Notes under the pieces: generated by a model
Databases searched by the model: none
What the model was told of the DNA's origin: nothing
What the model saw: the letters and a program-made list of their open reading frames with translations, nothing else
Translations under genes and position numbers: made by a program
Assembly (NCBI GenBank): GCA_965367815.1
Contig: CBDUKN010000018.1
Coordinates: forward strand, 1-62,470
Source of the DNA: an uncultured Thermoprotei archaeon
GTDB taxonomy: Archaea; Thermoproteota; Thermoprotei; Thermofilales; B15-G2
Reading direction: 5' to 3'
DNA length: 62,470 nt
In this document: one piece after another, positions 1-62,470 of the stretch
How positions within the stretch are numbered: position 1 is the first letter of the stretch
How the letters are laid out: each line of letters opens with the position of its first letter

Positions 1-2
1 TT

Positions 3-68
3 CAAGCAGAAGACGGCATACGAGATGTAGAGAGGTCTCGTGGGCTCGGAGATGTGTATAAGAGACAG
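3..68 (+). other. Illumina Nextera i7 adapter (artifact)
   Basis: CAAGCAGAAGACGGCATACGAGAT + index GTAGAGAG + GTCTCGTGGGCTCGG + mosaic end AGATGTGTATAAGAGACAG. Confidence 0.99.
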
Positions 69-303
69 GTATAATTGCGGTGTATTAGCAGGACTTGAAG
101 TGGCTACGGCAGTGTGGTACTGGGCTTTAAGTGAATTTAAGAACTTTCTAAGAGAGGAAAATAAAAAGAAACTCGAAAAAGTAATAGAAATTATTGATAA
201 ATATATAGATATAGTTAGAAACGAGAAAATAGCATTGCTAGAAGAAGTAGAAAGAGGAGCTATAGATAGAGTAGCACTAATTAATGAAATTAAAAAACTT
301 TAA
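69..303 (+). CDS. Hypothetical protein of the integrated element, 5'-truncated
   Basis: ORF 40..303; the N-terminal MGSEMCIRDR is translated adapter; the remainder is helical and charged. Confidence 0.55.
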
Positions 304-701
304 AATATTTTTTACCTAATAACATTCTCAAATATCTGAGAAGTGGAGTAGTTTTTAGCTGTTTATCATTAAAATAACAGTTTAACAATAAGCGGAGGAG
401 GGAAATATAATATAGTTATTTGTTTGAAAGCTTATCGTTAATTTACTGTTAAACATTATTTTGTAGGGAAAATTTATAATAAAAGCAGAGGGAAGTGAGG
501 AAACTAAAGAAAAGTTCACAGTTAATATATATCTATAGTTAATGATAGTTACTTTAGAAAGCTATAGAAATGCTATTAACAGTTAAACCTAACTGTAAAC
601 GTATAATGAGAATTAGGTAATATAGAATTTAACTAGAAACATAAAGATAACTTTAAAAGTTTACTAATATATAGAATAATATGGTAATTATTAAATAATT
701 T

Positions 702-1520
702 TTAGTAAGATTTTAAATATTTATCTATTTTTTCGAAATAATCTTTCAAACTCTTTTCTCTTAGTTCTTCTATTATTTTCATTTTTGTTTTATAAGCTTC
801 ATCTAGTTCATTTTTAATTTTCTCATTTACTTCTATTACACCATCCTCCGTTATAATCACAATATCGGTCTGCTTACCTACGCCAGGGGCAAATTCTGCA
901 TATTTTTTGGCTTCATACACCACGTAAAGTGCCTGTGGAATAGGAAGACTCACCGAATAATAGTTTTCAATAAAGCTTCTTATAGCATGATATTCGCCAG
1001 ACCCTATTGCTGTATAGCCTATATCATCAAATGAATTAGAGTATCCGGGATTATCAATAACATAAATATGAGCCCCGCTTTCATCTACGCCAGCAATTAT
1101 TGCCTCAAGCTCTATTCTAAAGTTTTCCACCTGACTTATTATACGATAATAGAGGTCAGTTATCTCTCCTGACTTAACTATATCTCTGTATTCACTCCAA
1201 GTAATGCCGTAAGCGCTAAGGACTCTTCCTTCAATTCCTTTCACTCTAAGTCTTCTATAAGCTCTTTCAGCTGCGTAGGCTATTTCTCTAATATTTAATT
1301 TTTCTATTTTTGCCATTTCCTCTTTTATTAAGTTAATAAATTCTGAAGGAAGTAAAGCCGAACCAGCCGTAGCAATGACGGCTCTCCTTGCCAATATTTG
1401 TAATTTTGATCTAGGATGTTCAAATTGGTGGTATGGTGGTGCTGAATATGTTATCATTTTGTCACTAGCTGCTATTACAGCTTTTCCATTTTCACACATA
1501 GCTGCAATACATATGGTCAT
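702..1520 (-). CDS. Proteasome-beta/HslV-like Ntn hydrolase without propeptide
   Basis: Starts M-T (Thr1 after Met removal); AASDK, SKL, AIGSG and GVG motifs of the proteasome-beta fold; SD GAGGTGA upstream. Confidence 0.8.
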   Translation of the reverse strand: MTICIAAMCENGKAVIAASDKMITYSAPPYHQFEHPRSKLQILARRAVIATAGSALLPSEFINLIKEEMAKIEKLNIREIAYAAERAYRRLRVKGIEGRVLSAYGITWSEYRDIVKSGEITDLYYRIISQVENFRIELEAIIAGVDESGAHIYVIDNPGYSNSFDDIGYTAIGSGEYHAIRSFIENYYSVSLPIPQALYVVYEAKKYAEFAPGVGKQTDIVIITEDGVIEVNEKIKNELDEAYKTKMKIIEELREKSLKDYFEKIDKYLKSY

Positions 1521-1687
1521 TTTTTCACCTCTCTAAAGGTTTTTAGTTTGAAATCCACCATACTTCTTTTTACTTTCCATTTGAACTCCATAGCTAACGC
1601 ATCTATTCTGCTTTGAGCTAAATATATTCTACGGTGATTCCTTTCATTTAACTTGGATTTACTAATTAAGTAAACTCTCATTTTCAT
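1517..1687 (-). CDS. Small basic protein, 56 aa (absent from the ORF track)
   Basis: MKMRVYLISKSKLNERNHRRIYLAQSRIDALAMEFKWKVKRSMVDFKLKTFREVKK; ATGA overlap with the Ntn hydrolase start; TTTATATA box ~27 nt upstream. Confidence 0.6.
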   Translation of the reverse strand: MKMRVYLISKSKLNERNHRRIYLAQSRIDALAMEFKWKVKRSMVDFKLKTFREVKK

Positions 1688-1858
1688 CCTAGTAATATAG
1701 GTAGTACGATAGGTATATAAATAGTGTCTATGAAGACGTTTTCATAAATAACCTATCACTTCTAATGTTCCGGAAAGTGCAGTTTTCGGAAATGTATCCA
1801 CGTAGGCAGTGATAGGCTTAAATAGCCGTTTTCTGCAGATTTTCGCAGAAGTGGGAAT

Positions 1859-2431
1859 ATGTCTCCTGCAATTAAAGTGAATCTGAGGGAGGTTCCCTAT
1901 TTTGAAGATATTTATAATGCTCTTCTGAAGACTAGAAGGCTAGTTGATAGAGAGAAGTATAGACTTAGAGACTTTGTTATTATTTCGACTTTAGCTTTAA
2001 CAGGAATGAGAATTGGTGAGCTTCTTGGTCTCAGGAAAGAAGATGTTGATTTAGAGAGACATGTTATAGTTATAAAGCAGCTTAAAAAGAGGAAGGAGAA
2101 ATATAGAGTAATTCCAGTTCCTGTTGACTGGTACTGGTTCTATATGGGCCGCTACTATGCTCTAGTAAAAAGTGACAGACTTTTCGATTTAAGTGCAAGA
2201 TATGTAAGAGAAATAATCTACAAATGGTCTGAAAGATTCTTAGGCAGAAGAATGAGACCCCATTTCTTTAGACATGCTTATGCACTGTACTTCCTACGAA
2301 AATCAAAAGACCTGGAGGCCTTAAGAAGGCTGCTGGGGCACTCAGATTACAGAGTTCTTAAAGAATACCTTGATTATACTCAAGAAGACTTAGAAGAAGT
2401 TCTTGAAAAGATACTTAACTTAAAGTGGTAA
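1859..2431 (+). CDS. Tyrosine recombinase/integrase (catalytic domain only)
   Basis: TGMRIGEL, HFFRH, LLGH and Tyr in EYLDY give the R-H-R-H-Y catalytic set; lies next to the att site. Confidence 0.93.
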   Translation: MSPAIKVNLREVPYFEDIYNALLKTRRLVDREKYRLRDFVIISTLALTGMRIGELLGLRKEDVDLERHVIVIKQLKKRKEKYRVIPVPVDWYWFYMGRYYALVKSDRLFDLSARYVREIIYKWSERFLGRRMRPHFFRHAYALYFLRKSKDLEALRRLLGHSDYRVLKEYLDYTQEDLEEVLEKILNLKW

Positions 2432-2598
2432 ATATACGCTGATTAACTGAAATAAAATCTAATTAATATCCTATAATAGTATTTATAGTAGCTTTTCCAT
2501 TGCCTTCACTATTTAAGCCATTAGAATTACAATTATTCTTTTAGTATTCGATTGTCTTAGTTAAGTTGTGATGGGCAATGTATTTTTCATTATTAAGA

Positions 2599-2644
2599 GG
2601 ACTCATAATCCGGTTTTCCGGGGTTCGAGTCCCCGCCCCGGCAC
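2599..2644 (+). repeat. att site: 3' half of tRNA-Met(CAT)
   Basis: GGA-CTCATAA-TCCGG anticodon arm remnant, T arm CGGGG-TTCGAGT-CCCCG, acceptor 3' strand CCCCGGCA; no D arm or 5' acceptor strand upstream. Confidence 0.85.
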
Positions 2645-3278
2645 TTTTAAGAAAAAGAGAATTCTCCTAGAGTGGGACTACCATAGGTTGCCTGTTCATG
2701 TTTTAATTGGCAACTACATTCTTAAGTGAAAGAGCAAATAGAGTGTATAAGATAATAGAAAAATACTTTGGCTGAGGTCTAGGTGGCCTGTCATCATGTC
2801 TTAGTAGATAGTGCTGGTTTTCGAATTAAGTGAGAATCTGAGGGAAGTAATTTATAATCAGATATGTCTGTACATGTCATTGCTCTTTATATACGAAGAT
2901 ACTTAGCCTAGAGTTGTAGCTAGTACATATTAATTGAAGCAAGGTTTAGCTAATATTTTCGTAATAATGTTTACAGTAACTTTAAATCGAATTAACTATT
3001 TAAGTCGTTGAAAATATGATTCTTTTTCTAAGTATTCGGCTCTAATTAAGTAGTAAATATGCTCTTATTATTAAGAAGACTTATGAATTCTTTTTGAGAT
3101 TTAGATTTATATTTTAATATTCATTAAAAAATATCTATATGCTTAATGTATTATTATTATTTAATTGTCTAGATGTAAAGAATTACTTATTATTAGTATG
3201 TTATATAGAATCGATGATATTTAATAATTAAACTGCTATATTAATCAGCAAGTAACTAAAAATGATGTATATTTATGT

Positions 3279-4181
3279 TCATATAATATCGCTTATACTA
3301 CTTATAGTTTTCATACATTTATAGATATAGTCATCGATTGCCGTGTACTTTGTATGGTCGTAATTGCTTAACATAATATACAGGGGTTTAGCAAGTATTA
3401 AGTTTCGGCTATCCCAGTAGTCATAGTAGATTTCTTTTATGTTATGTGGGAGGTCTATTAAATAGGGAATTTTTTCGGAAATGTATAATGTAAGTGCTTC
3501 TACAAGATTTTCTTCAAAATAGAGCTGGGAATTTGGATAGCCTGATGGGAAAGATATGTTAGAGTGTTTTAAAAGATAATTTACTTTCTTGTATAATGCA
3601 GGATTTCGCGTATACCATGCAGGATTTTGTAGCACAGGATGTAGTAACTCATGTATTATGGTCATGATATATTTCCAGCTAGTGCATCGAGGGTGAATTA
3701 CTAGCAATATTTTATAGGTGAAAGTGAATCCATAGTCATTCGGACTTACACTAAAAGAGATATTTACATGTATTGTTTCTCTAGGTATTTTTCTCCTAGT
3801 TATTTTCTCTATGGTATTTAATACTTTAATCCAGTTTGTTACCAGATATAGTCTACAGATTTCGTTTTCTAAAAATACTTTATTTTTAAACCAGTATCTT
3901 TTAAAGTCTTCCTCTACTTTTGCATTATTTAGAATTATTTCAAACGATGATAATGCTTCTCTTATAGCAGGTCTTTTATACTTGTTCTTTACTTGACGTA
4001 TTTTTTCTTTAAGGGGCAATGAATCTGGTAATAAAATATTTCCTAAGTTCCATCCAGATACTTTTCTTATAGTTGAAATAAATGTGGCTAACTTAGGATA
4101 CTTTTCTATACTAAGATTGTATATGTAGTATAATTTCTCGGTTTTATTAGAATATGAAAAGATAATTTTTCTTCTGCTCAC
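3279..4181 (-). CDS. Putative zincin-like metalloprotein, hypothetical
   Basis: HELLH (HExxH) plus downstream EENLVE; AT-rich. Confidence 0.6.
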   Translation of the reverse strand: MSRRKIIFSYSNKTEKLYYIYNLSIEKYPKLATFISTIRKVSGWNLGNILLPDSLPLKEKIRQVKNKYKRPAIREALSSFEIILNNAKVEEDFKRYWFKNKVFLENEICRLYLVTNWIKVLNTIEKITRRKIPRETIHVNISFSVSPNDYGFTFTYKILLVIHPRCTSWKYIMTIIHELLHPVLQNPAWYTRNPALYKKVNYLLKHSNISFPSGYPNSQLYFEENLVEALTLYISEKIPYLIDLPHNIKEIYYDYWDSRNLILAKPLYIMLSNYDHTKYTAIDDYIYKCMKTISSISDII

Positions 4182-4641
4182 TATTTACAGTGATTTATTT
4201 AGTATATAATAAAGATTTTCTAATTAAGCTAAGACAAAAGTCGGAGTGAGTGGTTTTCAGAGAGACAGGGTGTACGGAGTTTCCGTTACTTTTACAGGTG
4301 ATAAGAATTCATTTTCAAGATAATAGCAAACCATGAAGAATGCTTGAGTTTCCAAAGAGTGTCTTAACCTAAGAGATATTAGAGGTTTTCTTCTAACTGT
4401 CTCAGGGAAAACATTTAGAGCTCAATAGAATACCCCACCTCTAGCCGGGAAGACAGACGAAGTATTAAGTAAACAATACTTCAACGTATGCTTAGTTAAG
4501 AAACAGAAAATAGAAAATAACTATTTCTTACTTTAAAAAGTAATGCTCCTAACAAGCTTTGTGGGAGTAAATTCCAAAGAGTAATTTACCTTACCTCTCA
4601 GGCGTAATAAAGTGCTAAATGACTCTGGATCAGAAAAGAGC

Positions 4642-5214
4642 CTAAAGTTCAAAGTCCAGAAATGGTTTTTTGGCATAGAGTTCATATTTTCTTTTTTCTC
4701 GTTTAATGTATTTGTAAACTGTTGCATGCATTCTTCCTTCTATTAACATCTCAATAGCTTCTCTTGCTAGTTTTACTTGTTCATAAGTTCCTATTATGGC
4801 GACGTATCTGTCGTGAACAGATATATATGCTTCTGTTAGTTCTTCTAGGCTTTTTCTTGCTCTACCGTTTTCTCCTATTATTCTAGCTTTTATTCTTTTT
4901 AGATCACTTTTACTTTTTGCTTTTTCTTTTAGGTCGATGACATCTAGCATATAGTTTTCATCTAGAAGCAGGAATGCTTTTTCTGGGTTAAATCCATAGC
5001 CTATTGCTTGGATTATGTTCCTAAGTTTCATTAATTCTAATGGTGGTACAGTTTCATCAGCATATACTGTGACTTCGCCTCTGCGGTTGTCTATTTTGAG
5101 CTTTACTTTGAAAGTTTCCTCTATTTTCTTTTTTATTTCTCCTCGTGTGCCTATAAGTACGCCTATTCTGCTCGGATCTATGTTAACTATCATTACTGCT
5201 TTCTTTTTTTCCAC
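4642..5214 (-). CDS. KH-domain RNA-processing protein (Dim2/Pno1/KRR1 family)
   Basis: Two KH GxxG loops (IGTRG, IIGENG), GFNPEKA, GRMHATVY. Confidence 0.92.
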   Translation of the reverse strand: MEKKKAVMIVNIDPSRIGVLIGTRGEIKKKIEETFKVKLKIDNRRGEVTVYADETVPPLELMKLRNIIQAIGYGFNPEKAFLLLDENYMLDVIDLKEKAKSKSDLKRIKARIIGENGRARKSLEELTEAYISVHDRYVAIIGTYEQVKLAREAIEMLIEGRMHATVYKYIKREKRKYELYAKKPFLDFEL

Positions 5215-5284
5215 AACAGAAAGTATTTTAGGGAAGGTATTAAGTCTTTTGACAGTGTAATGGATAAATATTTAAGTATAGTAG

Positions 5285-6037
5285 ATGTCTACAATGTCTC
5301 TTAGAGATTACTGGGTGAAGACTGTAAGAGAAAAGATAATGGAGAAAAAAAGCCGAATTGTTTTAGCTTTAGATAAAATTCCTTTCGTAGAAGGGTTTGA
5401 TGAAGAAAAACTTTACAGTAAGTGTGTAGATCTACTTAAAGCCGTCGAACCTTTTATTGTAGGAGTAAAGGTAGGTTTGCCGCTTGTAGTAAATTATGGT
5501 TTTAGTCTGATTGAAAAAATTGTGCAGAAATATAGGAAAAGGCTAATTTTCATTTACGATGGAAAAGTGGCTGACGTAGCTCATGTAAATGAGGTAGTCG
5601 CGAAAAGGGTGTATGAGGTGGGATTTGACTTAATTATAGTTCACGGTATGGTAGGCTATGAGGGGGGCGTGGAGGGAGTAGTTAATGTTGCTAGGTCCAT
5701 AGGGAAAGGAATTTTAGTTCTGGCTGCTATGAGTCATAGAGGTGCTATAAGACTAAATAGTTTAACCATGGATATTTTAACTGAGTTTTGTGATGTTGAG
5801 GGAGTTGTAGGCTATGTTCTTCCGGCTACATATCCCTCTTTAATAAAAATTGCTAGAGAGTTCTTAGGGAAGGATTATTTAATACTATCTCCGGGAGTCG
5901 GGGCCCAGGGTGCATTTTTCGGAACAGCAGTGATGTTTGGGGCGGACTTAGAAATTATAGGTAGGTCAATTTATGAAAGTAGTGTACCTAGAGAAGAAGT
6001 TATTAAGCTCTCCAAGATATACTCTAGGCTATGTTAA
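5285..6037 (+). CDS. pyrF: Orotidine-5'-phosphate decarboxylase
   Basis: LALD, VKVG, DGKVADV, SPGVGAQG, IIGRSIY. Confidence 0.93.
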   Translation: MSTMSLRDYWVKTVREKIMEKKSRIVLALDKIPFVEGFDEEKLYSKCVDLLKAVEPFIVGVKVGLPLVVNYGFSLIEKIVQKYRKRLIFIYDGKVADVAHVNEVVAKRVYEVGFDLIIVHGMVGYEGGVEGVVNVARSIGKGILVLAAMSHRGAIRLNSLTMDILTEFCDVEGVVGYVLPATYPSLIKIAREFLGKDYLILSPGVGAQGAFFGTAVMFGADLEIIGRSIYESSVPREEVIKLSKIYSRLC

Positions 6038-6639
6038 TGCAGAAAGTAGAACTTGCTAAAGAGTTATTCTTTAACAAATGTGTATCTTTTGGAAGATTTA
6101 TACTATCTTCAGGGGTTGAAAGCTTGTTTTACATAGATTTAAGGATCGTTCCTTCTATACCAGGACTTTTTAATAAAGTCGTTAATGCTTATACAGAGTA
6201 TATTGTTCAAAGAGGTATTGAATTCAATAAGATATGTGGAATAGCTACTGCAGGATTGCCTCTTGCTAGTGTTGTGGCCTTTAAGTTAGGTAAGCCGTTT
6301 ATATATGTTAGAAAGAAAACAAAAGAATATGGTAAGAAAAAAAGAATAGAAGGTCTTATAGGAAAAGGAGATATTGTATTAGTGATAGATGATGTAGCTA
6401 CAACCGGTAAAAGCATATACAGTGCTGTATGTAGTCTCCGTGAAGAAGGATGTATAGTTAATGATGCTCTCGTTCTAGTCGATCGTGAACAGGGAGCAAA
6501 AGAATTACTTAAAAGTATCAGTGTTTCTCTTCACTCTATTTTCACTGCACGTGAGCTCTTTACTATATTTTATAATGAGAAAATGATATCTAAGGAACAG
6601 TATCTCTCTGCTATCCGTGAAATAGAAGCGAAATTATAG
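6031..6639 (+). CDS. pyrE: Orotate phosphoribosyltransferase
   Basis: LSSG..S.FYIDLR, RKK.KEYG, VIDDVATTG PRPP motif. Confidence 0.95.
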   Translation: MLMQKVELAKELFFNKCVSFGRFILSSGVESLFYIDLRIVPSIPGLFNKVVNAYTEYIVQRGIEFNKICGIATAGLPLASVVAFKLGKPFIYVRKKTKEYGKKKRIEGLIGKGDIVLVIDDVATTGKSIYSAVCSLREEGCIVNDALVLVDREQGAKELLKSISVSLHSIFTARELFTIFYNEKMISKEQYLSAIREIEAKL

Positions 6640-6693
6640 AATATTTTGAGACACTTATATACTGTATGGAAAAGTAATAGAAAAATTTAATTT

Positions 6694-7425
6694 ATGTTTA
6701 AAATATTGAGAAATGTGATAGTTGCTTTCACTTCAGGAAGTAAAGGTGGGACAGGTAAGTCTACTCTCTCAGTGCTGACTACAATACTGTTGTCGGCGGT
6801 ACTTGATGGTAAAAAGATTTTATTAATAGACTTTGGCGAACATGGCAATAGTACCCGAATGATACTTAAACATCCAGAGCCTCCTTTTTTAACAGACTTT
6901 CTTAAAGGAAATATTAAAGCTATTGGGCGCTATAGACTGAAGATAGGAAGAATCGAGTCTAAGTTCTTCATGATACCTAACTTAGGTAAAATACAGAAGC
7001 TCTCTAACATAGAGATCATGTTAAAGAAAATAAGTAGAATATTTGATTACATAATATGTGATCTTCCCGCTTATCAGAACTCTCTTTATGATTGTGTAAT
7101 AGATCTCTCTGATATGGTTATTCTGGTTACTTTACCGAACTTAGTGTCTATTGAAGCTATAAAAAGGGCCTACACAGGAAAAGCAAAGAGAGTCGTTGTT
7201 TTGAATAAATACTTTAAGTCGGCTTTTCAATTTAAAATAGAATTAGAAAAATATTTTGACGAAATAGTATTGACAATACCATTTGATCCTTATGTCAGTA
7301 TAATGAATGCAAATACACTGCCAATAGTATTGAAAAAGCTATCAAAGAATTTTCAGAAACATATTGCTGATTTATGTTATGTAATATCTTCTTATGCAAT
7401 GCTAAAAGAAGCGAAAATAGCTTAA
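6694..7425 (+). CDS. ParA/MinD-family ATPase
   Basis: Deviant Walker A KGGTGKST, LLIDF, IICDLP, VLNK, IPFD. Confidence 0.85.
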   Translation: MFKILRNVIVAFTSGSKGGTGKSTLSVLTTILLSAVLDGKKILLIDFGEHGNSTRMILKHPEPPFLTDFLKGNIKAIGRYRLKIGRIESKFFMIPNLGKIQKLSNIEIMLKKISRIFDYIICDLPAYQNSLYDCVIDLSDMVILVTLPNLVSIEAIKRAYTGKAKRVVVLNKYFKSAFQFKIELEKYFDEIVLTIPFDPYVSIMNANTLPIVLKKLSKNFQKHIADLCYVISSYAMLKEAKIA

Positions 7426-7427
7426 GG

Positions 7428-7661
7428 TCATTCTGAAATAAGACGTTTTAGTCTGGGGTCGTGTGTTACAGCGTGATAAATGGCATCTATAGGTGATGAA
7501 ATTCTGGCACCACATTCCTTACATTTCCAGTGTATAGTTCCAGCTTCTAAAACAACTTCATAGAAATGCCTAATGTCACTGTGTAGCTTATTTAGGAAAG
7601 CTTCTTGGGTTTTCTCGTCTAGTTTCTTTTCTTCTTCTAAAGAGAACTTTCTATACATCAT
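7428..7661 (-). CDS. Small C2H2 zinc-finger protein
   Basis: CKEC...HAVTH spacing. Confidence 0.65.
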   Translation of the reverse strand: MMYRKFSLEEEKKLDEKTQEAFLNKLHSDIRHFYEVVLEAGTIHWKCKECGARISSPIDAIYHAVTHDPRLKRLISE

Positions 7662-7709
7662 GAAATAGAAATAAATAGAGAAATAAATTGCTTTAGATTA
7701 AGTGGGCGA

Positions 7710-9074
7710 ATGGAATATGACTTAATAGTAGTGGGCAGAGCTTTCATTAAAGATAAGCTAGTAAAATGTGCAATATGGTCGTCACAAGGAATTATAGTAA
7801 AAATATCTTCTATTTCCAAAGTGCCAAAAACCGAGAATAACAAATTGGTTTTTGAAGATAAGTTCGTTATTCTGCCTGGCATGGTAGATATGCATGTACA
7901 CCTAAGAGACTTAAAATTAAGTTATAAAGAAGACTTTTACACAGGAACCTGCGCTGCTGCAGCAGGAGGAGTTACCGTAATATGTGATATGCCAAATACA
8001 GTTCCTTTTACAAATACGTATAAGGCACTGGAAGAAAAAATAAACGCTGCTAAAAAATCAATAGTAGACTACTGCCTATACTTTGGTTTTCCCAATAAAA
8101 TAGATGAATTAAAGAAATCGCTAAATAAAATAATTGGAGTAAAAATATATCCAGAAGATTACAATAAACCTACCTTTAAAGACTATCTTTATTATATAAT
8201 TAAAAATAATATATTACTAATAGCACATGCAGAAATAGACGAGTATATAAAATCATTGCGAGAAATATTTAAAAATAACCTAAGGGAAATGATAGTGCAT
8301 AATATAATAAGAAATAAATTAGTTGAATATAATTGTATAAACAGGTTAGTTAAAATCATAAGTGATATGAAAAACAATAATGTAAGATTTCACTTTACTC
8401 ATGTTACTTCAAAAGAATCCGTAATATTGATAAGAAAAATAAAAGAAAAATATAGAGGAGTAACATTCGATACATGTCCACATTATATATTTCTTTCAAA
8501 TAAAATACTAAGAAAATTAAAGGGATTTGCAAAAGTTAACCCTCCACTAAGATCCGAAGAAGATAGAATATATTTACTGAAAACTCTTTCAAGCGGAGAA
8601 GTAGACGCAATCACATCAGACCATGCTCCTCATACGCTCGAGGAAAAAATGCGTGAAAAGTATGATGAAGTGCCTTCAGGTTTTCCCGGGCTTGAAACTA
8701 CTTTACCTCTCTTACTTACGTTAGTAGATAGAAATATTCTTACGTTAAAGGATGTTGTTAAGCTTTATGCAAAAAATCCGGCAAAAATAATAGGAATAGA
8801 TTCTGTTTACGGAGACATTGATATAGGAAAATACTGTAGCTTAACAGTAGCTGATTTGAAAGAGAAATATAAAATAAATTCCGAAAAGTTTTATTCTAAA
8901 GCAAAATTTTCGCCATTTAATGGAATGGAAGTAGTAGGTAAAGTGAGGACAACTATAGTTAGGGGAAAAGTAGTTTATGACTCTGGAGAAATAATTGTCG
9001 AGAAAGGTTATGGAAAGAATGTTTTAGAGCTAGTAGATTACTCAAAAATAAGTAGAAACATATATTTTGAGTAG
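7710..9074 (+). CDS. pyrC: Dihydroorotase
   Basis: DMHVHLR, DMPNT, KVNPPLR, SDHAPH. Confidence 0.93.
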   Translation: MEYDLIVVGRAFIKDKLVKCAIWSSQGIIVKISSISKVPKTENNKLVFEDKFVILPGMVDMHVHLRDLKLSYKEDFYTGTCAAAAGGVTVICDMPNTVPFTNTYKALEEKINAAKKSIVDYCLYFGFPNKIDELKKSLNKIIGVKIYPEDYNKPTFKDYLYYIIKNNILLIAHAEIDEYIKSLREIFKNNLREMIVHNIIRNKLVEYNCINRLVKIISDMKNNNVRFHFTHVTSKESVILIRKIKEKYRGVTFDTCPHYIFLSNKILRKLKGFAKVNPPLRSEEDRIYLLKTLSSGEVDAITSDHAPHTLEEKMREKYDEVPSGFPGLETTLPLLLTLVDRNILTLKDVVKLYAKNPAKIIGIDSVYGDIDIGKYCSLTVADLKEKYKINSEKFYSKAKFSPFNGMEVVGKVRTTIVRGKVVYDSGEIIVEKGYGKNVLELVDYSKISRNIYFE

Positions 9075-9089
9075 ATATATACCTTACTT

Positions 9090-9668
9090 GTGGTAAAGAG
9101 TAACAAGAGTGTATTTATAGCACTAACATCAGTACTTGGGTCTATGGCATTTATATTATCTTTGGCAAAGCCTACTCACATGCCTTTTCCAATATTGCCT
9201 TTCTTAAAGTTCGATCCATCTGAAATCCCATCTATTTTAGCCTTCTATATACTAGGATTCTCGGCAGCAATAGCTGTAGCAACAATACATTTCTTGGGTC
9301 TCGCAATTACGGGAGCTGTCATAGGAGGAAGCATGAAGTATTTAGCTGTGGTCTCGACAATAGTGGGGCTGCTAATAGCAAGCAAGATTTCTAAAAAGGC
9401 AATAAAGTTGCACTTAACTCTAGCGGCGTTAGTAAGAGTTGTCGTCATGTCCATAGCTAACTATATACTTGTTGCACTACTATTTCCACAGTATCTTTCC
9501 TTCTCTGAAAAATATTTAAAAAATGTAAGTATATCAGGCAATGTTCTGTTAGATATGCTTATATATGTAGCTATTTTTAATATAATTCATGTATTCTATA
9601 GTATAATACCAGCTATAATTATAATAAAATATATTACAAAGCATGTAAAAGAGAAAATTGAAAGCTAG
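9090..9668 (+). CDS. ECF transporter S component
   Basis: FLKFDPSEIP motif, several TM helices, NY..., FNIIH. Confidence 0.82.
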   Translation: MVKSNKSVFIALTSVLGSMAFILSLAKPTHMPFPILPFLKFDPSEIPSILAFYILGFSAAIAVATIHFLGLAITGAVIGGSMKYLAVVSTIVGLLIASKISKKAIKLHLTLAALVRVVVMSIANYILVALLFPQYLSFSEKYLKNVSISGNVLLDMLIYVAIFNIIHVFYSIIPAIIIIKYITKHVKEKIES

Positions 9669-9721
9669 ATTTCATCCTAATGCGCAGTAAAACTAATCTA
9701 AGAATCATTTATCTGCAAACA

Positions 9722-9768
9722 CAGATGATGAATTTAGGCGGGCTTAGGGGAACTCGTGCCCGAGTCTG
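9722..9768 (+). ncRNA. Candidate C/D-box sRNA
   Basis: C box ATGATGA 9725-9731; D box CCGA 9760-9763 (or CTGA 9775-9778); CAGA/TCTG terminal stem; intergenic. Confidence 0.5.
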
Positions 9769-9770
9769 CA

Positions 9771-10580
9771 TCAGCTGATTGTATCTAACAATATTAGCAC
9801 ATCGCTTATTGTTAATTCTCTAACTCTTTTCGATAGAAGGTTTCGCGGAATATTTTTTTCAAACAAAAAATAGTCCCTGTTACCGTAAGCTATCTTTAAA
9901 GCCTTACTTACCAATTTATTTCTGTAAGGAAAGATTTTTCTTATAAGATTCAAGAAGTCTTCAGACTTATTTTCCGGTATTTTTCGTGAAGGAACTAGCT
10001 TTACGGCCATTGAATCTACTTCGGGCACTGGATAGAAGCAGTACTTAGGTATTAATTTAAGAAGCTCTATATCAAAAAACGCCTGTGTAGCAATACTTAA
10101 ACGTCCATAACTTTTCGAACCAGGATTGGCAATCAACCTGTATGCAAATTCTTTTTGAAAAACTAAAATAGCGAACTCGAATTTTGCGTCTTGCGCGAGC
10201 TTAAATAAAAGTGGAGAGGATATGTGATACGGGACATTTGAAAATACTTTATTTACTTTAGGTATTCTTATTTCAAGAATATCTCCTTCAATTATTTCTA
10301 TATTATCGTACTTAGATAAAGTTTCTTTTTTCATGATATCTACTAGCAAACTATCTATTTCTACTGCAATAACTTTCGCGCATTTTTCGGCAATCATGCC
10401 AGTAAGCAGGCCGAGTCCTGCTCCAATCTCTAAGACAGTATCTGTTTCCTTTAAGTTAAGAAAATTTACTAGGTCTCGTGCCACGGTGTCGCATATGAGA
10501 AAGCTTTGACTGTATTTCTTTTTAGGCCTAATGCCGTATTTTTTAATCAGTCTCATTGTTTCTTCTCTTAAATATCCCAT
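9771..10580 (-). CDS. rsmA: 16S rRNA adenine dimethyltransferase KsgA/Dim1
   Basis: QSFL, LEIGAGLG, SNVPYHIS, QKEFA, YGRLS. Confidence 0.95.
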   Translation of the reverse strand: MGYLREETMRLIKKYGIRPKKKYSQSFLICDTVARDLVNFLNLKETDTVLEIGAGLGLLTGMIAEKCAKVIAVEIDSLLVDIMKKETLSKYDNIEIIEGDILEIRIPKVNKVFSNVPYHISSPLLFKLAQDAKFEFAILVFQKEFAYRLIANPGSKSYGRLSIATQAFFDIELLKLIPKYCFYPVPEVDSMAVKLVPSRKIPENKSEDFLNLIRKIFPYRNKLVSKALKIAYGNRDYFLFEKNIPRNLLSKRVRELTISDVLILLDTIS

Positions 10581-10725
10581 AATTGTTGCTGTTGCTTTAT
10601 TTATACAGGTTTTATAAATAGATTATTCCTGCTGTATGATTTAAAAAGTATTTTGCTTTAAGTTAAAAGGTGCAGGCAAATATAGCCAGAAAGAGTTAAG
10701 TTAAGGAGTAAAAATATTATAAGCT

Positions 10726-11013
10726 GTGGAAAGCCAGGATTCAAGTAAGATAGCAATTAGAAAAGTTATTCTAGACGCCCTTAAGCCCAGAGATTTAGAC
10801 TTAAGAGAACTCTCTTCAAGAATATGTTCTCTAGACGGTGTTAATGAAGTAGAAATAGAGGTAAGAGAAGTGGATGCTAAAACAGAAACCATAAAGATAA
10901 TTGTGAAAGGAGAGGATATATGCTATGACGAAGTTCAAGAAGAATTAAGTGAACTAGGAGTAGCAGTTCGCAGTCTAGATGGCATAGTAGTTTTCAAGAG
11001 ATCGGAAAGTTAA
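10726..11013 (+). CDS. DUF211-family protein
   Basis: IRKVILDALKP...EVDAKTE...AVRSLD pattern. Confidence 0.75.
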   Translation: MESQDSSKIAIRKVILDALKPRDLDLRELSSRICSLDGVNEVEIEVREVDAKTETIKIIVKGEDICYDEVQEELSELGVAVRSLDGIVVFKRSES

Positions 11014-11018
11014 TAGCT

Positions 11019-12056
11019 ATGAAGATTTTAATAATATCACCTAAGTCTAAAGGAATTGGCGGCATAGCATCACATGTCTCAGAGCTAGCTACACTTCTTA
11101 AAGAAAGGGGCTTTTACGTGAAAATAGTGTCTGCAGAAAACACTCCTATAGTAAATATCAAAGGACTCAAAAACTCGAGTTTCGCTTTTTTCTCAGTATT
11201 TCATCCATATTTAATGAAAGAATATGATATAGCGCATGCGCATAACTTGCCTTCAATTATTCCTTTAAGGTTTGCTAGAGCACAAGCAAAAATATTAACA
11301 CTTCATGGTATCTACTCAAAACAGATATCTTTTCTGTATGGAAGAATATTCGGAAGAATTGCTGAAATAGTCGAGAAGAAAATGCTGACTTGGATTGATG
11401 GCATTACAGCTATTTCTAAATCTGTTAAAAAATACTATGAGGCACTAGGATTAAAGGTAGAGTATATACCTAATGCCGTTAATATACATAAACTCCCTAA
11501 GGAGGTTACCAAGCTATACGACAATCAAATAGTATATGTCGGGAGATTATCTAAGGAGAAAGGAGTAGATATACTGGTTAAGGCATTTATCAAGACCAAG
11601 CTTGATGCTCATTTACTAATTGTAGGCAAAGGCCCGTTAGAAGGTTTTCTAAGAAAATATGCTCAAAAAGACAAACGAATACATTATACAGGTTACCTAG
11701 AGCACAGTAAAGCCCTAAGTATAATAGCTGGTAGTGACTTGCTTATTTTACCGTCGCTTTACGAAGGCTTAAGTACTGTAATACTGGAAGCTATGGCGCT
11801 AAAGACTCCAGTGCTTGCAAGCGACATAAGCGAAAATAAAGAGCTCATTCAGCATGGAGAGACAGGTTTTCTTTTTCCTAAAGGAAGCGTGGAAAAATTA
11901 GCTTTTATGATAGAATATCTCTTGTCAAAAAAAGATCTTTTAAGAAAAGTTTCGGAGAAAGCCTATCAGCTAGTACTAGCAGAATATACGTGGGATGTAG
12001 TTATTGAAAAATATGTAGATTTTTATGAGAAAATAATTGAAGCGGAAAACTTATAA
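11019..12056 (+). CDS. Glycosyltransferase family 4
   Basis: GG near N-terminus, VGRLSKEKG, EGLSTVILEA (EX7E). Confidence 0.92.
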   Translation: MKILIISPKSKGIGGIASHVSELATLLKERGFYVKIVSAENTPIVNIKGLKNSSFAFFSVFHPYLMKEYDIAHAHNLPSIIPLRFARAQAKILTLHGIYSKQISFLYGRIFGRIAEIVEKKMLTWIDGITAISKSVKKYYEALGLKVEYIPNAVNIHKLPKEVTKLYDNQIVYVGRLSKEKGVDILVKAFIKTKLDAHLLIVGKGPLEGFLRKYAQKDKRIHYTGYLEHSKALSIIAGSDLLILPSLYEGLSTVILEAMALKTPVLASDISENKELIQHGETGFLFPKGSVEKLAFMIEYLLSKKDLLRKVSEKAYQLVLAEYTWDVVIEKYVDFYEKIIEAENL

Positions 12057-12081
12057 TATTTGAGTACTATATAAAGACTCG

Positions 12082-12594
12082 ATGTCAGAAGAATTTGATT
12101 TATGGTTCAGAAGAATGAGAAAATTCTTCGAAGAATTCGACAGAATGATAGAAGATATGTTACGTGAAGCATGGGAAGCTGAACGAAGACCGCTTTCGCG
12201 CAGAGGATACTATTATGGTTTTTCTATAACTATAGGTCCTGACGGTATACCGAGAGTTAAAGAATGGGGCAATATAAGACCTGGCGTAATTCGACCTAAA
12301 GTAATGGAGGCAGTTGAGCCGTTCACCGATGTTATAGAGGAACCAGACAAAATTAAGATAATAGTTGATATGCCTGGTGTAGAAAAAGAGGACATTAAAG
12401 TCCGCGCAACCGAGGATAAGGTAGTAATATCTGCGGAACACGGCGACAGAAAATACTACAAGGAAGTTATTTTACCTAATAAAGTCAAGCCAGAAACAGC
12501 TAAGGCTCAGTATAAAAACGGAGTTCTAACAATTACCCTAGAAAGACTAGAAAAGAAGCCTAAAGAAGAAGGGTTTGAAGTTAAAATAGAGTAA
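12082..12594 (+). CDS. hsp20: Small heat-shock protein Hsp20
   Basis: YYGFSITIGPDG, DMPGVEKEDI, AQYKNGVL. Confidence 0.95.
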   Translation: MSEEFDLWFRRMRKFFEEFDRMIEDMLREAWEAERRPLSRRGYYYGFSITIGPDGIPRVKEWGNIRPGVIRPKVMEAVEPFTDVIEEPDKIKIIVDMPGVEKEDIKVRATEDKVVISAEHGDRKYYKEVILPNKVKPETAKAQYKNGVLTITLERLEKKPKEEGFEVKIE

Positions 12595-12596
12595 AG

Positions 12597-13577
12597 TTAA
12601 CTAAAATACTCCCATCCCTTTCTTTCTATATGTATTCTTTTTTGATCTTTCATAAAATACACTCCATCTAATTTATGCCTATAATTTCCTATAAAAATTA
12701 GGTCTTTATTATATTTTTCAAATATTTTCTTTACTTTATTTTCAAAACCTCTTTTCACAGCAATAATTATCTCGAATTCTTCTCCACCATAAAAAACAGC
12801 TCTCAGCAATCTATCAAAGTCTTGTATAGCATTCAGAATAGTAGTATGAACAGGAAGATTATCCACAATAATTCCGCCTTCTCCCGTACACTTTATTAAC
12901 TGATATAAACTTTCAGCAAGACCATCACTTGAATCAATAGACGAGCGAATATATTCACTTGACTCTTCCAATACATTAACTAAATCTAATCTAGCTATAG
13001 GTCTATAGGTTTTAGAGAGAACAACATTTTTTATACTAGGCGGTAGCTCCTTTTTCTCTAAAAGGTATTGAAAGCCGAGACCTGTATAACCGAAAAAACC
13101 TGATACGGCTATTACGTCTCCTTCTCTCAAAGGATTTCTCTTAATTACTTTATTTGCTGACCCTATACAGGCACATGATAAAACAAGCTCAGAACCTTCG
13201 TTAGTGTCACCGCCATCAATATATGTTCCATAAAATTCTGCTGCTTCATCAGCCCCTTTCATTATATCGATTAATTTTTCTAGTTCTAAGTCTGAGGGTG
13301 CCGTTATAGACATGAGAAGACTCAGTGGGCGGCCTCCTTTAACGACAATATCGCTTACTGCTGCAGTAACTATTCTCCATCCTAAATCTCTGTAATTCAT
13401 TCCTGGAAGAAGTGAGTACTTTCCCACGATAGTGTCTATTTTAAATAGTATGTACTTGGAAGCTACTGTAATAGCTGTAGCATCGTCGCCTATTTCTAAT
13501 GGAAGTTTTCTTTTCCTAATGGCCTTAATTATAGTTTCTATGACTTTCTTTTCTCCAAAAGAACCTAATGTCGACAC
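12597..13577 (-). CDS. thiL: Thiamine-monophosphate kinase
   Basis: IGDDA, SDIVVKGG, GGDT, DSSDGL, GGEEFE. Confidence 0.9.
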   Translation of the reverse strand: MSTLGSFGEKKVIETIIKAIRKRKLPLEIGDDATAITVASKYILFKIDTIVGKYSLLPGMNYRDLGWRIVTAAVSDIVVKGGRPLSLLMSITAPSDLELEKLIDIMKGADEAAEFYGTYIDGGDTNEGSELVLSCACIGSANKVIKRNPLREGDVIAVSGFFGYTGLGFQYLLEKKELPPSIKNVVLSKTYRPIARLDLVNVLEESSEYIRSSIDSSDGLAESLYQLIKCTGEGGIIVDNLPVHTTILNAIQDFDRLLRAVFYGGEEFEIIIAVKRGFENKVKKIFEKYNKDLIFIGNYRHKLDGVYFMKDQKRIHIERKGWEYFS

Positions 13578-13685
13578 TATGAAGAGTTATTCTTAGCCTT
13601 ATATCTTCTATGTCCTGAGAAGCTGGCTTAGTGAAAGAAACTTTATTTATCTTTCTTAAAGAATTATATGTTTTAGGGAAATAAA

Positions 13686-13952
13686 ATGGGCACAGAGAAT
13701 AAGTGCGATGAAGGCAGCGACTTAGCTAAGCTATACGAGCTAATGGAAGAAATATCTATCCTATTGAAACAGAACAATATTGTACACGAAGTATTTTTAA
13801 GTATAATGCCTGAGTCAGAATCACCTCTTTTCATAGTCCTAAGAGTCAACAGGCATGATCGAGAGAAGATAAGGCTTATTAGCGATAAGCTACGTACAGT
13901 TTTTTACAACTCAATTGATAGCGGGGTGTCACTTCTAATAGAGTACGGGTGA
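13686..13952 (+). CDS. Hypothetical protein
   Basis: 88-aa ORF heading a same-strand run; its stop lies inside the SD (GGTGA) of the next gene. Confidence 0.65.
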   Translation: MGTENKCDEGSDLAKLYELMEEISILLKQNNIVHEVFLSIMPESESPLFIVLRVNRHDREKIRLISDKLRTVFYNSIDSGVSLLIEYG

Positions 13953-13956
13953 AAAA

Positions 13957-15000
13957 ATGTTTAGTTATGAGTCACTAGGCTCAGAAAACTTAGCAAAAGA
14001 AGAATTAGTAAAGTATTTAGATAGAGTAAAGTATATTTTAAGACCTATTAAAGTAATTAAAGATGATAAAAATACATATAAAGTGTATCTAGATAATAGA
14101 GGAAATGTTGTGGTACTTAAAGATCTGAGAGTTGTTAAAGTTTCTAATATTTCTCGGGAAAATGGAGAATCTGTTAAAGTGGCTTTGCTGGCAGCACACG
14201 GTGATGCCCACGGACTTGTAGCTGCGGCAGGTAGCTTTTTTAGGCTTCGTGATGAGGGTTATGCAGTTAGATTACTTTTTGGTAAAGTAACGGGTGATGT
14301 TAAATTATTTTGGGAAAAAACATTTTATTCTATTCCTTTTGAATGTTATGATATTGTTGTAATACTAGATATTCCTGAGAAAATGGGGCGAATACTTCCA
14401 ACAAACACGGTTTATATAGATCATCACGGAACAGGACTTAAAGTAGATGAAGTTTTTTACGGAGAACCAGACTACATTTTCAAAAGACTAGCTTTACTTG
14501 CTGATCACGAGGACGATCCTAAATCTAGAGACGAAGAACTTCTGCAGCTAGGGTTGTCTATAGCTCCTTTTGAGCCTAAATGTCTTTCACCTGAACTAAG
14601 AGCGATAGAGGCTGTAGATAGACTGATTGACAAAGATTTCAAATACTTTATGGTTTTAGGTCAAATGTTTGAAAGTACCTGTATCGAAATTTCTAAGAAG
14701 GCTGAGATAATCGAATCTACAGCTTTAGTTGAATTTCCTCAAAATTTCGAATTTAAGCTTATATGGTCTGTGCTGCACTACATAAGGCTTAAAAATAATA
14801 TAAAAGCAGCCATAGGTTTCAAAAGAGTTAAAAATAATATATATCAAATAAATATAGTATCTAGTGAACCGCTAAATTACAAAATGATAGCTAAAGAACT
14901 TGAAGGCACCAATTTACTAGTTTTATCGAGCAAAGCTTTAAGCTTAAGAGTAAAAAAGAATGCATTAAATAAGTTATCGTTATTAGCTAAGTGTATTTAA
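13957..15000 (+). CDS. Divergent DHH-family phosphoesterase
   Basis: AHGDAHG (motif I variant), ILDIP, YIDHHG, later LADH. Confidence 0.65.
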   Translation: MFSYESLGSENLAKEELVKYLDRVKYILRPIKVIKDDKNTYKVYLDNRGNVVVLKDLRVVKVSNISRENGESVKVALLAAHGDAHGLVAAAGSFFRLRDEGYAVRLLFGKVTGDVKLFWEKTFYSIPFECYDIVVILDIPEKMGRILPTNTVYIDHHGTGLKVDEVFYGEPDYIFKRLALLADHEDDPKSRDEELLQLGLSIAPFEPKCLSPELRAIEAVDRLIDKDFKYFMVLGQMFESTCIEISKKAEIIESTALVEFPQNFEFKLIWSVLHYIRLKNNIKAAIGFKRVKNNIYQINIVSSEPLNYKMIAKELEGTNLLVLSSKALSLRVKKNALNKLSLLAKCI

Positions 15001-15008
15001 GCTGAGCT

Positions 15009-16097
15009 ATGAGGAGCTTTAAAGTATATTACTGTAGAGGGTTGAGAGTAAAAGTCGATGACATAACTATTCTACTCGATCCTTTAACATCTAGTGCTGT
15101 ACGGGCCGACTTAGTCTTAGTCACACACGCCCATAGCGATCACGCTAAGGGCTATCTCAGATCATCTTTAAGATCACTAGTAATCTCTTCGGAAATAACT
15201 AAAAGTATTGTAGAAAAAGTCAGTAGAAAAAGAGCCTTGAACGTTAAAATAATTAGCGAGGGACAGAGAATAAGTTTAGGTAAATTTACCGTCCAAGCTC
15301 TTAACGCGGGACACATTATGGGGTCTCTTCAGTATCTAATAGAGTTTCCCGACTTAACTATATGTTATACTGGCGACATCAATCTCGTGGATTCGTTAAC
15401 TGAGCGAAGAGGCGATATTCCGAGTGGAGTAGATGTATTGATACTTGAGAGCACATATGGACATGAGGATTTTGTTTTTCCACCTCGAAGCGAAATATAC
15501 TCGAGCATTTTGAGCTGGATAGAGAAGCATACAGGAAAAGGAGAAGTAGTTGTTTTGGGAGGATATGCTTTAGGGAAAGGGCAAGAATTGACTGCGTTGA
15601 TGAAAGAGATAAAGGATAAAATAATGGTTTCAAACAAAGTACTACTGTACAATAAGATATTCGAGGAAAAGAAGTTTTCACTAAATAACTACATACCGTT
15701 AAGTTCTCCTGAAGCAAAGGAGATATTGAAAGCAGGAGGCGTTATAATAGTCCCTCATATTGAGTTACGAAAAAAGACTCCATATGTTTTATCAAGAATT
15801 TTAGGTATAAACAAAGTGCCTAAAGTCGCAGTATGTACTGGGTGGGCTGCTTCATCAAGAATGTTTTTCGCTATAAAGAAAGCCTACAATGTAGATGCTC
15901 TATTTCCCTTAAGTTCTCATGCTGATGTAGAGCAACTACTTTTATATGTAGATGAAGTAAGGCCGAGAATTGTTTACACAGCTCACGGGTTTGCGAAAAA
16001 ACTAGCTAAATTAATTCGGTGGAAACTAGGAATTAAAGCGAGAAAAGTTCTAGATTCGAGACAGATGTCATTGTTCAAATATGTCAAACATATATAG
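15009..16097 (+). CDS. Metallo-beta-lactamase/beta-CASP nuclease
   Basis: THAHSDH, AGHIMGS, YTGD, ESTYG, GKGQE, SSHAD, HG. Confidence 0.9.
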   Translation: MRSFKVYYCRGLRVKVDDITILLDPLTSSAVRADLVLVTHAHSDHAKGYLRSSLRSLVISSEITKSIVEKVSRKRALNVKIISEGQRISLGKFTVQALNAGHIMGSLQYLIEFPDLTICYTGDINLVDSLTERRGDIPSGVDVLILESTYGHEDFVFPPRSEIYSSILSWIEKHTGKGEVVVLGGYALGKGQELTALMKEIKDKIMVSNKVLLYNKIFEEKKFSLNNYIPLSSPEAKEILKAGGVIIVPHIELRKKTPYVLSRILGINKVPKVAVCTGWAASSRMFFAIKKAYNVDALFPLSSHADVEQLLLYVDEVRPRIVYTAHGFAKKLAKLIRWKLGIKARKVLDSRQMSLFKYVKHI

Positions 16098-16125
16098 CTG
16101 TGTTTAAACTCATTATGAGAGGGAT

Positions 16126-17331
16126 ATGGTATCCCTAACCGAAGTGATTAAACTTTTCGAGGAAAATTTTGGCGAAAAACCATATCTAGTATCCTCTGCT
16201 CCTGGAAGGGCCGATTTCCTTAATACTCATCAGGATTATAAAGGACTGCCGGTTGTACCTGTAGCACTTAATTTAAGAGCATACATAGCCTTTAAACCAA
16301 GGCAAGACTCTAAGGCAGTACTAGTATCATGGAATCTCAAGGAAATGGGTGAAGAGTATCGAGATGAATTTGATTTAAAAGAAGAGATAAGTCTTGTTGG
16401 AGGAAAATGGTTTGGAGACTATTTTAGAGCTGTTGCAAAAGTTTTAATACCATGTGTTAAAAAGACTAGAGGATTTAATGCGTTGATTGTAAGTGAAGTT
16501 CCCGTAGCTTCGGGACTTGCAAGCAGTGCGGCAATAGAAGTGGCTTTTGGTAAAGGACTTGCTACACTTTGGAATATATCTCTTAGCGTAAGCGAGCTAG
16601 CCGAACTATGCTATATAGCCGAACACGATGTTCTAAAAATACCCTGTGGGCGTCTAGATCAGTATGGTTCTGCTTATGGAGGAATAATAGTTCTTTACCC
16701 TAGACCTCCAGTCAAAGTAGAAAAAGTGAGGGCAGAGGGACTTGTCTTCACTATAGTGGATTCTGGAATTAGACACTCTACTGCAGAAATTCATCCAAAA
16801 AGGCAAAGTGAATTAAATAAAGGTCTACAAGAACTCTTAGCGCTAAATCTGCCTGATTCGCTGAAAAATAAGTTAAAGAACAATTATTGGGAAACATTAT
16901 GGGATAAAATAGACTTAAGTGAAATAGAACCTTACTTAAGTAAAATAAACTCTATTTCAGCAAAAAGAATATTATTCACTATAAAAATGAACAACACTAC
17001 GTTAACTGCGCTAAACGTACTTAAAAGCAGAGACATCGGTTTGCATACTAAACTAGTAAAATTAGGAGAAATAATGAATACTCAGCATGAGTTACTGAGA
17101 GATCTCTATGATGTAAGCTTACCGGAGCTCGAAAAAATTAGAGAAAGTATGCTTAAAGCAGGAGCTTATGGAGTGAAAATTTCTGGTGCAGGTCTTGGAG
17201 GAGCTTTAATAGCTTTAGTTGACAGCGAAGAAAGTGGCAGAAAAGTACTAGAAGCAGGACTTAAAGCGGGAGCGAAAAAAGGATGGGTTGCTAAGGTAGA
17301 TGAAGGAGTTAAAATAGAATATAGATGTTAA
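16126..17331 (+). CDS. GHMP kinase, galactokinase-like
   Basis: APGRADFLNTHQDY, PVASGLASSAA, CGRLDQ, KISGAGLGG. Confidence 0.85.
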   Translation: MVSLTEVIKLFEENFGEKPYLVSSAPGRADFLNTHQDYKGLPVVPVALNLRAYIAFKPRQDSKAVLVSWNLKEMGEEYRDEFDLKEEISLVGGKWFGDYFRAVAKVLIPCVKKTRGFNALIVSEVPVASGLASSAAIEVAFGKGLATLWNISLSVSELAELCYIAEHDVLKIPCGRLDQYGSAYGGIIVLYPRPPVKVEKVRAEGLVFTIVDSGIRHSTAEIHPKRQSELNKGLQELLALNLPDSLKNKLKNNYWETLWDKIDLSEIEPYLSKINSISAKRILFTIKMNNTTLTALNVLKSRDIGLHTKLVKLGEIMNTQHELLRDLYDVSLPELEKIRESMLKAGAYGVKISGAGLGGALIALVDSEESGRKVLEAGLKAGAKKGWVAKVDEGVKIEYRC

Positions 17332-18665
17332 GCTAAGTTAAGAATACTTTGAGAAAGTTTTCGCGCCCTCAGCATTCTTTCTCTACATCTTTCTTCAAGT
17401 TCGCTTCTACTAAGCTTCACTCTGGCTACTCCTTCTTCAATAGCTTTTTGTCCAACAGCAACTGCCTCGTAGACGTATGCTTCGAGCTCCTCCATAGATG
17501 GTATTATTCGTTCTTCGCTAAGACCGGTTTTCTCGGCGTACTCTGCTAGAGCATCAGCTGCAGCAATACACATCGCGTCTGTTATTTTCTTGGCTTGTAC
17601 TTCGAATACTCCTCTGAAAACTGCTGGGAAGCCTAGAGAGTTGTTAACTTGGTTAGGGAAGTCGCTTCTACCAGTTGCGACTATTTTAGCTCCAGCTTCT
17701 TTGGCTTCCCAAGGCCATATTTCTGGTACTGGGTTTGCGCAAGCAAAAACTATGGCATCATCAGCCATCTCTTTTATCCATTCTTTTTTGATAACACCTG
17801 GTCCAGGTCTAGATACTGCAATACATACGTCAGCTCCCTTTAAGGCTTCTTTAATGCCGCCTGTAATTCCTTCGGGATTAGTTATTTCGGCGAGCTTTTT
17901 CTTCCAGTAATCTTCCTCAGGTATATCTGTTCGATTAGCGTGAAGAATACCTTTGCTGTCAACAACTAGCATTTTCTTAGGATCAGCACCTGCCACAATT
18001 AGATATCTTGCTATAGCTACACCTGCAGCACCAGCGCCAATAAGAGCAATTTTCACTTGATTGAGCTTTTTGCCTACCACTTTGAGAGCTCCCTTTAGTG
18101 CAGCTAAAGTTACTAGAGCTGTACCTTGCTGATCATCATGCCACACAGGTATATCTAATTCCTCTCTAAGTCTGTCTAGTATGTAGAAGCACTTCGGTTT
18201 AGCTATATCTTCCAAATTTATCCCACCGAAGGAAGGAGCTATTAGCTTTACTACTCTTATTATCTCGTCGGGATCTTGAGTATTTAAAAGAATAGGTACT
18301 GCGTCTACTCCTCCAAGATACCTAAATAGCAGACACTTTCCTTCCATTACAGGATATCCTGCATCGGGGCCTATGTTACCTAGACCTAAAACTCTACTTC
18401 CATCAGAGACTACTGCTACAAGATTCCATTTCCAAGTATAATCGTAGACTTTCTCTCTATTAGCTGAAATATCTCTACAAGGAGCAGCGACACCCGGGGT
18501 ATACCATATGGCGAAATCCTGTAGCGACTTAATAGGGACTTTAGGTACTACTTCTATTTTTCCTCGATACTTCTCATGAAGATCAAGCGCCAATTTTCCA
18601 TAATCAACTTGTTTTTTCACGAATAAAAAGCATAAATCTCGTATATATTGATTTAGCTTAGTCAA
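17328..18665 (-). CDS. NAD(P)-dependent malic enzyme (true start probably ~15 codons downstream)
   Basis: [37 protein letters not shown]. Confidence 0.95.
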
Positions 18666-19068
18666 GTATCTCTATGTAAGCTTTTCTTTTAATGAAAGTA
18701 ACTCTGGCTTTTTTCTTATTGTAAGAAGAGTTAAGTAGTTCTCTTGAAACATTGTAGGCGTAAGGAATATTTGATATTATGCATCCAACAAGTACTACGG
18801 TATCTGGATGAAGCGAAAGTACTGCTTTTGGCCCGATTTTTCTTTCGGCAAGAGAATATAATATGTAGGATCCGACAGTAGAGCCCCTGCCGTGAGGAAT
18901 TACAAGAATTTTATTTGCTATTTTTTCTCCGTAGCAGCTGAGCTCACTGTTAATTATTTTTCCTTCATAGCTTACATCGCCGAAAAACGATAAAGGCTTG
19001 TTCACTATTAGCAGCTCTCCTTCTACAGATACACCATCGAATAAAGATAGAGTCTTCGCCGTAAACAT
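18658..19068 (-). CDS. Aconitase X swiveling subunit (DUF126); phosphomevalonate dehydratase small subunit
   Basis: PLSFFG, GRGSTVGSY; adjacent to the AcnX large subunit. Confidence 0.88.
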   Translation of the reverse strand: MFTAKTLSLFDGVSVEGELLIVNKPLSFFGDVSYEGKIINSELSCYGEKIANKILVIPHGRGSTVGSYILYSLAERKIGPKAVLSLHPDTVVLVGCIISNIPYAYNVSRELLNSSYNKKKARVTFIKRKAYIEILD

Positions 19069-19072
19069 TTTT

Positions 19073-20260
19073 TCACCCGAACAAATGTTTGGTAATTTCT
19101 TCTAGAGATAATAAACTGACTTTGAGGTTATGTTTTAGAGTCAAGTAGTGAGCAGCTTTAGCAGAATCTGTTGCCACAACAGAAATCTTCATACGGGAGA
19201 AAGGTGCTACTACTGCGCAAGTATCTCTCAGAACAGATACTCCTCTTTTTTCTAATAAATCGATGTATCCTTTTTTCTTAGCTTCGCTGTATACATACCT
19301 GGAAGTTGAGACTATTACTGGAACCTTAGCCTTTTTATTTTGCGTTAAATAAAGTAGCTTCTCGAGTTCAGACAATGAGTAGTGAGGACAGCCCAGAAAG
19401 ACTAAATCCACGTTTTCCAGTGGTTCGCAGAATCTTTGGAATATTTCTTCCAAATTATCTTTTTCTATACACACTTTCTCTAAATTGCCTGGAGAGTCTT
19501 TAAATGATGAAGGCGATACTCCTTTAACTATAGCCATAGCAATATTGCTTGCTGCGGCTAAACCTGCGCAGAATGATTTCATTTCATCAAGTGAAGGATT
19601 GTTTAATCCTGATACATAGGGAACACTTTTTTTCAAAATTAATCCAATACAATATCCTATAGCAGAATACTCTGTACTATTAGTGACATTTAAGTCTACT
19701 TTAAAGTGGATGCAAGGTTTTCTTTCTTCCTCTAAATGTAGTCCATACAGTGGTGTTTTTCCAACTATAGCTGAAGCTAGTGCCGAGGGACCACCTTCTT
19801 TATTGCTTTTGGCTCCAATTACAGTATTCAGAAAAGCTACTGCTGATGATTCTCCCCACGCGGCATGAGAGTCTTTAGGAGGTCTATTGCCTATAAGGTA
19901 GGGAGTACACGTAAAGCTTTCTTTTGCGCCAGCACTTAATAGAGAGTTAATTATTTCATGTTGTTTAGATATAGTAATGTTATCTAAAGGCAATTTGCTA
20001 GGGTTCTCTAAATCGAATGCTACAGGATTAATCGTTGTAAGTACTTTGAACCTTATTTTATTTGTCATTTTCTTTATAAAGTTTAAGCCTTCGTCACGTA
20101 TGTTATCATACGATATTCCTGAAATATGAACGGAATTAACTCGAATCAATCTTTCTGCTTCGAAAACCTCCCCTATCCCCACAAGAATTTTCATAGCAAG
20201 CGCTACTGTTTCTCCGTATTCACCATTAAGCATTTTTTCTTCTTCTTTAGTTAAGTACAT
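19073..20260 (-). CDS. Aconitase X catalytic subunit (DUF521); phosphomevalonate dehydratase large subunit
   Basis: MYLTKEEEKMLNGEYG, FTCTPY, WGESSA, GCPH, DTCAVV. Confidence 0.9.
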   Translation of the reverse strand: MYLTKEEEKMLNGEYGETVALAMKILVGIGEVFEAERLIRVNSVHISGISYDNIRDEGLNFIKKMTNKIRFKVLTTINPVAFDLENPSKLPLDNITISKQHEIINSLLSAGAKESFTCTPYLIGNRPPKDSHAAWGESSAVAFLNTVIGAKSNKEGGPSALASAIVGKTPLYGLHLEEERKPCIHFKVDLNVTNSTEYSAIGYCIGLILKKSVPYVSGLNNPSLDEMKSFCAGLAAASNIAMAIVKGVSPSSFKDSPGNLEKVCIEKDNLEEIFQRFCEPLENVDLVFLGCPHYSLSELEKLLYLTQNKKAKVPVIVSTSRYVYSEAKKKGYIDLLEKRGVSVLRDTCAVVAPFSRMKISVVATDSAKAAHYLTLKHNLKVSLLSLEEITKHLFG

Positions 20261-20272
20261 TTTATCACCTCA

Positions 20273-21610
20273 TTAATACTTATTTATTTTATTTAGAATA
20301 TTTATAGCTCTTGTACTGGGAGATATTTTAACTTTTTCGAATTCATGGGGAGGTTTATCGAGAGGCTTTGTTGCGTCTAAGCCCATTTTATCTGTTATCA
20401 TTTTTTCTTGGTCAGCAGAGGGGTCTAGGCTGCTTCCTCTAGCACCGCGGATTATTACTAAGTCTTTTGAGGCCTGAAAACGAGTTGCTAAAGCCCACTC
20501 TATTTCCTCTGGCTTATCGACATCAATGTCCTCGTCTACTACAATTACATGTTTAAGTGAAGGATGAGCTGAAAAAGCTGCCATGATGGCATTTTTCCCG
20601 TCGCCTTCGCTCATCTTTTTAATAGAAATTGCTGCGTGCAGCCAATGGCATCCACCCCATGTAAGCCTGACTTTCTTTACGGGCACTATTCTTCTGACGT
20701 AGTCCCATACGAGAGCTTCCTTGTACAACCCCATTAACAGTAAGTGTTCTTTAGACGAAGGAACTATTGTATAGTATATAGGATTTGGTGAAACCCATAT
20801 GGCTTCTATTTCTACAATAGGCTGTTTCCTAACAATATCGTATGTCCCTGTAGCATCTACGAAGGGACCTTCATCAGCAGTCTCTAAGAGAATCTTACCT
20901 TCAATAACTATTTCAGAATCTATAGGTACTGGAATCTTAAAAATGGGAGAGATCACTACTTTTAATTTTCCTTCAAGCAGTCTATTGGCTACTTCTAGTT
21001 CATTTACTCCAAAAGGAGGTGACGAAGCGGCGGCAAGTAAAACTAATGGGTGAGTACCTATGACAATAGCTACAGGCAACGGTTCTTTTAGCTCAATAGC
21101 CTCATTGTATAGCCTCCATAAATGGCGTGGAACTATTCTAATGACAAGTCTTTTATTGTCAAGTACTAGTAATCTGTGAATCGACGCGTTAACTACTTTG
21201 CTCTTAGGACCTTTTGCTATAACGATACCGGAGGTTATGTAAGGCCCGGGGTCTTTGGGAAAGAACTTTAGTATAGGTAGAGAAGATAAGTCGCGTACTT
21301 TATTTTTTATGAACTCTGCTTCGCTTACATCTAGTTCTTCTACTCTTAGAGGATTGCTGCATGCGTCGAGAATACGTTTATAGAGTTCTGAGTCGTCTTT
21401 CACATTAAGTATGTACTTTATTTTTTCTCTTGTATTGACAATGTTTGTTAATATTGGCATATTTTTATTCAAAACGTTTTTAAATAGAAGTATATTGTTT
21501 TCTTTAGAATGTAAGGTTATATAAGTAACATCAATGCCAGAGACTTCTTCTTCTATGATTTTTAGAGGAAATTTTTGTGCAAATGTTTTCAGTACAGTGT
21601 GCAATCTCAT
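20273..21610 (-). CDS. UbiD-family decarboxylase (anhydromevalonate-phosphate decarboxylase)
   Basis: NASIHR, EGPFVD, VDEDID, SSLDPS, KMGLDAT; same strand and adjacent to the AcnX genes. Confidence 0.88.
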   Translation of the reverse strand: MRLHTVLKTFAQKFPLKIIEEEVSGIDVTYITLHSKENNILLFKNVLNKNMPILTNIVNTREKIKYILNVKDDSELYKRILDACSNPLRVEELDVSEAEFIKNKVRDLSSLPILKFFPKDPGPYITSGIVIAKGPKSKVVNASIHRLLVLDNKRLVIRIVPRHLWRLYNEAIELKEPLPVAIVIGTHPLVLLAAASSPPFGVNELEVANRLLEGKLKVVISPIFKIPVPIDSEIVIEGKILLETADEGPFVDATGTYDIVRKQPIVEIEAIWVSPNPIYYTIVPSSKEHLLLMGLYKEALVWDYVRRIVPVKKVRLTWGGCHWLHAAISIKKMSEGDGKNAIMAAFSAHPSLKHVIVVDEDIDVDKPEEIEWALATRFQASKDLVIIRGARGSSLDPSADQEKMITDKMGLDATKPLDKPPHEFEKVKISPSTRAINILNKINKY

Positions 21611-21701
21611 TATTTCGCTTAAGAGAAGTAGAAGAGATTTTTAAGCTTATAATCCTTTCCGTTAAGTTTATAATTCTTAAAGGAACTCATAAAATGAAAA
21701 G

Positions 21702-22448
21702 ATGAGCACGGGGAGTCGTGAAGATGATGTTGCTATAAGAATAGCAGGAGAAATCGTAGTAGCACAAAATCCAGGAGAAGTTATGAGGTCTTGGCGAGAG
21801 CGATTCGGTATCTCTCAAATACAGCTAGCCAAAAAGATGGGTGTTTCTTCCTCAGTTATATCTGACTACGAGAGTGGCAGACGCAGAACTCCCGGAATAA
21901 GATTCGTTAAGCGCTATGTTAAAGCTCTAATTGAGATAGACAAAGAGAGAGGAGGTGCGACACTGCAGCACTTAATGCGGATATACGCGACTACAGAAAA
22001 AGTTTGGTCAGCCATACTAGATATGAGGGACTTCAATAAAATAATAACTATAGAGGAATTCTGTCAGAAAATCAGTGCGAAACTATTAACATGTAAAGAT
22101 CTCTCGTGGCAGCCAGTGCTGGGGTATACTGTTGTCGACGGAATAAAGGCTCTTGTAGAAGTACCTGCTCAAGAGTATACACGATTCTATGCTTCTACAA
22201 CTCAAAGAGCGATAATATTTACGAGAGTTACAAGAGGTAGGTCACCAATTGTAGCTTTTAAGGCTATGCAAGTAAGCATGGGGGGGCTTAAAGCAACGCT
22301 TCTGGTTCTTCACGGAAGTGAATTAACTGAAGAAAAAGTAGATAAGTTTGCATTAAAAGTAGCGGAGATAGAAAGAATACCGGTCGCTTTAGCAAAACCA
22401 GAACCTATTGAAGTATTAATAGAGAAATTAAGAAAAATATCTGCATAA
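21702..22448 (+). CDS. XRE/Cro HTH transcriptional regulator with conserved archaeal C-terminal domain
   Basis: IAGEIV, SVISDYESGRR, FTRVTRGRSP. Confidence 0.85.
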   Translation: MSTGSREDDVAIRIAGEIVVAQNPGEVMRSWRERFGISQIQLAKKMGVSSSVISDYESGRRRTPGIRFVKRYVKALIEIDKERGGATLQHLMRIYATTEKVWSAILDMRDFNKIITIEEFCQKISAKLLTCKDLSWQPVLGYTVVDGIKALVEVPAQEYTRFYASTTQRAIIFTRVTRGRSPIVAFKAMQVSMGGLKATLLVLHGSELTEEKVDKFALKVAEIERIPVALAKPEPIEVLIEKLRKISA

Positions 22449-22449
22449 A

Positions 22450-23508
22450 TTAGTATTCTCGTTTCATAACGTAGTCGACTAGCTCAGCGAAGAACTTCTT
22501 AGAGTAATCGTCGATGTTGCACAGCGATAAATAGTGAAGAGCTTTATTGGAAAATTCTGTCATATATTCTTCAGCTTTACTCTTTACATTGTATTTAATT
22601 AAAATTTCTCGTGCCCACTCAATATCTTTTAGTGAAATGTCTTCTCTTCCTAATAGTGACAACAATCTATTTCTTTCATTTAAAGGAAGTGATTTAAAAG
22701 CTAATACAGTGAGTATTGTCGCTTTACCTTCTCTTAAATCACTTCCAATAGGTTTGCCTAGCTTCGCTTCAGTACCGTAGAGTCCTAAAATATCGTCTTT
22801 TATTTGAAATGCTTTAGCGACATTATCGGCATATAAAAGCATATTACGTAAGAGTTCTTCGCTAGACTCTGCTAATACTAAACCTATTTCAATAGACGCC
22901 TTAAATAGTGACGCGGTCTTTAGCTCTACTAGTTTAAAGTAGTCTTCTAGTGAAGCGTTTCTGCGAATTGAGAAATATATGTCAAGTATTTCTCCGCAGA
23001 CTATTTCACTGTAAGCACGCGTATAAGCATTTAAGGCTTTTAAAACTAAGTCATGTCTATAGGGTGCATTGGCAAGTACTTTAAAGCCCATGTTGAATAA
23101 TTCGTCTCCGCCTAGAATAGCATAAGATACTCCTATGTGAGGAGCCTGAGGTTTATCAGAGTACCTTTTTTCGAATATAACGTGGAAAGAAGGCTTACCT
23201 CTGCGTAATCTATCTCTGTCTATAATATCGTCGTGAATTAGTGTAGAGTTATGAAGAAGCTCTATGCAAGTAGCTACTTTAGCTAATGTATCTTCTTCTT
23301 CGTCCGTTAGACTTTTTACCGATCGGTAAGCCATTATGAGAGCTATAGGTCTAAGTCTTTTTCCTCCTCTTAAAGTAAATTCCTCTAATGAATAGTAAAA
23401 GTACTTTAGTTCCTCAAGAGGACCTTTGTAAGCTTCTTCGGAAAATACTTCCTTAAGCTTTCTTTCAATTAAAGGCTTATATTTTTCTATAACTTCTTTA
23501 AGCAGCAT
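22450..23508 (-). CDS. Polyprenyl (geranylgeranyl) diphosphate synthase
   Basis: GGKRLRP, LIHDDIID, RRG, KTA, FQIKDD, DLREGK. Confidence 0.93.
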   Translation of the reverse strand: MLLKEVIEKYKPLIERKLKEVFSEEAYKGPLEELKYFYYSLEEFTLRGGKRLRPIALIMAYRSVKSLTDEEEDTLAKVATCIELLHNSTLIHDDIIDRDRLRRGKPSFHVIFEKRYSDKPQAPHIGVSYAILGGDELFNMGFKVLANAPYRHDLVLKALNAYTRAYSEIVCGEILDIYFSIRRNASLEDYFKLVELKTASLFKASIEIGLVLAESSEELLRNMLLYADNVAKAFQIKDDILGLYGTEAKLGKPIGSDLREGKATILTVLAFKSLPLNERNRLLSLLGREDISLKDIEWAREILIKYNVKSKAEEYMTEFSNKALHYLSLCNIDDYSKKFFAELVDYVMKREY

Positions 23509-23902
23509 GCTTTAGCACCGGCCTAAATTTAATACCGTATTCTATGATTCCTTCAGGAGATTGCTCAGAGTATTTCCTGAAAACTGCTTCAACCTCTAAG
23601 CCTATTTTTACTTCATTTTCATCTATATCTGTCAACTGAGCTAGTACTCTAGCTCCATTTTCTAGTTCAACTATGGCTACTACGTAGGGTGAATAGTTTT
23701 CAAAGCCCTTTGGAGGAACATGAATAATGGTGTATGATAGGACTTTGCCTTTTCTGGGAAGGAGTATTTTTTCTACTTCTCTGGAGCTACAATAGGGACA
23801 TACTTTCCTCGGAGGATAGAAGCTTCTACCACAGGTCTTGCATTTTCCTCCAATAAGGCGGTATTTTATTTTTCTCTCCCTCCAGTATCTCGGGACACTC
23901 AT
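23498..23902 (-). CDS. DUF35 Zn-ribbon/OB-fold scaffold protein
   Basis: CKTC...CPYC and OB fold; follows the thiolase. Confidence 0.92.
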   Translation of the reverse strand: MSVPRYWRERKIKYRLIGGKCKTCGRSFYPPRKVCPYCSSREVEKILLPRKGKVLSYTIIHVPPKGFENYSPYVVAIVELENGARVLAQLTDIDENEVKIGLEVEAVFRKYSEQSPEGIIEYGIKFRPVLKHAA

Positions 23903-23906
23903 ATTC

Positions 23907-25076
23907 TCACCTCTTCTTCAAAATATTTACAACGACTGTTCCGCCTACACCTCCCGTGGACTGAAGGAGAGCTAGTGTAGGATTATCTACTTGGTTCTTT
24001 CCAGCTTCGCCTTTAAGCTGAAGAATAGCGTCTACTGCTTGGTAAATGCCTGTAGCGCCTACAGGATGTCCTCTGGCTTTCAATCCCCCCATAGTATTTG
24101 TTGGAAGGTTACCTGAGAGAGATACATCCATGTTCTCTATCATTTTCCAGCCTTCACCTTTTTTCGCGAAGCCTAAGTCCTCTAAAGCTATTGGAGCGAG
24201 AATGCTGAATGCATCGTGGACTTCTAAAATATCTATGTCGCTTGGCTTTACTTTAGCCATTTTGTACGCTTTCTGAGAGGCCTTAACTGAAGCGAATAAA
24301 GTGAGTAAATCAAGTCTTTCGTGTAGACTCATGATGTCAGTAGCTGCAGCAGAACCTGCGAGCTCTATGTACGTGTCTTTCTGGCTTTCTTTTGCTGCTT
24401 TGGGGGACGCGATAACGAGTGCGGCTGCGCCGTCGCCTATAGGTGCGCACTCAAATAAATGGATTGGATCTGCTATTATAGGAGATGATAAAACATCTTC
24501 CACGCTTATTTTACGCTTAAGCTGAGCATGCGGAGCATTAAGAGCATTTTCGTGAGCGATAACAGGGAACTTAGCTATAGACTTCTGATCGACATTAAAT
24601 TTCGTTAAGTATAGTCTGTAGAGAAGAGCATTTAGCCCTACAAATGTAGCGCCAGTAGAAACAACATATTCACGGTCTTCTGCCATAGCGAGAGCAAATG
24701 TCACCTCGCTCGTTAACTTATCGGTCATTTTTTCTACACCTACAACCAGCACTGTGTCATAGTATCCGGAAGCAACTGCTAGAAAAGCTTGATGAATACC
24801 CATTCCTCCTGAAGCGCAAGCAGCCTCTATTTTACATGCAGGAGTACCCTTTAAACCGAGACATGTTGCTATAAGAGATCCCAAGTGTTCCTGTTCTTGA
24901 AGAGCACCGCTCATCATATTACTCACGTAAATAGCGTCAACTCGATTTACTCCAGCATTGTCCAGTGCCATTAAGGCTGCCTCGACGGCTAACTCTCTAA
25001 GAGATTTCTCCCAGTGTTCTCCTATACGTGTATACCCAATACCAATAATAACGGGTTTTTCCATAATTACCCCCAT
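23907..25076 (-). CDS. Acetoacetyl-CoA thiolase
   Basis: EAACASG, GVEKM, EVHDAF, GHPVGATG. Confidence 0.93.
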   Translation of the reverse strand: MGVIMEKPVIIGIGYTRIGEHWEKSLRELAVEAALMALDNAGVNRVDAIYVSNMMSGALQEQEHLGSLIATCLGLKGTPACKIEAACASGGMGIHQAFLAVASGYYDTVLVVGVEKMTDKLTSEVTFALAMAEDREYVVSTGATFVGLNALLYRLYLTKFNVDQKSIAKFPVIAHENALNAPHAQLKRKISVEDVLSSPIIADPIHLFECAPIGDGAAALVIASPKAAKESQKDTYIELAGSAAATDIMSLHERLDLLTLFASVKASQKAYKMAKVKPSDIDILEVHDAFSILAPIALEDLGFAKKGEGWKMIENMDVSLSGNLPTNTMGGLKARGHPVGATGIYQAVDAILQLKGEAGKNQVDNPTLALLQSTGGVGGTVVVNILKKR

Positions 25077-25077
25077 T

Positions 25078-26121
25078 TTACATATTTATTTTTCCTCTGA
25101 AATAAAGATATGTAGAATAGTTGATGTATTTTCTTCTATTGATGTAATCTGATACGAGAGGAGCTAAATTGCGTTTCTCTTCAATAGCGTCTTGAACAAC
25201 TATACTAAATGCGTCGCTGCCTGCGCCAGAGCCGTATGAGACTAGAAGAATACGGTCTCCCGATGTAGCTTTATCGAGAACAGAGGCTAGACCCATGAGA
25301 GAGGACGCGGCATAAGTATTTCCTATAACATTTGCAACTATCCCCGGCAGTATTTGCTCTTTCTTAAAACCAAGTTTAAGCCCTACTGATATAGGGAATT
25401 TTAGGTTTGGCTGGTGGAAAACAGCGTACTTAAAGTCGGATGGCTTTAGTCCTAGTTCATCCATAAGCATCTTTGCTGCTGAAATAATATGGTGGAAGTA
25501 TGCTGGAGCACCTGTAAATCTCTGTGCATGTTGAGGATACACTTCGCTAGGCCGTCTCCAGAAATCAGGTGTATCTGTAGCATATGATAGAGAGGCTTCA
25601 ATGTAGGCTAAAGTTTCGCTGGATTTGAGAGAAAAGATATACGCGGCTGCGCCACAGCCGGCAGTATACTCTAGTTCATCTCTTGGGCGTCCTTGAGCAG
25701 TATCTACGCCGATGGCTAGTGCGTATCGAACCATACTGCTTGCCACGAGAGCTATACATGATTCCATGGCTTCTGTGCCAGCTTTGCAGGCGAATTCTAA
25801 GTCAGCGGCAGCTACTTTAGGCGATGCCCCTATAGCTTCAGCCACAATGGTGGCAGTTGGTTTAACTGCATAGGGTTTACTTTCGGTGCCGAGCCGAATA
25901 GCTCCTATGCTGCTTGGATCTATTCGAGCTCTTTTGAGAGCATTTAAAGCTGCTTCTACAGCCATGGTAGCAGAGTCTTCGTCTAATCCTACTACACTTT
26001 TTTCCTCAATGGGCAACTTTCCGGTTCTTTTCCATACTCTAGCTATTTCTTTGGCTTTAATGCGGTACATCGGTATATACACACCGTAACCCGCTATGCC
26101 AACTTCACGTAGAGGCTTCAT
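25078..26121 (-). CDS. HMG-CoA synthase
   Basis: [35 protein letters not shown]. Confidence 0.95.
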
Positions 26122-26184
26122 GCTCTCACTTCGTTAATTGTTGAAACATATTACGACAATAGACTAAATAAAATTTTCTGCTAA

Positions 26185-26463
26185 TCAAAGTTTTAGACCA
26201 AATGACTTTATGAACTTCACGATTCTTTGATATTCTTTGAGAAACTCTTCACCTTTTTCTGTCACATGGTAATAGGTTCCTCTTTCATCATACTCCTTTT
26301 TAACTAATCCTGCTTTTTCTAAATCCGATAAATACCTAGTCAATCTATCATATGATAAATTCGCGTAAAGTAGTATTTTAGTAATACGACACTTTTTTTC
26401 TTTTTTAACTGCTTCAATTATTGAAGCATATATTTCAAGCTTAGAACGTCTACCTTTCCTCAT
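26185..26463 (-). CDS. Winged-helix DNA-binding protein
   Basis: RRSKLEIYASI, ANLSY, YHVTEKGEEFL. Confidence 0.88.
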   Translation of the reverse strand: MRKGRRSKLEIYASIIEAVKKEKKCRITKILLYANLSYDRLTRYLSDLEKAGLVKKEYDERGTYYHVTEKGEEFLKEYQRIVKFIKSFGLKL

Positions 26464-27059
26464 TTTTCTCTACCTACTCTATACAATTGTATTGATATTA
26501 TTGTAAAGGCAGCTAATTGAATAAGCCTCGAAAGTAGGTAAAATGAAAAGTTTCTAAAGCAAAGAAACATTAATCCAATAAAATGATGGAGAAATAAGAG
26601 CACAAATCCCGTGAAGATAAGTAGAGAAGGTCTGCTACCTGTTATCATTCTAAAGATTATGTAAAGTAGAATAGTACATGAAATTATTTCTGAGAGAGGA
26701 TTTATTAGAAAGAATATAACTGCTTGAACAGCCTTTTCCATTTCTTCAGAAGAGTAGCTTATAGCAATAAGAAGATACGATAATGAAATTCCAATAGTGT
26801 AAATTAGTCCAAGGTTCTTAAACAAAATAAACTCTATTCTTCGTGGAGTAAGGAATGCAAGAAGCGCGACGGCACCCCTAATGGTAAAAATAGTTCCTAG
26901 TAGCAGAAAGCCTGCATAGAGAAACATTATACTTTTTAGTGCAGTTAATTTGTAAATCCTATAAGCGTAGTAAGCTATACAGATTGCTATAATTGCCGAG
27001 AATATGTCTACTATAGTAGCTACTAATGGTAGAGGCAGCATCGCTATTTCAACCATCAA
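26460..27059 (-). CDS. Multi-pass membrane protein (about 6 TM)
   Basis: Hydrophobic helices; ATGA overlap with the wHTH gene. Confidence 0.75.
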   Translation of the reverse strand: MMVEIAMLPLPLVATIVDIFSAIIAICIAYYAYRIYKLTALKSIMFLYAGFLLLGTIFTIRGAVALLAFLTPRRIEFILFKNLGLIYTIGISLSYLLIAISYSSEEMEKAVQAVIFFLINPLSEIISCTILLYIIFRMITGSRPSLLIFTGFVLLFLHHFIGLMFLCFRNFSFYLLSRLIQLAAFTIISIQLYRVGREK

Positions 27060-27197
27060 TTGAATAATAAATTTGCTAATTTATCTTTTCTCCCAATTGT
27101 TTGTCTAAATGTTTTTAAGCGAAAATTAACGGAAAATCGGGGCAAGTGAAGACAATTAATTTAAGTAATTTAGGCTAGAAAATATTAGTGATTAGGC

Positions 27198-28109
27198 ATG
27201 GCGGTGAGAAAGGCTGTCATACTTGCAGCAGGATTAGGTACAAGGCTACTCCCCATAACAAAGGAATTGCCTAAAGAAATGCTTCCGCTTTATGTAAGAG
27301 AAGGGGATATGGTCTTGCTAAAACCAGTGCTTCAAGTAATATTCGAGCAACTTTATGATGCAGGTATAAGAGAATTTTGCTTTATTGTAGGGAGAGGTAA
27401 AAGAGCTGTTGAAGACCATTTTACTCCAGACTGGGATTTCCTGGAGTTTCTTGAATCAAAAGGGAAAGAGAGCTTAGCTGAAATGTTACAGAACTTCTAT
27501 GAGAAAATAGAAGATTCTACAATAGTATGGATAAATCAGCCCAAGCCTCGCGGAACAGGTGAAGCGCTTTTGAGAGCTCGTAAGTTTGCTGAAGACGAGC
27601 CTTTTGTTGTCTGTGCAGGCGATAATTTGTTACTTACAAACCGACCATACATGAAAGAGCTCATAGATTTTTTCAGTTCTCATGAAATATCCTGTGCACT
27701 AGTTGTTAAAAAAGTTCGAGAACCTAGGCTCTATGGAGTAATTAAAGGAGAGGAAGTAGCGAAAGGTGTGTATATAGTGAAAGATATTATAGAAAAGCCT
27801 AAAGAGCCTCCTTCCAATCTCGCGAATACCTCTATATACGTATTTTTGCCAATAGTTTTCAAAGCGCTTCAGTTCATAAAGCCGAGTCCCAGAGGAGAGC
27901 TTGAGTTAACTAGTGCAATAGAGCTTCTCTTAAACTGGAATCTTCAAGTATATGCGCTAGAGGTAAGTGATGCTATATGGATAGATGTAGGAAATCCATC
28001 AAAATACCTGGAGGCACTTATCATGTCTCACCACTATGCTGTAAATAAAGCTAGCGACTTAAAACAGTACATGGAATATCTTCTAAGTACCCTTGTAGTA
28101 CAGACTTAA
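27198..28109 (+). CDS. Sugar-phosphate nucleotidyltransferase (GalU-like)
   Basis: LAAGLGTRLLP..KEMLP, QPKPRGTG, EKP, GELELT. Confidence 0.9.
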   Translation: MAVRKAVILAAGLGTRLLPITKELPKEMLPLYVREGDMVLLKPVLQVIFEQLYDAGIREFCFIVGRGKRAVEDHFTPDWDFLEFLESKGKESLAEMLQNFYEKIEDSTIVWINQPKPRGTGEALLRARKFAEDEPFVVCAGDNLLLTNRPYMKELIDFFSSHEISCALVVKKVREPRLYGVIKGEEVAKGVYIVKDIIEKPKEPPSNLANTSIYVFLPIVFKALQFIKPSPRGELELTSAIELLLNWNLQVYALEVSDAIWIDVGNPSKYLEALIMSHHYAVNKASDLKQYMEYLLSTLVVQT

Positions 28110-28854
28110 GCCTATTTTTTACAGTAATATTTACAAACACTACTTTTACTCCTCGTGATGCTGCACGAACTGCTTCTTTCAATTTCAGAAGTATTCCACC
28201 AGTAACGTCAATATTTTTGCAGCCGACTTTATTTACTGAAAGCTTGCTTATTTCTCTTGTGGTAATTTTTCTGATTAACTTGTTATTAACAAATATTCCA
28301 TCAACGTCCATCCCGTAAACTAAATACTTAGCTTTAAGTGAAATAGCTATTATTCTTGCAAGAGTATCGCCGGAAACTACTGCAAAACCGCGACTATAAT
28401 CGAGTACGATGTCTCCGTGCAATAGTGGAATATAACCATTTAGTAGTAAGTGCAGCACTGGATATAGATTTATGTAAGCCAGTTTTTCATCAACAGTTCT
28501 AAGAATAGTAGAAGGATGCAGTGGGAATGCAGGAATGTTCTTGAGTCTTAAATAACGTAAAATTATGTTATCAAGTCTTTCTACATACTCTTTTGTCTCA
28601 GATATTTCTACTAGTGACTTTCTATTAGCTAATTTAACCCATTTTGCTGCCTGAGGGTGTCCAAAAGATCCTGCACCATGGATAAGCACTAAGTTGATAT
28701 TGTTTGAAGTGATTACCGAGGATATTTCTTCTGCTATGTTCTCTATAACACTAGTCCTGAGAATAGGCTTTTCTCCCTTAACAGTTATTGCCGACCCTCC
28801 AAGTTTTACTACAATTGTTTTACCGGCTAATATATTCTCCCTGAGAGAACCCAA
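28051..28854 (-). CDS. Isopentenyl phosphate kinase
   Basis: KLGGSAIT.K, HGAGSFGH, HGD, SGD, DVTGG. Confidence 0.92.
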   Translation of the reverse strand: MGSLRENILAGKTIVVKLGGSAITVKGEKPILRTSVIENIAEEISSVITSNNINLVLIHGAGSFGHPQAAKWVKLANRKSLVEISETKEYVERLDNIILRYLRLKNIPAFPLHPSTILRTVDEKLAYINLYPVLHLLLNGYIPLLHGDIVLDYSRGFAVVSGDTLARIIAISLKAKYLVYGMDVDGIFVNNKLIRKITTREISKLSVNKVGCKNIDVTGGILLKLKEAVRAASRGVKVVFVNITVKNRLKSVLQGYLEDIPCTVLSR

Positions 28855-30281
28855 GGTGAGACCCCTGTTCTATATTCTATTTCAATTCTTCTCTCTCTTA
28901 TTTCGATTTTACCGATATTTATTGGCTTAATCTTTTTAGTTTTTAAAAATGTTGTACAGTAGTTTCCGCTGACAAAATCTTTGTCACAAAGTATGGCGTA
29001 GAGAAGCGGTATATTTGTCTTAATGCCTTTAATTACGTATTCTTCAAGAGCTATTTTTAGGCGATTAATTGCTTCAGTTCTAGTCTCTCCCCAAGCTATG
29101 ACTTTGGCTACAAGTGGGTCATAGTATGGGGGAATTTCATATCCGGGGTAAACGCAGTCGTCTACACGTATCCAAGGGCCCTTGGGTGGAAGGTATTCTT
29201 CTATAAGACCGGGCGACGGCGTAAAGTCACTTTCAGGGTCTTCTGCGTAAACTCTTACTTCAATTGCGCATCCTCTTGCACGAATATCTTCTTGAGCATA
29301 GCTGAGAGGCCTCTCTGAAGCTATTTTGATCTGCTCTTTTACTATATCCACGCCTGTGATCATTTCAGTTACAGGATGCTCTACCTGTATTCTAGAGTTC
29401 AGTTCCATAAAGAAGAACTGCTGTGTCTCGGGAACATACAAGAATTCCACTGTTCCTGCACTGACATAATTTATTAGCTTAGCAATTCTGACAGCAGTTT
29501 CACATATTTTTATTCTTAGATCATCGTCTAGTGCAGGTGAAGGAGATTCTTCTAAAACTTTCTGAAATCTTCTCTGGATGCTGCATTCTCTTTCAAATAA
29601 GTGTATGACGTTGCCGAATCTATCTGCAAGTATTTGGACTTCTATATGTCTTGCGGAAGGAAAATATCTTTCCAGATATAGTTCGCTGCAGCCAAAAGCC
29701 GAGGACGCCAGCTTAGAGGCTATCTTAAAGTTTTCCTCTAGTTCTTCTCTGTTGTTGCAAATGAACATTCCGGTTCCACCGCCGCCGAATCTAGGCTTCA
29801 ATATTACTGGGTACCCTATTTTTTCAGCTACTTCGATCCCCTCCTCTATATTAGTCACAGGCTTAAATGTCCCGGGAATAACAGGAATAGAGTTTTCTTT
29901 GAGAAAAGCTCTTGCACCTACTTTATCGCCTGAAAAAAGGTGAACTTTCGACGGAGGCCCTATGAAAATTATCCCTTCCTCTTCTAAGCGCTCAGCAAAC
30001 TTGGGATTCTGTGACAAAAAACCGTATCCCGGATGGACTGCGTCAACTTCTGCTTTTTTAGCTACCTTGACTATTGCCTCAATATTCAGGTAGCTTTGCA
30101 ACGGATCGGGTGGGCCAATACAGTAAGCCTCGTCAGCCAACAATACGTGTAGTGAACTTTTATCTGCACTTGAGTATATAGCTACGCTTCGAATACCTAT
30201 AGTTCTAAGACTCTTGATAATACGTACAGCTATCTCGCCCCTATTAGCAATGAGCACTTTCCGTATTTCCACTTTAGTCAC
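28827..30281 (-). CDS. accC: Biotin carboxylase subunit
   Basis: ANRGEIAVR, HPGYGFLS, ERECSIQRR, RIQVEHPVTE, YYDP. Confidence 0.93.
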   Translation of the reverse strand: MTKVEIRKVLIANRGEIAVRIIKSLRTIGIRSVAIYSSADKSSLHVLLADEAYCIGPPDPLQSYLNIEAIVKVAKKAEVDAVHPGYGFLSQNPKFAERLEEEGIIFIGPPSKVHLFSGDKVGARAFLKENSIPVIPGTFKPVTNIEEGIEVAEKIGYPVILKPRFGGGGTGMFICNNREELEENFKIASKLASSAFGCSELYLERYFPSARHIEVQILADRFGNVIHLFERECSIQRRFQKVLEESPSPALDDDLRIKICETAVRIAKLINYVSAGTVEFLYVPETQQFFFMELNSRIQVEHPVTEMITGVDIVKEQIKIASERPLSYAQEDIRARGCAIEVRVYAEDPESDFTPSPGLIEEYLPPKGPWIRVDDCVYPGYEIPPYYDPLVAKVIAWGETRTEAINRLKIALEEYVIKGIKTNIPLLYAILCDKDFVSGNYCTTFLKTKKIKPINIGKIEIRERRIEIEYRTGVSPWVLSGRIY

Positions 30282-30655
30282 CCTATCTCTGCTACAGCAG
30301 AGCCGCTTTTAATAAAGTCTCCTTCCCTGACGAGAATTTTTTTGACTACACCATCTTTGTGAGAGTATATTTCAACTTTAGTTTTCATAGATTCGAGAAC
30401 CGCGATAACATCTCCTTTCTTAACAAAAGATCCTTCCTTTACCTTAATCAAAATAACTTTGCCAGAAATAGGTGAGACAACACACTTTCTGGACGATATC
30501 CCGGAGGGCCTTTGTTTAAGAAATCCTTTAAATTTATTGGAAAAACTCTTCGGTCTGATAAGTGATTTAGAACTGAATGTAGAGCCAGTAAGAGAATACT
30601 CTATCTCAACATCTATAACTCGGTCTCCAAGAAAAACTTTGAACCTTTTTCTCAT
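30278..30655 (-). CDS. Biotin carboxyl carrier protein
   Basis: SPISGKV...LESMKT biotinyl-Lys motif. Confidence 0.88.
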   Translation of the reverse strand: MRKRFKVFLGDRVIDVEIEYSLTGSTFSSKSLIRPKSFSNKFKGFLKQRPSGISSRKCVVSPISGKVILIKVKEGSFVKKGDVIAVLESMKTKVEIYSHKDGVVKKILVREGDFIKSGSAVAEIG

Positions 30656-30674
30656 TAAATCACCTTAGTTAAGT

Positions 30675-30980
30675 CTAAGGATATTCTTCGATTTTAAGTT
30701 CGTATACTTTTTTCTCAGTTCTAATTCTTACTACAGTAGAATCCTCCTGTGGAACAAGTTCTATAAAACCTTTGAAAATCCTACTTTTGTTGGAAGATGA
30801 TTCGTCGGACAATATCCGCAGTACGGCATTTACCTTCAATGCACTGTTTGCTTTAATACTGCCCGAGATATTTAGTTTTTCAGGCATTACCATCTTAAGA
30901 GCCATAATGACACCCTTTGTCAATAGTCGAATTGTTGTTAAGCTACTGTCGAAAGGATATTTAAGCTTTATTTCATACAC
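30675..30980 (-). CDS. Hypothetical protein
   Basis: 101-aa ORF heading the BCCP-BC-IPK run. Confidence 0.55.
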   Translation of the reverse strand: MYEIKLKYPFDSSLTTIRLLTKGVIMALKMVMPEKLNISGSIKANSALKVNAVLRILSDESSSNKSRIFKGFIELVPQEDSTVVRIRTEKKVYELKIEEYP

Positions 30981-31192
30981 ATATAATATGGTTATAAAAT
31001 AAAATAGTTATATATCATAATAAAAACAAGAAAAATGTTAAATATAAAAATATTGCCGAAAAAATTATGATAAAGTAAATGGCTTGTAAAAAATACATGG
31101 AATTTAATAATTCATATAGGAATTTATGCTTATTTATCTAATACAGAATAACCTTTATCGTTTTTAAATAATATAGAAGAAAATACTAGCAA

Positions 31193-31250
31193 AGGTCAGC
31201 TCGTCGTGAGGTCTTCATCTGTCTAGACTGGAGCGGCTTCCATCATCCCT
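31193..31250 (-). ncRNA. Candidate C/D-box sRNA
   Basis: Minus strand: ATGATGG (C) ... ATGAAGA (C') CCTCACGACGAG CTGA (D); AGG/CCT terminal stem; GC-rich island in an AT-rich intergenic region. Confidence 0.7.
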
Positions 31251-31284
31251 TTTAATCAACGAGTAGGTGTAAATAAGTCTTTCT

Positions 31285-32550
31285 TTAATGCTCTTTTTTC
31301 TTCTTTTCTCTTATACCTAGTCTTTTCTCGAAGTATTCATCTATTTTCTTTCTAATGTTTTCTGGAATTTCTCTCTTGAAGGGTATTTCTTCCGCGTTAA
31401 TCATTCTTTTTATGAATTCCTCTGCTAGTATGCCTGGCGCTAAAAATCCTTCAGGTCCTATATAACGTAGATCGTCGTCAACTGTATGCGCATATATGCC
31501 TCTTCCAGTTGAGCGGAAAATATTTAATGCAGGAATTCCTTTGTCTGCGAAAGGTGTTCCATCAGAGCTCATTATATCGTGTGCAACACTTACTCTTATG
31601 CCTAGTTCTTTAGAAAGAGCCTCAATATAGTTCTTCATGCTTTCCGGTCCAGTAGCTATAGCTGAGGTTCTGCCGATACTAGCTCCATGGACGTCAAAAT
31701 TCACTACTAGCTTTATCTTCTCCAACTCATCTTTGTGCTGCTCGGTATAAGTCAATGAGCCCCTTAGTCCCAATTCTTCAGCAGCGAAGAAGGCTATTCT
31801 AATAGTTCTTTTAGTATCGATTTTTGAAAGTACTCTAGCGAGCTCAAGAAGTATAGCTGTTCCACCAGCATTATCTAGAGCACCTACTACACCGTAAACG
31901 CTATCATAGTGTGCGCATAACAAGATTATTTCATCGGGGTACTTACTGCCTATTTTCTCCGCGATAATATTGTATGATGTAGTCTTAAATTCTCTCTGAA
32001 GTAAGACTACTCTAGCTCGTTTAGCTCCCGACCTAACTAGCCTAAAGCAAGTATCGTATGTGATCTTAACTATAGGGCATGTTCCATGTCTCTTCCACTC
32101 ATAGGGTATTTCTACATGTGAAGGCTTGCGTGCAGGAGATTCTTCTGAAGAAACTATAGCTGCCGGCTTGAGTTTTATAAGGTCTTTGTATAACTCCAAG
32201 TTGACTGAAGTAGCGAGAAGAAGAATATGGCCTTCGCCTTGAGGCCAAAATCTCCTACCTCCATCTTCAATATATTTTAAGTCAGCTTCAATACCTTCCT
32301 CGGGAGTACATCCAGTAAAACCTACTCCAGCGCACTCCACTTTTTCCCTAAAGGGGGCAATTACCTCGAATTCTGCTTTCTTTATCTCGTATGTATGTAC
32401 TTCAAAGGCTTCTTCCTTTACTTCGCAGCCATATTCTTTAAGAGTACTAACTATATACTCTCTGGCTCTTTTTTCGCCGTCAGTGCCAGTAAACCTAGGG
32501 TAAGCTAAGTTTTTTACATGTTCGTACGCCTTATAGGGATCAAAGGACAT
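31285..32550 (-). CDS. M28-family aminopeptidase with PA-like insert
   Basis: AHYDS, GALDNAGG, AEELGLRGS, NFD, SDG, HT..D. Confidence 0.9.
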   Translation of the reverse strand: MSFDPYKAYEHVKNLAYPRFTGTDGEKRAREYIVSTLKEYGCEVKEEAFEVHTYEIKKAEFEVIAPFREKVECAGVGFTGCTPEEGIEADLKYIEDGGRRFWPQGEGHILLLATSVNLELYKDLIKLKPAAIVSSEESPARKPSHVEIPYEWKRHGTCPIVKITYDTCFRLVRSGAKRARVVLLQREFKTTSYNIIAEKIGSKYPDEIILLCAHYDSVYGVVGALDNAGGTAILLELARVLSKIDTKRTIRIAFFAAEELGLRGSLTYTEQHKDELEKIKLVVNFDVHGASIGRTSAIATGPESMKNYIEALSKELGIRVSVAHDIMSSDGTPFADKGIPALNIFRSTGRGIYAHTVDDDLRYIGPEGFLAPGILAEEFIKRMINAEEIPFKREIPENIRKKIDEYFEKRLGIREKKKKEH

Positions 32551-32636
32551 GTAACTCTAAACAGTAACACTGAATATAAGCTCTTCGAGACACTATTCTT
32601 CAGAAAATTCTTAAACGCACAGTATTTTTTAATGCA

Positions 32637-33308
32637 GTGACCCTAGCTAAGCTCTTGGCACAATATATCTATGAGAACTACAGAGAGTCTGTAGAAGAGA
32701 CTGCTAGAAAATTGTCTAGCTTAAGTCCGATCGACCTTTTAGTTTTAACTATTCTTTCACATAAAACTACAAGCATAAACACTATTAAAGCGTATAATAA
32801 TTTAAAGCAAGTAATAGAGATAAATGCCGAGACAATAGTTAAAACACCTTCAGAAGTAATAGAAGAGGCTATAAAGGTTTCAGGTTTACAGAAAGTAAAG
32901 ACTAATAGAATAAAAAAGGCTTGCGAATACATTCTCAAGAACTTTAACGGTAATCTAGACTTTATCAGAGATATACCGACAGATGAAGCGAGAAAAATAC
33001 TACTTCAAATACCTGGAATAAGCTACAAAACTGTAGACGTTATACTATTATTTTCCTTTAATAGGCATGTAATGCCTGTAGATGTTCACATAGCTCGTAT
33101 AGCTTTTAGAACAAGCCTATCAGATGGACGTAGAGATTATGAATATATAAGGCAGAAAATAGAGAAGTATTTTGCTAAATATGATTTTAAAATAATTCAC
33201 TTAGGTTTAATCGAGTACGGTAGAAAGATATGCCGGGCAAGAAAACCTAAATGTTCTATTTGTGTCGTTAGGGAGTGCTGCAAATATTATTGTTCTTTAG
33301 TTAAATAG
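32637..33308 (+). CDS. nth: Endonuclease III (HhH-GPD, 4Fe-4S)
   Basis: LLQIPGISYKT, PVDVH, CRARKPKCSICVVRECC. Confidence 0.88.
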   Translation: MTLAKLLAQYIYENYRESVEETARKLSSLSPIDLLVLTILSHKTTSINTIKAYNNLKQVIEINAETIVKTPSEVIEEAIKVSGLQKVKTNRIKKACEYILKNFNGNLDFIRDIPTDEARKILLQIPGISYKTVDVILLFSFNRHVMPVDVHIARIAFRTSLSDGRRDYEYIRQKIEKYFAKYDFKIIHLGLIEYGRKICRARKPKCSICVVRECCKYYCSLVK

Positions 33309-34231
33309 TCTAAAGCATTTTTATAAGTATTCCATATAGCCTTAACAGCGTCCTTAAATGCCGCTTTTTCTTCTTCAGTTATTTCGATCTCTATTCTTGG
33401 ACCTATATTTCTTCCAACTACCACTGGCCAACTTACGTGAACAGGGTCCTCAGTTATACTTGGGTCGTGATATGATGTAGCTATGGAAAGTATTTTTCTC
33501 TCATTAAGAGCTATACTTCTGACAACCTCGGTAAATGCTCCTGCAGGACCATAGGATGTTCTGCCGATACTCGAGATTATTCTTCCACCAGCTGTTTTCA
33601 CTCTCTCTGAAACTAGCTTCTTATCTATTGTCTTACCGGTCTTCTCCAAGTAGTCTTCGAGAGGTAAACCATCTATTCTAACAGAAGACCATAGGGGAAC
33701 CATAGAGTCTCCGTGCTCGCCTACAACGTAACACTCTACACTTGTTACTGGTACTTTAAGGTGATATGCTATTTCGGCTTTGAATCTAGCAGTATCCAGG
33801 GCGTTACCTGTGCTTATTACGAAGTCTTCTTTCGAGAACTTCTTGAATACAGAAGCCATAGCGTCAACAGGATTTGTTACAATAATATATTTAGCTCCCG
33901 GATTCCTGGAAGGCAGAGTTTCGGCTAACTCTTTCATTATTTTAGCGTTTTTACCTGCTAATTCTCTTCTACTTACCTTGGCTGTCTTCCTCGGAATACC
34001 GGCTGTTATAATAAATAAGTCGACGCCAGAAATTTCTTCCGCTTTTTCGTATTCGAATATCTCTACATCTCTTCGAAGAGCGGCTGCAGCATGTCTTAGC
34101 TCCTCTGCTACTGCGTGGAGAACTTGAGGAACTACGTCCATTAAATGTAGTTCCTCAACGTATTCTTCTCTTAGCAGAGAAAAGGTAGTCGCAGACCCTA
34201 CTCTGCCTACACCGATAATTCCTATCTTCAC
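33287..34231 (-). CDS. Malate/lactate dehydrogenase family
   Basis: GVGRVG, TAGIPR, TNPVD, LDTAR, GEHGD. Confidence 0.92.
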   Translation of the reverse strand: MKIGIIGVGRVGSATTFSLLREEYVEELHLMDVVPQVLHAVAEELRHAAAALRRDVEIFEYEKAEEISGVDLFIITAGIPRKTAKVSRRELAGKNAKIMKELAETLPSRNPGAKYIIVTNPVDAMASVFKKFSKEDFVISTGNALDTARFKAEIAYHLKVPVTSVECYVVGEHGDSMVPLWSSVRIDGLPLEDYLEKTGKTIDKKLVSERVKTAGGRIISSIGRTSYGPAGAFTEVVRSIALNERKILSIATSYHDPSITEDPVHVSWPVVVGRNIGPRIEIEITEEEKAAFKDAVKAIWNTYKNALDYLTKEQ

Positions 34232-34269
34232 AAACCTTTTGCACTAAAAGCAGATATATGCTTAATGCT

Positions 34270-35190
34270 TTACTCAAGTCGCTTTCTAAACCATTTAATG
34301 GTGTTCAGTAAACCTTTCTCTAATGGAGTTCTGGGCTTCCACCTTAAAAGCTCTTTTGCGAGCTTTATTGAAGCATAACTTTCTCTAATATCGCCAGGCC
34401 TTGGTTTCTCATATTGAATCAGAAGGTCTTCTTTCTCTGTAAGCTTTAAAACAAGTCTCGCAAGCTCGATAATCTTAGTAGGCTTTCCAGTACCGATATT
34501 TACAGTCACTACAGGTAAGTCGAAGTCTCTTTCAATGGCCTTGACGATAGCTAAAACAACGTCTCTAATGTATATAAAGTCCCGTACTTGATTGCCATCG
34601 CCGTGAATAATCAAGGGCTGGTTTCTTAAAGCTCTTGAAATAAAGATAGAAATTACTCCGGCATATTCTCCGCTCTGACGAGGACCATATACATTGAAAA
34701 GTCTTAAAATAACTCCTTTCATATCACAACTTGAGCTAAATGCATGAATATATGCTTCGCAAGCTACTTTAGTCGCGCCATAGGGATTCTTAGGTCTTAG
34801 TGGATGATCCTCCTCGATGGGAAGCTTTACAGGTTCGCCGTAAACGGCCGCCGATGAAGCAAAAATAATTTTCTTAATAAACTGTCTCTCCATAGCTATA
34901 AGCAGATTAAGTGTGCCAGAAACATTAACCTCATGATATCTCTTAGGCACGACAACGCTTTCCTCAGCACTAATTAATGCAGCTAAGTGAACCACGCAAT
35001 CAACATTCCTAACTACTAAATCTAAAGGCTCTTTACTAATATCTACTTTAAAGAACTCTAATCTAAGGTCTTTCAAGTACTTTGGAGGATCCCTTACATC
35101 GAGCGCTCTCACTTTGTATCCTCTCTTGGTTAATTCCTCACATAACCATGATCCTATAAAGCCACAAGCACCAGTAACTAGTACACGCAC
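34270..35190 (-). CDS. NAD-dependent epimerase/dehydratase (GalE-like)
   Basis: TGACGFIG, SSAAVYG, YGATK, FNVYGP. Confidence 0.92.
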   Translation of the reverse strand: MRVLVTGACGFIGSWLCEELTKRGYKVRALDVRDPPKYLKDLRLEFFKVDISKEPLDLVVRNVDCVVHLAALISAEESVVVPKRYHEVNVSGTLNLLIAMERQFIKKIIFASSAAVYGEPVKLPIEEDHPLRPKNPYGATKVACEAYIHAFSSSCDMKGVILRLFNVYGPRQSGEYAGVISIFISRALRNQPLIIHGDGNQVRDFIYIRDVVLAIVKAIERDFDLPVVTVNIGTGKPTKIIELARLVLKLTEKEDLLIQYEKPRPGDIRESYASIKLAKELLRWKPRTPLEKGLLNTIKWFRKRLE

Positions 35191-35274
35191 AGAAGAGAGG
35201 AACTCTTCTCGATTTTAAATTTATCTAAAATAACGCAAGGTCTTCTCCATAAAGTTTTATATTCTATAAAAACG

Positions 35275-35484
35275 TTACTCGTCTACTGAATAATATATAT
35301 TCAAACTGTAGATAAATAAAACTATTAATGGGCCGTCTATTAGTATCATTAACAGTATCTTAATTAAAATAGAGAGCTTAAAAACTTTTGCTGTTATATC
35401 TATATGTGTGAAAAGAAGTGCTATGACTGCAAGATAAGTCAACACTGCTGCAGTAAGTTCAAGAAACTTGGTAATTTTTCGCAT
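35275..35484 (-). CDS. Small 2-TM membrane protein
   Basis: Two hydrophobic segments; AT-rich TATA-like sequence upstream. Confidence 0.5.
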   Translation of the reverse strand: MRKITKFLELTAAVLTYLAVIALLFTHIDITAKVFKLSILIKILLMILIDGPLIVLFIYSLNIYYSVDE

Positions 35485-35759
35485 ATAAATATTATGTGAA
35501 GAAAAAAGTATAAATTTATAGGAATATATGCTTGAATATTTTCGTGCTCTATTTTTGCTTACAGCTAATTATTAATAACAAGAATATTGCTTCCACTGCA
35601 TTAAGAATCTTCTTCGTATGTGACAGTCTCCAGCGTTCAGCAATATCTACGCTTTTCACTCTACTTAAGGAAAAACGATTAGGGGGTCTCTTACTAGAGT
35701 TATGCTACGCTAAAATATTTATTGAATTCTAAAAATATAGCAATTAGCTTAATTAAATA

Positions 35760-36508
35760 TCAAAGTATTTTAATAATTTTAAGAGTAGATATAATAGCTA
35801 GGATTAGAATTGTAAGAAGCGTTTGCAGGTATTTCGGCTTTGTCTTTAAAGAGATTCTTCCTCCTATTCTTGCACCTATCATAGCATCTATTATAGTCGA
35901 AATTGCTGGTATCTGCATGACATTTCCACGGTACCAGTAAACGCATACTGCAACCGTGGCCATAAATACCGTTGAGAAAAGAGAAGTTGCAATAGCTTTA
36001 CGGGCATCTAATTTCATCATTTTTAGAAAAAGGCGGAAAAAGCAAGCCGCCGTTTGCATCTTTTATCTCGGCAATTAAGTTCAATATAAAAGCTCCAAGT
36101 GATACCACTAAGGGGAAGGATTTATTCTCTTGTAGATCCTTGGAGCAAGCTTGTAAAAATACATCTCTAGTACTGTTGCTACTGAACTTAAGAGAAAGAG
36201 TATAGCCAAAATTACTCTAGAAATTATTCCTACAAGTAAAGTGCCAGCAAGCAAACCTATGCTCCCACCTACAATGATGTATGCACCTGTTTTTATATCA
36301 ATATTCTTCCTATGAGTTAGCGCCCCAACTAACGATGAAAATGGAACTACAGCCAGATTTATTGCAAAAGTACTCAAAGGGGTATGCCTGAAAGTATTAA
36401 TAGTGACGTTCTTATAGAACCTCCTCCAATTCTAAACATCTCACCCATGAAGCCTGCAAGTAAGCCTGTAAAGAAGCAAAGTAGAGGCAGTAAATTTACA
36501 TTAGGCAC
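35760..36508 (-). pseudogene. TauE/SafE sulfite-exporter family pseudogene
   Basis: Fragments in different frames: ...GLLAGFMGEMFRIGGGS...IPL*, STFAINLAVVPFSSLVGA..., ...RKAIATSLF...GARIG; stops and frameshifts. Confidence 0.8.
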
Positions 36509-36663
36509 CGACTATATTTTCTCTCTAATCAGAGCTATATTTCTTTCTACTAAATCTGAAGAAAACTACTGTAAGACTCAGTGAGATACTGCTGTTTGTT
36601 TAAATAAACTAAAATATTTTAATAGAATAAAAAATTATAAATAAGGCTCTACTCTATAGCGGC

Positions 36664-39150
36664 TCAATAATATTCCTCTTCTTCGAAGTAGTCGATTCTA
36701 CGTGGTCTAGCCTTGGGTATTTTCTTGTTGAAGAGCGTCCACTCGAGGTTCTCGTCTTTACGTCCAATACCTAGTGCTTTCTCTAGAAGAATTCTTCTCT
36801 CAATGGATGCTACTAGGTGTCTTGTCTTTACTACAACATCTGGGTTGACGCTTATGCTGTCGATTCCGCATCTAACTAAGAATTCACAGAAGTCTGGGTA
36901 TACTGATGGGGCCTGACCGCATATTGAGACAGTGCGGTAGCCGTAGGGTGAGTTGTGCGCTGCTTTTATTAAGTGTGCTATTGCTCTTTTTACTGCAGGG
37001 TCTCTTTCGTCGAAGTATCTTGGATCTATTTTGGGTAATATTGCGCTGTCTCTGTCTGTTCCTAGTGTTAGCTGTGTTAGGTCATTGCTTCCTATGCTGA
37101 ATCCGTCGAAGTATTTTGCGAATTTATCTGCTAGGAATATTACTGAGGGTACTTCGGCCATGGCCCATACTTTAAAGTCTCTTCCGCTTTCAAGGCCTTC
37201 TTCTTTAAGTAGCTTGATGAATCTTTCTGCTTCCCATAGTGTTCTTACGAATGGTGCCATTACCCATACGTTCTTGAGGCCGTAGTCTTCTCTTACTCTC
37301 TTAATGGCTCTGACTTCTAGTCTAAATGCTTTTTCGTACTGTGGGCTGATGTATCTGCTTACTCCTCTCCATCCGATCATTGGGTTGTGTTCTTCTGGCT
37401 CGTACTTCTCTCCGCCCTTGAGCTGTCTGTATTCGTTTGTCTTGAAGTCGCTGAATCTTACTACTACTGGTCTTGGGTAGATTGCTCTAGCTACCATTGC
37501 TATTCCTTCAGCCATTTTGTCTACGAATTTCTCGTGCTGTCCTGTTTCAATTAGGTATAGTGGGTGCTCGCCAATGTAATCAGCCATAATGAACTCTACT
37601 CTCATTAAGCCTATTCCGTCGAATGGTAGATTCTTGTATTCTTCTATTTTCTCTGGTACGCCTAGGTTCATGTATATCTTGGTGCCTGTAGGCGGCTTGA
37701 TTATGATTTCTATTGGCGGTAGTTTTTCTTCCTTCTTTTCTTCTTTCTTTGGTGCAAGTAGTTCTTGGACTATTCCTTCATATACTACTCCTGTTTTAGC
37801 GTCTACTGTATATTCTTGTCCTGTTTTCATTACTTTAGTTGCATTCTGTGTACCAACAATACATGGTATGCCTAGCTCTCTGCTTACTATTGCGGCGTGG
37901 CATGTCATTCCTCCTTCGTCTGTAACGATTGCTGAGGCTAGTCTCATGTAGGGTACCCAGTCGGGGTTTGTCATAGTTGTTACCAGAATGTCTCCTTTCT
38001 GCATTAGTTTGGCCGCATCTTCGACGGATAGACAGACTTTTGCTTTGCCTGCGGCGATGCCTGGGCTAGCTGGTAGACCTTTAACAATGACTCTCTTCTC
38101 AGTTACGACTGCTGTTGGAGCAGCTTCGGGAGCTGCTGCCTCTTTTACGCTCCATACTGTTTCTGGTCTGCTTTGTACAATGAATACGTTTTCTGGGAAT
38201 GGTAGGTCTCTGTCTATTGCCCACTCTATGTCCTGAGGTCTGCCATAGTGCTGCTCTATCTTAATGCCTAGTTTTGCTAAGTACTTTACTTCTTCGTCAG
38301 TTAGGCATGGCTGTTTTCTTCTTTGTGGTGGTACTTCAGCATGTATTGTCTTTCCTGTCTTGGGATCTCTGATGTACTCTACTTTCTTTTCGACGATTCT
38401 TCTCTCGACAATTTCGAGTGTGTTTTTGTCTACTACCCATTCGTCGGGTGTTACTGCTCCGCTTACGACTGCTTCTCCGAGACCCCAAGAGCCCTCAATG
38501 ACTATTTTTGTTCTGTCTCCTGTAACTGGGTGGAGTGTGAACATTACTCCGGCTGACCTGGAGTTGACCATTTTCTGTACAGCTACGCTGATCAAGACTT
38601 TCTCGTGAGCGAATCCCTTCTGCTCTCTGTAGAATATTGCTCTTGGAGTGAAGAGACTTGACCAGCATTTCTTGACTTTATCTATTACTTCGTCTTCGCC
38701 CCATACGTTTAGGTATGTTTCTTGTTGTCCGGCGAAGCTTGCATCTGGAAGGTCTTCGGCGGTAGCGCTGCTTCTAACGGCGACAGGAACTACTTTCATT
38801 TTGAGACGTTTGCATAGTTCGCGGTAAGCTTTTCTTATGTCTTCTTCTATATCTTTTGGCATTGGTGTTTCTTCAATTAGTTTTCTTATCTTCTTGCTTG
38901 CTTCCTCGTAGAGCTTTGGATTGCTTTTATCAGTTATTGTTTCTCTTATTATTTCATATATTTTGTCTTTAATTCCTGTTTCTTCTATGAATCTTTTGTA
39001 AGCGTAAGCACTTACAGCGAAGCCTGGAGGTACAGGTATTCCGGCGTTAATCATTTCGCCGAGGTTTGCACACTTGCCTCCTACTAAGGGGACGTCTTCT
39101 TTTCTAAGTTCTTCAAACCATAATATGGTCTTAGTCTCGCGTGAGCTCAC
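36664..39150 (-). CDS. ppsA: Phosphoenolpyruvate synthase
   Basis: [38 protein letters not shown]. Confidence 0.96.
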
Positions 39151-39307
39151 GAGGTCACCGTGATGATGATGACACCTAGTTTATATTTGTTTCTCTATAG
39201 CCATAAACTTCAGCTTTTCTTGACTTTTTCTCTCAGAAGACAGCACTAGGTAGCTTAATGTGGTGTGCGCGGAAAATATTAGCGAGTAGGCTAGATGTAG
39301 TGTTAGA

Positions 39308-40327
39308 ATGGCCTACGATTTCGAGTTAGATAGAATAATTAACTTTATTAAGGAGAGAAAAGCTAAGACTGTGCTTATTCAGCTGGCTGATGGGCTAAAG
39401 CAGTATGCTGAAGGGATCTGCAACGTTGTGGAGTCTAAAGCTGACTGCACCTGTATAGTGTCAGCAGATCCGTGCTATGGGTTCTGCGATGTTGCAGAAG
39501 ACGAAGCGAAGAGACTTGGAGTAGATGTTATTGTTCATATAGGTCACTCTAGATCTCCTCAAAGATTCTCCATTCCAGTTCTCTTTATTGAGGCATATAG
39601 CAAACTTGATGTAGGGAGAGCCGTAATAAGGGCTGCAGAAGTAGCTAAGGAAGTCGGGTTAAAGAAGGTGGGGCTTTGTGTTTCAGTACAGCATCTTAAA
39701 GAGCTCCCTAAAGCAGAAAATATTCTGCGAGAAAGAGGTCTCCAGGTTTTCGTAGGTGAAGATCCTCGGGGAGTGCTTAAGAGAGGACAAGTCATAGGAT
39801 GTGATGTGACGACGGCTTTGTCTATAGCAGACTGTGTAGACGGATTTATTGTGATAAGCGGAGGTATTTTTCATGCTCTCGGAGTGGCTTTATTTACAGG
39901 CAAGAGAGTTATAGTGGCTGATCCCTATAGAGGGGATGCTAAAGATATTTCCAGTGAAGTAAAGAGGATCTTAGCTATTCGGTGGTATGCTATATCTAAG
40001 TTGAAGGATGCTAGAAAAGTAGGAATAGTAATTGGCCTTAAAAGCGGACAAATGCATTTAGCTCAAGCACTCAAGCTGAAAGAAGCTTTAGAAAATACAG
40101 GAAAAGAAGTAATGTTACTGGCGCTCCGCGAAATAACTCCTGAGGCTTTAATACCTTATGGCGGTATAGAAGTCTTTGTGATCGCAGCTTGTCCCAGAAT
40201 ACCCATTGATGATTACTCGAATTTTCATAAACCTGTATTAAATATTATGGAGGCGTACATGTATTTACAGAAATATATGGGAGACTACCACAAATTCTAC
40301 AAAACTTCAGCTGCTCTTCTCAGCTGA
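39308..40327 (+). CDS. dph2: Diphthamide biosynthesis enzyme Dph2
   Basis: CYGFCD, GQVIGC, ACPRIPIDD (three Fe-S cysteines). Confidence 0.93.
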   Translation: MAYDFELDRIINFIKERKAKTVLIQLADGLKQYAEGICNVVESKADCTCIVSADPCYGFCDVAEDEAKRLGVDVIVHIGHSRSPQRFSIPVLFIEAYSKLDVGRAVIRAAEVAKEVGLKKVGLCVSVQHLKELPKAENILRERGLQVFVGEDPRGVLKRGQVIGCDVTTALSIADCVDGFIVISGGIFHALGVALFTGKRVIVADPYRGDAKDISSEVKRILAIRWYAISKLKDARKVGIVIGLKSGQMHLAQALKLKEALENTGKEVMLLALREITPEALIPYGGIEVFVIAACPRIPIDDYSNFHKPVLNIMEAYMYLQKYMGDYHKFYKTSAALLS

Positions 40328-40606
40328 TTCTGCTTCCTCCTTCTTCTCCTTTTCTTCGAGTTCTTTTACTTCTTTTTCAAGTTCCTTTTCTATTTCCTCT
40401 ATAGAAGGTGGCGGAGGAGTAGTTGCTAAAGTATAACCTATCCAAGCTAGAATTCCGAAGACGGCGTAGACGGCAATAAGCGCGGTTAGTTTAAGGAGAA
40501 GTTCTGATATCCATTTTTCAGCTAAGAAGAGTCCCCAGCCGTAGAACAGCATTACTGCAATAGATACTATGACTAATAGAACTCCTATTGCTTGGTCTTT
40601 AGACAT
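40307..40606 (-). CDS. Conserved 2-TM membrane protein with Pro-rich and acidic tail (DPM2-like)
   Basis: DQAIG..., WIGYTLATTPPP, E/K-rich tail; SD GGTGA. Confidence 0.8.
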   Translation of the reverse strand: MSKDQAIGVLLVIVSIAVMLFYGWGLFLAEKWISELLLKLTALIAVYAVFGILAWIGYTLATTPPPPSIEEIEKELEKEVKELEEKEKKEEAESAEKSS

Positions 40607-40729
40607 TTCTTCACCCGTTTTTCACATTAAAACGAGTAATTTAAACCTTTTGTAAATAAGTTCTATACTCTAAGAGCTGTAGTTCAAGCCTTAGGTAAAG
40701 AATATATTCTACGAAGAATTAGTCAAAAT

Positions 40730-41263
40730 ATGTCTCTCAAGAGTCTTCCTTCGGGGAAGAACCCTCCATCTGACATCTATGTGATCATAGAAATACCCAA
40801 GGGGTCCTACATTAAGTACGAAATAGATGAAAAAACAGGAGCAATTATGGTCGACAGAATTCTTTACACAGCTATGATTTATCCATTCAATTACGGAATA
40901 GTGCCTCAGACACTGATGGAGGACGGAGACCCCGTCGACGTCCTTGTTTTATCTCATGAGCCGCTCTATCCAGGAACGGTTATCAGGTGCAGGCCTATAG
41001 GAGTTCTTGAAATGGAAGACGAGGAAGGTATAGACAATAAAATCATAGCTGTTCCTGTATCAAAGATAGATCCCCGCTTCGATGGTATAAAAGATATATC
41101 CGACGTACCCGAAGCCGAGTTAAACAAGATTAAGCACTTCTTTGAACACTACAAGGAGCTAGAGAAAGGAAAGTGGGTTAAAGTCAGAGAGTTCAAGCCA
41201 CGTGAAGTAGCGGAGAAAATGATTGAAGAGGCGATAGAAAGATTTAAGAAAGAGGCCAAGTAG
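40730..41263 (+). CDS. ppa: Inorganic pyrophosphatase
   Basis: KYE, DR, YPFNYG, DGDPVD, HFFEHYK. Confidence 0.96.
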
Positions 41264-41273
41264 CTACATCACA

Positions 41274-41323
41274 GTGATGAGGTTTCTGGTCGGGTTATTG
41301 ATGCCCGTAGGGCCCTTTGCTGA
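41274..41323 (+). ncRNA. Candidate C/D-box sRNA
   Basis: GTGATGA (C), TTGATGC (C'), CTGA (D); guide CCGTAGGGCCC is complementary to the archaeal 16S segment GGGCCCTACGG (recalled, not aligned). Confidence 0.65.
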
Positions 41324-41352
41324 TTTTTATTAATTTATCAAGGTCAAGGAAA

Positions 41353-42438
41353 ATGAGGCGTGTTTTAAGAACTTGGGCGGGGTCTTTTCTTTTAGGAGAT
41401 CTTCCTCGAGGCTGCGAGCTTTGCATGCATGGTCTTAAACTAGTTCTTTTGATAACTGGTCTCTGTGATAAGCGATGCTGGTACTGTCCTCTTTCTAGGG
41501 AGAAAAAGGGTAGAGACGTTATTTATGTTAATGAAAGGTCCGTGAAAAAATTTGACGACATAGTAGAGGAGGTTGAGAGTCAAGGTGCTGAGGGGGCGGG
41601 AATTACTGGCGGAAACCCGTTGCTCGTATTCGAGCGGACTCTAGGTTACATTAAATTAATGAAGGAAGTATTTGGAGAAGACTTTCATATTCATCTCTAT
41701 ACTGCTATTTCTCCGGCGTTTAACTTAGATAAAATTAAGTCTCTTGCTGAAGCAGGACTAGATGAGTTGAGGATACATCTTATGCTAGATAATCCTTCTG
41801 AATGGAAAATTATGAAAAAGTTAGTCGAGAAAATAAAGAACTGTGATATAGGGGTAGAAATTCCTGTTATTCCGGGCTATTTAAATGAAATAAAGAAGAT
41901 GATTCGATTTCTAGACGAAAGTGGTGTTTTCTTCATGAATATGAACGAGCTTGAGTTTAGCGAGAGTAATAGTTTCTTGCTTCAAATGAGAGGATTTAAG
42001 CTCAAGGAAGGGTCTTTCTCTGCAGTAGAAGGAAGCCACGAGACTGCAATGGAGGCACTCAAGTGGGCCGAGAAAAACGTCTCAAAACTCAATATGCATT
42101 ACTGTCCTGCTTTTATTAAAGATTCAGTCCAGTATAAAAATAGGTTAATACGCACGGCGAAAAGAGTTAGGAGACCGCATGAGAAAGTAACTGATGAAGG
42201 TACTTTAGTTAAGTTGGTTTTAATACCTCCTCCAGAGCTCGAACTAAGCGCAGCTGCACTACTAGTTGAAAGGGTGATAGGTGAAGCTCCGTACTTGAAT
42301 TTGCCTAGAAAGTGTCTTGAGGTAGATCCGGATTACTATGATTTAGTCGATGAGCTGAAGAAGCATGGTTTTCGGTGTTTTCTTGTAGAGGAGTATCCTA
42401 CCTATGGAAGAAAAGTTTTAAGCCGAGTAGAGCTCTGA
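41353..42438 (+). CDS. Radical SAM protein of unknown function
   Basis: GCELC, CDKRCWYC (CxxxCxxC), ITGGNP, LDELRIH; ATG 41353 preferred over TTG 41317. Confidence 0.9.
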   Translation: MRRVLRTWAGSFLLGDLPRGCELCMHGLKLVLLITGLCDKRCWYCPLSREKKGRDVIYVNERSVKKFDDIVEEVESQGAEGAGITGGNPLLVFERTLGYIKLMKEVFGEDFHIHLYTAISPAFNLDKIKSLAEAGLDELRIHLMLDNPSEWKIMKKLVEKIKNCDIGVEIPVIPGYLNEIKKMIRFLDESGVFFMNMNELEFSESNSFLLQMRGFKLKEGSFSAVEGSHETAMEALKWAEKNVSKLNMHYCPAFIKDSVQYKNRLIRTAKRVRRPHEKVTDEGTLVKLVLIPPPELELSAAALLVERVIGEAPYLNLPRKCLEVDPDYYDLVDELKKHGFRCFLVEEYPTYGRKVLSRVEL

Positions 42439-42480
42439 TGTTGCTAACAGATATATAGGTTTGCCGTGGTTTAGATTAGA

Positions 42481-43095
42481 ATGATTGAAAGAAATTTAAA
42501 ATCGCTTGTAGAAAGATATGTTTACTATATTAAGGCGAGAAATTTTGGTACTGAGTTTTCCAGCGAAGAAAGAAAAATACTAGCTGAATTAGAAGAAAAG
42601 CTCTTTGAAGAAGATGTCAAAGTTATTCTCGAAGATAGGCTTGTAGAGGAACTATCTCCTACGCAGAGTAGCTACTTGAAGGACATAGTTGAAGGTAAGA
42701 GAAAGATAGTGAGTTTTGACACAGAGTGGGGTCGAGTATACTTAGTTATTGGTAAAGATTCTCCCTTATATAGCGCTGTGTCGGAAAACTTAGATGATTT
42801 GAGAGCTGCATATTGGCTTTATTTTCAAAATATAAGAGATCTGTTTAAAACAGCAATAAATACTTTGCTTAAAGGAGATTACTCGAGAGCTGTCTCTATA
42901 GTGCTTGCTATAAAGCAACTTTTACCACCGCACTTTAAAGAGGACTCTAATATCATTTTGAATCTTCTCAGTGAGCGTAGGCTTGATGAAGCACTAGAAA
43001 AACTGAAGGAACTTCAGTATAAAACGAAAAAGTTTTTAATACAGTCCTGGAGAGAAAGAACAAGGATGATGAACCGATGGCCCAAGAATCGATGA
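42481..43095 (+). CDS. Hypothetical protein
   Basis: 204-aa ORF in operon-like context; no motif recognised. Confidence 0.7.
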   Translation: MIERNLKSLVERYVYYIKARNFGTEFSSEERKILAELEEKLFEEDVKVILEDRLVEELSPTQSSYLKDIVEGKRKIVSFDTEWGRVYLVIGKDSPLYSAVSENLDDLRAAYWLYFQNIRDLFKTAINTLLKGDYSRAVSIVLAIKQLLPPHFKEDSNIILNLLSERRLDEALEKLKELQYKTKKFLIQSWRERTRMMNRWPKNR

Positions 43096-43115
43096 AGAGG
43101 CGGGTAAGCTTCTGA
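43066..43115 (+). ncRNA. Candidate C/D-box sRNA overlapping the upstream ORF end
   Basis: ATGATGA (C), ATGAAGA (C') 43092-43098, CTGA (D) 43112-43115; two ~12-nt guides. Confidence 0.7.
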
Positions 43116-43117
43116 CT

Positions 43118-44929
43118 GTGGTTGAAATGCGAATTAAGGGTAAGAAAGCTACGGAGTTCTTGAAGGAAATATCGGTTAACCTTAAGTGGTGTGACCGCTG
43201 TTGTGTTCCAGTATTAAGAGCCAGTGTCTGTACTATTTGCGGAGAACGAGCTAGAGAAGTAATTGCTGTTGCTCCTAAGGATGTTAGGCCGGCTTTTGAG
43301 AAAGATTTGAAGAAAATTAAAAGTCTTTTGGTAAAAGAGTATGGAGGCAGGATAGCTGAGAGACTACTGCCTGGCAGGTCTCTGATTTTACTAAATAAAG
43401 TTGAGTATGCTGATGCAGCTGATGAGATTATAGTAGGCGGCTATACCATAGGAACTAGAATATTTGATTTAGGTAAGTTATCTTGGGTGTTTAGACCTGA
43501 ATATAGAGGAGCAGCGCTTCTTATTGAGGAGGGAAAGAAGTATGCTGTTGTTAAGTCTGACTATCTGAAGAAGTTTCAGTTTATTGAAAGGAGCGAAATA
43601 ATCGAAGGAGATGTACCTGATGAGGGCTACGTGGCTGTAGAGTCTCGAAGCGGAAAAATGCAGGGCTTGGCTAAGGTTCTTGAGAGGGGAGGTTTAAGAA
43701 TAATTAAGGTTTGGCGTGCAGTATCCTCTTTGCCAGAAGTAAAATCTTATAGTGATTTAAAAAAGGCCGTGAAAGCTAATGAAGAAAAGTTGGAGGAGCT
43801 CGAAAGCGAGGCTGTAGAGCTTATCAAAGAATACTCTGTGGGAAGTGCTGTGACGGCTTCAGGTGGTAAAGATAGTTCGGCGGTGCTTTCTCTTGCTGCA
43901 AAAAGCGGAGTAAAAAATGTTGTATACGTGGATACGGGGGTAGATTTTATTGAGAACAAGGAGATGGTCGAGAAAGTATGTAACGTACTTGGCTTAAATT
44001 TAACAGTAGCTAAGCCAGTGGAGTCTTTCTGGAAGTATATTAAGGTTTTTGGAGTGCAGGCAAGAGACTATAGGTGGTGTACGCGTGTACTTAAGTTAGC
44101 ACCTATGGCAAAAGTTTTTTCAAAAAAAGGCTGGAAAGTAAGCATTACAGGTCAAAGAAAGTACGAGTCTATTTCTAGAGCTCTTCTTTCGCCAGTTTCT
44201 TCTTCGTTAACTCTGCACAATATAGAGAAAGTAGTGTCGCCTATTCACGACTGGTGCGCACTGGAAGTCTTCATATATTTAGTCAAAGAAGGTATTCTAG
44301 TTAATCCCCTTTATTATCAGGGATTTGATAGAATAGGCTGCTATGTGTGTCCTATGCTTAAATTGCCTGAGCTCAGAGCTGTGGCTCAACGGTCTGAATG
44401 TAAGCTCTGGGAGACTTTTCTGAGAAAACAGGCTAATAAAATAAAGTTGCCTAAGGAATGGGTTTCTATGGCTTTATGGAGGTGGAGGTACAAATTTCCT
44501 CCTGAAGTGGAGGCCGCTTTAAGCAAGCGCGGTATAAAAGCTCGTGAAATTATACTGAAAGTTCTCTCGAGTAGAGCAAGTGTAGGTATTGAGGGGTCTT
44601 CGCTAAGGATAATTTTACGGGATATTGTTGAGCCGAATTTAAAACTCATAGCCGATAGACTATCGGAGTACTTTCAAGTAGATTATAGGGAGAAGTATAT
44701 AGTGTTGAATAAACAGATAGAGATTACAAATAAAGGAGTAATAGTTATTCCGATAGATAACTTGAGGAATCTCGACTTGATAATTAAGACTATTTATAGC
44801 GAGAGTGTATGCGTCAAATGTAATTTGTGTAAGTGGGCGTCTCCAGAGGAATGTCCTGTAGTTAAATATCTGCATTTAGATTCTGTAAAAATTGTTAGCG
44901 AAATTCTAGGTGTGAAAATTTCAAAGTAA
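43118..44929 (+). CDS. PAPS-reductase-family PP-loop protein with Zn ribbon and C-terminal Cys cluster
   Basis: CDRC..CTIC, SGGKDS, RWCT, GQRKYES, RIGCYVCP, CVKCNLC. Confidence 0.85.
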   Translation: MVEMRIKGKKATEFLKEISVNLKWCDRCCVPVLRASVCTICGERAREVIAVAPKDVRPAFEKDLKKIKSLLVKEYGGRIAERLLPGRSLILLNKVEYADAADEIIVGGYTIGTRIFDLGKLSWVFRPEYRGAALLIEEGKKYAVVKSDYLKKFQFIERSEIIEGDVPDEGYVAVESRSGKMQGLAKVLERGGLRIIKVWRAVSSLPEVKSYSDLKKAVKANEEKLEELESEAVELIKEYSVGSAVTASGGKDSSAVLSLAAKSGVKNVVYVDTGVDFIENKEMVEKVCNVLGLNLTVAKPVESFWKYIKVFGVQARDYRWCTRVLKLAPMAKVFSKKGWKVSITGQRKYESISRALLSPVSSSLTLHNIEKVVSPIHDWCALEVFIYLVKEGILVNPLYYQGFDRIGCYVCPMLKLPELRAVAQRSECKLWETFLRKQANKIKLPKEWVSMALWRWRYKFPPEVEAALSKRGIKAREIILKVLSSRASVGIEGSSLRIILRDIVEPNLKLIADRLSEYFQVDYREKYIVLNKQIEITNKGVIVIPIDNLRNLDLIIKTIYSESVCVKCNLCKWASPEECPVVKYLHLDSVKIVSEILGVKISK

Positions 44930-44972
44930 GAGTAGTTATTTATCTCTAAAATATGCTTGATAAAAGGGCGTC

Positions 44973-46220
44973 GTGAGCGAATTTGAGAAAGTATACCAGC
45001 AGTTGTCTAAAATTGCGGCCAGTAGAGACTTAAGAGAGGCTTTGAGGAGAGCTTCAAGGTCATATATCGAATCGTTTTTTAGTAAGACAAAGAAAGTAGA
45101 AAACTTAAGAAAAGTTGTTAGGGCAATAAAGGAATTTTCAATAGAGCACTTAGAGAATTTGGTAAAGACAACTATTGAAGTTATGGAAAACAAAGGTATA
45201 AGTGTCTATTTTGCTAAGTCATCTGAAGAAGCGCTGAAAATATTTGATAAAATAATTCCTGGCGGAAGTCTAGTAGTAAAGGCCAAGTCTCTTACATCTG
45301 AGGAAATATCTCTTAACGAATTTCTTTTAAAGAAGGGTTGTAAAGTTATCGAAACTGATGTAGGAGAGTTCATTGTACAGTACTTAAGGAGCAGACCAAT
45401 GCATATTACTGCTCCGGCTATCCATGTTAAAAGAGAAGAAGTAGCTAAACTCTTAGAAGAACTTACTGGCGAAAAAATACCTGCTGGTCCTCAAGTTCTT
45501 GTAAAGAAAATAAGGAATATCCTTAGAAGTAAGTACTTAAACGCCGACGTAGGTATTACTGGAGCAAATGTAATTGATGCTGAAACTGGGTCTATTTTCT
45601 TGATTGAAAATGAAGGAAATATTAGACTTGTATCGAGTTTATCTCGAATACACGTAGTTTTGGCCGGGGTTGAGAAAATAGTTCCGTTACTTGATGATGC
45701 GTTTCAAGTATGTAAGGTTATTTGGAGGTATGCTGGCTATGAAATGCCGTCCTATTTATCTATAATAAGCGGCCTCAGTAAAACGGGAGACATAGAGAAA
45801 AATGTTGTAGTTGGTGCTCAAGGTCCTAAAGAACTCCATGTAATCTTACTGGATAACGGGCGTATCAATTTATCGAGAGACCCCGTATTTAAGGAAGCTC
45901 TCTATTGTTTGAGATGCGGCGCCTGCATGTACTTTTGCCCCATATATAGAGTCTTGGCAGGATATTTTGGCTACAAGTATATGGGAGGCATAGGGGCCAT
46001 ATGGACAGCACATATTGCGGGAGGAGTTGATAAAGCAGCCCCGCTAGTTTACTTATGTACACTCTGTGAAAGGTGTAAAGAGATTTGCCCACTAAATATT
46101 GATGTTCCTAGAATGATTCTTAAGGCTAGACAAATGCTTGCTCAAGAAAACAAAGTTCCTTTCGAGGCATTTTTGACGAGAAAATACATAGCGTCTATGG
46201 GCGCACCCTACAGGAGGTGA
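44973..46220 (+). CDS. LUD-domain Fe-S protein (LutB-like)
   Basis: KAKSLTSEEI, ETDVGE, ENEGN, CLRCGACMYFCP, CTLCERCKEICP. Confidence 0.9.
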   Translation: MSEFEKVYQQLSKIAASRDLREALRRASRSYIESFFSKTKKVENLRKVVRAIKEFSIEHLENLVKTTIEVMENKGISVYFAKSSEEALKIFDKIIPGGSLVVKAKSLTSEEISLNEFLLKKGCKVIETDVGEFIVQYLRSRPMHITAPAIHVKREEVAKLLEELTGEKIPAGPQVLVKKIRNILRSKYLNADVGITGANVIDAETGSIFLIENEGNIRLVSSLSRIHVVLAGVEKIVPLLDDAFQVCKVIWRYAGYEMPSYLSIISGLSKTGDIEKNVVVGAQGPKELHVILLDNGRINLSRDPVFKEALYCLRCGACMYFCPIYRVLAGYFGYKYMGGIGAIWTAHIAGGVDKAAPLVYLCTLCERCKEICPLNIDVPRMILKARQMLAQENKVPFEAFLTRKYIASMGAPYRR

Positions 46221-46221
46221 C

Positions 46222-46992
46222 ATGATGATAGGACTCTGGGCAGGATGTACTGCTAGAATAAGAGTACCTGAAGTAAAGAAAAGTGCCGAGGATATTTTAT
46301 CTTATCTAAATATATCATTCGAAGAAGTAGATGAAGATCTTTGCTGTGGAGCTCCATTAGAAGTGTTAGGCTTTATAGACGACTTTAAGAAGAATTTAAA
46401 CAAAGTAAAGAGGATACTTTCTTCTGAAAAATATGAATACATAATTACACTGTGTCCTGAATGTCTATACGTTTTCAAAAGATACTTGCCTCACATTATT
46501 TCAGAAAAAATACTCCATATATCAGACTATTTAGCTAAGTATACTGACATTCTTTTCAATAAAGCCTTTGCTAAAAGTAGTGTATCAGTATATTACCATG
46601 AGCCTTGCGCACTTGTGAGAAAACTTCAGTATGATTCAACCAAAAAGATTTTAGAAAAAATACCAGGACTAAAGGTAGTAAATTCACTACTCAGTGGGAA
46701 GTATTCTACTTGCTGTGGCGCTGGTGGAGGAGTTTTCATATATGCTCCCGATATAGCTATTGAAGCTGCATCAGAAAAAATAGAAACCGAAATAATTCCC
46801 TCCAGCACGGATTACTTAATCGTATCTTGTCCAGTATGCTATATGATATTTAAGTACGCGATAACTCTCAAAGGCTACAATATTAAGCTTGTATACTTAA
46901 CTCAGCTAATGCAAAAAGTAGTGCGGGGGGTGGGATTTGAACCCACGCCGGCCTACGCCACGGGATATCCCAGGGAAAGGGAAGGGTCTTGA
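46222..46992 (+). CDS. CCG-domain Fe-S protein (LutA/HdrB-like)
   Basis: AGC, CCG, CPEC, HEPC, CCGAGG, CPVC. Confidence 0.88.
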   Translation: MMIGLWAGCTARIRVPEVKKSAEDILSYLNISFEEVDEDLCCGAPLEVLGFIDDFKKNLNKVKRILSSEKYEYIITLCPECLYVFKRYLPHIISEKILHISDYLAKYTDILFNKAFAKSSVSVYYHEPCALVRKLQYDSTKKILEKIPGLKVVNSLLSGKYSTCCGAGGGVFIYAPDIAIEAASEKIETEIIPSSTDYLIVSCPVCYMIFKYAITLKGYNIKLVYLTQLMQKVVRGVGFEPTPAYATGYPREREGS

Positions 46993-47027
46993 GTCCCGCC
47001 CCTTTGACCTGGCTCGGGCACCCCCGC
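46922..47027 (-). tRNA. tRNA-Leu(CAA) with 21-nt intron at 37/38 (46967-46987)
   Basis: GCGGGGG acceptor, long variable arm, GTTCAAATC; CTCA/TGGG central helix; CCA not encoded. Confidence 0.93.
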
Positions 47028-47050
47028 AAGAGAAAATGAATACGAGGGAG

Positions 47051-47058
47051 TATATAAA
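47051..47058 (-). promoter_or_regulatory. TATA box of tRNA-Leu(CAA)
   Basis: TTTATATA ~23 nt upstream; the same box precedes tRNA-Leu(GAG) at 47290-47297. Confidence 0.7.
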
Positions 47059-47156
47059 GTTGTATCTTTACTTACAGTGGAGAATACTTTGGTTTCTTTT
47101 AAAGGCAGTCAGTTAATTACTGGTATTTAAAGTCGGGAAAAGGAGTCTAAGAGAAG

Positions 47157-47267
47157 TGGTGCGGGGGGTGGGATTTGAACCCACGCAGGCCTACGCCAGT
47201 GGAGGTCTGCCGGGCAAAGGAGCCCGTCCTCAGTCCACCCCCTTTGACCTGGCTCGGGCACCCCCGC
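47157..47267 (-). tRNA. tRNA-Leu(GAG) with 23-nt intron at 37/38 (47205-47227)
   Basis: Cloverleaf with encoded CCA; intron helix CGGGC/GCCCG; BHB. Confidence 0.93.
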
Positions 47268-47336
47268 AAGAAAACACACCTTAGTCTAGTATATAAACTT
47301 TCTTTATGTTTTATGTATTTAATTAACTAAAAATAA

Positions 47337-48542
47337 TTATTGTTTTTTATGTTTCTTAATGAATGCTTCTATTCGATTAAATGCTTCCTCCAGAATAGGT
47401 GTTGGCGGTAGAAACACTGCCCTAAAGTGGTTTTTGCCTACTTTTCCGAAGCCTGAACCATGTACTATAAGCACTTTTTCTTCTAAAAGTAGTTTTTCCG
47501 CGAAGTCTCTGTCATTTTTCCAGGTTCCTTGGACGTCTATTCTAGGGAAAATATAGAAGGCGGACTTAGGCTTAACTGAACTTAAATAACTATTTTCCTT
47601 GATTCTCTTGAAAACATAGTCTCTTCGCTCTTTTAGCTTCTTGATCATTTCTGTTAAATGATCTAATGGTCCTCTAAGAGCTGCTACAGCAGCTTTTTGT
47701 ATAGGCGTTGCAGCGCATAGTCTACAGCGAGCCATTTTAATGAATGCTTGAAGAAGGTCTTCTCTATATTTTTCCGTAGGGTCGCGGATATAGAGGTACC
47801 CTAGCCTCCAGCCAGTCATGAGAAATGTCTTCGAAAAACCATTTAGAACTATTACTGGTGTATCTTTGGTGAGCGAAGCAGTGCTCTTGAATGTTCCTTC
47901 AAAAACAATTCCATCATATATTTCATCTGAGATTACTACAAGAGAGTGTTCTGCGGCTACATCTAGTATCTCTTTTACAGTTTTTTCCTCATACAGTGCT
48001 CCTGTAGGATTATTAGGATTGATTATTACTATCCCCTTAGTTTTACCTGTAATTTTTTCCCTTATGTCGTCTATGTCAGGCTGCCAGTCGTTTTCTTCGG
48101 AACACTGGTATACAACAGACTTTGCGCCATATAGCTGAGGATATACATTATACAAAGGGTAGCTCGGTTCAGGTACGAGAAGTTCATCGCCAGGGTTAAG
48201 GAGGACTGCACATACAAAGCCTATAGCTTCGGAGACACCTTGAGTAACAACTATGTCTGAAGGGTCTATCTCAACTCCATGCCAAGTTTTTTCTTTATAG
48301 GCAATTGCTTCCCTCAACTCAGGGTCTCCTTGGGAGAGGGAATAGTAATTGTGTTTCTCTAAAACTGCTTTGTGCAAAGCTTCTTTTATGTGACCAGGGG
48401 TATCAAAGTCGTATTTTAAGGGGTCGCCGATATTTAAGTAAATGATTTTTTCTCCTCGGGCTTCTAATTGCTTAGCTAAAGGAACGAGTTCTCTTATGGC
48501 ATACCTTATGTGAAATATTCTTTCGGCAATAGTTTTTCTCAC
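47337..48542 (-). CDS. Class I/II PLP aminotransferase (alanine aminotransferase-like)
   Basis: LNIGDP, NPNNPTG, DEIY, SKTFLMTGWRLG. Confidence 0.92.
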   Translation of the reverse strand: MRKTIAERIFHIRYAIRELVPLAKQLEARGEKIIYLNIGDPLKYDFDTPGHIKEALHKAVLEKHNYYSLSQGDPELREAIAYKEKTWHGVEIDPSDIVVTQGVSEAIGFVCAVLLNPGDELLVPEPSYPLYNVYPQLYGAKSVVYQCSEENDWQPDIDDIREKITGKTKGIVIINPNNPTGALYEEKTVKEILDVAAEHSLVVISDEIYDGIVFEGTFKSTASLTKDTPVIVLNGFSKTFLMTGWRLGYLYIRDPTEKYREDLLQAFIKMARCRLCAATPIQKAAVAALRGPLDHLTEMIKKLKERRDYVFKRIKENSYLSSVKPKSAFYIFPRIDVQGTWKNDRDFAEKLLLEEKVLIVHGSGFGKVGKNHFRAVFLPPTPILEEAFNRIEAFIKKHKKQ

Positions 48543-48672
48543 TTTAGGAATAATTACTTAGTTCTGATAAATACTTACCTTAATAATAGCATTTGGAATT
48601 GGGGCCCAATATCTTACATAGTTAAAAGCATTAATTGAAAATATTTGTAGAGCAATTTAATTTTGCCAAAAA

Positions 48673-48818
48673 TGGTGCCCCGGCCGGGATTTTCCCTCGG
48701 AGGGTGTGTGTCCTCCGAGTTTTGAACCCGGGTTCTCCGGCTATAGAGGGGACCCGCCCAGTCTCTGCGTGAAGAGCTCGAGAGGCCGGAATGTTTGACC
48801 GGGCTACACCACCGGGGC
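48673..48818 (-). tRNA. tRNA-Glu(CTC) with three introns (48761-48778 and 48743-48760 in tandem at 37/38; ~48690-48720 in the T loop)
   Basis: Removing these gives GCCCCGG...CCGGC-CTCTCGA-GCCGG...CCGGG-TTCAAAT-CCCGG-CCGGGGC-ACCA; each junction fits a BHB. Confidence 0.88.
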
Positions 48819-48876
48819 AAAATAACCTACAAGCACCCCATAATTAAATTTTTCTCTAATTGTATTTTATTAGGTG

Positions 48877-49500
48877 TTACTTGATGCTTTTAATCCTATA
48901 TATAATTACCTTGACTTTATGTATTTTTTCTTTATGGTGTGAGTGCATTCTCGGTATTGTAATAAGTCCAATAGCTTTGTGTGAAATTTTTCCTCCTAAG
49001 GAAGGTACTTTGCTTTCAATATACGAGGCCGTTGAAGCTTTGTGAATAGTATATACGGTGTTTGCTAAAGAGAGAGCTGTCTTTAGGAACACTATGTCTA
49101 TGCCTCTTCTGTGTACTCCAAAGGGAGGGTTCTGTACAACTGTGTCTACTTTTCTAGCTAAAGCGAAGTGAGCTACATCGGCTACCACGAAATCTACTTT
49201 ATGGAATACGCCGAATTTTTTAGAATAGTTTTTGGCCAATAAAATTTGTCTTTTGTCTATATCTACTCCGATAACATAGGATGCCCCTAATAAGGTAGCA
49301 CCTACTGCAAGTCTTCCGGACCCGCAGCCTAAGTCCACGACTTTTCTGCTTGCTATGTCATCGAATGTAGTTGCTGCAACCCAAAGTAGATCGCTTGCGA
49401 GCTGAACAGGAGTTTCATACTGCTCTAGCCTTAAAGACGGCTTTTCTGGTCCCTTTATTAGTGAAAGAATTTTCTTTAACTCACTTTTCCTAATTTCCAT
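48877..49500 (-). CDS. METTL5-family N6-adenine RNA methyltransferase
   Basis: LEQYETP, DLGCGSG, QNPPFG, YTIHK. Confidence 0.9.
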   Translation of the reverse strand: MEIRKSELKKILSLIKGPEKPSLRLEQYETPVQLASDLLWVAATTFDDIASRKVVDLGCGSGRLAVGATLLGASYVIGVDIDKRQILLAKNYSKKFGVFHKVDFVVADVAHFALARKVDTVVQNPPFGVHRRGIDIVFLKTALSLANTVYTIHKASTASYIESKVPSLGGKISHKAIGLITIPRMHSHHKEKIHKVKVIIYRIKSIK

Positions 49501-49593
49501 TTTAATGATTCTTTTTACCGCGTTATTTTAAGCTTAGTGTTAAGCTCGGAGTTAAAATATAAATAGACACCACTTATAGTAGTCCTCGAAATC

Positions 49594-50982
49594 ATGATAA
49601 GGGGAAAGGTTGGTATACTCTATTTAATAGCTCTTATTGCTACCACGTATTTAATTATACCATGCTATAATGAGCCGCTCACGGCTAAAGATGTCAGAAC
49701 ATTAGAAATGATAAATAGCAACTTAGTCTTCGTTGTAGAAGATACTTCAATAGGCTTGGCTGATCTTAATGGGTCTTGGATATGGCGTCAAGAATTACCT
49801 GTACCTATGCACTGGTATAAAATCGAAGACGGCAAAGTGCTTATGTATCTACGCGATGGAAGATTTATTATACTAGACTTACTTACTGGAAAAACTCTCT
49901 TCAAAAAAGTAACTGAACTTTTCTGCGGTGCAGCTATTGCTGGAGATATGCTCGCCTTTTCTAACGGAACACATTTAACTGTATACAATATAAGCAGTAA
50001 GACAGTTGAATGGGATCTATCTAAAAAGCTCTTGGGAGATGTTGAAATAGAAGTCTGGACAGGGTCAAGCAAGCTCATAGTTACCAGGCTAGCTAATGGA
50101 ACATTTCTAGTATTTGATTGGACAGGAAAAGCTCTATGGAAATATCCACTGGCACGAACATCTACTTTCTTATGGTTATCTCGAACGATGTCTCTACCAG
50201 TATCAAATGTCCTTGTAGTCAACGAGAGGGTGATAATAGTGTGGCAGAATATAACTGTTTTCTCTTCTGATGGAAAAGTAGTATTCTCAGAGAAAATAGG
50301 CGATGTTATGGCACTTTCAGTTTACCAAGATGTGATAGCGTTAGTTTCTTCTAACAGAAAGCTGGTAGTGTACTCTGTTAAAGAAAATAGAATATTGACA
50401 ACTACGCAGATACCCGTATTTACAGTAAAAGCCAGTATTTATGGCAATTTAATAGCTCTGCAAGGTGTCGACGACAACATATATCTATACGATATTAGTT
50501 CAGGCGAGCCCTATTGCGTACTATCCTTTGGTGAAAAAATACTAGATATGGCGCTCTCAGAAGACACTGTTGTTGCCGCATTAGCCAACACTAGTATCCT
50601 AAAACTCTATTTAAGTAGAGTACATCCAAGAATCTATATAAACAGTACAGAAAAATGGATTAAGCAAAATAGTGAAGCTATATATACAGTAAAGCTTCTT
50701 GAAAAAACAAATGAAATAAAGGCTCAGTTAATTGGAATAAATGGTGAGGTAAAAATTCAAGACGATACTATAGTAGTAAGAATATATCCCATAAAGCATA
50801 TAGGGAATCATAACGTAGTACTTTATATAAAGAGCGCACAAGGAAGTACGATGCTTTCTCTTAAACTCCACATAACAGGGGGTGAAACAAACCTATACTA
50901 CTGGATTCTAGCAGTAGTGTTAATAGCGCTGATAATAATCCTAATACCAACTGTGTTAATAAAGCAAGAAGGATTCAGTTAA
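49594..50982 (+). CDS. Secreted, membrane-anchored PQQ/WD40-like beta-propeller protein
   Basis: Signal peptide, repeated D..G...W blades, C-terminal TM helix. Confidence 0.75.
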   Translation: MIRGKVGILYLIALIATTYLIIPCYNEPLTAKDVRTLEMINSNLVFVVEDTSIGLADLNGSWIWRQELPVPMHWYKIEDGKVLMYLRDGRFIILDLLTGKTLFKKVTELFCGAAIAGDMLAFSNGTHLTVYNISSKTVEWDLSKKLLGDVEIEVWTGSSKLIVTRLANGTFLVFDWTGKALWKYPLARTSTFLWLSRTMSLPVSNVLVVNERVIIVWQNITVFSSDGKVVFSEKIGDVMALSVYQDVIALVSSNRKLVVYSVKENRILTTTQIPVFTVKASIYGNLIALQGVDDNIYLYDISSGEPYCVLSFGEKILDMALSEDTVVAALANTSILKLYLSRVHPRIYINSTEKWIKQNSEAIYTVKLLEKTNEIKAQLIGINGEVKIQDDTIVVRIYPIKHIGNHNVVLYIKSAQGSTMLSLKLHITGGETNLYYWILAVVLIALIIILIPTVLIKQEGFS

Positions 50983-51004
50983 AATAAAATTTATAATAAA
51001 ACTA

Positions 51005-51054
51005 TCAGACAAGGGTGGGTTCTTCATATATCCGATCGTCTCTTCCTTCATCAT
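51005..51054 (-). ncRNA. Candidate C/D-box sRNA
   Basis: ATGATGA (C) guide CGGA (D') ATGAAGA (C') ACCCACCCTTGT CTGA (D). Confidence 0.8.
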
Positions 51055-51062
51055 CTAGCGGC

Positions 51063-51115
51063 TCGGTGGGCCTAGCATCGCTCATCTATCGCTATGGGCG
51101 CAGGAGCCTCATCGC
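51063..51115 (-). ncRNA. Candidate C/D-box sRNA, tandem upstream partner
   Basis: GCGATGA (C), GCGA (D'), TAGATGA (C'), CCGA (D); degenerate boxes. Confidence 0.5.
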
Positions 51116-51170
51116 TCCAAATAATCGTAATACTTTTATTCTCTTTAATTTTTCTACTTGAGGTAGTCCA

Positions 51171-51743
51171 ATGTCTCAGAGCAGATACGAGCAGTACATG
51201 GAAATTAGATTTAAGAGAAAATATCTAGATTTAATAGCTGACGGTATAAAGTCGACTACTATTAGAAGAGGTAGGAGGAAGATTTTTTCGAAATATATGA
51301 GGATATTCGGCGGAAATAGCCTCTTTGCTGAAGCTGAAGTAAGGAAAATAAGCTATAAAAGGGTATATCAGTTATCGTTAAACGACGCTATTAAAGATGG
51401 TTTTCTGAGCATTGATGAGCTTCTCGAAGAACTGAAGGAAATATATCCTTCTTTAAGCTCCTCTGACTGGATCACCATAATAGAGTTTAAAATACTAAAT
51501 CTTTTCTGTAGAAATATTAGTGTCGAAGTGAAGTATAAAGACTTATCTTCTAAAGATATAGCTTTGCTAGCACTTAAATATGACTTAGTGAGGGGAAGAG
51601 GTGCTGAAATATTAAGGCTAGTTATTGAGAAGGGAAGTATATGGCAGGCTACAGTTACTACCGGAAGGGCTTCGAGTAGATTCTTAATTAGAAAAGTTGT
51701 TTTAGACGCGCTTCACAAGCTTAAAGAAAACAATATCATTTAA
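51171..51743 (+). CDS. ASCH-domain protein
   Basis: GIKSTTIRRG, DAIKDGF, ELKEIYP. Confidence 0.85.
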   Translation: MSQSRYEQYMEIRFKRKYLDLIADGIKSTTIRRGRRKIFSKYMRIFGGNSLFAEAEVRKISYKRVYQLSLNDAIKDGFLSIDELLEELKEIYPSLSSSDWITIIEFKILNLFCRNISVEVKYKDLSSKDIALLALKYDLVRGRGAEILRLVIEKGSIWQATVTTGRASSRFLIRKVVLDALHKLKENNII

Positions 51744-53623
51744 CGGCGCTTCCTTTTAGTTAAGTCGCCCCAGTAGTCTCTCATGTTTTTTAGCGATTCT
51801 GCAACTTCTCGAGCAAATTTTTCTTCAGCTGCTATTAGTCTATCAAAGTATTCAAGAAATCTCTTCTTGACGCTTTCTACGACTTCTTCGCTTCTCTTGA
51901 TACCGGAGGCTATAAGCGAGAGTTCTTTTTCAATAGAGCCTCTTACTTCGGGTGAGACTAATTCAGGTACTATTGAGTGAAGTGCTACAGCTATAGTTTT
52001 TCCTAAAGGTGTTGGTATGCACTGTTTATTGCGAATGTAGAAGTATCCTCGCTCTATATTAGTTTGTAAATGATCCTGCATAGTAGCATCTGTGCCTATA
52101 CCGTATTTTCTCATAAGTCTCAGTAACTCAGATTCGCTTAAGTAAGGCGGAGGCTTTGTTTCTTTCTCAACAATCTTTGCTGAAATAAGTCTTACTTTAG
52201 TTCCCCTGGATACATAAGGCAGAATTTTTTCCGAAGGCTTTTCATAAGGATAGATTTCGTAAAATCCTAAGTCTAGTATTTTTAGCCCATTCACCGTAAA
52301 CATGTGTTTGCCTACAGCAATGACTATTTCTTGCCTTTCTATTTGAGCAGGAGGACTTAAGGTAGCCAAGAAGTGTCTCACTATAAAGTCATAGAGTTTC
52401 GCTCCTTTTTCTCCGAATTTCTTCTTAACGAACTGTAATCCTACACTCTTAGCAGGATATATAGGGGGATGAGCCTTATCGTCGTCACGTCCTCTTGTAG
52501 GAACTATACTGGGTCTCGAGAGAATTCTTCTTCTAACATAGCTTCCATATAACTCGTGGTTACTAAACATCGAAGCTAGTCTCTTCAAGTTAAGTGAAGG
52601 AGGATATATCGTGGTATCTGTTCTGGGATATGAGATCAGTCCGTTCCTGTAGAGAGCCTCAGCTAGATCCATGCACTGTCTCGCTCTAATATTCAGGAAG
52701 CGGCTCGCTCTTCTTTCCATTTCAACAGTATTGAGGGGTATTGGCGGAGAAACAGTTCTTTTAACATATTCTGCCTTCGAAACTATTCCGTATCCTTGCT
52801 TAAGTATTTCATCTAAAATCTTTTTTGCTTCGTCTCTATTTTCTATTTTCTCCTTATAGTATTTAAATTTAACTCTTTTTCCGTTTATGCTGAATATAGC
52901 TTCAATAGTATGGTACTTTTTCTTAACAAATTTTTCTCTTTCTAAAGCTCTTTGAACAACTAAGAAAAGCACGGGAGACTGGCAAGGACCGTAGCTGAGA
53001 AATCTTTTGGCGGGGAGAAGTTTAGTTGCTCTACGCCTAATAGCAAGCGTAATAAACCTAGTAAACGAGGCTCCAATAATCAGGTCAAGCATCATTCTTG
53101 AAAAACACTTCTGGGCAAGCAGTGGATCGGGCTGTCTTGGGTTCTTTAAAGCGTTTAAAATATCCTGTTTTGTTACTGCAGAAAACCATATTCTCTCAAA
53201 CTTTATTCTCGGATTGACTTTCTTCATTATTTCCATTACTTCAAAACATATACTTTCTCCCTCGGGGTCCGCATCGAGAGCGAGAATAACTCTATTAGTG
53301 CGTTTAGCTAATTCACGCAAGATATATACGAAGATCTTGCTTTCTTCTCTTATTATTCTAACAGGAGTTATGAAGAAAAGATTTCTTGGATGAGTGCTCG
53401 TCCATCTACGGTATTCTTCCGAGAAGTCATAGTCCATTAAGTGTCCGCGTAGTCCAATAGAAACCCATAGCTTCGAATTTTTTCTAAAAAAGTATAAGGG
53501 GACATCTCTAATTTTAATAGTTTTAATAATACTTTCAGCTAAGAAGAGGGCGATATTCCTTGCAACAGAATTTTTCTCGGCGACAACAACAGTATCTATG
53601 AAAGGTAATTTCATTGTCCGCAC
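51740..53623 (-). CDS. topA: Type IA DNA topoisomerase (archaeal TopA/Topo III)
   Basis: AEK, DADPEGE TOPRIM, ISYPRTD catalytic Tyr, AHPPIYP, GIGTDAT. Confidence 0.95.
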   Translation of the reverse strand: MRTMKLPFIDTVVVAEKNSVARNIALFLAESIIKTIKIRDVPLYFFRKNSKLWVSIGLRGHLMDYDFSEEYRRWTSTHPRNLFFITPVRIIREESKIFVYILRELAKRTNRVILALDADPEGESICFEVMEIMKKVNPRIKFERIWFSAVTKQDILNALKNPRQPDPLLAQKCFSRMMLDLIIGASFTRFITLAIRRRATKLLPAKRFLSYGPCQSPVLFLVVQRALEREKFVKKKYHTIEAIFSINGKRVKFKYYKEKIENRDEAKKILDEILKQGYGIVSKAEYVKRTVSPPIPLNTVEMERRASRFLNIRARQCMDLAEALYRNGLISYPRTDTTIYPPSLNLKRLASMFSNHELYGSYVRRRILSRPSIVPTRGRDDDKAHPPIYPAKSVGLQFVKKKFGEKGAKLYDFIVRHFLATLSPPAQIERQEIVIAVGKHMFTVNGLKILDLGFYEIYPYEKPSEKILPYVSRGTKVRLISAKIVEKETKPPPYLSESELLRLMRKYGIGTDATMQDHLQTNIERGYFYIRNKQCIPTPLGKTIAVALHSIVPELVSPEVRGSIEKELSLIASGIKRSEEVVESVKKRFLEYFDRLIAAEEKFAREVAESLKNMRDYWGDLTKRKRR

Positions 53624-53722
53624 ATATGCCGGAGTTCACCCTAATTAAGTTTACCTTCAATATAAGCGGACTACATTATAAAAACCGAAAAGCTTATTTT
53701 TCATTTAAGTAGAACTTAAATT

Positions 53723-53820
53723 GCGCCGGTAGTCTAGCCTGGTAGGACGTCGGCCTGCCATGCGCCTCTCAGGCTCGTAGAACGCCGGTGACCCGGGTTC
53801 AAATCCCGGCCGGCGCACCA
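53723..53820 (+). tRNA. tRNA-Gly(GCC) with 22-nt intron at 37/38 (53761-53782)
   Basis: GCGCCGG acceptor, CTGC/GTAG BHB central helix, encoded CCA. Confidence 0.94.
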
Positions 53821-53822
53821 TT

Positions 53823-54533
53823 TTACTTGCAGACTATTAATGTACCGTAATCTCTGCCCTCGACTACTCCTAAAATAGTCTCTTTATCGCCTTTAACGAC
53901 TCTAGCAGGAATTCTGGACCTAGAAATAATTATGAGAGCTACTTTATCAAATAGCTTATAGGTTCCGGCAAGGCTTTCTCCACCAGCTAGTATCTTTTCT
54001 AGAGTTTCGACTGAAACTTCCTTTAGAAGTTTAGCGTCAGGAAATTTCTTGGGGTCTCTGTCATACACTCCCTCGACATCAGTTGTTATAAGCAGCAAGT
54101 CTGCTCCTATTGCCTCTGCGCAGAGAGCCGCCACAGCAGTTGTCGACTGACCGGGCTGAAAACCTCCCACGCAAACAGCTCTACTTACTTGAATCAAGTC
54201 GATAACTTCGTTTACAGAAGACGGTATTTTGAGAGGAGCATGAGGGTATAGTAGAGAAGCCAGTATTTTCGCGTTCAGTCTCGCAGCCTCTATTCCAATA
54301 AGATCTCTAATAGACTCACTGACATCTACTCGCCTAGTAACCGTTAAGGCAGCTCTAGCTAAATAGCCTCCCCCTACTACTGCCACTACTCGGTGTCCTT
54401 TTTCAAGCAGAATTTTTATACAGTCTGCGTACTCCAGAAGCTTACGGCCGTCAAAAACTTCTTCGCGGCGAGATATCAAGTGTCCGCTAACCTTGATAAC
54501 TATTCTCATAACTTCACCTTTTTTCACAATCAA
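53823..54533 (-). CDS. pyrH: UMP kinase
   Basis: KVSG, VGGG..AR, GFQPGQST, VEGVYDRDPK. Confidence 0.93.
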   Translation of the reverse strand: MIVKKGEVMRIVIKVSGHLISRREEVFDGRKLLEYADCIKILLEKGHRVVAVVGGGYLARAALTVTRRVDVSESIRDLIGIEAARLNAKILASLLYPHAPLKIPSSVNEVIDLIQVSRAVCVGGFQPGQSTTAVAALCAEAIGADLLLITTDVEGVYDRDPKKFPDAKLLKEVSVETLEKILAGGESLAGTYKLFDKVALIIISRSRIPARVVKGDKETILGVVEGRDYGTLIVCK

Positions 54534-54593
54534 TAACCACTATTTAGTATTACGCTGAAAATATAGTCAACTTAATTAATGCTCCAATATAAT

Positions 54594-55280
54594 CTAGCTT
54601 GTAACTCGAACCAGAAGATACAAGCGCTTTCTTAATATACCGCTCTCATACTCACGCCTAGGCAGCCCATGCATTGCTAAAACAAGCTTTACTAGAAACC
54701 TCGGCTTTCTGAGGACTTCAGCCATCTTCTTAAAGTCTTCGCTTTCAGCATCATGTGATAACTCATATATCCACGCCTCACCTCCCGGAGCAAGTACTGA
54801 AGAACACTCTCGGAAAAAGACTTCCGGTGTTCTTAAATGATGTAAAGTACCTGTGCTTACAATAAAGTCTACTGACTTCTCTCTAAACGGAAGTCTATGC
54901 GCGTCGCCGACTACTACATTGATTTTCGCGTAGACTCCGCTTTTAGCAATATTACTCTTAGCAATTCTAGCCATTGCGCAGGAAATATCTAATCCGACAG
55001 CAACAGCGGCATCAATCGACTCAGCAACTTTGACAAGCAATTTACCTGTACCGCAGCCTACCTCAACAAGTATTCTCAGACGCTGGCCAGCTTTCCTAAT
55101 TTCCTCAATAACGTACTCGTACTCTCTTTCAAGCAGCCTTGTAGCCAGCAAATTATAGATATGTGCAGACCCCGCAGGAATACCCTGTTTCCATCGCTGA
55201 AGCCTAACAAACAGACTATTTACCGCGTTCAGCAAGCCTCTTACACCAATCACATATCCCTTAAATACATCTGTGTCCAC
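54594..55280 (-). CDS. Class I SAM-dependent methyltransferase
   Basis: EVGCGTG, GLDIS, GDAHRLPF, LAPGG. Confidence 0.88.
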   Translation of the reverse strand: MDTDVFKGYVIGVRGLLNAVNSLFVRLQRWKQGIPAGSAHIYNLLATRLLEREYEYVIEEIRKAGQRLRILVEVGCGTGKLLVKVAESIDAAVAVGLDISCAMARIAKSNIAKSGVYAKINVVVGDAHRLPFREKSVDFIVSTGTLHHLRTPEVFFRECSSVLAPGGEAWIYELSHDAESEDFKKMAEVLRKPRFLVKLVLAMHGLPRREYESGILRKRLYLLVRVTS

Positions 55281-55357
55281 ACTTAAATCTCTTTGAAACT
55301 CAAAAAGCCTTAAACGAAAACTTTATATTAAGTTCATTAAGTAGTTTTCGAGAAACC

Positions 55358-55513
55358 ATGCCGCTAACAGACCCATTTAAACTAAACTTAGCACTAGAAC
55401 ACCACTTCAAAGTAAAAATATGCCGCAAATGCGGCGCTAAAAACCCCTACAGCGCAGAAAGATGCAGAAGATGTCGAAGCTACAATCTTAGACCCAAGCG
55501 CTACAAGAAGTAA
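55358..55513 (+). CDS. rpl40e: 50S ribosomal protein L40e (absent from the ORF track)
   Basis: MPLTDPFKLNLALEHHFKVKICRKCGAKNPYSAERCRRCRSYNLRPKRYKK. Confidence 0.95.
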   Translation: MPLTDPFKLNLALEHHFKVKICRKCGAKNPYSAERCRRCRSYNLRPKRYKK

Positions 55514-55517
55514 GCCC

Positions 55518-56102
55518 TTACTTTATATGTTCTTTTGCATACAGGTATATACCGTCTAGTACACCGGGACCGCCTTCACGTCCGTGAGGACAAAGCTTCT
55601 CGTCGCCCGTTAAGTGTGTCGCCAAATGGATATTCGCGCAAGTCTGCGCAACACAGTCGATATCTATTCCTTCAACTATAACGTCGTCTTTCTGAACAGT
55701 CACCTTCACGTCACCCACAATTTTAGCGTACCTAGTTTCTTTTCTTCCTAGAAAGTTCTCTATAATAACTAGCTTCTTATTTTCATCAACCGTAATGTTC
55801 ATAGGGAAGTGCGCATACACTACTTTCATTTTGTATCTATAGCCTCTAGTAACTCCTGTAATCATGTTCTTTATATGAGAAGCAATAGTCTTGACCACAG
55901 CGTACTCCTTTTTCCTAGCAAAGAATGTTTCAACAACTATTTCATTGCCCTCCTTCCTGATAAACACTTTAGCGTGCGAAAAGTCCTTAGTAATCTTCCC
56001 TAAAGGCCCCTCTACAGTAACCTTCTTACCATCTATCTCTACTTTAACATTCTCCGGTATCTCTACCCTCTCCTCGTGACGAACAACTCTCATAGCAATC
56101 AC
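55518..56102 (-). CDS. rpl6: 50S ribosomal protein L6
   Basis: GPLG, HIKNMITGVT, YAHFP, NFLG, DGIY. Confidence 0.95.
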   Translation of the reverse strand: MIAMRVVRHEERVEIPENVKVEIDGKKVTVEGPLGKITKDFSHAKVFIRKEGNEIVVETFFARKKEYAVVKTIASHIKNMITGVTRGYRYKMKVVYAHFPMNITVDENKKLVIIENFLGRKETRYAKIVGDVKVTVQKDDVIVEGIDIDCVAQTCANIHLATHLTGDEKLCPHGREGGPGVLDGIYLYAKEHIK

Positions 56103-56366
56103 ATACCTTCAACAAAACCCACATAAATACTTTTACTTATGAAGCTAAAAGAATACAGCTCTCACGCAAAGATTCTCTAAACGAGTTCTTCTGAAGGAAC
56201 TCCATATTTAACTAATTTTAGCAATTACATGAAGCTTAGATAATACCAGAGAATTTAAAATAAGCCAATCATGTCTACTGAGATTGAAAGAATACAAGTT
56301 TTTCACTAGCTTGGCAAAAATGTATCAATGCTTCAGGAAAGTGCAGTCTTGCTAAGAGAAGAAGGA

Positions 56367-56496
56367 GCCCGGCTCCCGGCACCGCCCTTTCCCGCGGCCT
56401 CTCGGACCGCAGTACTAAGGCGGCGTTAAGGGGTTTCACTTCCGGGTTCGGCATGAGACCGGGTGGGTCCCCCCTACTATGGCCGGGACACCGGGC
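56367..56496 (-). rRNA. rrf: 5S rRNA (stand-alone; exact ends uncertain)
   Basis: GGCCATAG...CACCCGGTCTCATGCCGAACCCGGAAGTGAA...AGTACT...GGGAA; terminal stem GCCCGG/CCGGGC. Confidence 0.93.
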
Positions 56497-56621
56497 AGTA
56501 TGTATGTGCGCTAACCTATTTATTAGTTTTTCTCTTGGCGGTTTTCTGTCTGTTCGTGGACTGTATTAGGGAGGTGTTTTAGCTTAGTAAGTATTTAAGT
56601 GGAGAAGCTCTAGGATTATTT

Positions 56622-57248
56622 ATGGGCTATGGGTATAAGAGGAGGGATACGACGGATATAGTGGCTGTTATTGAGGCTTTGCCTGAAATAATTAAGACGC
56701 TTTATAATGGTATATCTAGCTTGAAGGTTTCTGTAGAAATGTTGTCTGAGAGGGTCAGTGATCTTGAGAAGGCTTTGGATAGTGTAGCGAAGCTAGTTGA
56801 TGAGAAGACTATTCTTTTAGTTAACGTTTCTGATGAGCTGAAGAAGCGGCTGGAGGAAGTAAATGTTGTCTCGAAAGAGCTTTCGGATAAGTTGCCTAAG
56901 AATGTGACTGATATTATTGGCGAGTTTGCTACTAACTTGAATAAGGCTGTAGGTAAGCTTGAAGAAATGTACTCGAAGATGTTAGATGAGTTGACATTGA
57001 TTAAGAGGAGTTTCGGGGACCAGGTTGCTGTTACGATGGAGGCTGTTAATGAGGTTAAGGGGGATGTTCTATCTCTGCGGTCTAAGGTAGAGGAGCTTGG
57101 TTTGACTGTAAATGAGCTATCTTCTACTGTAAATAGAGAGCTCGCTGAAACGATGTCTAAAATACATGAGCTAGAATTGCTCGTGACCGACTTGTCGGTG
57201 CGTCTTGCTAGTTTAGAGAAGCGTATTAGACAAGTATCACATGAGTAA
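56622..57248 (+). CDS. Coiled-coil protein, hypothetical
   Basis: Continuous heptad pattern over ~190 aa; no catalytic motif. Confidence 0.8.
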   Translation: MGYGYKRRDTTDIVAVIEALPEIIKTLYNGISSLKVSVEMLSERVSDLEKALDSVAKLVDEKTILLVNVSDELKKRLEEVNVVSKELSDKLPKNVTDIIGEFATNLNKAVGKLEEMYSKMLDELTLIKRSFGDQVAVTMEAVNEVKGDVLSLRSKVEELGLTVNELSSTVNRELAETMSKIHELELLVTDLSVRLASLEKRIRQVSHE

Positions 57249-57321
57249 TATTCAGTCTCACATGCTGTATGAGCAGAGGTAAGTTTTAATTAGTATTCTA
57301 AGGGCTTTAAATACGAGGGGC

Positions 57322-58869
57322 ATGCCGATTCTAAGAAAGGCACCTTCGAAACTTCTCGAGGAGAATATAACACTTATTAGAACGCAGCTAGATGCCTTAG
57401 CTAAGGAGGTAGCTGTTCTGAGAGAGGCGTTCAGAGAGTTTGACAAGAGGACTACCTCGACGCTGGAGCAGTATAAGAGTGTTTTAAACGAGTATATTTC
57501 TGTAATAGAGACTCTTAGGAAGAGCTTAGAGGCTAGTGTAGGTAATGTGGGTGCTCAGGTTAAGGAGCAAGTCGATTTAGTTATTAGGTCTGCCGAGGAG
57601 CTGGCTAAGAGGGCTGAAGATCTTGTAGTTAAGTTTAACGAGGGTATGGATAAGGCGGCATCTGTTCTTGGAGAGAGGATTTCTGCGCTTGAGGAGAAGA
57701 TGAAAGAGATCGACGAGATGTCAAAGAATCTTCATGAGAAGACTTCTCTCCTAGAGGAGAAGTTGGCGGCAGTCGATGAAATGCAGCGCTATAATGCTAG
57801 GGCAGTAGAAGAGTTACAGGAAGTATTTAGCAGAGTAGACGACATTATTCGAAGCGCTGAAAATACTGTGAACACGGCGAAGAGTTCTCTAGAAGAGGCC
57901 TTAGGGAATATTGGGGGAGTAGTTGAGAAGTCTTTTAGTGAGGTACAGTCTCTTATAGCTAGTACACAGGAGCTGATAACAGATACTAGGAGTATTCTCA
58001 AGAAAGTGCCTTCTGATATTAGGGAAGCTCTAAGTGAGGCGCTTGCCTCTATTTTAAATGAAATAAATCAAAGAGAGGCTACATTAAAGGCTAGGGAAGA
58101 GGAGTTAGCTAAGAAAGAGGGGGAGTTAAGTGAGAAGGAAAAGAAGCTTAAGGAGTATGAGTACCAGCTGCTTAGCCTTAAGGAGAAGCTAGATGCTCTT
58201 AAAGAGAACTTGAGGCTTGAGAAAGAGAACTTAGATAGGCGTGCAAAGGAACTTGAAGAAAAAATGGCTCGTATAGACAAGATAGCTGAGAATCTTGGCA
58301 GAAGAGAGGAGGAGCTTAAAGCTAAATATGACGAGCTTTACAAGAAGCTTGAGCAGGTTAGTCTCAAGGAGAAAGAACTTGCTGAAAAAGAAATTAAGCT
58401 TAAGAAGTGGGAGGCTTACCTAGAAGGACTTCGCGACGAGATGAATAAGCTTGAGAAGGAAATAAAGGCTAAGGAAGAATATTTAAACAAGCTCAAGGCC
58501 AGCATTGATGAAGAAGAGAGAAAGCTTAGAGAAGAAATAGAGCCTTTAAGAGAGAAATTGCTCGAAGAAGAAAAAAGGCTTATTGAGTGGGAGAAAAGAC
58601 TTCTTGAGAAGGAAAGAGAGCTTACAGGGTACCATAGGGCTTTAGCGGCGAAAGAGTCTGCTTTAGCTGAGCTGAGGGAGAGATTGGAGGCTCGTAAGGC
58701 TGAGCTTGATTCTAGGGAGAGAAGTCTAGCTGAGAAGCTAAGGCTTATTGAGGAGCTTAAAGAAAAAGTTGCCCAGCTGGAGAGAGAAAACAGGGAGCTT
58801 AAGGAGAGGCTTAGAGAGAAGGAGAGCGAAGTGCAGAAGCTAAGAGCTATAGTAGAGTCTATACGTTAA
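57322..58869 (+). CDS. Long coiled-coil protein, hypothetical
   Basis: 515 aa of heptads, E/K/R-rich C-terminal half; no Walker motifs or TM. Confidence 0.85.
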   Translation: MPILRKAPSKLLEENITLIRTQLDALAKEVAVLREAFREFDKRTTSTLEQYKSVLNEYISVIETLRKSLEASVGNVGAQVKEQVDLVIRSAEELAKRAEDLVVKFNEGMDKAASVLGERISALEEKMKEIDEMSKNLHEKTSLLEEKLAAVDEMQRYNARAVEELQEVFSRVDDIIRSAENTVNTAKSSLEEALGNIGGVVEKSFSEVQSLIASTQELITDTRSILKKVPSDIREALSEALASILNEINQREATLKAREEELAKKEGELSEKEKKLKEYEYQLLSLKEKLDALKENLRLEKENLDRRAKELEEKMARIDKIAENLGRREEELKAKYDELYKKLEQVSLKEKELAEKEIKLKKWEAYLEGLRDEMNKLEKEIKAKEEYLNKLKASIDEEERKLREEIEPLREKLLEEEKRLIEWEKRLLEKERELTGYHRALAAKESALAELRERLEARKAELDSRERSLAEKLRLIEELKEKVAQLERENRELKERLREKESEVQKLRAIVESIR

Positions 58870-59189
58870 AATGAAAAAAAGCAGAAAACTATAACTAGCG
58901 CGAAGGAGAGAGCGGAGTATATTAGGAGCCCTAGAGCTATTATTTTTAGTGCTGTGTAGACTTTTCCCCCACTGAACGAGAATTCTTCTTCATCTCGAGC
59001 CATTTTATATGAAAGAACAGCGAGGCCTGTAGCCAACATACTCAAGGCGAAGGCTATTATGCCCGCGCCCGGGAAGTCTAGCTCGGTGTAGTGTTTAAAC
59101 CCTTTTGTCAGAATTAGTACTACTATATCTAACACTACTACGAGAGCTATAGGCACTAAAAGTAAGTAGTTAAATTCTTCAGACCTCAT
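58866..59189 (-). CDS. Small 3-TM membrane protein
   Basis: Three hydrophobic helices. Confidence 0.7.
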   Translation of the reverse strand: MRSEEFNYLLLVPIALVVVLDIVVLILTKGFKHYTELDFPGAGIIAFALSMLATGLAVLSYKMARDEEEFSFSGGKVYTALKIIALGLLIYSALSFALVIVFCFFSF

Positions 59190-59329
59190 TCATAGAACTA
59201 GTTGAAGGGAATTATTTAAGGTTTTTTTGCTCACTTTAGTTAAGAAGATTTCATGTTTTCACAAAATAAGGTTTTTGGACAATGTTGCTCCAAATCATCT
59301 TTTTGAGTAAAATTTAAATTTATTAATAA

Positions 59330-62404
<3,075 letters not shown>

Positions 62405-62470
62405 CTGTCTCTTATACACATCTCCGAGCCCACGAGACCTCTCTACATCTCGTATGCCGTCTTCTGCTTG
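62405..62470 (-). other. Illumina Nextera i7 adapter (artifact)
   Basis: Exact reverse complement of 3-68. Confidence 0.99.

Follow-up and report, generated by a model that had tools for sequence, protein, structure and literature searches.

A propeptide-less proteasome-beta homologue and a conserved small basic protein encoded by a gene pair in a putative integrated element of a Thermoprotei archaeon

We describe here a pair of genes in a 62,470-nucleotide stretch of DNA from an uncultured Thermoprotei archaeon (contig CBDUKN010000018.1), the whole of which will be referred to as the window. According to the reading that we put forward, with a probability of roughly one half, the pair encodes a PHI-type Thr1 enzyme (PHI, proteasome homologue with helical insertion) together with a dedicated small basic partner, and is probable cargo of an integrated element. 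In an archaeal subclade the enzyme gene comes second in an operon of two genes; the first encodes a strongly basic protein of 54–56 amino acids, which is conserved and may be dedicated to the enzyme as its partner, either as a regulator, an adaptor or a substrate. Judged by its sequence relatives, the enzyme itself is not of a new kind but belongs to a family of proteasome-beta homologues that is widespread and experimentally uncharacterised. The original prediction, which had presented the locus as the strongest candidate for a new system, has to be corrected in this respect, since propeptide-less homologues including the helical-insertion type PHI had already been described (PMC8665760).

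Layout of the locus

Both predicted genes were recovered from the list of open reading frames of the window at exactly the predicted positions, one of 56 aa and one of 272 aa, and share an ATGA on the minus strand in which the TGA of the small ORF (1519–1517) overlaps the ATG of the enzyme gene (1520–1518; Table 1). Shine-Dalgarno-like motifs serve internal cistrons of archaeal operons, and such a motif, GAGGTGA, precedes the second ATG. Overlap and motif together bear out the proposed coupled two-gene unit. The TATA box that had also been proposed is appropriately placed in front of the first ATG, but the octamer TTTATATA is not found above chance in the window (12 copies versus 9.3 expected), and it is the position of the octamer that argues for a putative promoter. 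A TATA-to-ATG spacing of 26 nt is what would be expected of a leaderless transcript in archaea, which makes a leaderless operon probable. The intergenic region between the small ORF and the divergent integrase gene comprises 171 nt. On the other side the contig ends at base 1, where adapter-like sequence is present, 700 nt beyond the cassette.

Table 1. Position and strand of the features of the locus (coordinates of the window)
Feature	Position	Strand	Remarks
272-aa proteasome-beta-like Ntn hydrolase	702..1520	minus	Met-Thr start, without propeptide; helical insertion 101–132; C-terminal helix 233–271
Small basic protein gene, 56 aa (54 aa from second ATG at 1681)	1517..1687	minus	C-terminal block of ~32 residues conserved
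GAGGTGA, Shine-Dalgarno-like	1525..1531	minus	4 nt before enzyme ATG, within last codons of small ORF; read from sequence
TATA-box-like octamer TTTATATA	1714..1721	minus	26 nt 5′ of first ATG of small ORF at 1687; read from sequence
Short tyrosine recombinase, 190 aa, catalytic domain only	1859..2431	plus	Divergent from cassette; PF00589 1.2e-17
tRNA-3′-half-like remnant, 45 nt, candidate att site of element to its left	2599..2643	plus	By eye: anticodon-loop-like CTCATAA, T arm, acceptor 3′ strand

The divergent integrase gene is likewise present as predicted and carries the PF00589 domain (Table 1). Against the XerA model it reached 5.8e-28, yet its 98 bits compare with a cutoff of 220 and profile positions 110–262 only are covered; in-frame stop codons lie 5′ of its ATG. 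When the protein was searched by tblastn in the phage collection, the best places covered 81–96% of the 190 aa and lay under features annotated as integrases. Passages of PMC8371274 name the 3′ part of tRNA genes, from the anticodon loop onwards, as a common att site in archaea, and the locus resembles the tRNA-targeting integrated elements treated there in that the integrase gene adjoins an anticodon-loop-to-3′-end tRNA copy. It differs from the elements of those passages in that one end is visible here, the integrase is unusually short and the window holds neither an intact tRNA nor a second repeat. Neither ARAGORN nor Rfam called a tRNA at 2599–2643, no second copy of the 45-nt stretch and no full tRNA with the same acceptor stem were found in the 62-kb window, and a repeat search of positions 1–4700 yielded short AT-rich matches only. 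The earlier placement of the pair inside an att boundary is supported in part by the tRNA-3′-like stretch, but this is a single copy in the window and the other boundary would lie beyond the contig. With the contig end on one side of the pair and the short recombinase and tRNA-3′ remnant on the other, the pair is probably carried as cargo of an integrated element or of the decayed remnant of one.

The enzyme and its family

Modelling by AF2 (pLDDT 95.3, pTM 0.89) predicts that the enzyme adopts the four-layer alpha-beta-beta-alpha fold of proteasome beta subunits, and in Foldseek the top PDB matches of the model were 20S subunits throughout (E 2e-13, target TM 0.65–0.81, query TM ~0.58). In the model, helices H1 (57–69) and H2 (77–99) are followed by insertion helices at 101–104, 108–117 and 122–132, whereas H3 (176–185) and H4 (194–208) are joined by 8 residues with no insertion between them, and the C-terminal helix extends over 39 residues. 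The helical insertion and the helical C-terminal tail of the original prediction are both reproduced. In an alignment of 29 family sequences, K39, G53, G173 and G175 do not vary, and at least 90% of the sequences retain T2 and D20. The equivalence of T2, D20, K39 and G53 to T1, D17, K33 and G47 is derived from position in the predicted strands and not from coordinate superposition. Additional invariants (R92, K205, E209 and APGVG) are specific to the family. A start codon followed by Thr opens the protein in all 37 related loci whose match begins at residue 1. Removal of the initiator Met would expose this Thr as N-terminal nucleophile without need for a propeptide, and with the conserved Asp, Lys, oxyanion-hole Gly and GSG loop the protein is a putative active threonine peptidase or transpeptidase. 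Met-Thr start, retained Thr, Asp, Lys and GSG positions and predicted fold agree with its earlier description as a propeptide-less, proteasome-beta-like Ntn protein of the Thr1 type.

Relatives of the enzyme number 745 at E ≤ 1e-3, and 1033 at E ≤ 1e-10 by profile search. They were located in the genomes of 42 archaeal and bacterial species, and most of the 42 loci are bacterial; the phyla include Culexarchaeota, Methanobacteriota, Nanoarchaeota and Nitrososphaerota on the archaeal side and Chloroflexota, Pseudomonadota, Acidobacteriota, Planctomycetota, Verrucomicrobiota and others on the bacterial side. The closest available relative, 54% identical, is encoded by Culexmicrobium profundum (locus L001). 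In the within-family, midpoint-rooted tree, the window and L001 span a subclade of 4 rows (SH-aLRT 91) within a clade of 9 rows (SH-aLRT 100).

The small basic protein and competing explanations

With 17 K+R and 5 D+E among its 56 residues and a pI of 10.9, the small protein is indeed as rich in Lys and Arg as had been predicted. In L001 a homologue is encoded directly 5′ of the enzyme gene (BLASTP E 3e-7, 38% identity and 81% positives over 26 aa), and a full scan of 1.84 billion representatives gave two further relatives, P0123 (E 9.4e-9) and P0125 (E 1.8e-4). The C-terminal block of the window protein recurs in all three. Adjacency of small ORF and enzyme gene was observed in two loci, the window and L001, P0123 and P0125 having been compared as proteins only. 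The original prediction had asked whether homologues of the enzyme keep a small upstream ORF; the L001 enzyme does, within a narrow subclade. Between the window and L001, 7 of the 10 identical residues are encoded by different codons, and the nucleotide differences fall 11, 8 and 18 on the three codon positions, the third being the commonest; this codon pattern points to selection acting on the protein. The small ORF is a real, conserved gene and is confined to a narrow subclade. It matched no Pfam, NCBIfam, PHROG or PADLOC family, a profile search of the PDB returned 0 matches, and the language-model atlas gave scores of at most 0.82 and no family. AF2, run with the four sequences, predicts one long helix (pLDDT 82.7, pTM 0.45), at odds with the strand-like periodicity of the conserved block, in which the hydrophobic moment is 0.76–1.25 at 170 degrees versus 0.18–0.42 at 100 degrees. 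This amphipathic C-terminal block is a candidate for the surface by which the small protein would bind the enzyme.

Other members of the family have small basic ORFs at the opposite end of the enzyme gene. Such ORFs were found right after the enzyme stop codon in 8 of 37 family loci compared to 2 of 282 control genes (Fisher 6e-7), and the same enrichment was obtained under four other threshold settings (p 3e-5 to 1e-9), with thresholds chosen after the data had been seen and with six positive loci representing one Dehalococcoidia lineage. Their coding status is judged from within-group protein similarity and from the enrichment test only. Homology of these downstream ORFs to the window ORF or between groups was not detectable (hhalign probability <2%). 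Iterative HMM searches, which covered 5342 ORFs from the window and the 42 loci, left the groups unlinked: the window type retrieved its 2 seeds, the L007/L033 type those 2, and the Dehalococcoidia type its 6. As about half of the family loci are without an adjoining small ORF, a partner is not obligatory. It is conceivable, though in our view unlikely, that PHI-like homologues in general are the catalytic half of a widespread and unnoticed two-component system. Each would then be paired with a fast-evolving, tiny basic protein of its own, whose gene adjoins the enzyme gene on one side or the other and mostly goes unannotated. That protein could be a cleaved or ligated substrate (as with connectase), a tag or a gate-keeping subunit, and the window would contain the archaeal form on an integrating element.

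Two further sets of small ORFs were noticed. In a group of 11 loci, R/W-rich ORFs overlap the 3′ end of the enzyme gene in another frame; these were not counted as evidence because their similarity may stem from the underlying conserved enzyme coding sequence. Cys-rich ORFs beginning on the enzyme stop codon (L012, L024, L025, L029 and L041) were set aside for the same reason.

Several observations would also agree with an ordinary chromosomal accessory pair, beside which the integrase and the tRNA-like stretch are an unrelated decayed remnant, with nothing now mobile. The integrase is reduced to its catalytic domain and no tRNA was called at the remnant; composition gave no indication of foreign origin, the GC content of positions 1–2650 (33%) lying within the 28–37% range of the first 12 kb and so matching the neighbouring DNA; and the relatives are found mostly amid housekeeping genes (gatB/glmS/purA, mreCD, dnaK-dnaJ and rsmI in 38 related loci). 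Of the mobile cassette originally proposed, one integrase and one tRNA-like remnant at one locus remain, whereas tblastn revealed no copy in the phage or plasmid collections, and no integrase was seen beside the homologues (0 of 143 neighbours in the 38 related loci). Nevertheless, we regard a purely chromosomal pair as somewhat unlikely, as, according to passages of PMC8371274, one end of an integrated element is usually recognised by an integrase beside a tRNA-3′ fragment. Moreover, phyla are intermixed in the family tree and the species distribution is patchy, so that the gene moves between lineages, and a transposase is among the four nearest genes in 3 of the 38 loci. The L001 enzyme adjoins a Schlafen/AlbA_2 protein (8.5e-9) and a HEPN-like one, which scored below cutoff (1.6e-4); neighbours of this kind are typical of variable regions. 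The same neighbours, together with DNA methylases or restriction genes (L026, L027, L035 and L041) and a TIR protein (L033) next to a minority of members, might point to a module for toxin-antitoxin control or anti-virus defence, with the protease controlling the small protein or being controlled by it, and the coupled two-gene architecture would suit such a module. It is highly unlikely, however, given that neighbourhoods are mostly housekeeping, that many family members have no adjoining small ORF, and that in PADLOC-DB 2.0 the best match of the window enzyme had an E of 0.061, the small ORF had none, and among the relatives P0002 was best with 0.011 (AbiEi) and P0006, P0123 and P0125 had none. 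A role in defence, anti-defence, toxin-antitoxin control or subversion of the host proteasome, as raised earlier, found no positive evidence in these searches.

The small ORF might instead belong functionally to the integrase, as an excisionase (recombination directionality factor) or DNA-binding regulator that is merely co-transcribed with the enzyme. Its small size, its very basic character and its divergent position across the intergenic region would be in line with this, and in L001, where the small ORF is preceded by 268 nt only before the contig end, an integrase may lie beyond that end. Yet the ATGA coupling is to the enzyme gene, the families that the small ORF failed to match include the excisionases, the tblastx comparison of L001 with the whole window revealed the small ORF and the enzyme gene as the only shared features, and other clades carry their small basic ORFs at the other end of the enzyme gene with no integrase near, which makes a helper of the integrase improbable. 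One might also ask whether the small ORF is translated at all, the conserved stretch being a 5′ leader or regulatory element of the enzyme gene: four sequences are known in all, a word-indexed search of 5.8 billion proteins gave the self-match only, and the N-terminal half is not conserved. We find this scarcely credible in view of the codon differences described above, the agreement of lengths and C-termini in 3 of the 4 members, and a reading frame whose ATG follows the TATA-like box at a suitable distance and whose stop overlaps the next start.

If the preferred reading of a PHI-type enzyme with its own small partner holds, the conserved and translationally coupled small protein represents a concrete and cheap handle on the biochemistry of the enzyme and, together with the enrichment beside other members, could open up the biochemistry of a family that is spread over many phyla of archaea and bacteria. 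No function is known for any of the 22 proteasome homologues named in 2021, and their authors found no suggestive genomic context (PMC8665760, Discussion); later work on the PHI-like family was not found in our literature searches. A new, specific pair of Thr1 enzyme and substrate could have practical value, since a related enzyme, connectase, has turned out to be useful as a protein ligase. Should the idea of a partner fail, the locus is one more member of a described family beside an integrase remnant.

Relation to known proteasome homologues

In actinobacteria the gene order is pup-prcB-prcA; Pup is an acidic, disordered protein of ~60 aa ending in Gly-Gly-Gln/Glu, and a Pup ligase is encoded in the genome. 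The window likewise has a gene for a protein of ~60 aa directly 5′ of a proteasome-beta-type gene, an analogy of layout only. Unlike Pup, the small protein has a basic pI of 10.9 and a Lys-Lys C-terminus, and no Pup-ligase-type family was found among the window ORFs scanned against Pfam (one scan at E ≤ 1e-6); on these grounds a Pup-like tag was ruled out.

With canonical archaeal PsmB the enzyme shares the fold, the catalytic positions and a partial profile match. PF00227 gave no match at E ≤ 0.01 in the window enzyme but was detected in 23 of the 29 aligned relatives (best 4.1e-11). The NCBIfam model of the archaeal beta subunit, TIGR03634, matched the enzyme at 1.5e-11 with 44.3 bits against a cutoff of 224 bits, residues 119–228 being aligned only, and matched 27 of the 29 relatives (best E 1.7e-13), again far under the cutoff. 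The enzyme differs from PsmB by an insertion of ~30 residues, the 39-residue C-terminal helix, the invariant R92, K205, E209 and APGVG and the absence of the propeptide that PsmB removes autocatalytically. With a score so far below the equivalog cutoff and with Thr as residue 2, PsmB was ruled out, consistent with the original separation of the enzyme from ordinary PsmB.

Connectase, Anbu, BPH and HslV are, as is the enzyme, Thr1 proteasome homologues outside the 20S particle, propeptide-less or minimal in build. Connectase demonstrates that such homologues can be sequence-specific ligases for one protein. The profiles of connectase, Anbu, BPH and HslV gave no match to the enzyme at the thresholds used, apart from the 'HslV family' of PHROG, which matched weakly (E 0.004). 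Connectase (DUF2121) was ruled out in particular, as the window enzyme did not match it at E ≤ 1, none of the 29 relatives matched it either, and H1 and H2 are present. In connectase H1/H2 are missing and a two-helix insertion is located between strands S3 and S4 (PMC8665760), whereas in the AF2 model of the enzyme the insertion is placed after H1/H2. ACC, the archaeal proteasome homologue with coiled coil, is restricted to archaea and was ruled out because bacteria account for most of the 42 loci.

Fuchs, Alva and Lupas (2021) named 22 uncharacterised proteasome homologues, propeptide-less ones among them (PMC8665760). One of these, PHI, has a long helical insertion after H1/H2 and no propeptide; some of its members carry a coiled coil at the C-terminus, and it is spread over archaea and bacteria (PMC8665760, Results, Table 1); it is nearer to the proteasome subunits than most of the other new homologues, and its function is unknown (PMC8665760). 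The enzyme agrees with PHI in its beta fold with Thr1, Asp and Lys, in the absence of a propeptide and in the long C-terminal helix. It also has exactly one helical insertion, after H1/H2, and none between H3 and H4 (AF2 model versus PMC8665760, Results 3.3), and its family occurs, like PHI, in archaea and several bacterial phyla (42 loci versus Table 1 of PMC8665760). Most likely, the enzyme belongs to the PHI family, being matched by description, that is by anatomy and host range, and not by the representative sequence, WP_012956871.1 (PMC8665760); among the best 120 matches listed of the 1033 in the enzyme profile search, there was no named record of the organism of this representative. Where the PHI paper reports no informative genomic context, the present locus has a small conserved gene upstream of the enzyme gene and an integrase gene beside the pair.

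The gene pair and its enzyme

The original prediction was confirmed as an observation and partly supported in its interpretation. The two genes lie in the predicted coupled layout, with the end of the 56-aa ORF and the start of the 272-aa ORF, read on the minus strand, overlapping by ATGA. The TATA box claimed in front of them is well placed, but the frequency of its octamer is not above chance (12 copies found in the window versus 9.3 expected), so that it is the position by itself, correct for a leaderless archaeal mRNA, that argues for a promoter.

Features of the gene pair and of the integrase beside it
Feature	Positions	Strand	Relation to other features	Basis
Enzyme ORF, 272 aa	1520-702	minus		ORF reading
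GAGGTGA	1531-1525	minus	4 nt upstream of enzyme ATG	
Small ORF, 56 aa	1687-1517	minus		ORF reading
TATA-like octamer TTTATATA	1721-1714	minus	26 nt upstream of small ORF ATG	
Tyrosine recombinase, 190 aa	1859-2431		divergent from the pair	PF00589, 1.2e-17
tRNA-like stretch, 45 nt, unique	2599-2643		168 nt past recombinase stop	read by eye

An AF2 model of the enzyme, built from an alignment of 29 sequences (pLDDT 95.3, pTM 0.89), has the proteasome fold. All PDB entries matched by Foldseek were 20S proteasome subunits, most of them beta (best E 2e-13; target TM 0.65-0.81), and viral predicted structures were poorer matches (best 7.8e-9). At the sequence level, resemblance to solved proteasome subunits is weak (phmmer, best E 1.2e-4). 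The 29-sequence alignment shows no variation at K39, G53, G173 and G175 and almost none at T2 and D20. Thr follows the start codon in each of the 37 related loci whose N-terminus is complete; five further loci, in which the match begins only at an internal residue, are outside this count. The Met-Thr start, the extra helices (101-132) that follow the first helix pair and the C-terminal helix of 39 residues agree with the predicted Thr1 Ntn hydrolase carrying no propeptide, a helical insertion and a helical tail. Removal of the initiator Met would expose Thr1, and the enzyme would then be an active peptidase or transpeptidase; an active Thr1 enzyme is predicted with good confidence. The alternative of an ordinary PsmB, the canonical archaeal beta subunit, was evaluated with the NCBIfam archaeal beta equivalog, which gave 44.3 bits versus a cutoff of 224 and aligned residues 119-228 only. 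Judged from its sequence, the enzyme falls outside this group and is not an ordinary PsmB.

Relatives, nearly all of metagenome origin, numbered 745 in a single-sequence search; of the 8000 candidates scored in a profile search, 1033 reached E<=1e-10. PF00227 was matched by 23 of 29 aligned members, the window enzyme itself being without a match. A scan of species-representative genomes located 42 loci, whose hosts are Culexarchaeota, Methanobacteriota, Nanoarchaeota, Nitrososphaerota, Chloroflexota, Pseudomonadota, Acidobacteriota, Planctomycetota, Verrucomicrobiota and others. The within-family tree is built on 47 rows, leaving out five loci whose reading frames are interrupted and six whose matches are partial or run off the contig. 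In the loci L002, L019, L031, L033 and L037 translation from the match start ends after 65-186 aa and the tblastn match is nearly full-length, reflecting either pseudogenes or errors of metagenome-assembled genomes; two of these, L002 and L033, also carry a small ORF downstream.

The small basic protein and small ORFs beside other relatives

The product of the small ORF (17 K+R, 5 D+E, pI 10.9) had no match among family, structure and defence models. The closest enzyme relative among those with readable DNA (54% identity) is encoded by Culexmicrobium profundum (L001), where a small ORF lies directly upstream of the enzyme gene and its C-terminal block matches that of the window (38% identity and 81% positives over 26 aa, E 3e-7). 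Different codons are used at 7 of 10 identical residues, and differences fall 11, 8 and 18 times on the three codon positions, which indicates selection on the protein. By tblastx, the small ORF and the enzyme gene are the only genes common to L001 and the whole window. With a two-sequence profile, a full HMMER scan covering 1.84 billion representatives added two small proteins, identified from their protein records: P0123 (59 aa, E 9.4e-9) and P0125 (52 aa, E 1.8e-4), both with the same conserved block and a similar C-terminus; a third match was spurious, representing a read-through tail of L001. No similar upstream ORF was found in the other 41 loci, and in the tree a subclade of 4 rows (SH-aLRT 91), lying within a 9-row clade (SH-aLRT 100), extends from the window to L001. 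With the C-terminal block shared by L001, P0123 and P0125, the conservation at issue in the original prediction was observed within a narrow subclade, and the small ORF very probably encodes a real protein.

AF2 predicts a single helix for this protein (pLDDT 82.7, pTM 0.45; 4 sequences); however, hydrophobic residues in the conserved block alternate with Lys, and in each of the four members the hydrophobic moment computed for a strand (0.76-1.25) exceeds that for a helix (0.18-0.42). The small protein might bind the enzyme via this block as regulator, adaptor or substrate, and a functional partnership of the two is tentatively suggested. A conserved small partner is a lead that we did not find in print.

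In other clades, small and very basic putative ORFs start at or just past the enzyme stop codon. An ATGA overlap with the stop is seen in L007 (Cloacimonadota) and in L033 (Aerophobetes); in six Dehalococcoidia loci the start lies no more than about 30 nt from it, and L002 (Methanobacteriota) and L022 also have such an ORF downstream. Using thresholds chosen after data inspection (ATG at -30 to +15 of the stop, 30-80 aa, K+R at least 25%), such ORFs were present at 8 of 37 family loci versus 2 of 282 control genes, which are other genes of at least 150 aa from the same loci (Fisher 6e-7). Other settings gave 5/37 versus 0/282, 12/37 versus 4/282, 10/37 versus 4/282, 9/37 versus 9/282 and, in an earlier variant, 10/37 versus 1/282. 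As the six Dehalococcoidia loci form one lineage in the tree, about five independent lineages underlie the enrichment, and homology was detectable neither among the downstream groups nor to the small ORF of the window. This family-wide enrichment is likewise a lead not found in print. A group of 11 loci, in which an R/W-rich ORF overlaps the enzyme 3' end in another frame, was excluded from the count. It belongs to the same clade as the bacterial loci L012, L024, L025, L029 and L041, where ORFs with 3-8 Cys and GTG or TTG starts begin 3 nt before the end of the enzyme stop codon. Both kinds of overlapping ORF may have arisen as frame artefacts in GC-rich DNA, or they may be genuine overlapping genes.

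Integrase and genomic surroundings

An integrase lies beside the pair. It matches the catalytic half only of the XerA model, and stop codons are found upstream of its ATG. The tRNA-like stretch resembles by eye the part of a tRNA from anticodon loop to acceptor; neither ARAGORN nor Rfam called a tRNA there. A common target of integrases in archaea is the portion of a tRNA gene that runs from anticodon loop to 3' end (PMC8371274); integrase and remnant therefore fit one end of an element to the left, whose other end lies off the contig. Among 143 neighbouring genes at 38 related loci (at most two per side, with 16 neighbours of 4 partial-match loci left out), no tyrosine recombinase was detected, and tblastn found no copy in phage or plasmid collections. 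A DDE transposase is present at three of these loci, DNA methylase or restriction genes at four and a TIR protein at one, the remaining neighbours being housekeeping genes or without family. The GC content of 33.1% at 1-2650, compared with 38.2% in the rest of the window, is uninformative on origin since GC in 1-kb windows already varies between 27.8 and 37.2% within the first 12 kb. The claim of a mobile cassette is partly supported, by the integrase and the remnant but not by related loci or phage and plasmid collections; on balance, we slightly favour the pair being cargo of an integrated element, present or decayed.

An 18-nt direct repeat (2589-2606 and 3067-3084, 89% identity), the first copy of which enters the start of the remnant, may be an att copy that is older and has degenerated, or a chance match in AT-rich DNA. 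Just right of the remnant, a 300-aa ORF (3279-4181, minus strand) without family in Pfam, NCBIfam, PADLOC and PHROGs contains an H-E-x-x-H motif, which also occurs in zinc metalloproteases. The non-coding flanks of the cassette (304-701 and 1740-1855) carry short repeated words: three of the five copies of ACWGTTWAA in the window, a number at chance (4.1 expected), lie at 377-587, and the pairs TTCCGGAAA/TTTCGGAAA and TTCTGCAGA/TTTCGCAGAA were seen by eye between cassette and integrase. Bases 1-66 are presumably Illumina transposase-type adapter and index followed by genomic sequence; the contig thus ends about 640 nt beyond the cassette, at an assembly artefact. An ORF at 40-303 starts inside the adapter, and 67-303 (plus strand) is the 3' end of a gene truncated by the contig end, which in PADLOC weakly matches Cmr5 (E 4.1e-4 and 1.5e-3), a small subunit in effectors of type III CRISPR, and which has nothing below 0.068 in Pfam. 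Ordinary archaeal chromosomal genes follow from about 4.6 kb on (among them pyrF, pyrE, mevalonate pathway, diphthamide synthesis, Cdc48, ribosomal protein).

In L001 (region 1338-4131), the cassette copy adjoins a Schlafen/AlbA_2 protein (8.5e-9) and a protein of 366 aa whose Apea-like HEPN match is weak and below the cutoff (1.6e-4); HEPN- and Schlafen-type genes are often located in variable or defence regions. In one Dehalococcoidia genome (L012, 3229-8155) the enzyme gene occupies an unusual place between dnaK and dnaJ, after grpE, which hints at a link to protein quality control.

Comparison with described proteasome homologues

The comparison below follows Fuchs, Alva and Lupas (2021; PMC8665760), who gave names to 22 new proteasome homologues. 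The archaeal proteasome homologue with coiled coil (ACC) was rejected as it is restricted to archaea, whereas the enzyme family spans archaea and bacteria. PMI families carry a further H3/H4 insertion that is absent from the AF2 model, and connectase lacks H1/H2, unlike the window enzyme with its first helix pair; both identities were rejected. What defines the proteasome homologue with helical insertion (PHI) is a long helical insertion following H1/H2; a propeptide is lacking, some members have a C-terminal coiled coil, hosts are found among archaea as well as bacteria, and the family is close to true proteasome subunits. The authors report no informative genomic context. Our literature search found no later work on PHI, and the citing papers that were consulted do no more than cite the study. 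Insertion, missing propeptide, C-terminal helix, host range and closeness to the proteasome are all consistent between PHI and the window enzyme, and from this description we assign it to PHI with a probability of about 0.7. The enzyme adds a new member to a family already described, though experimentally uncharacterised.
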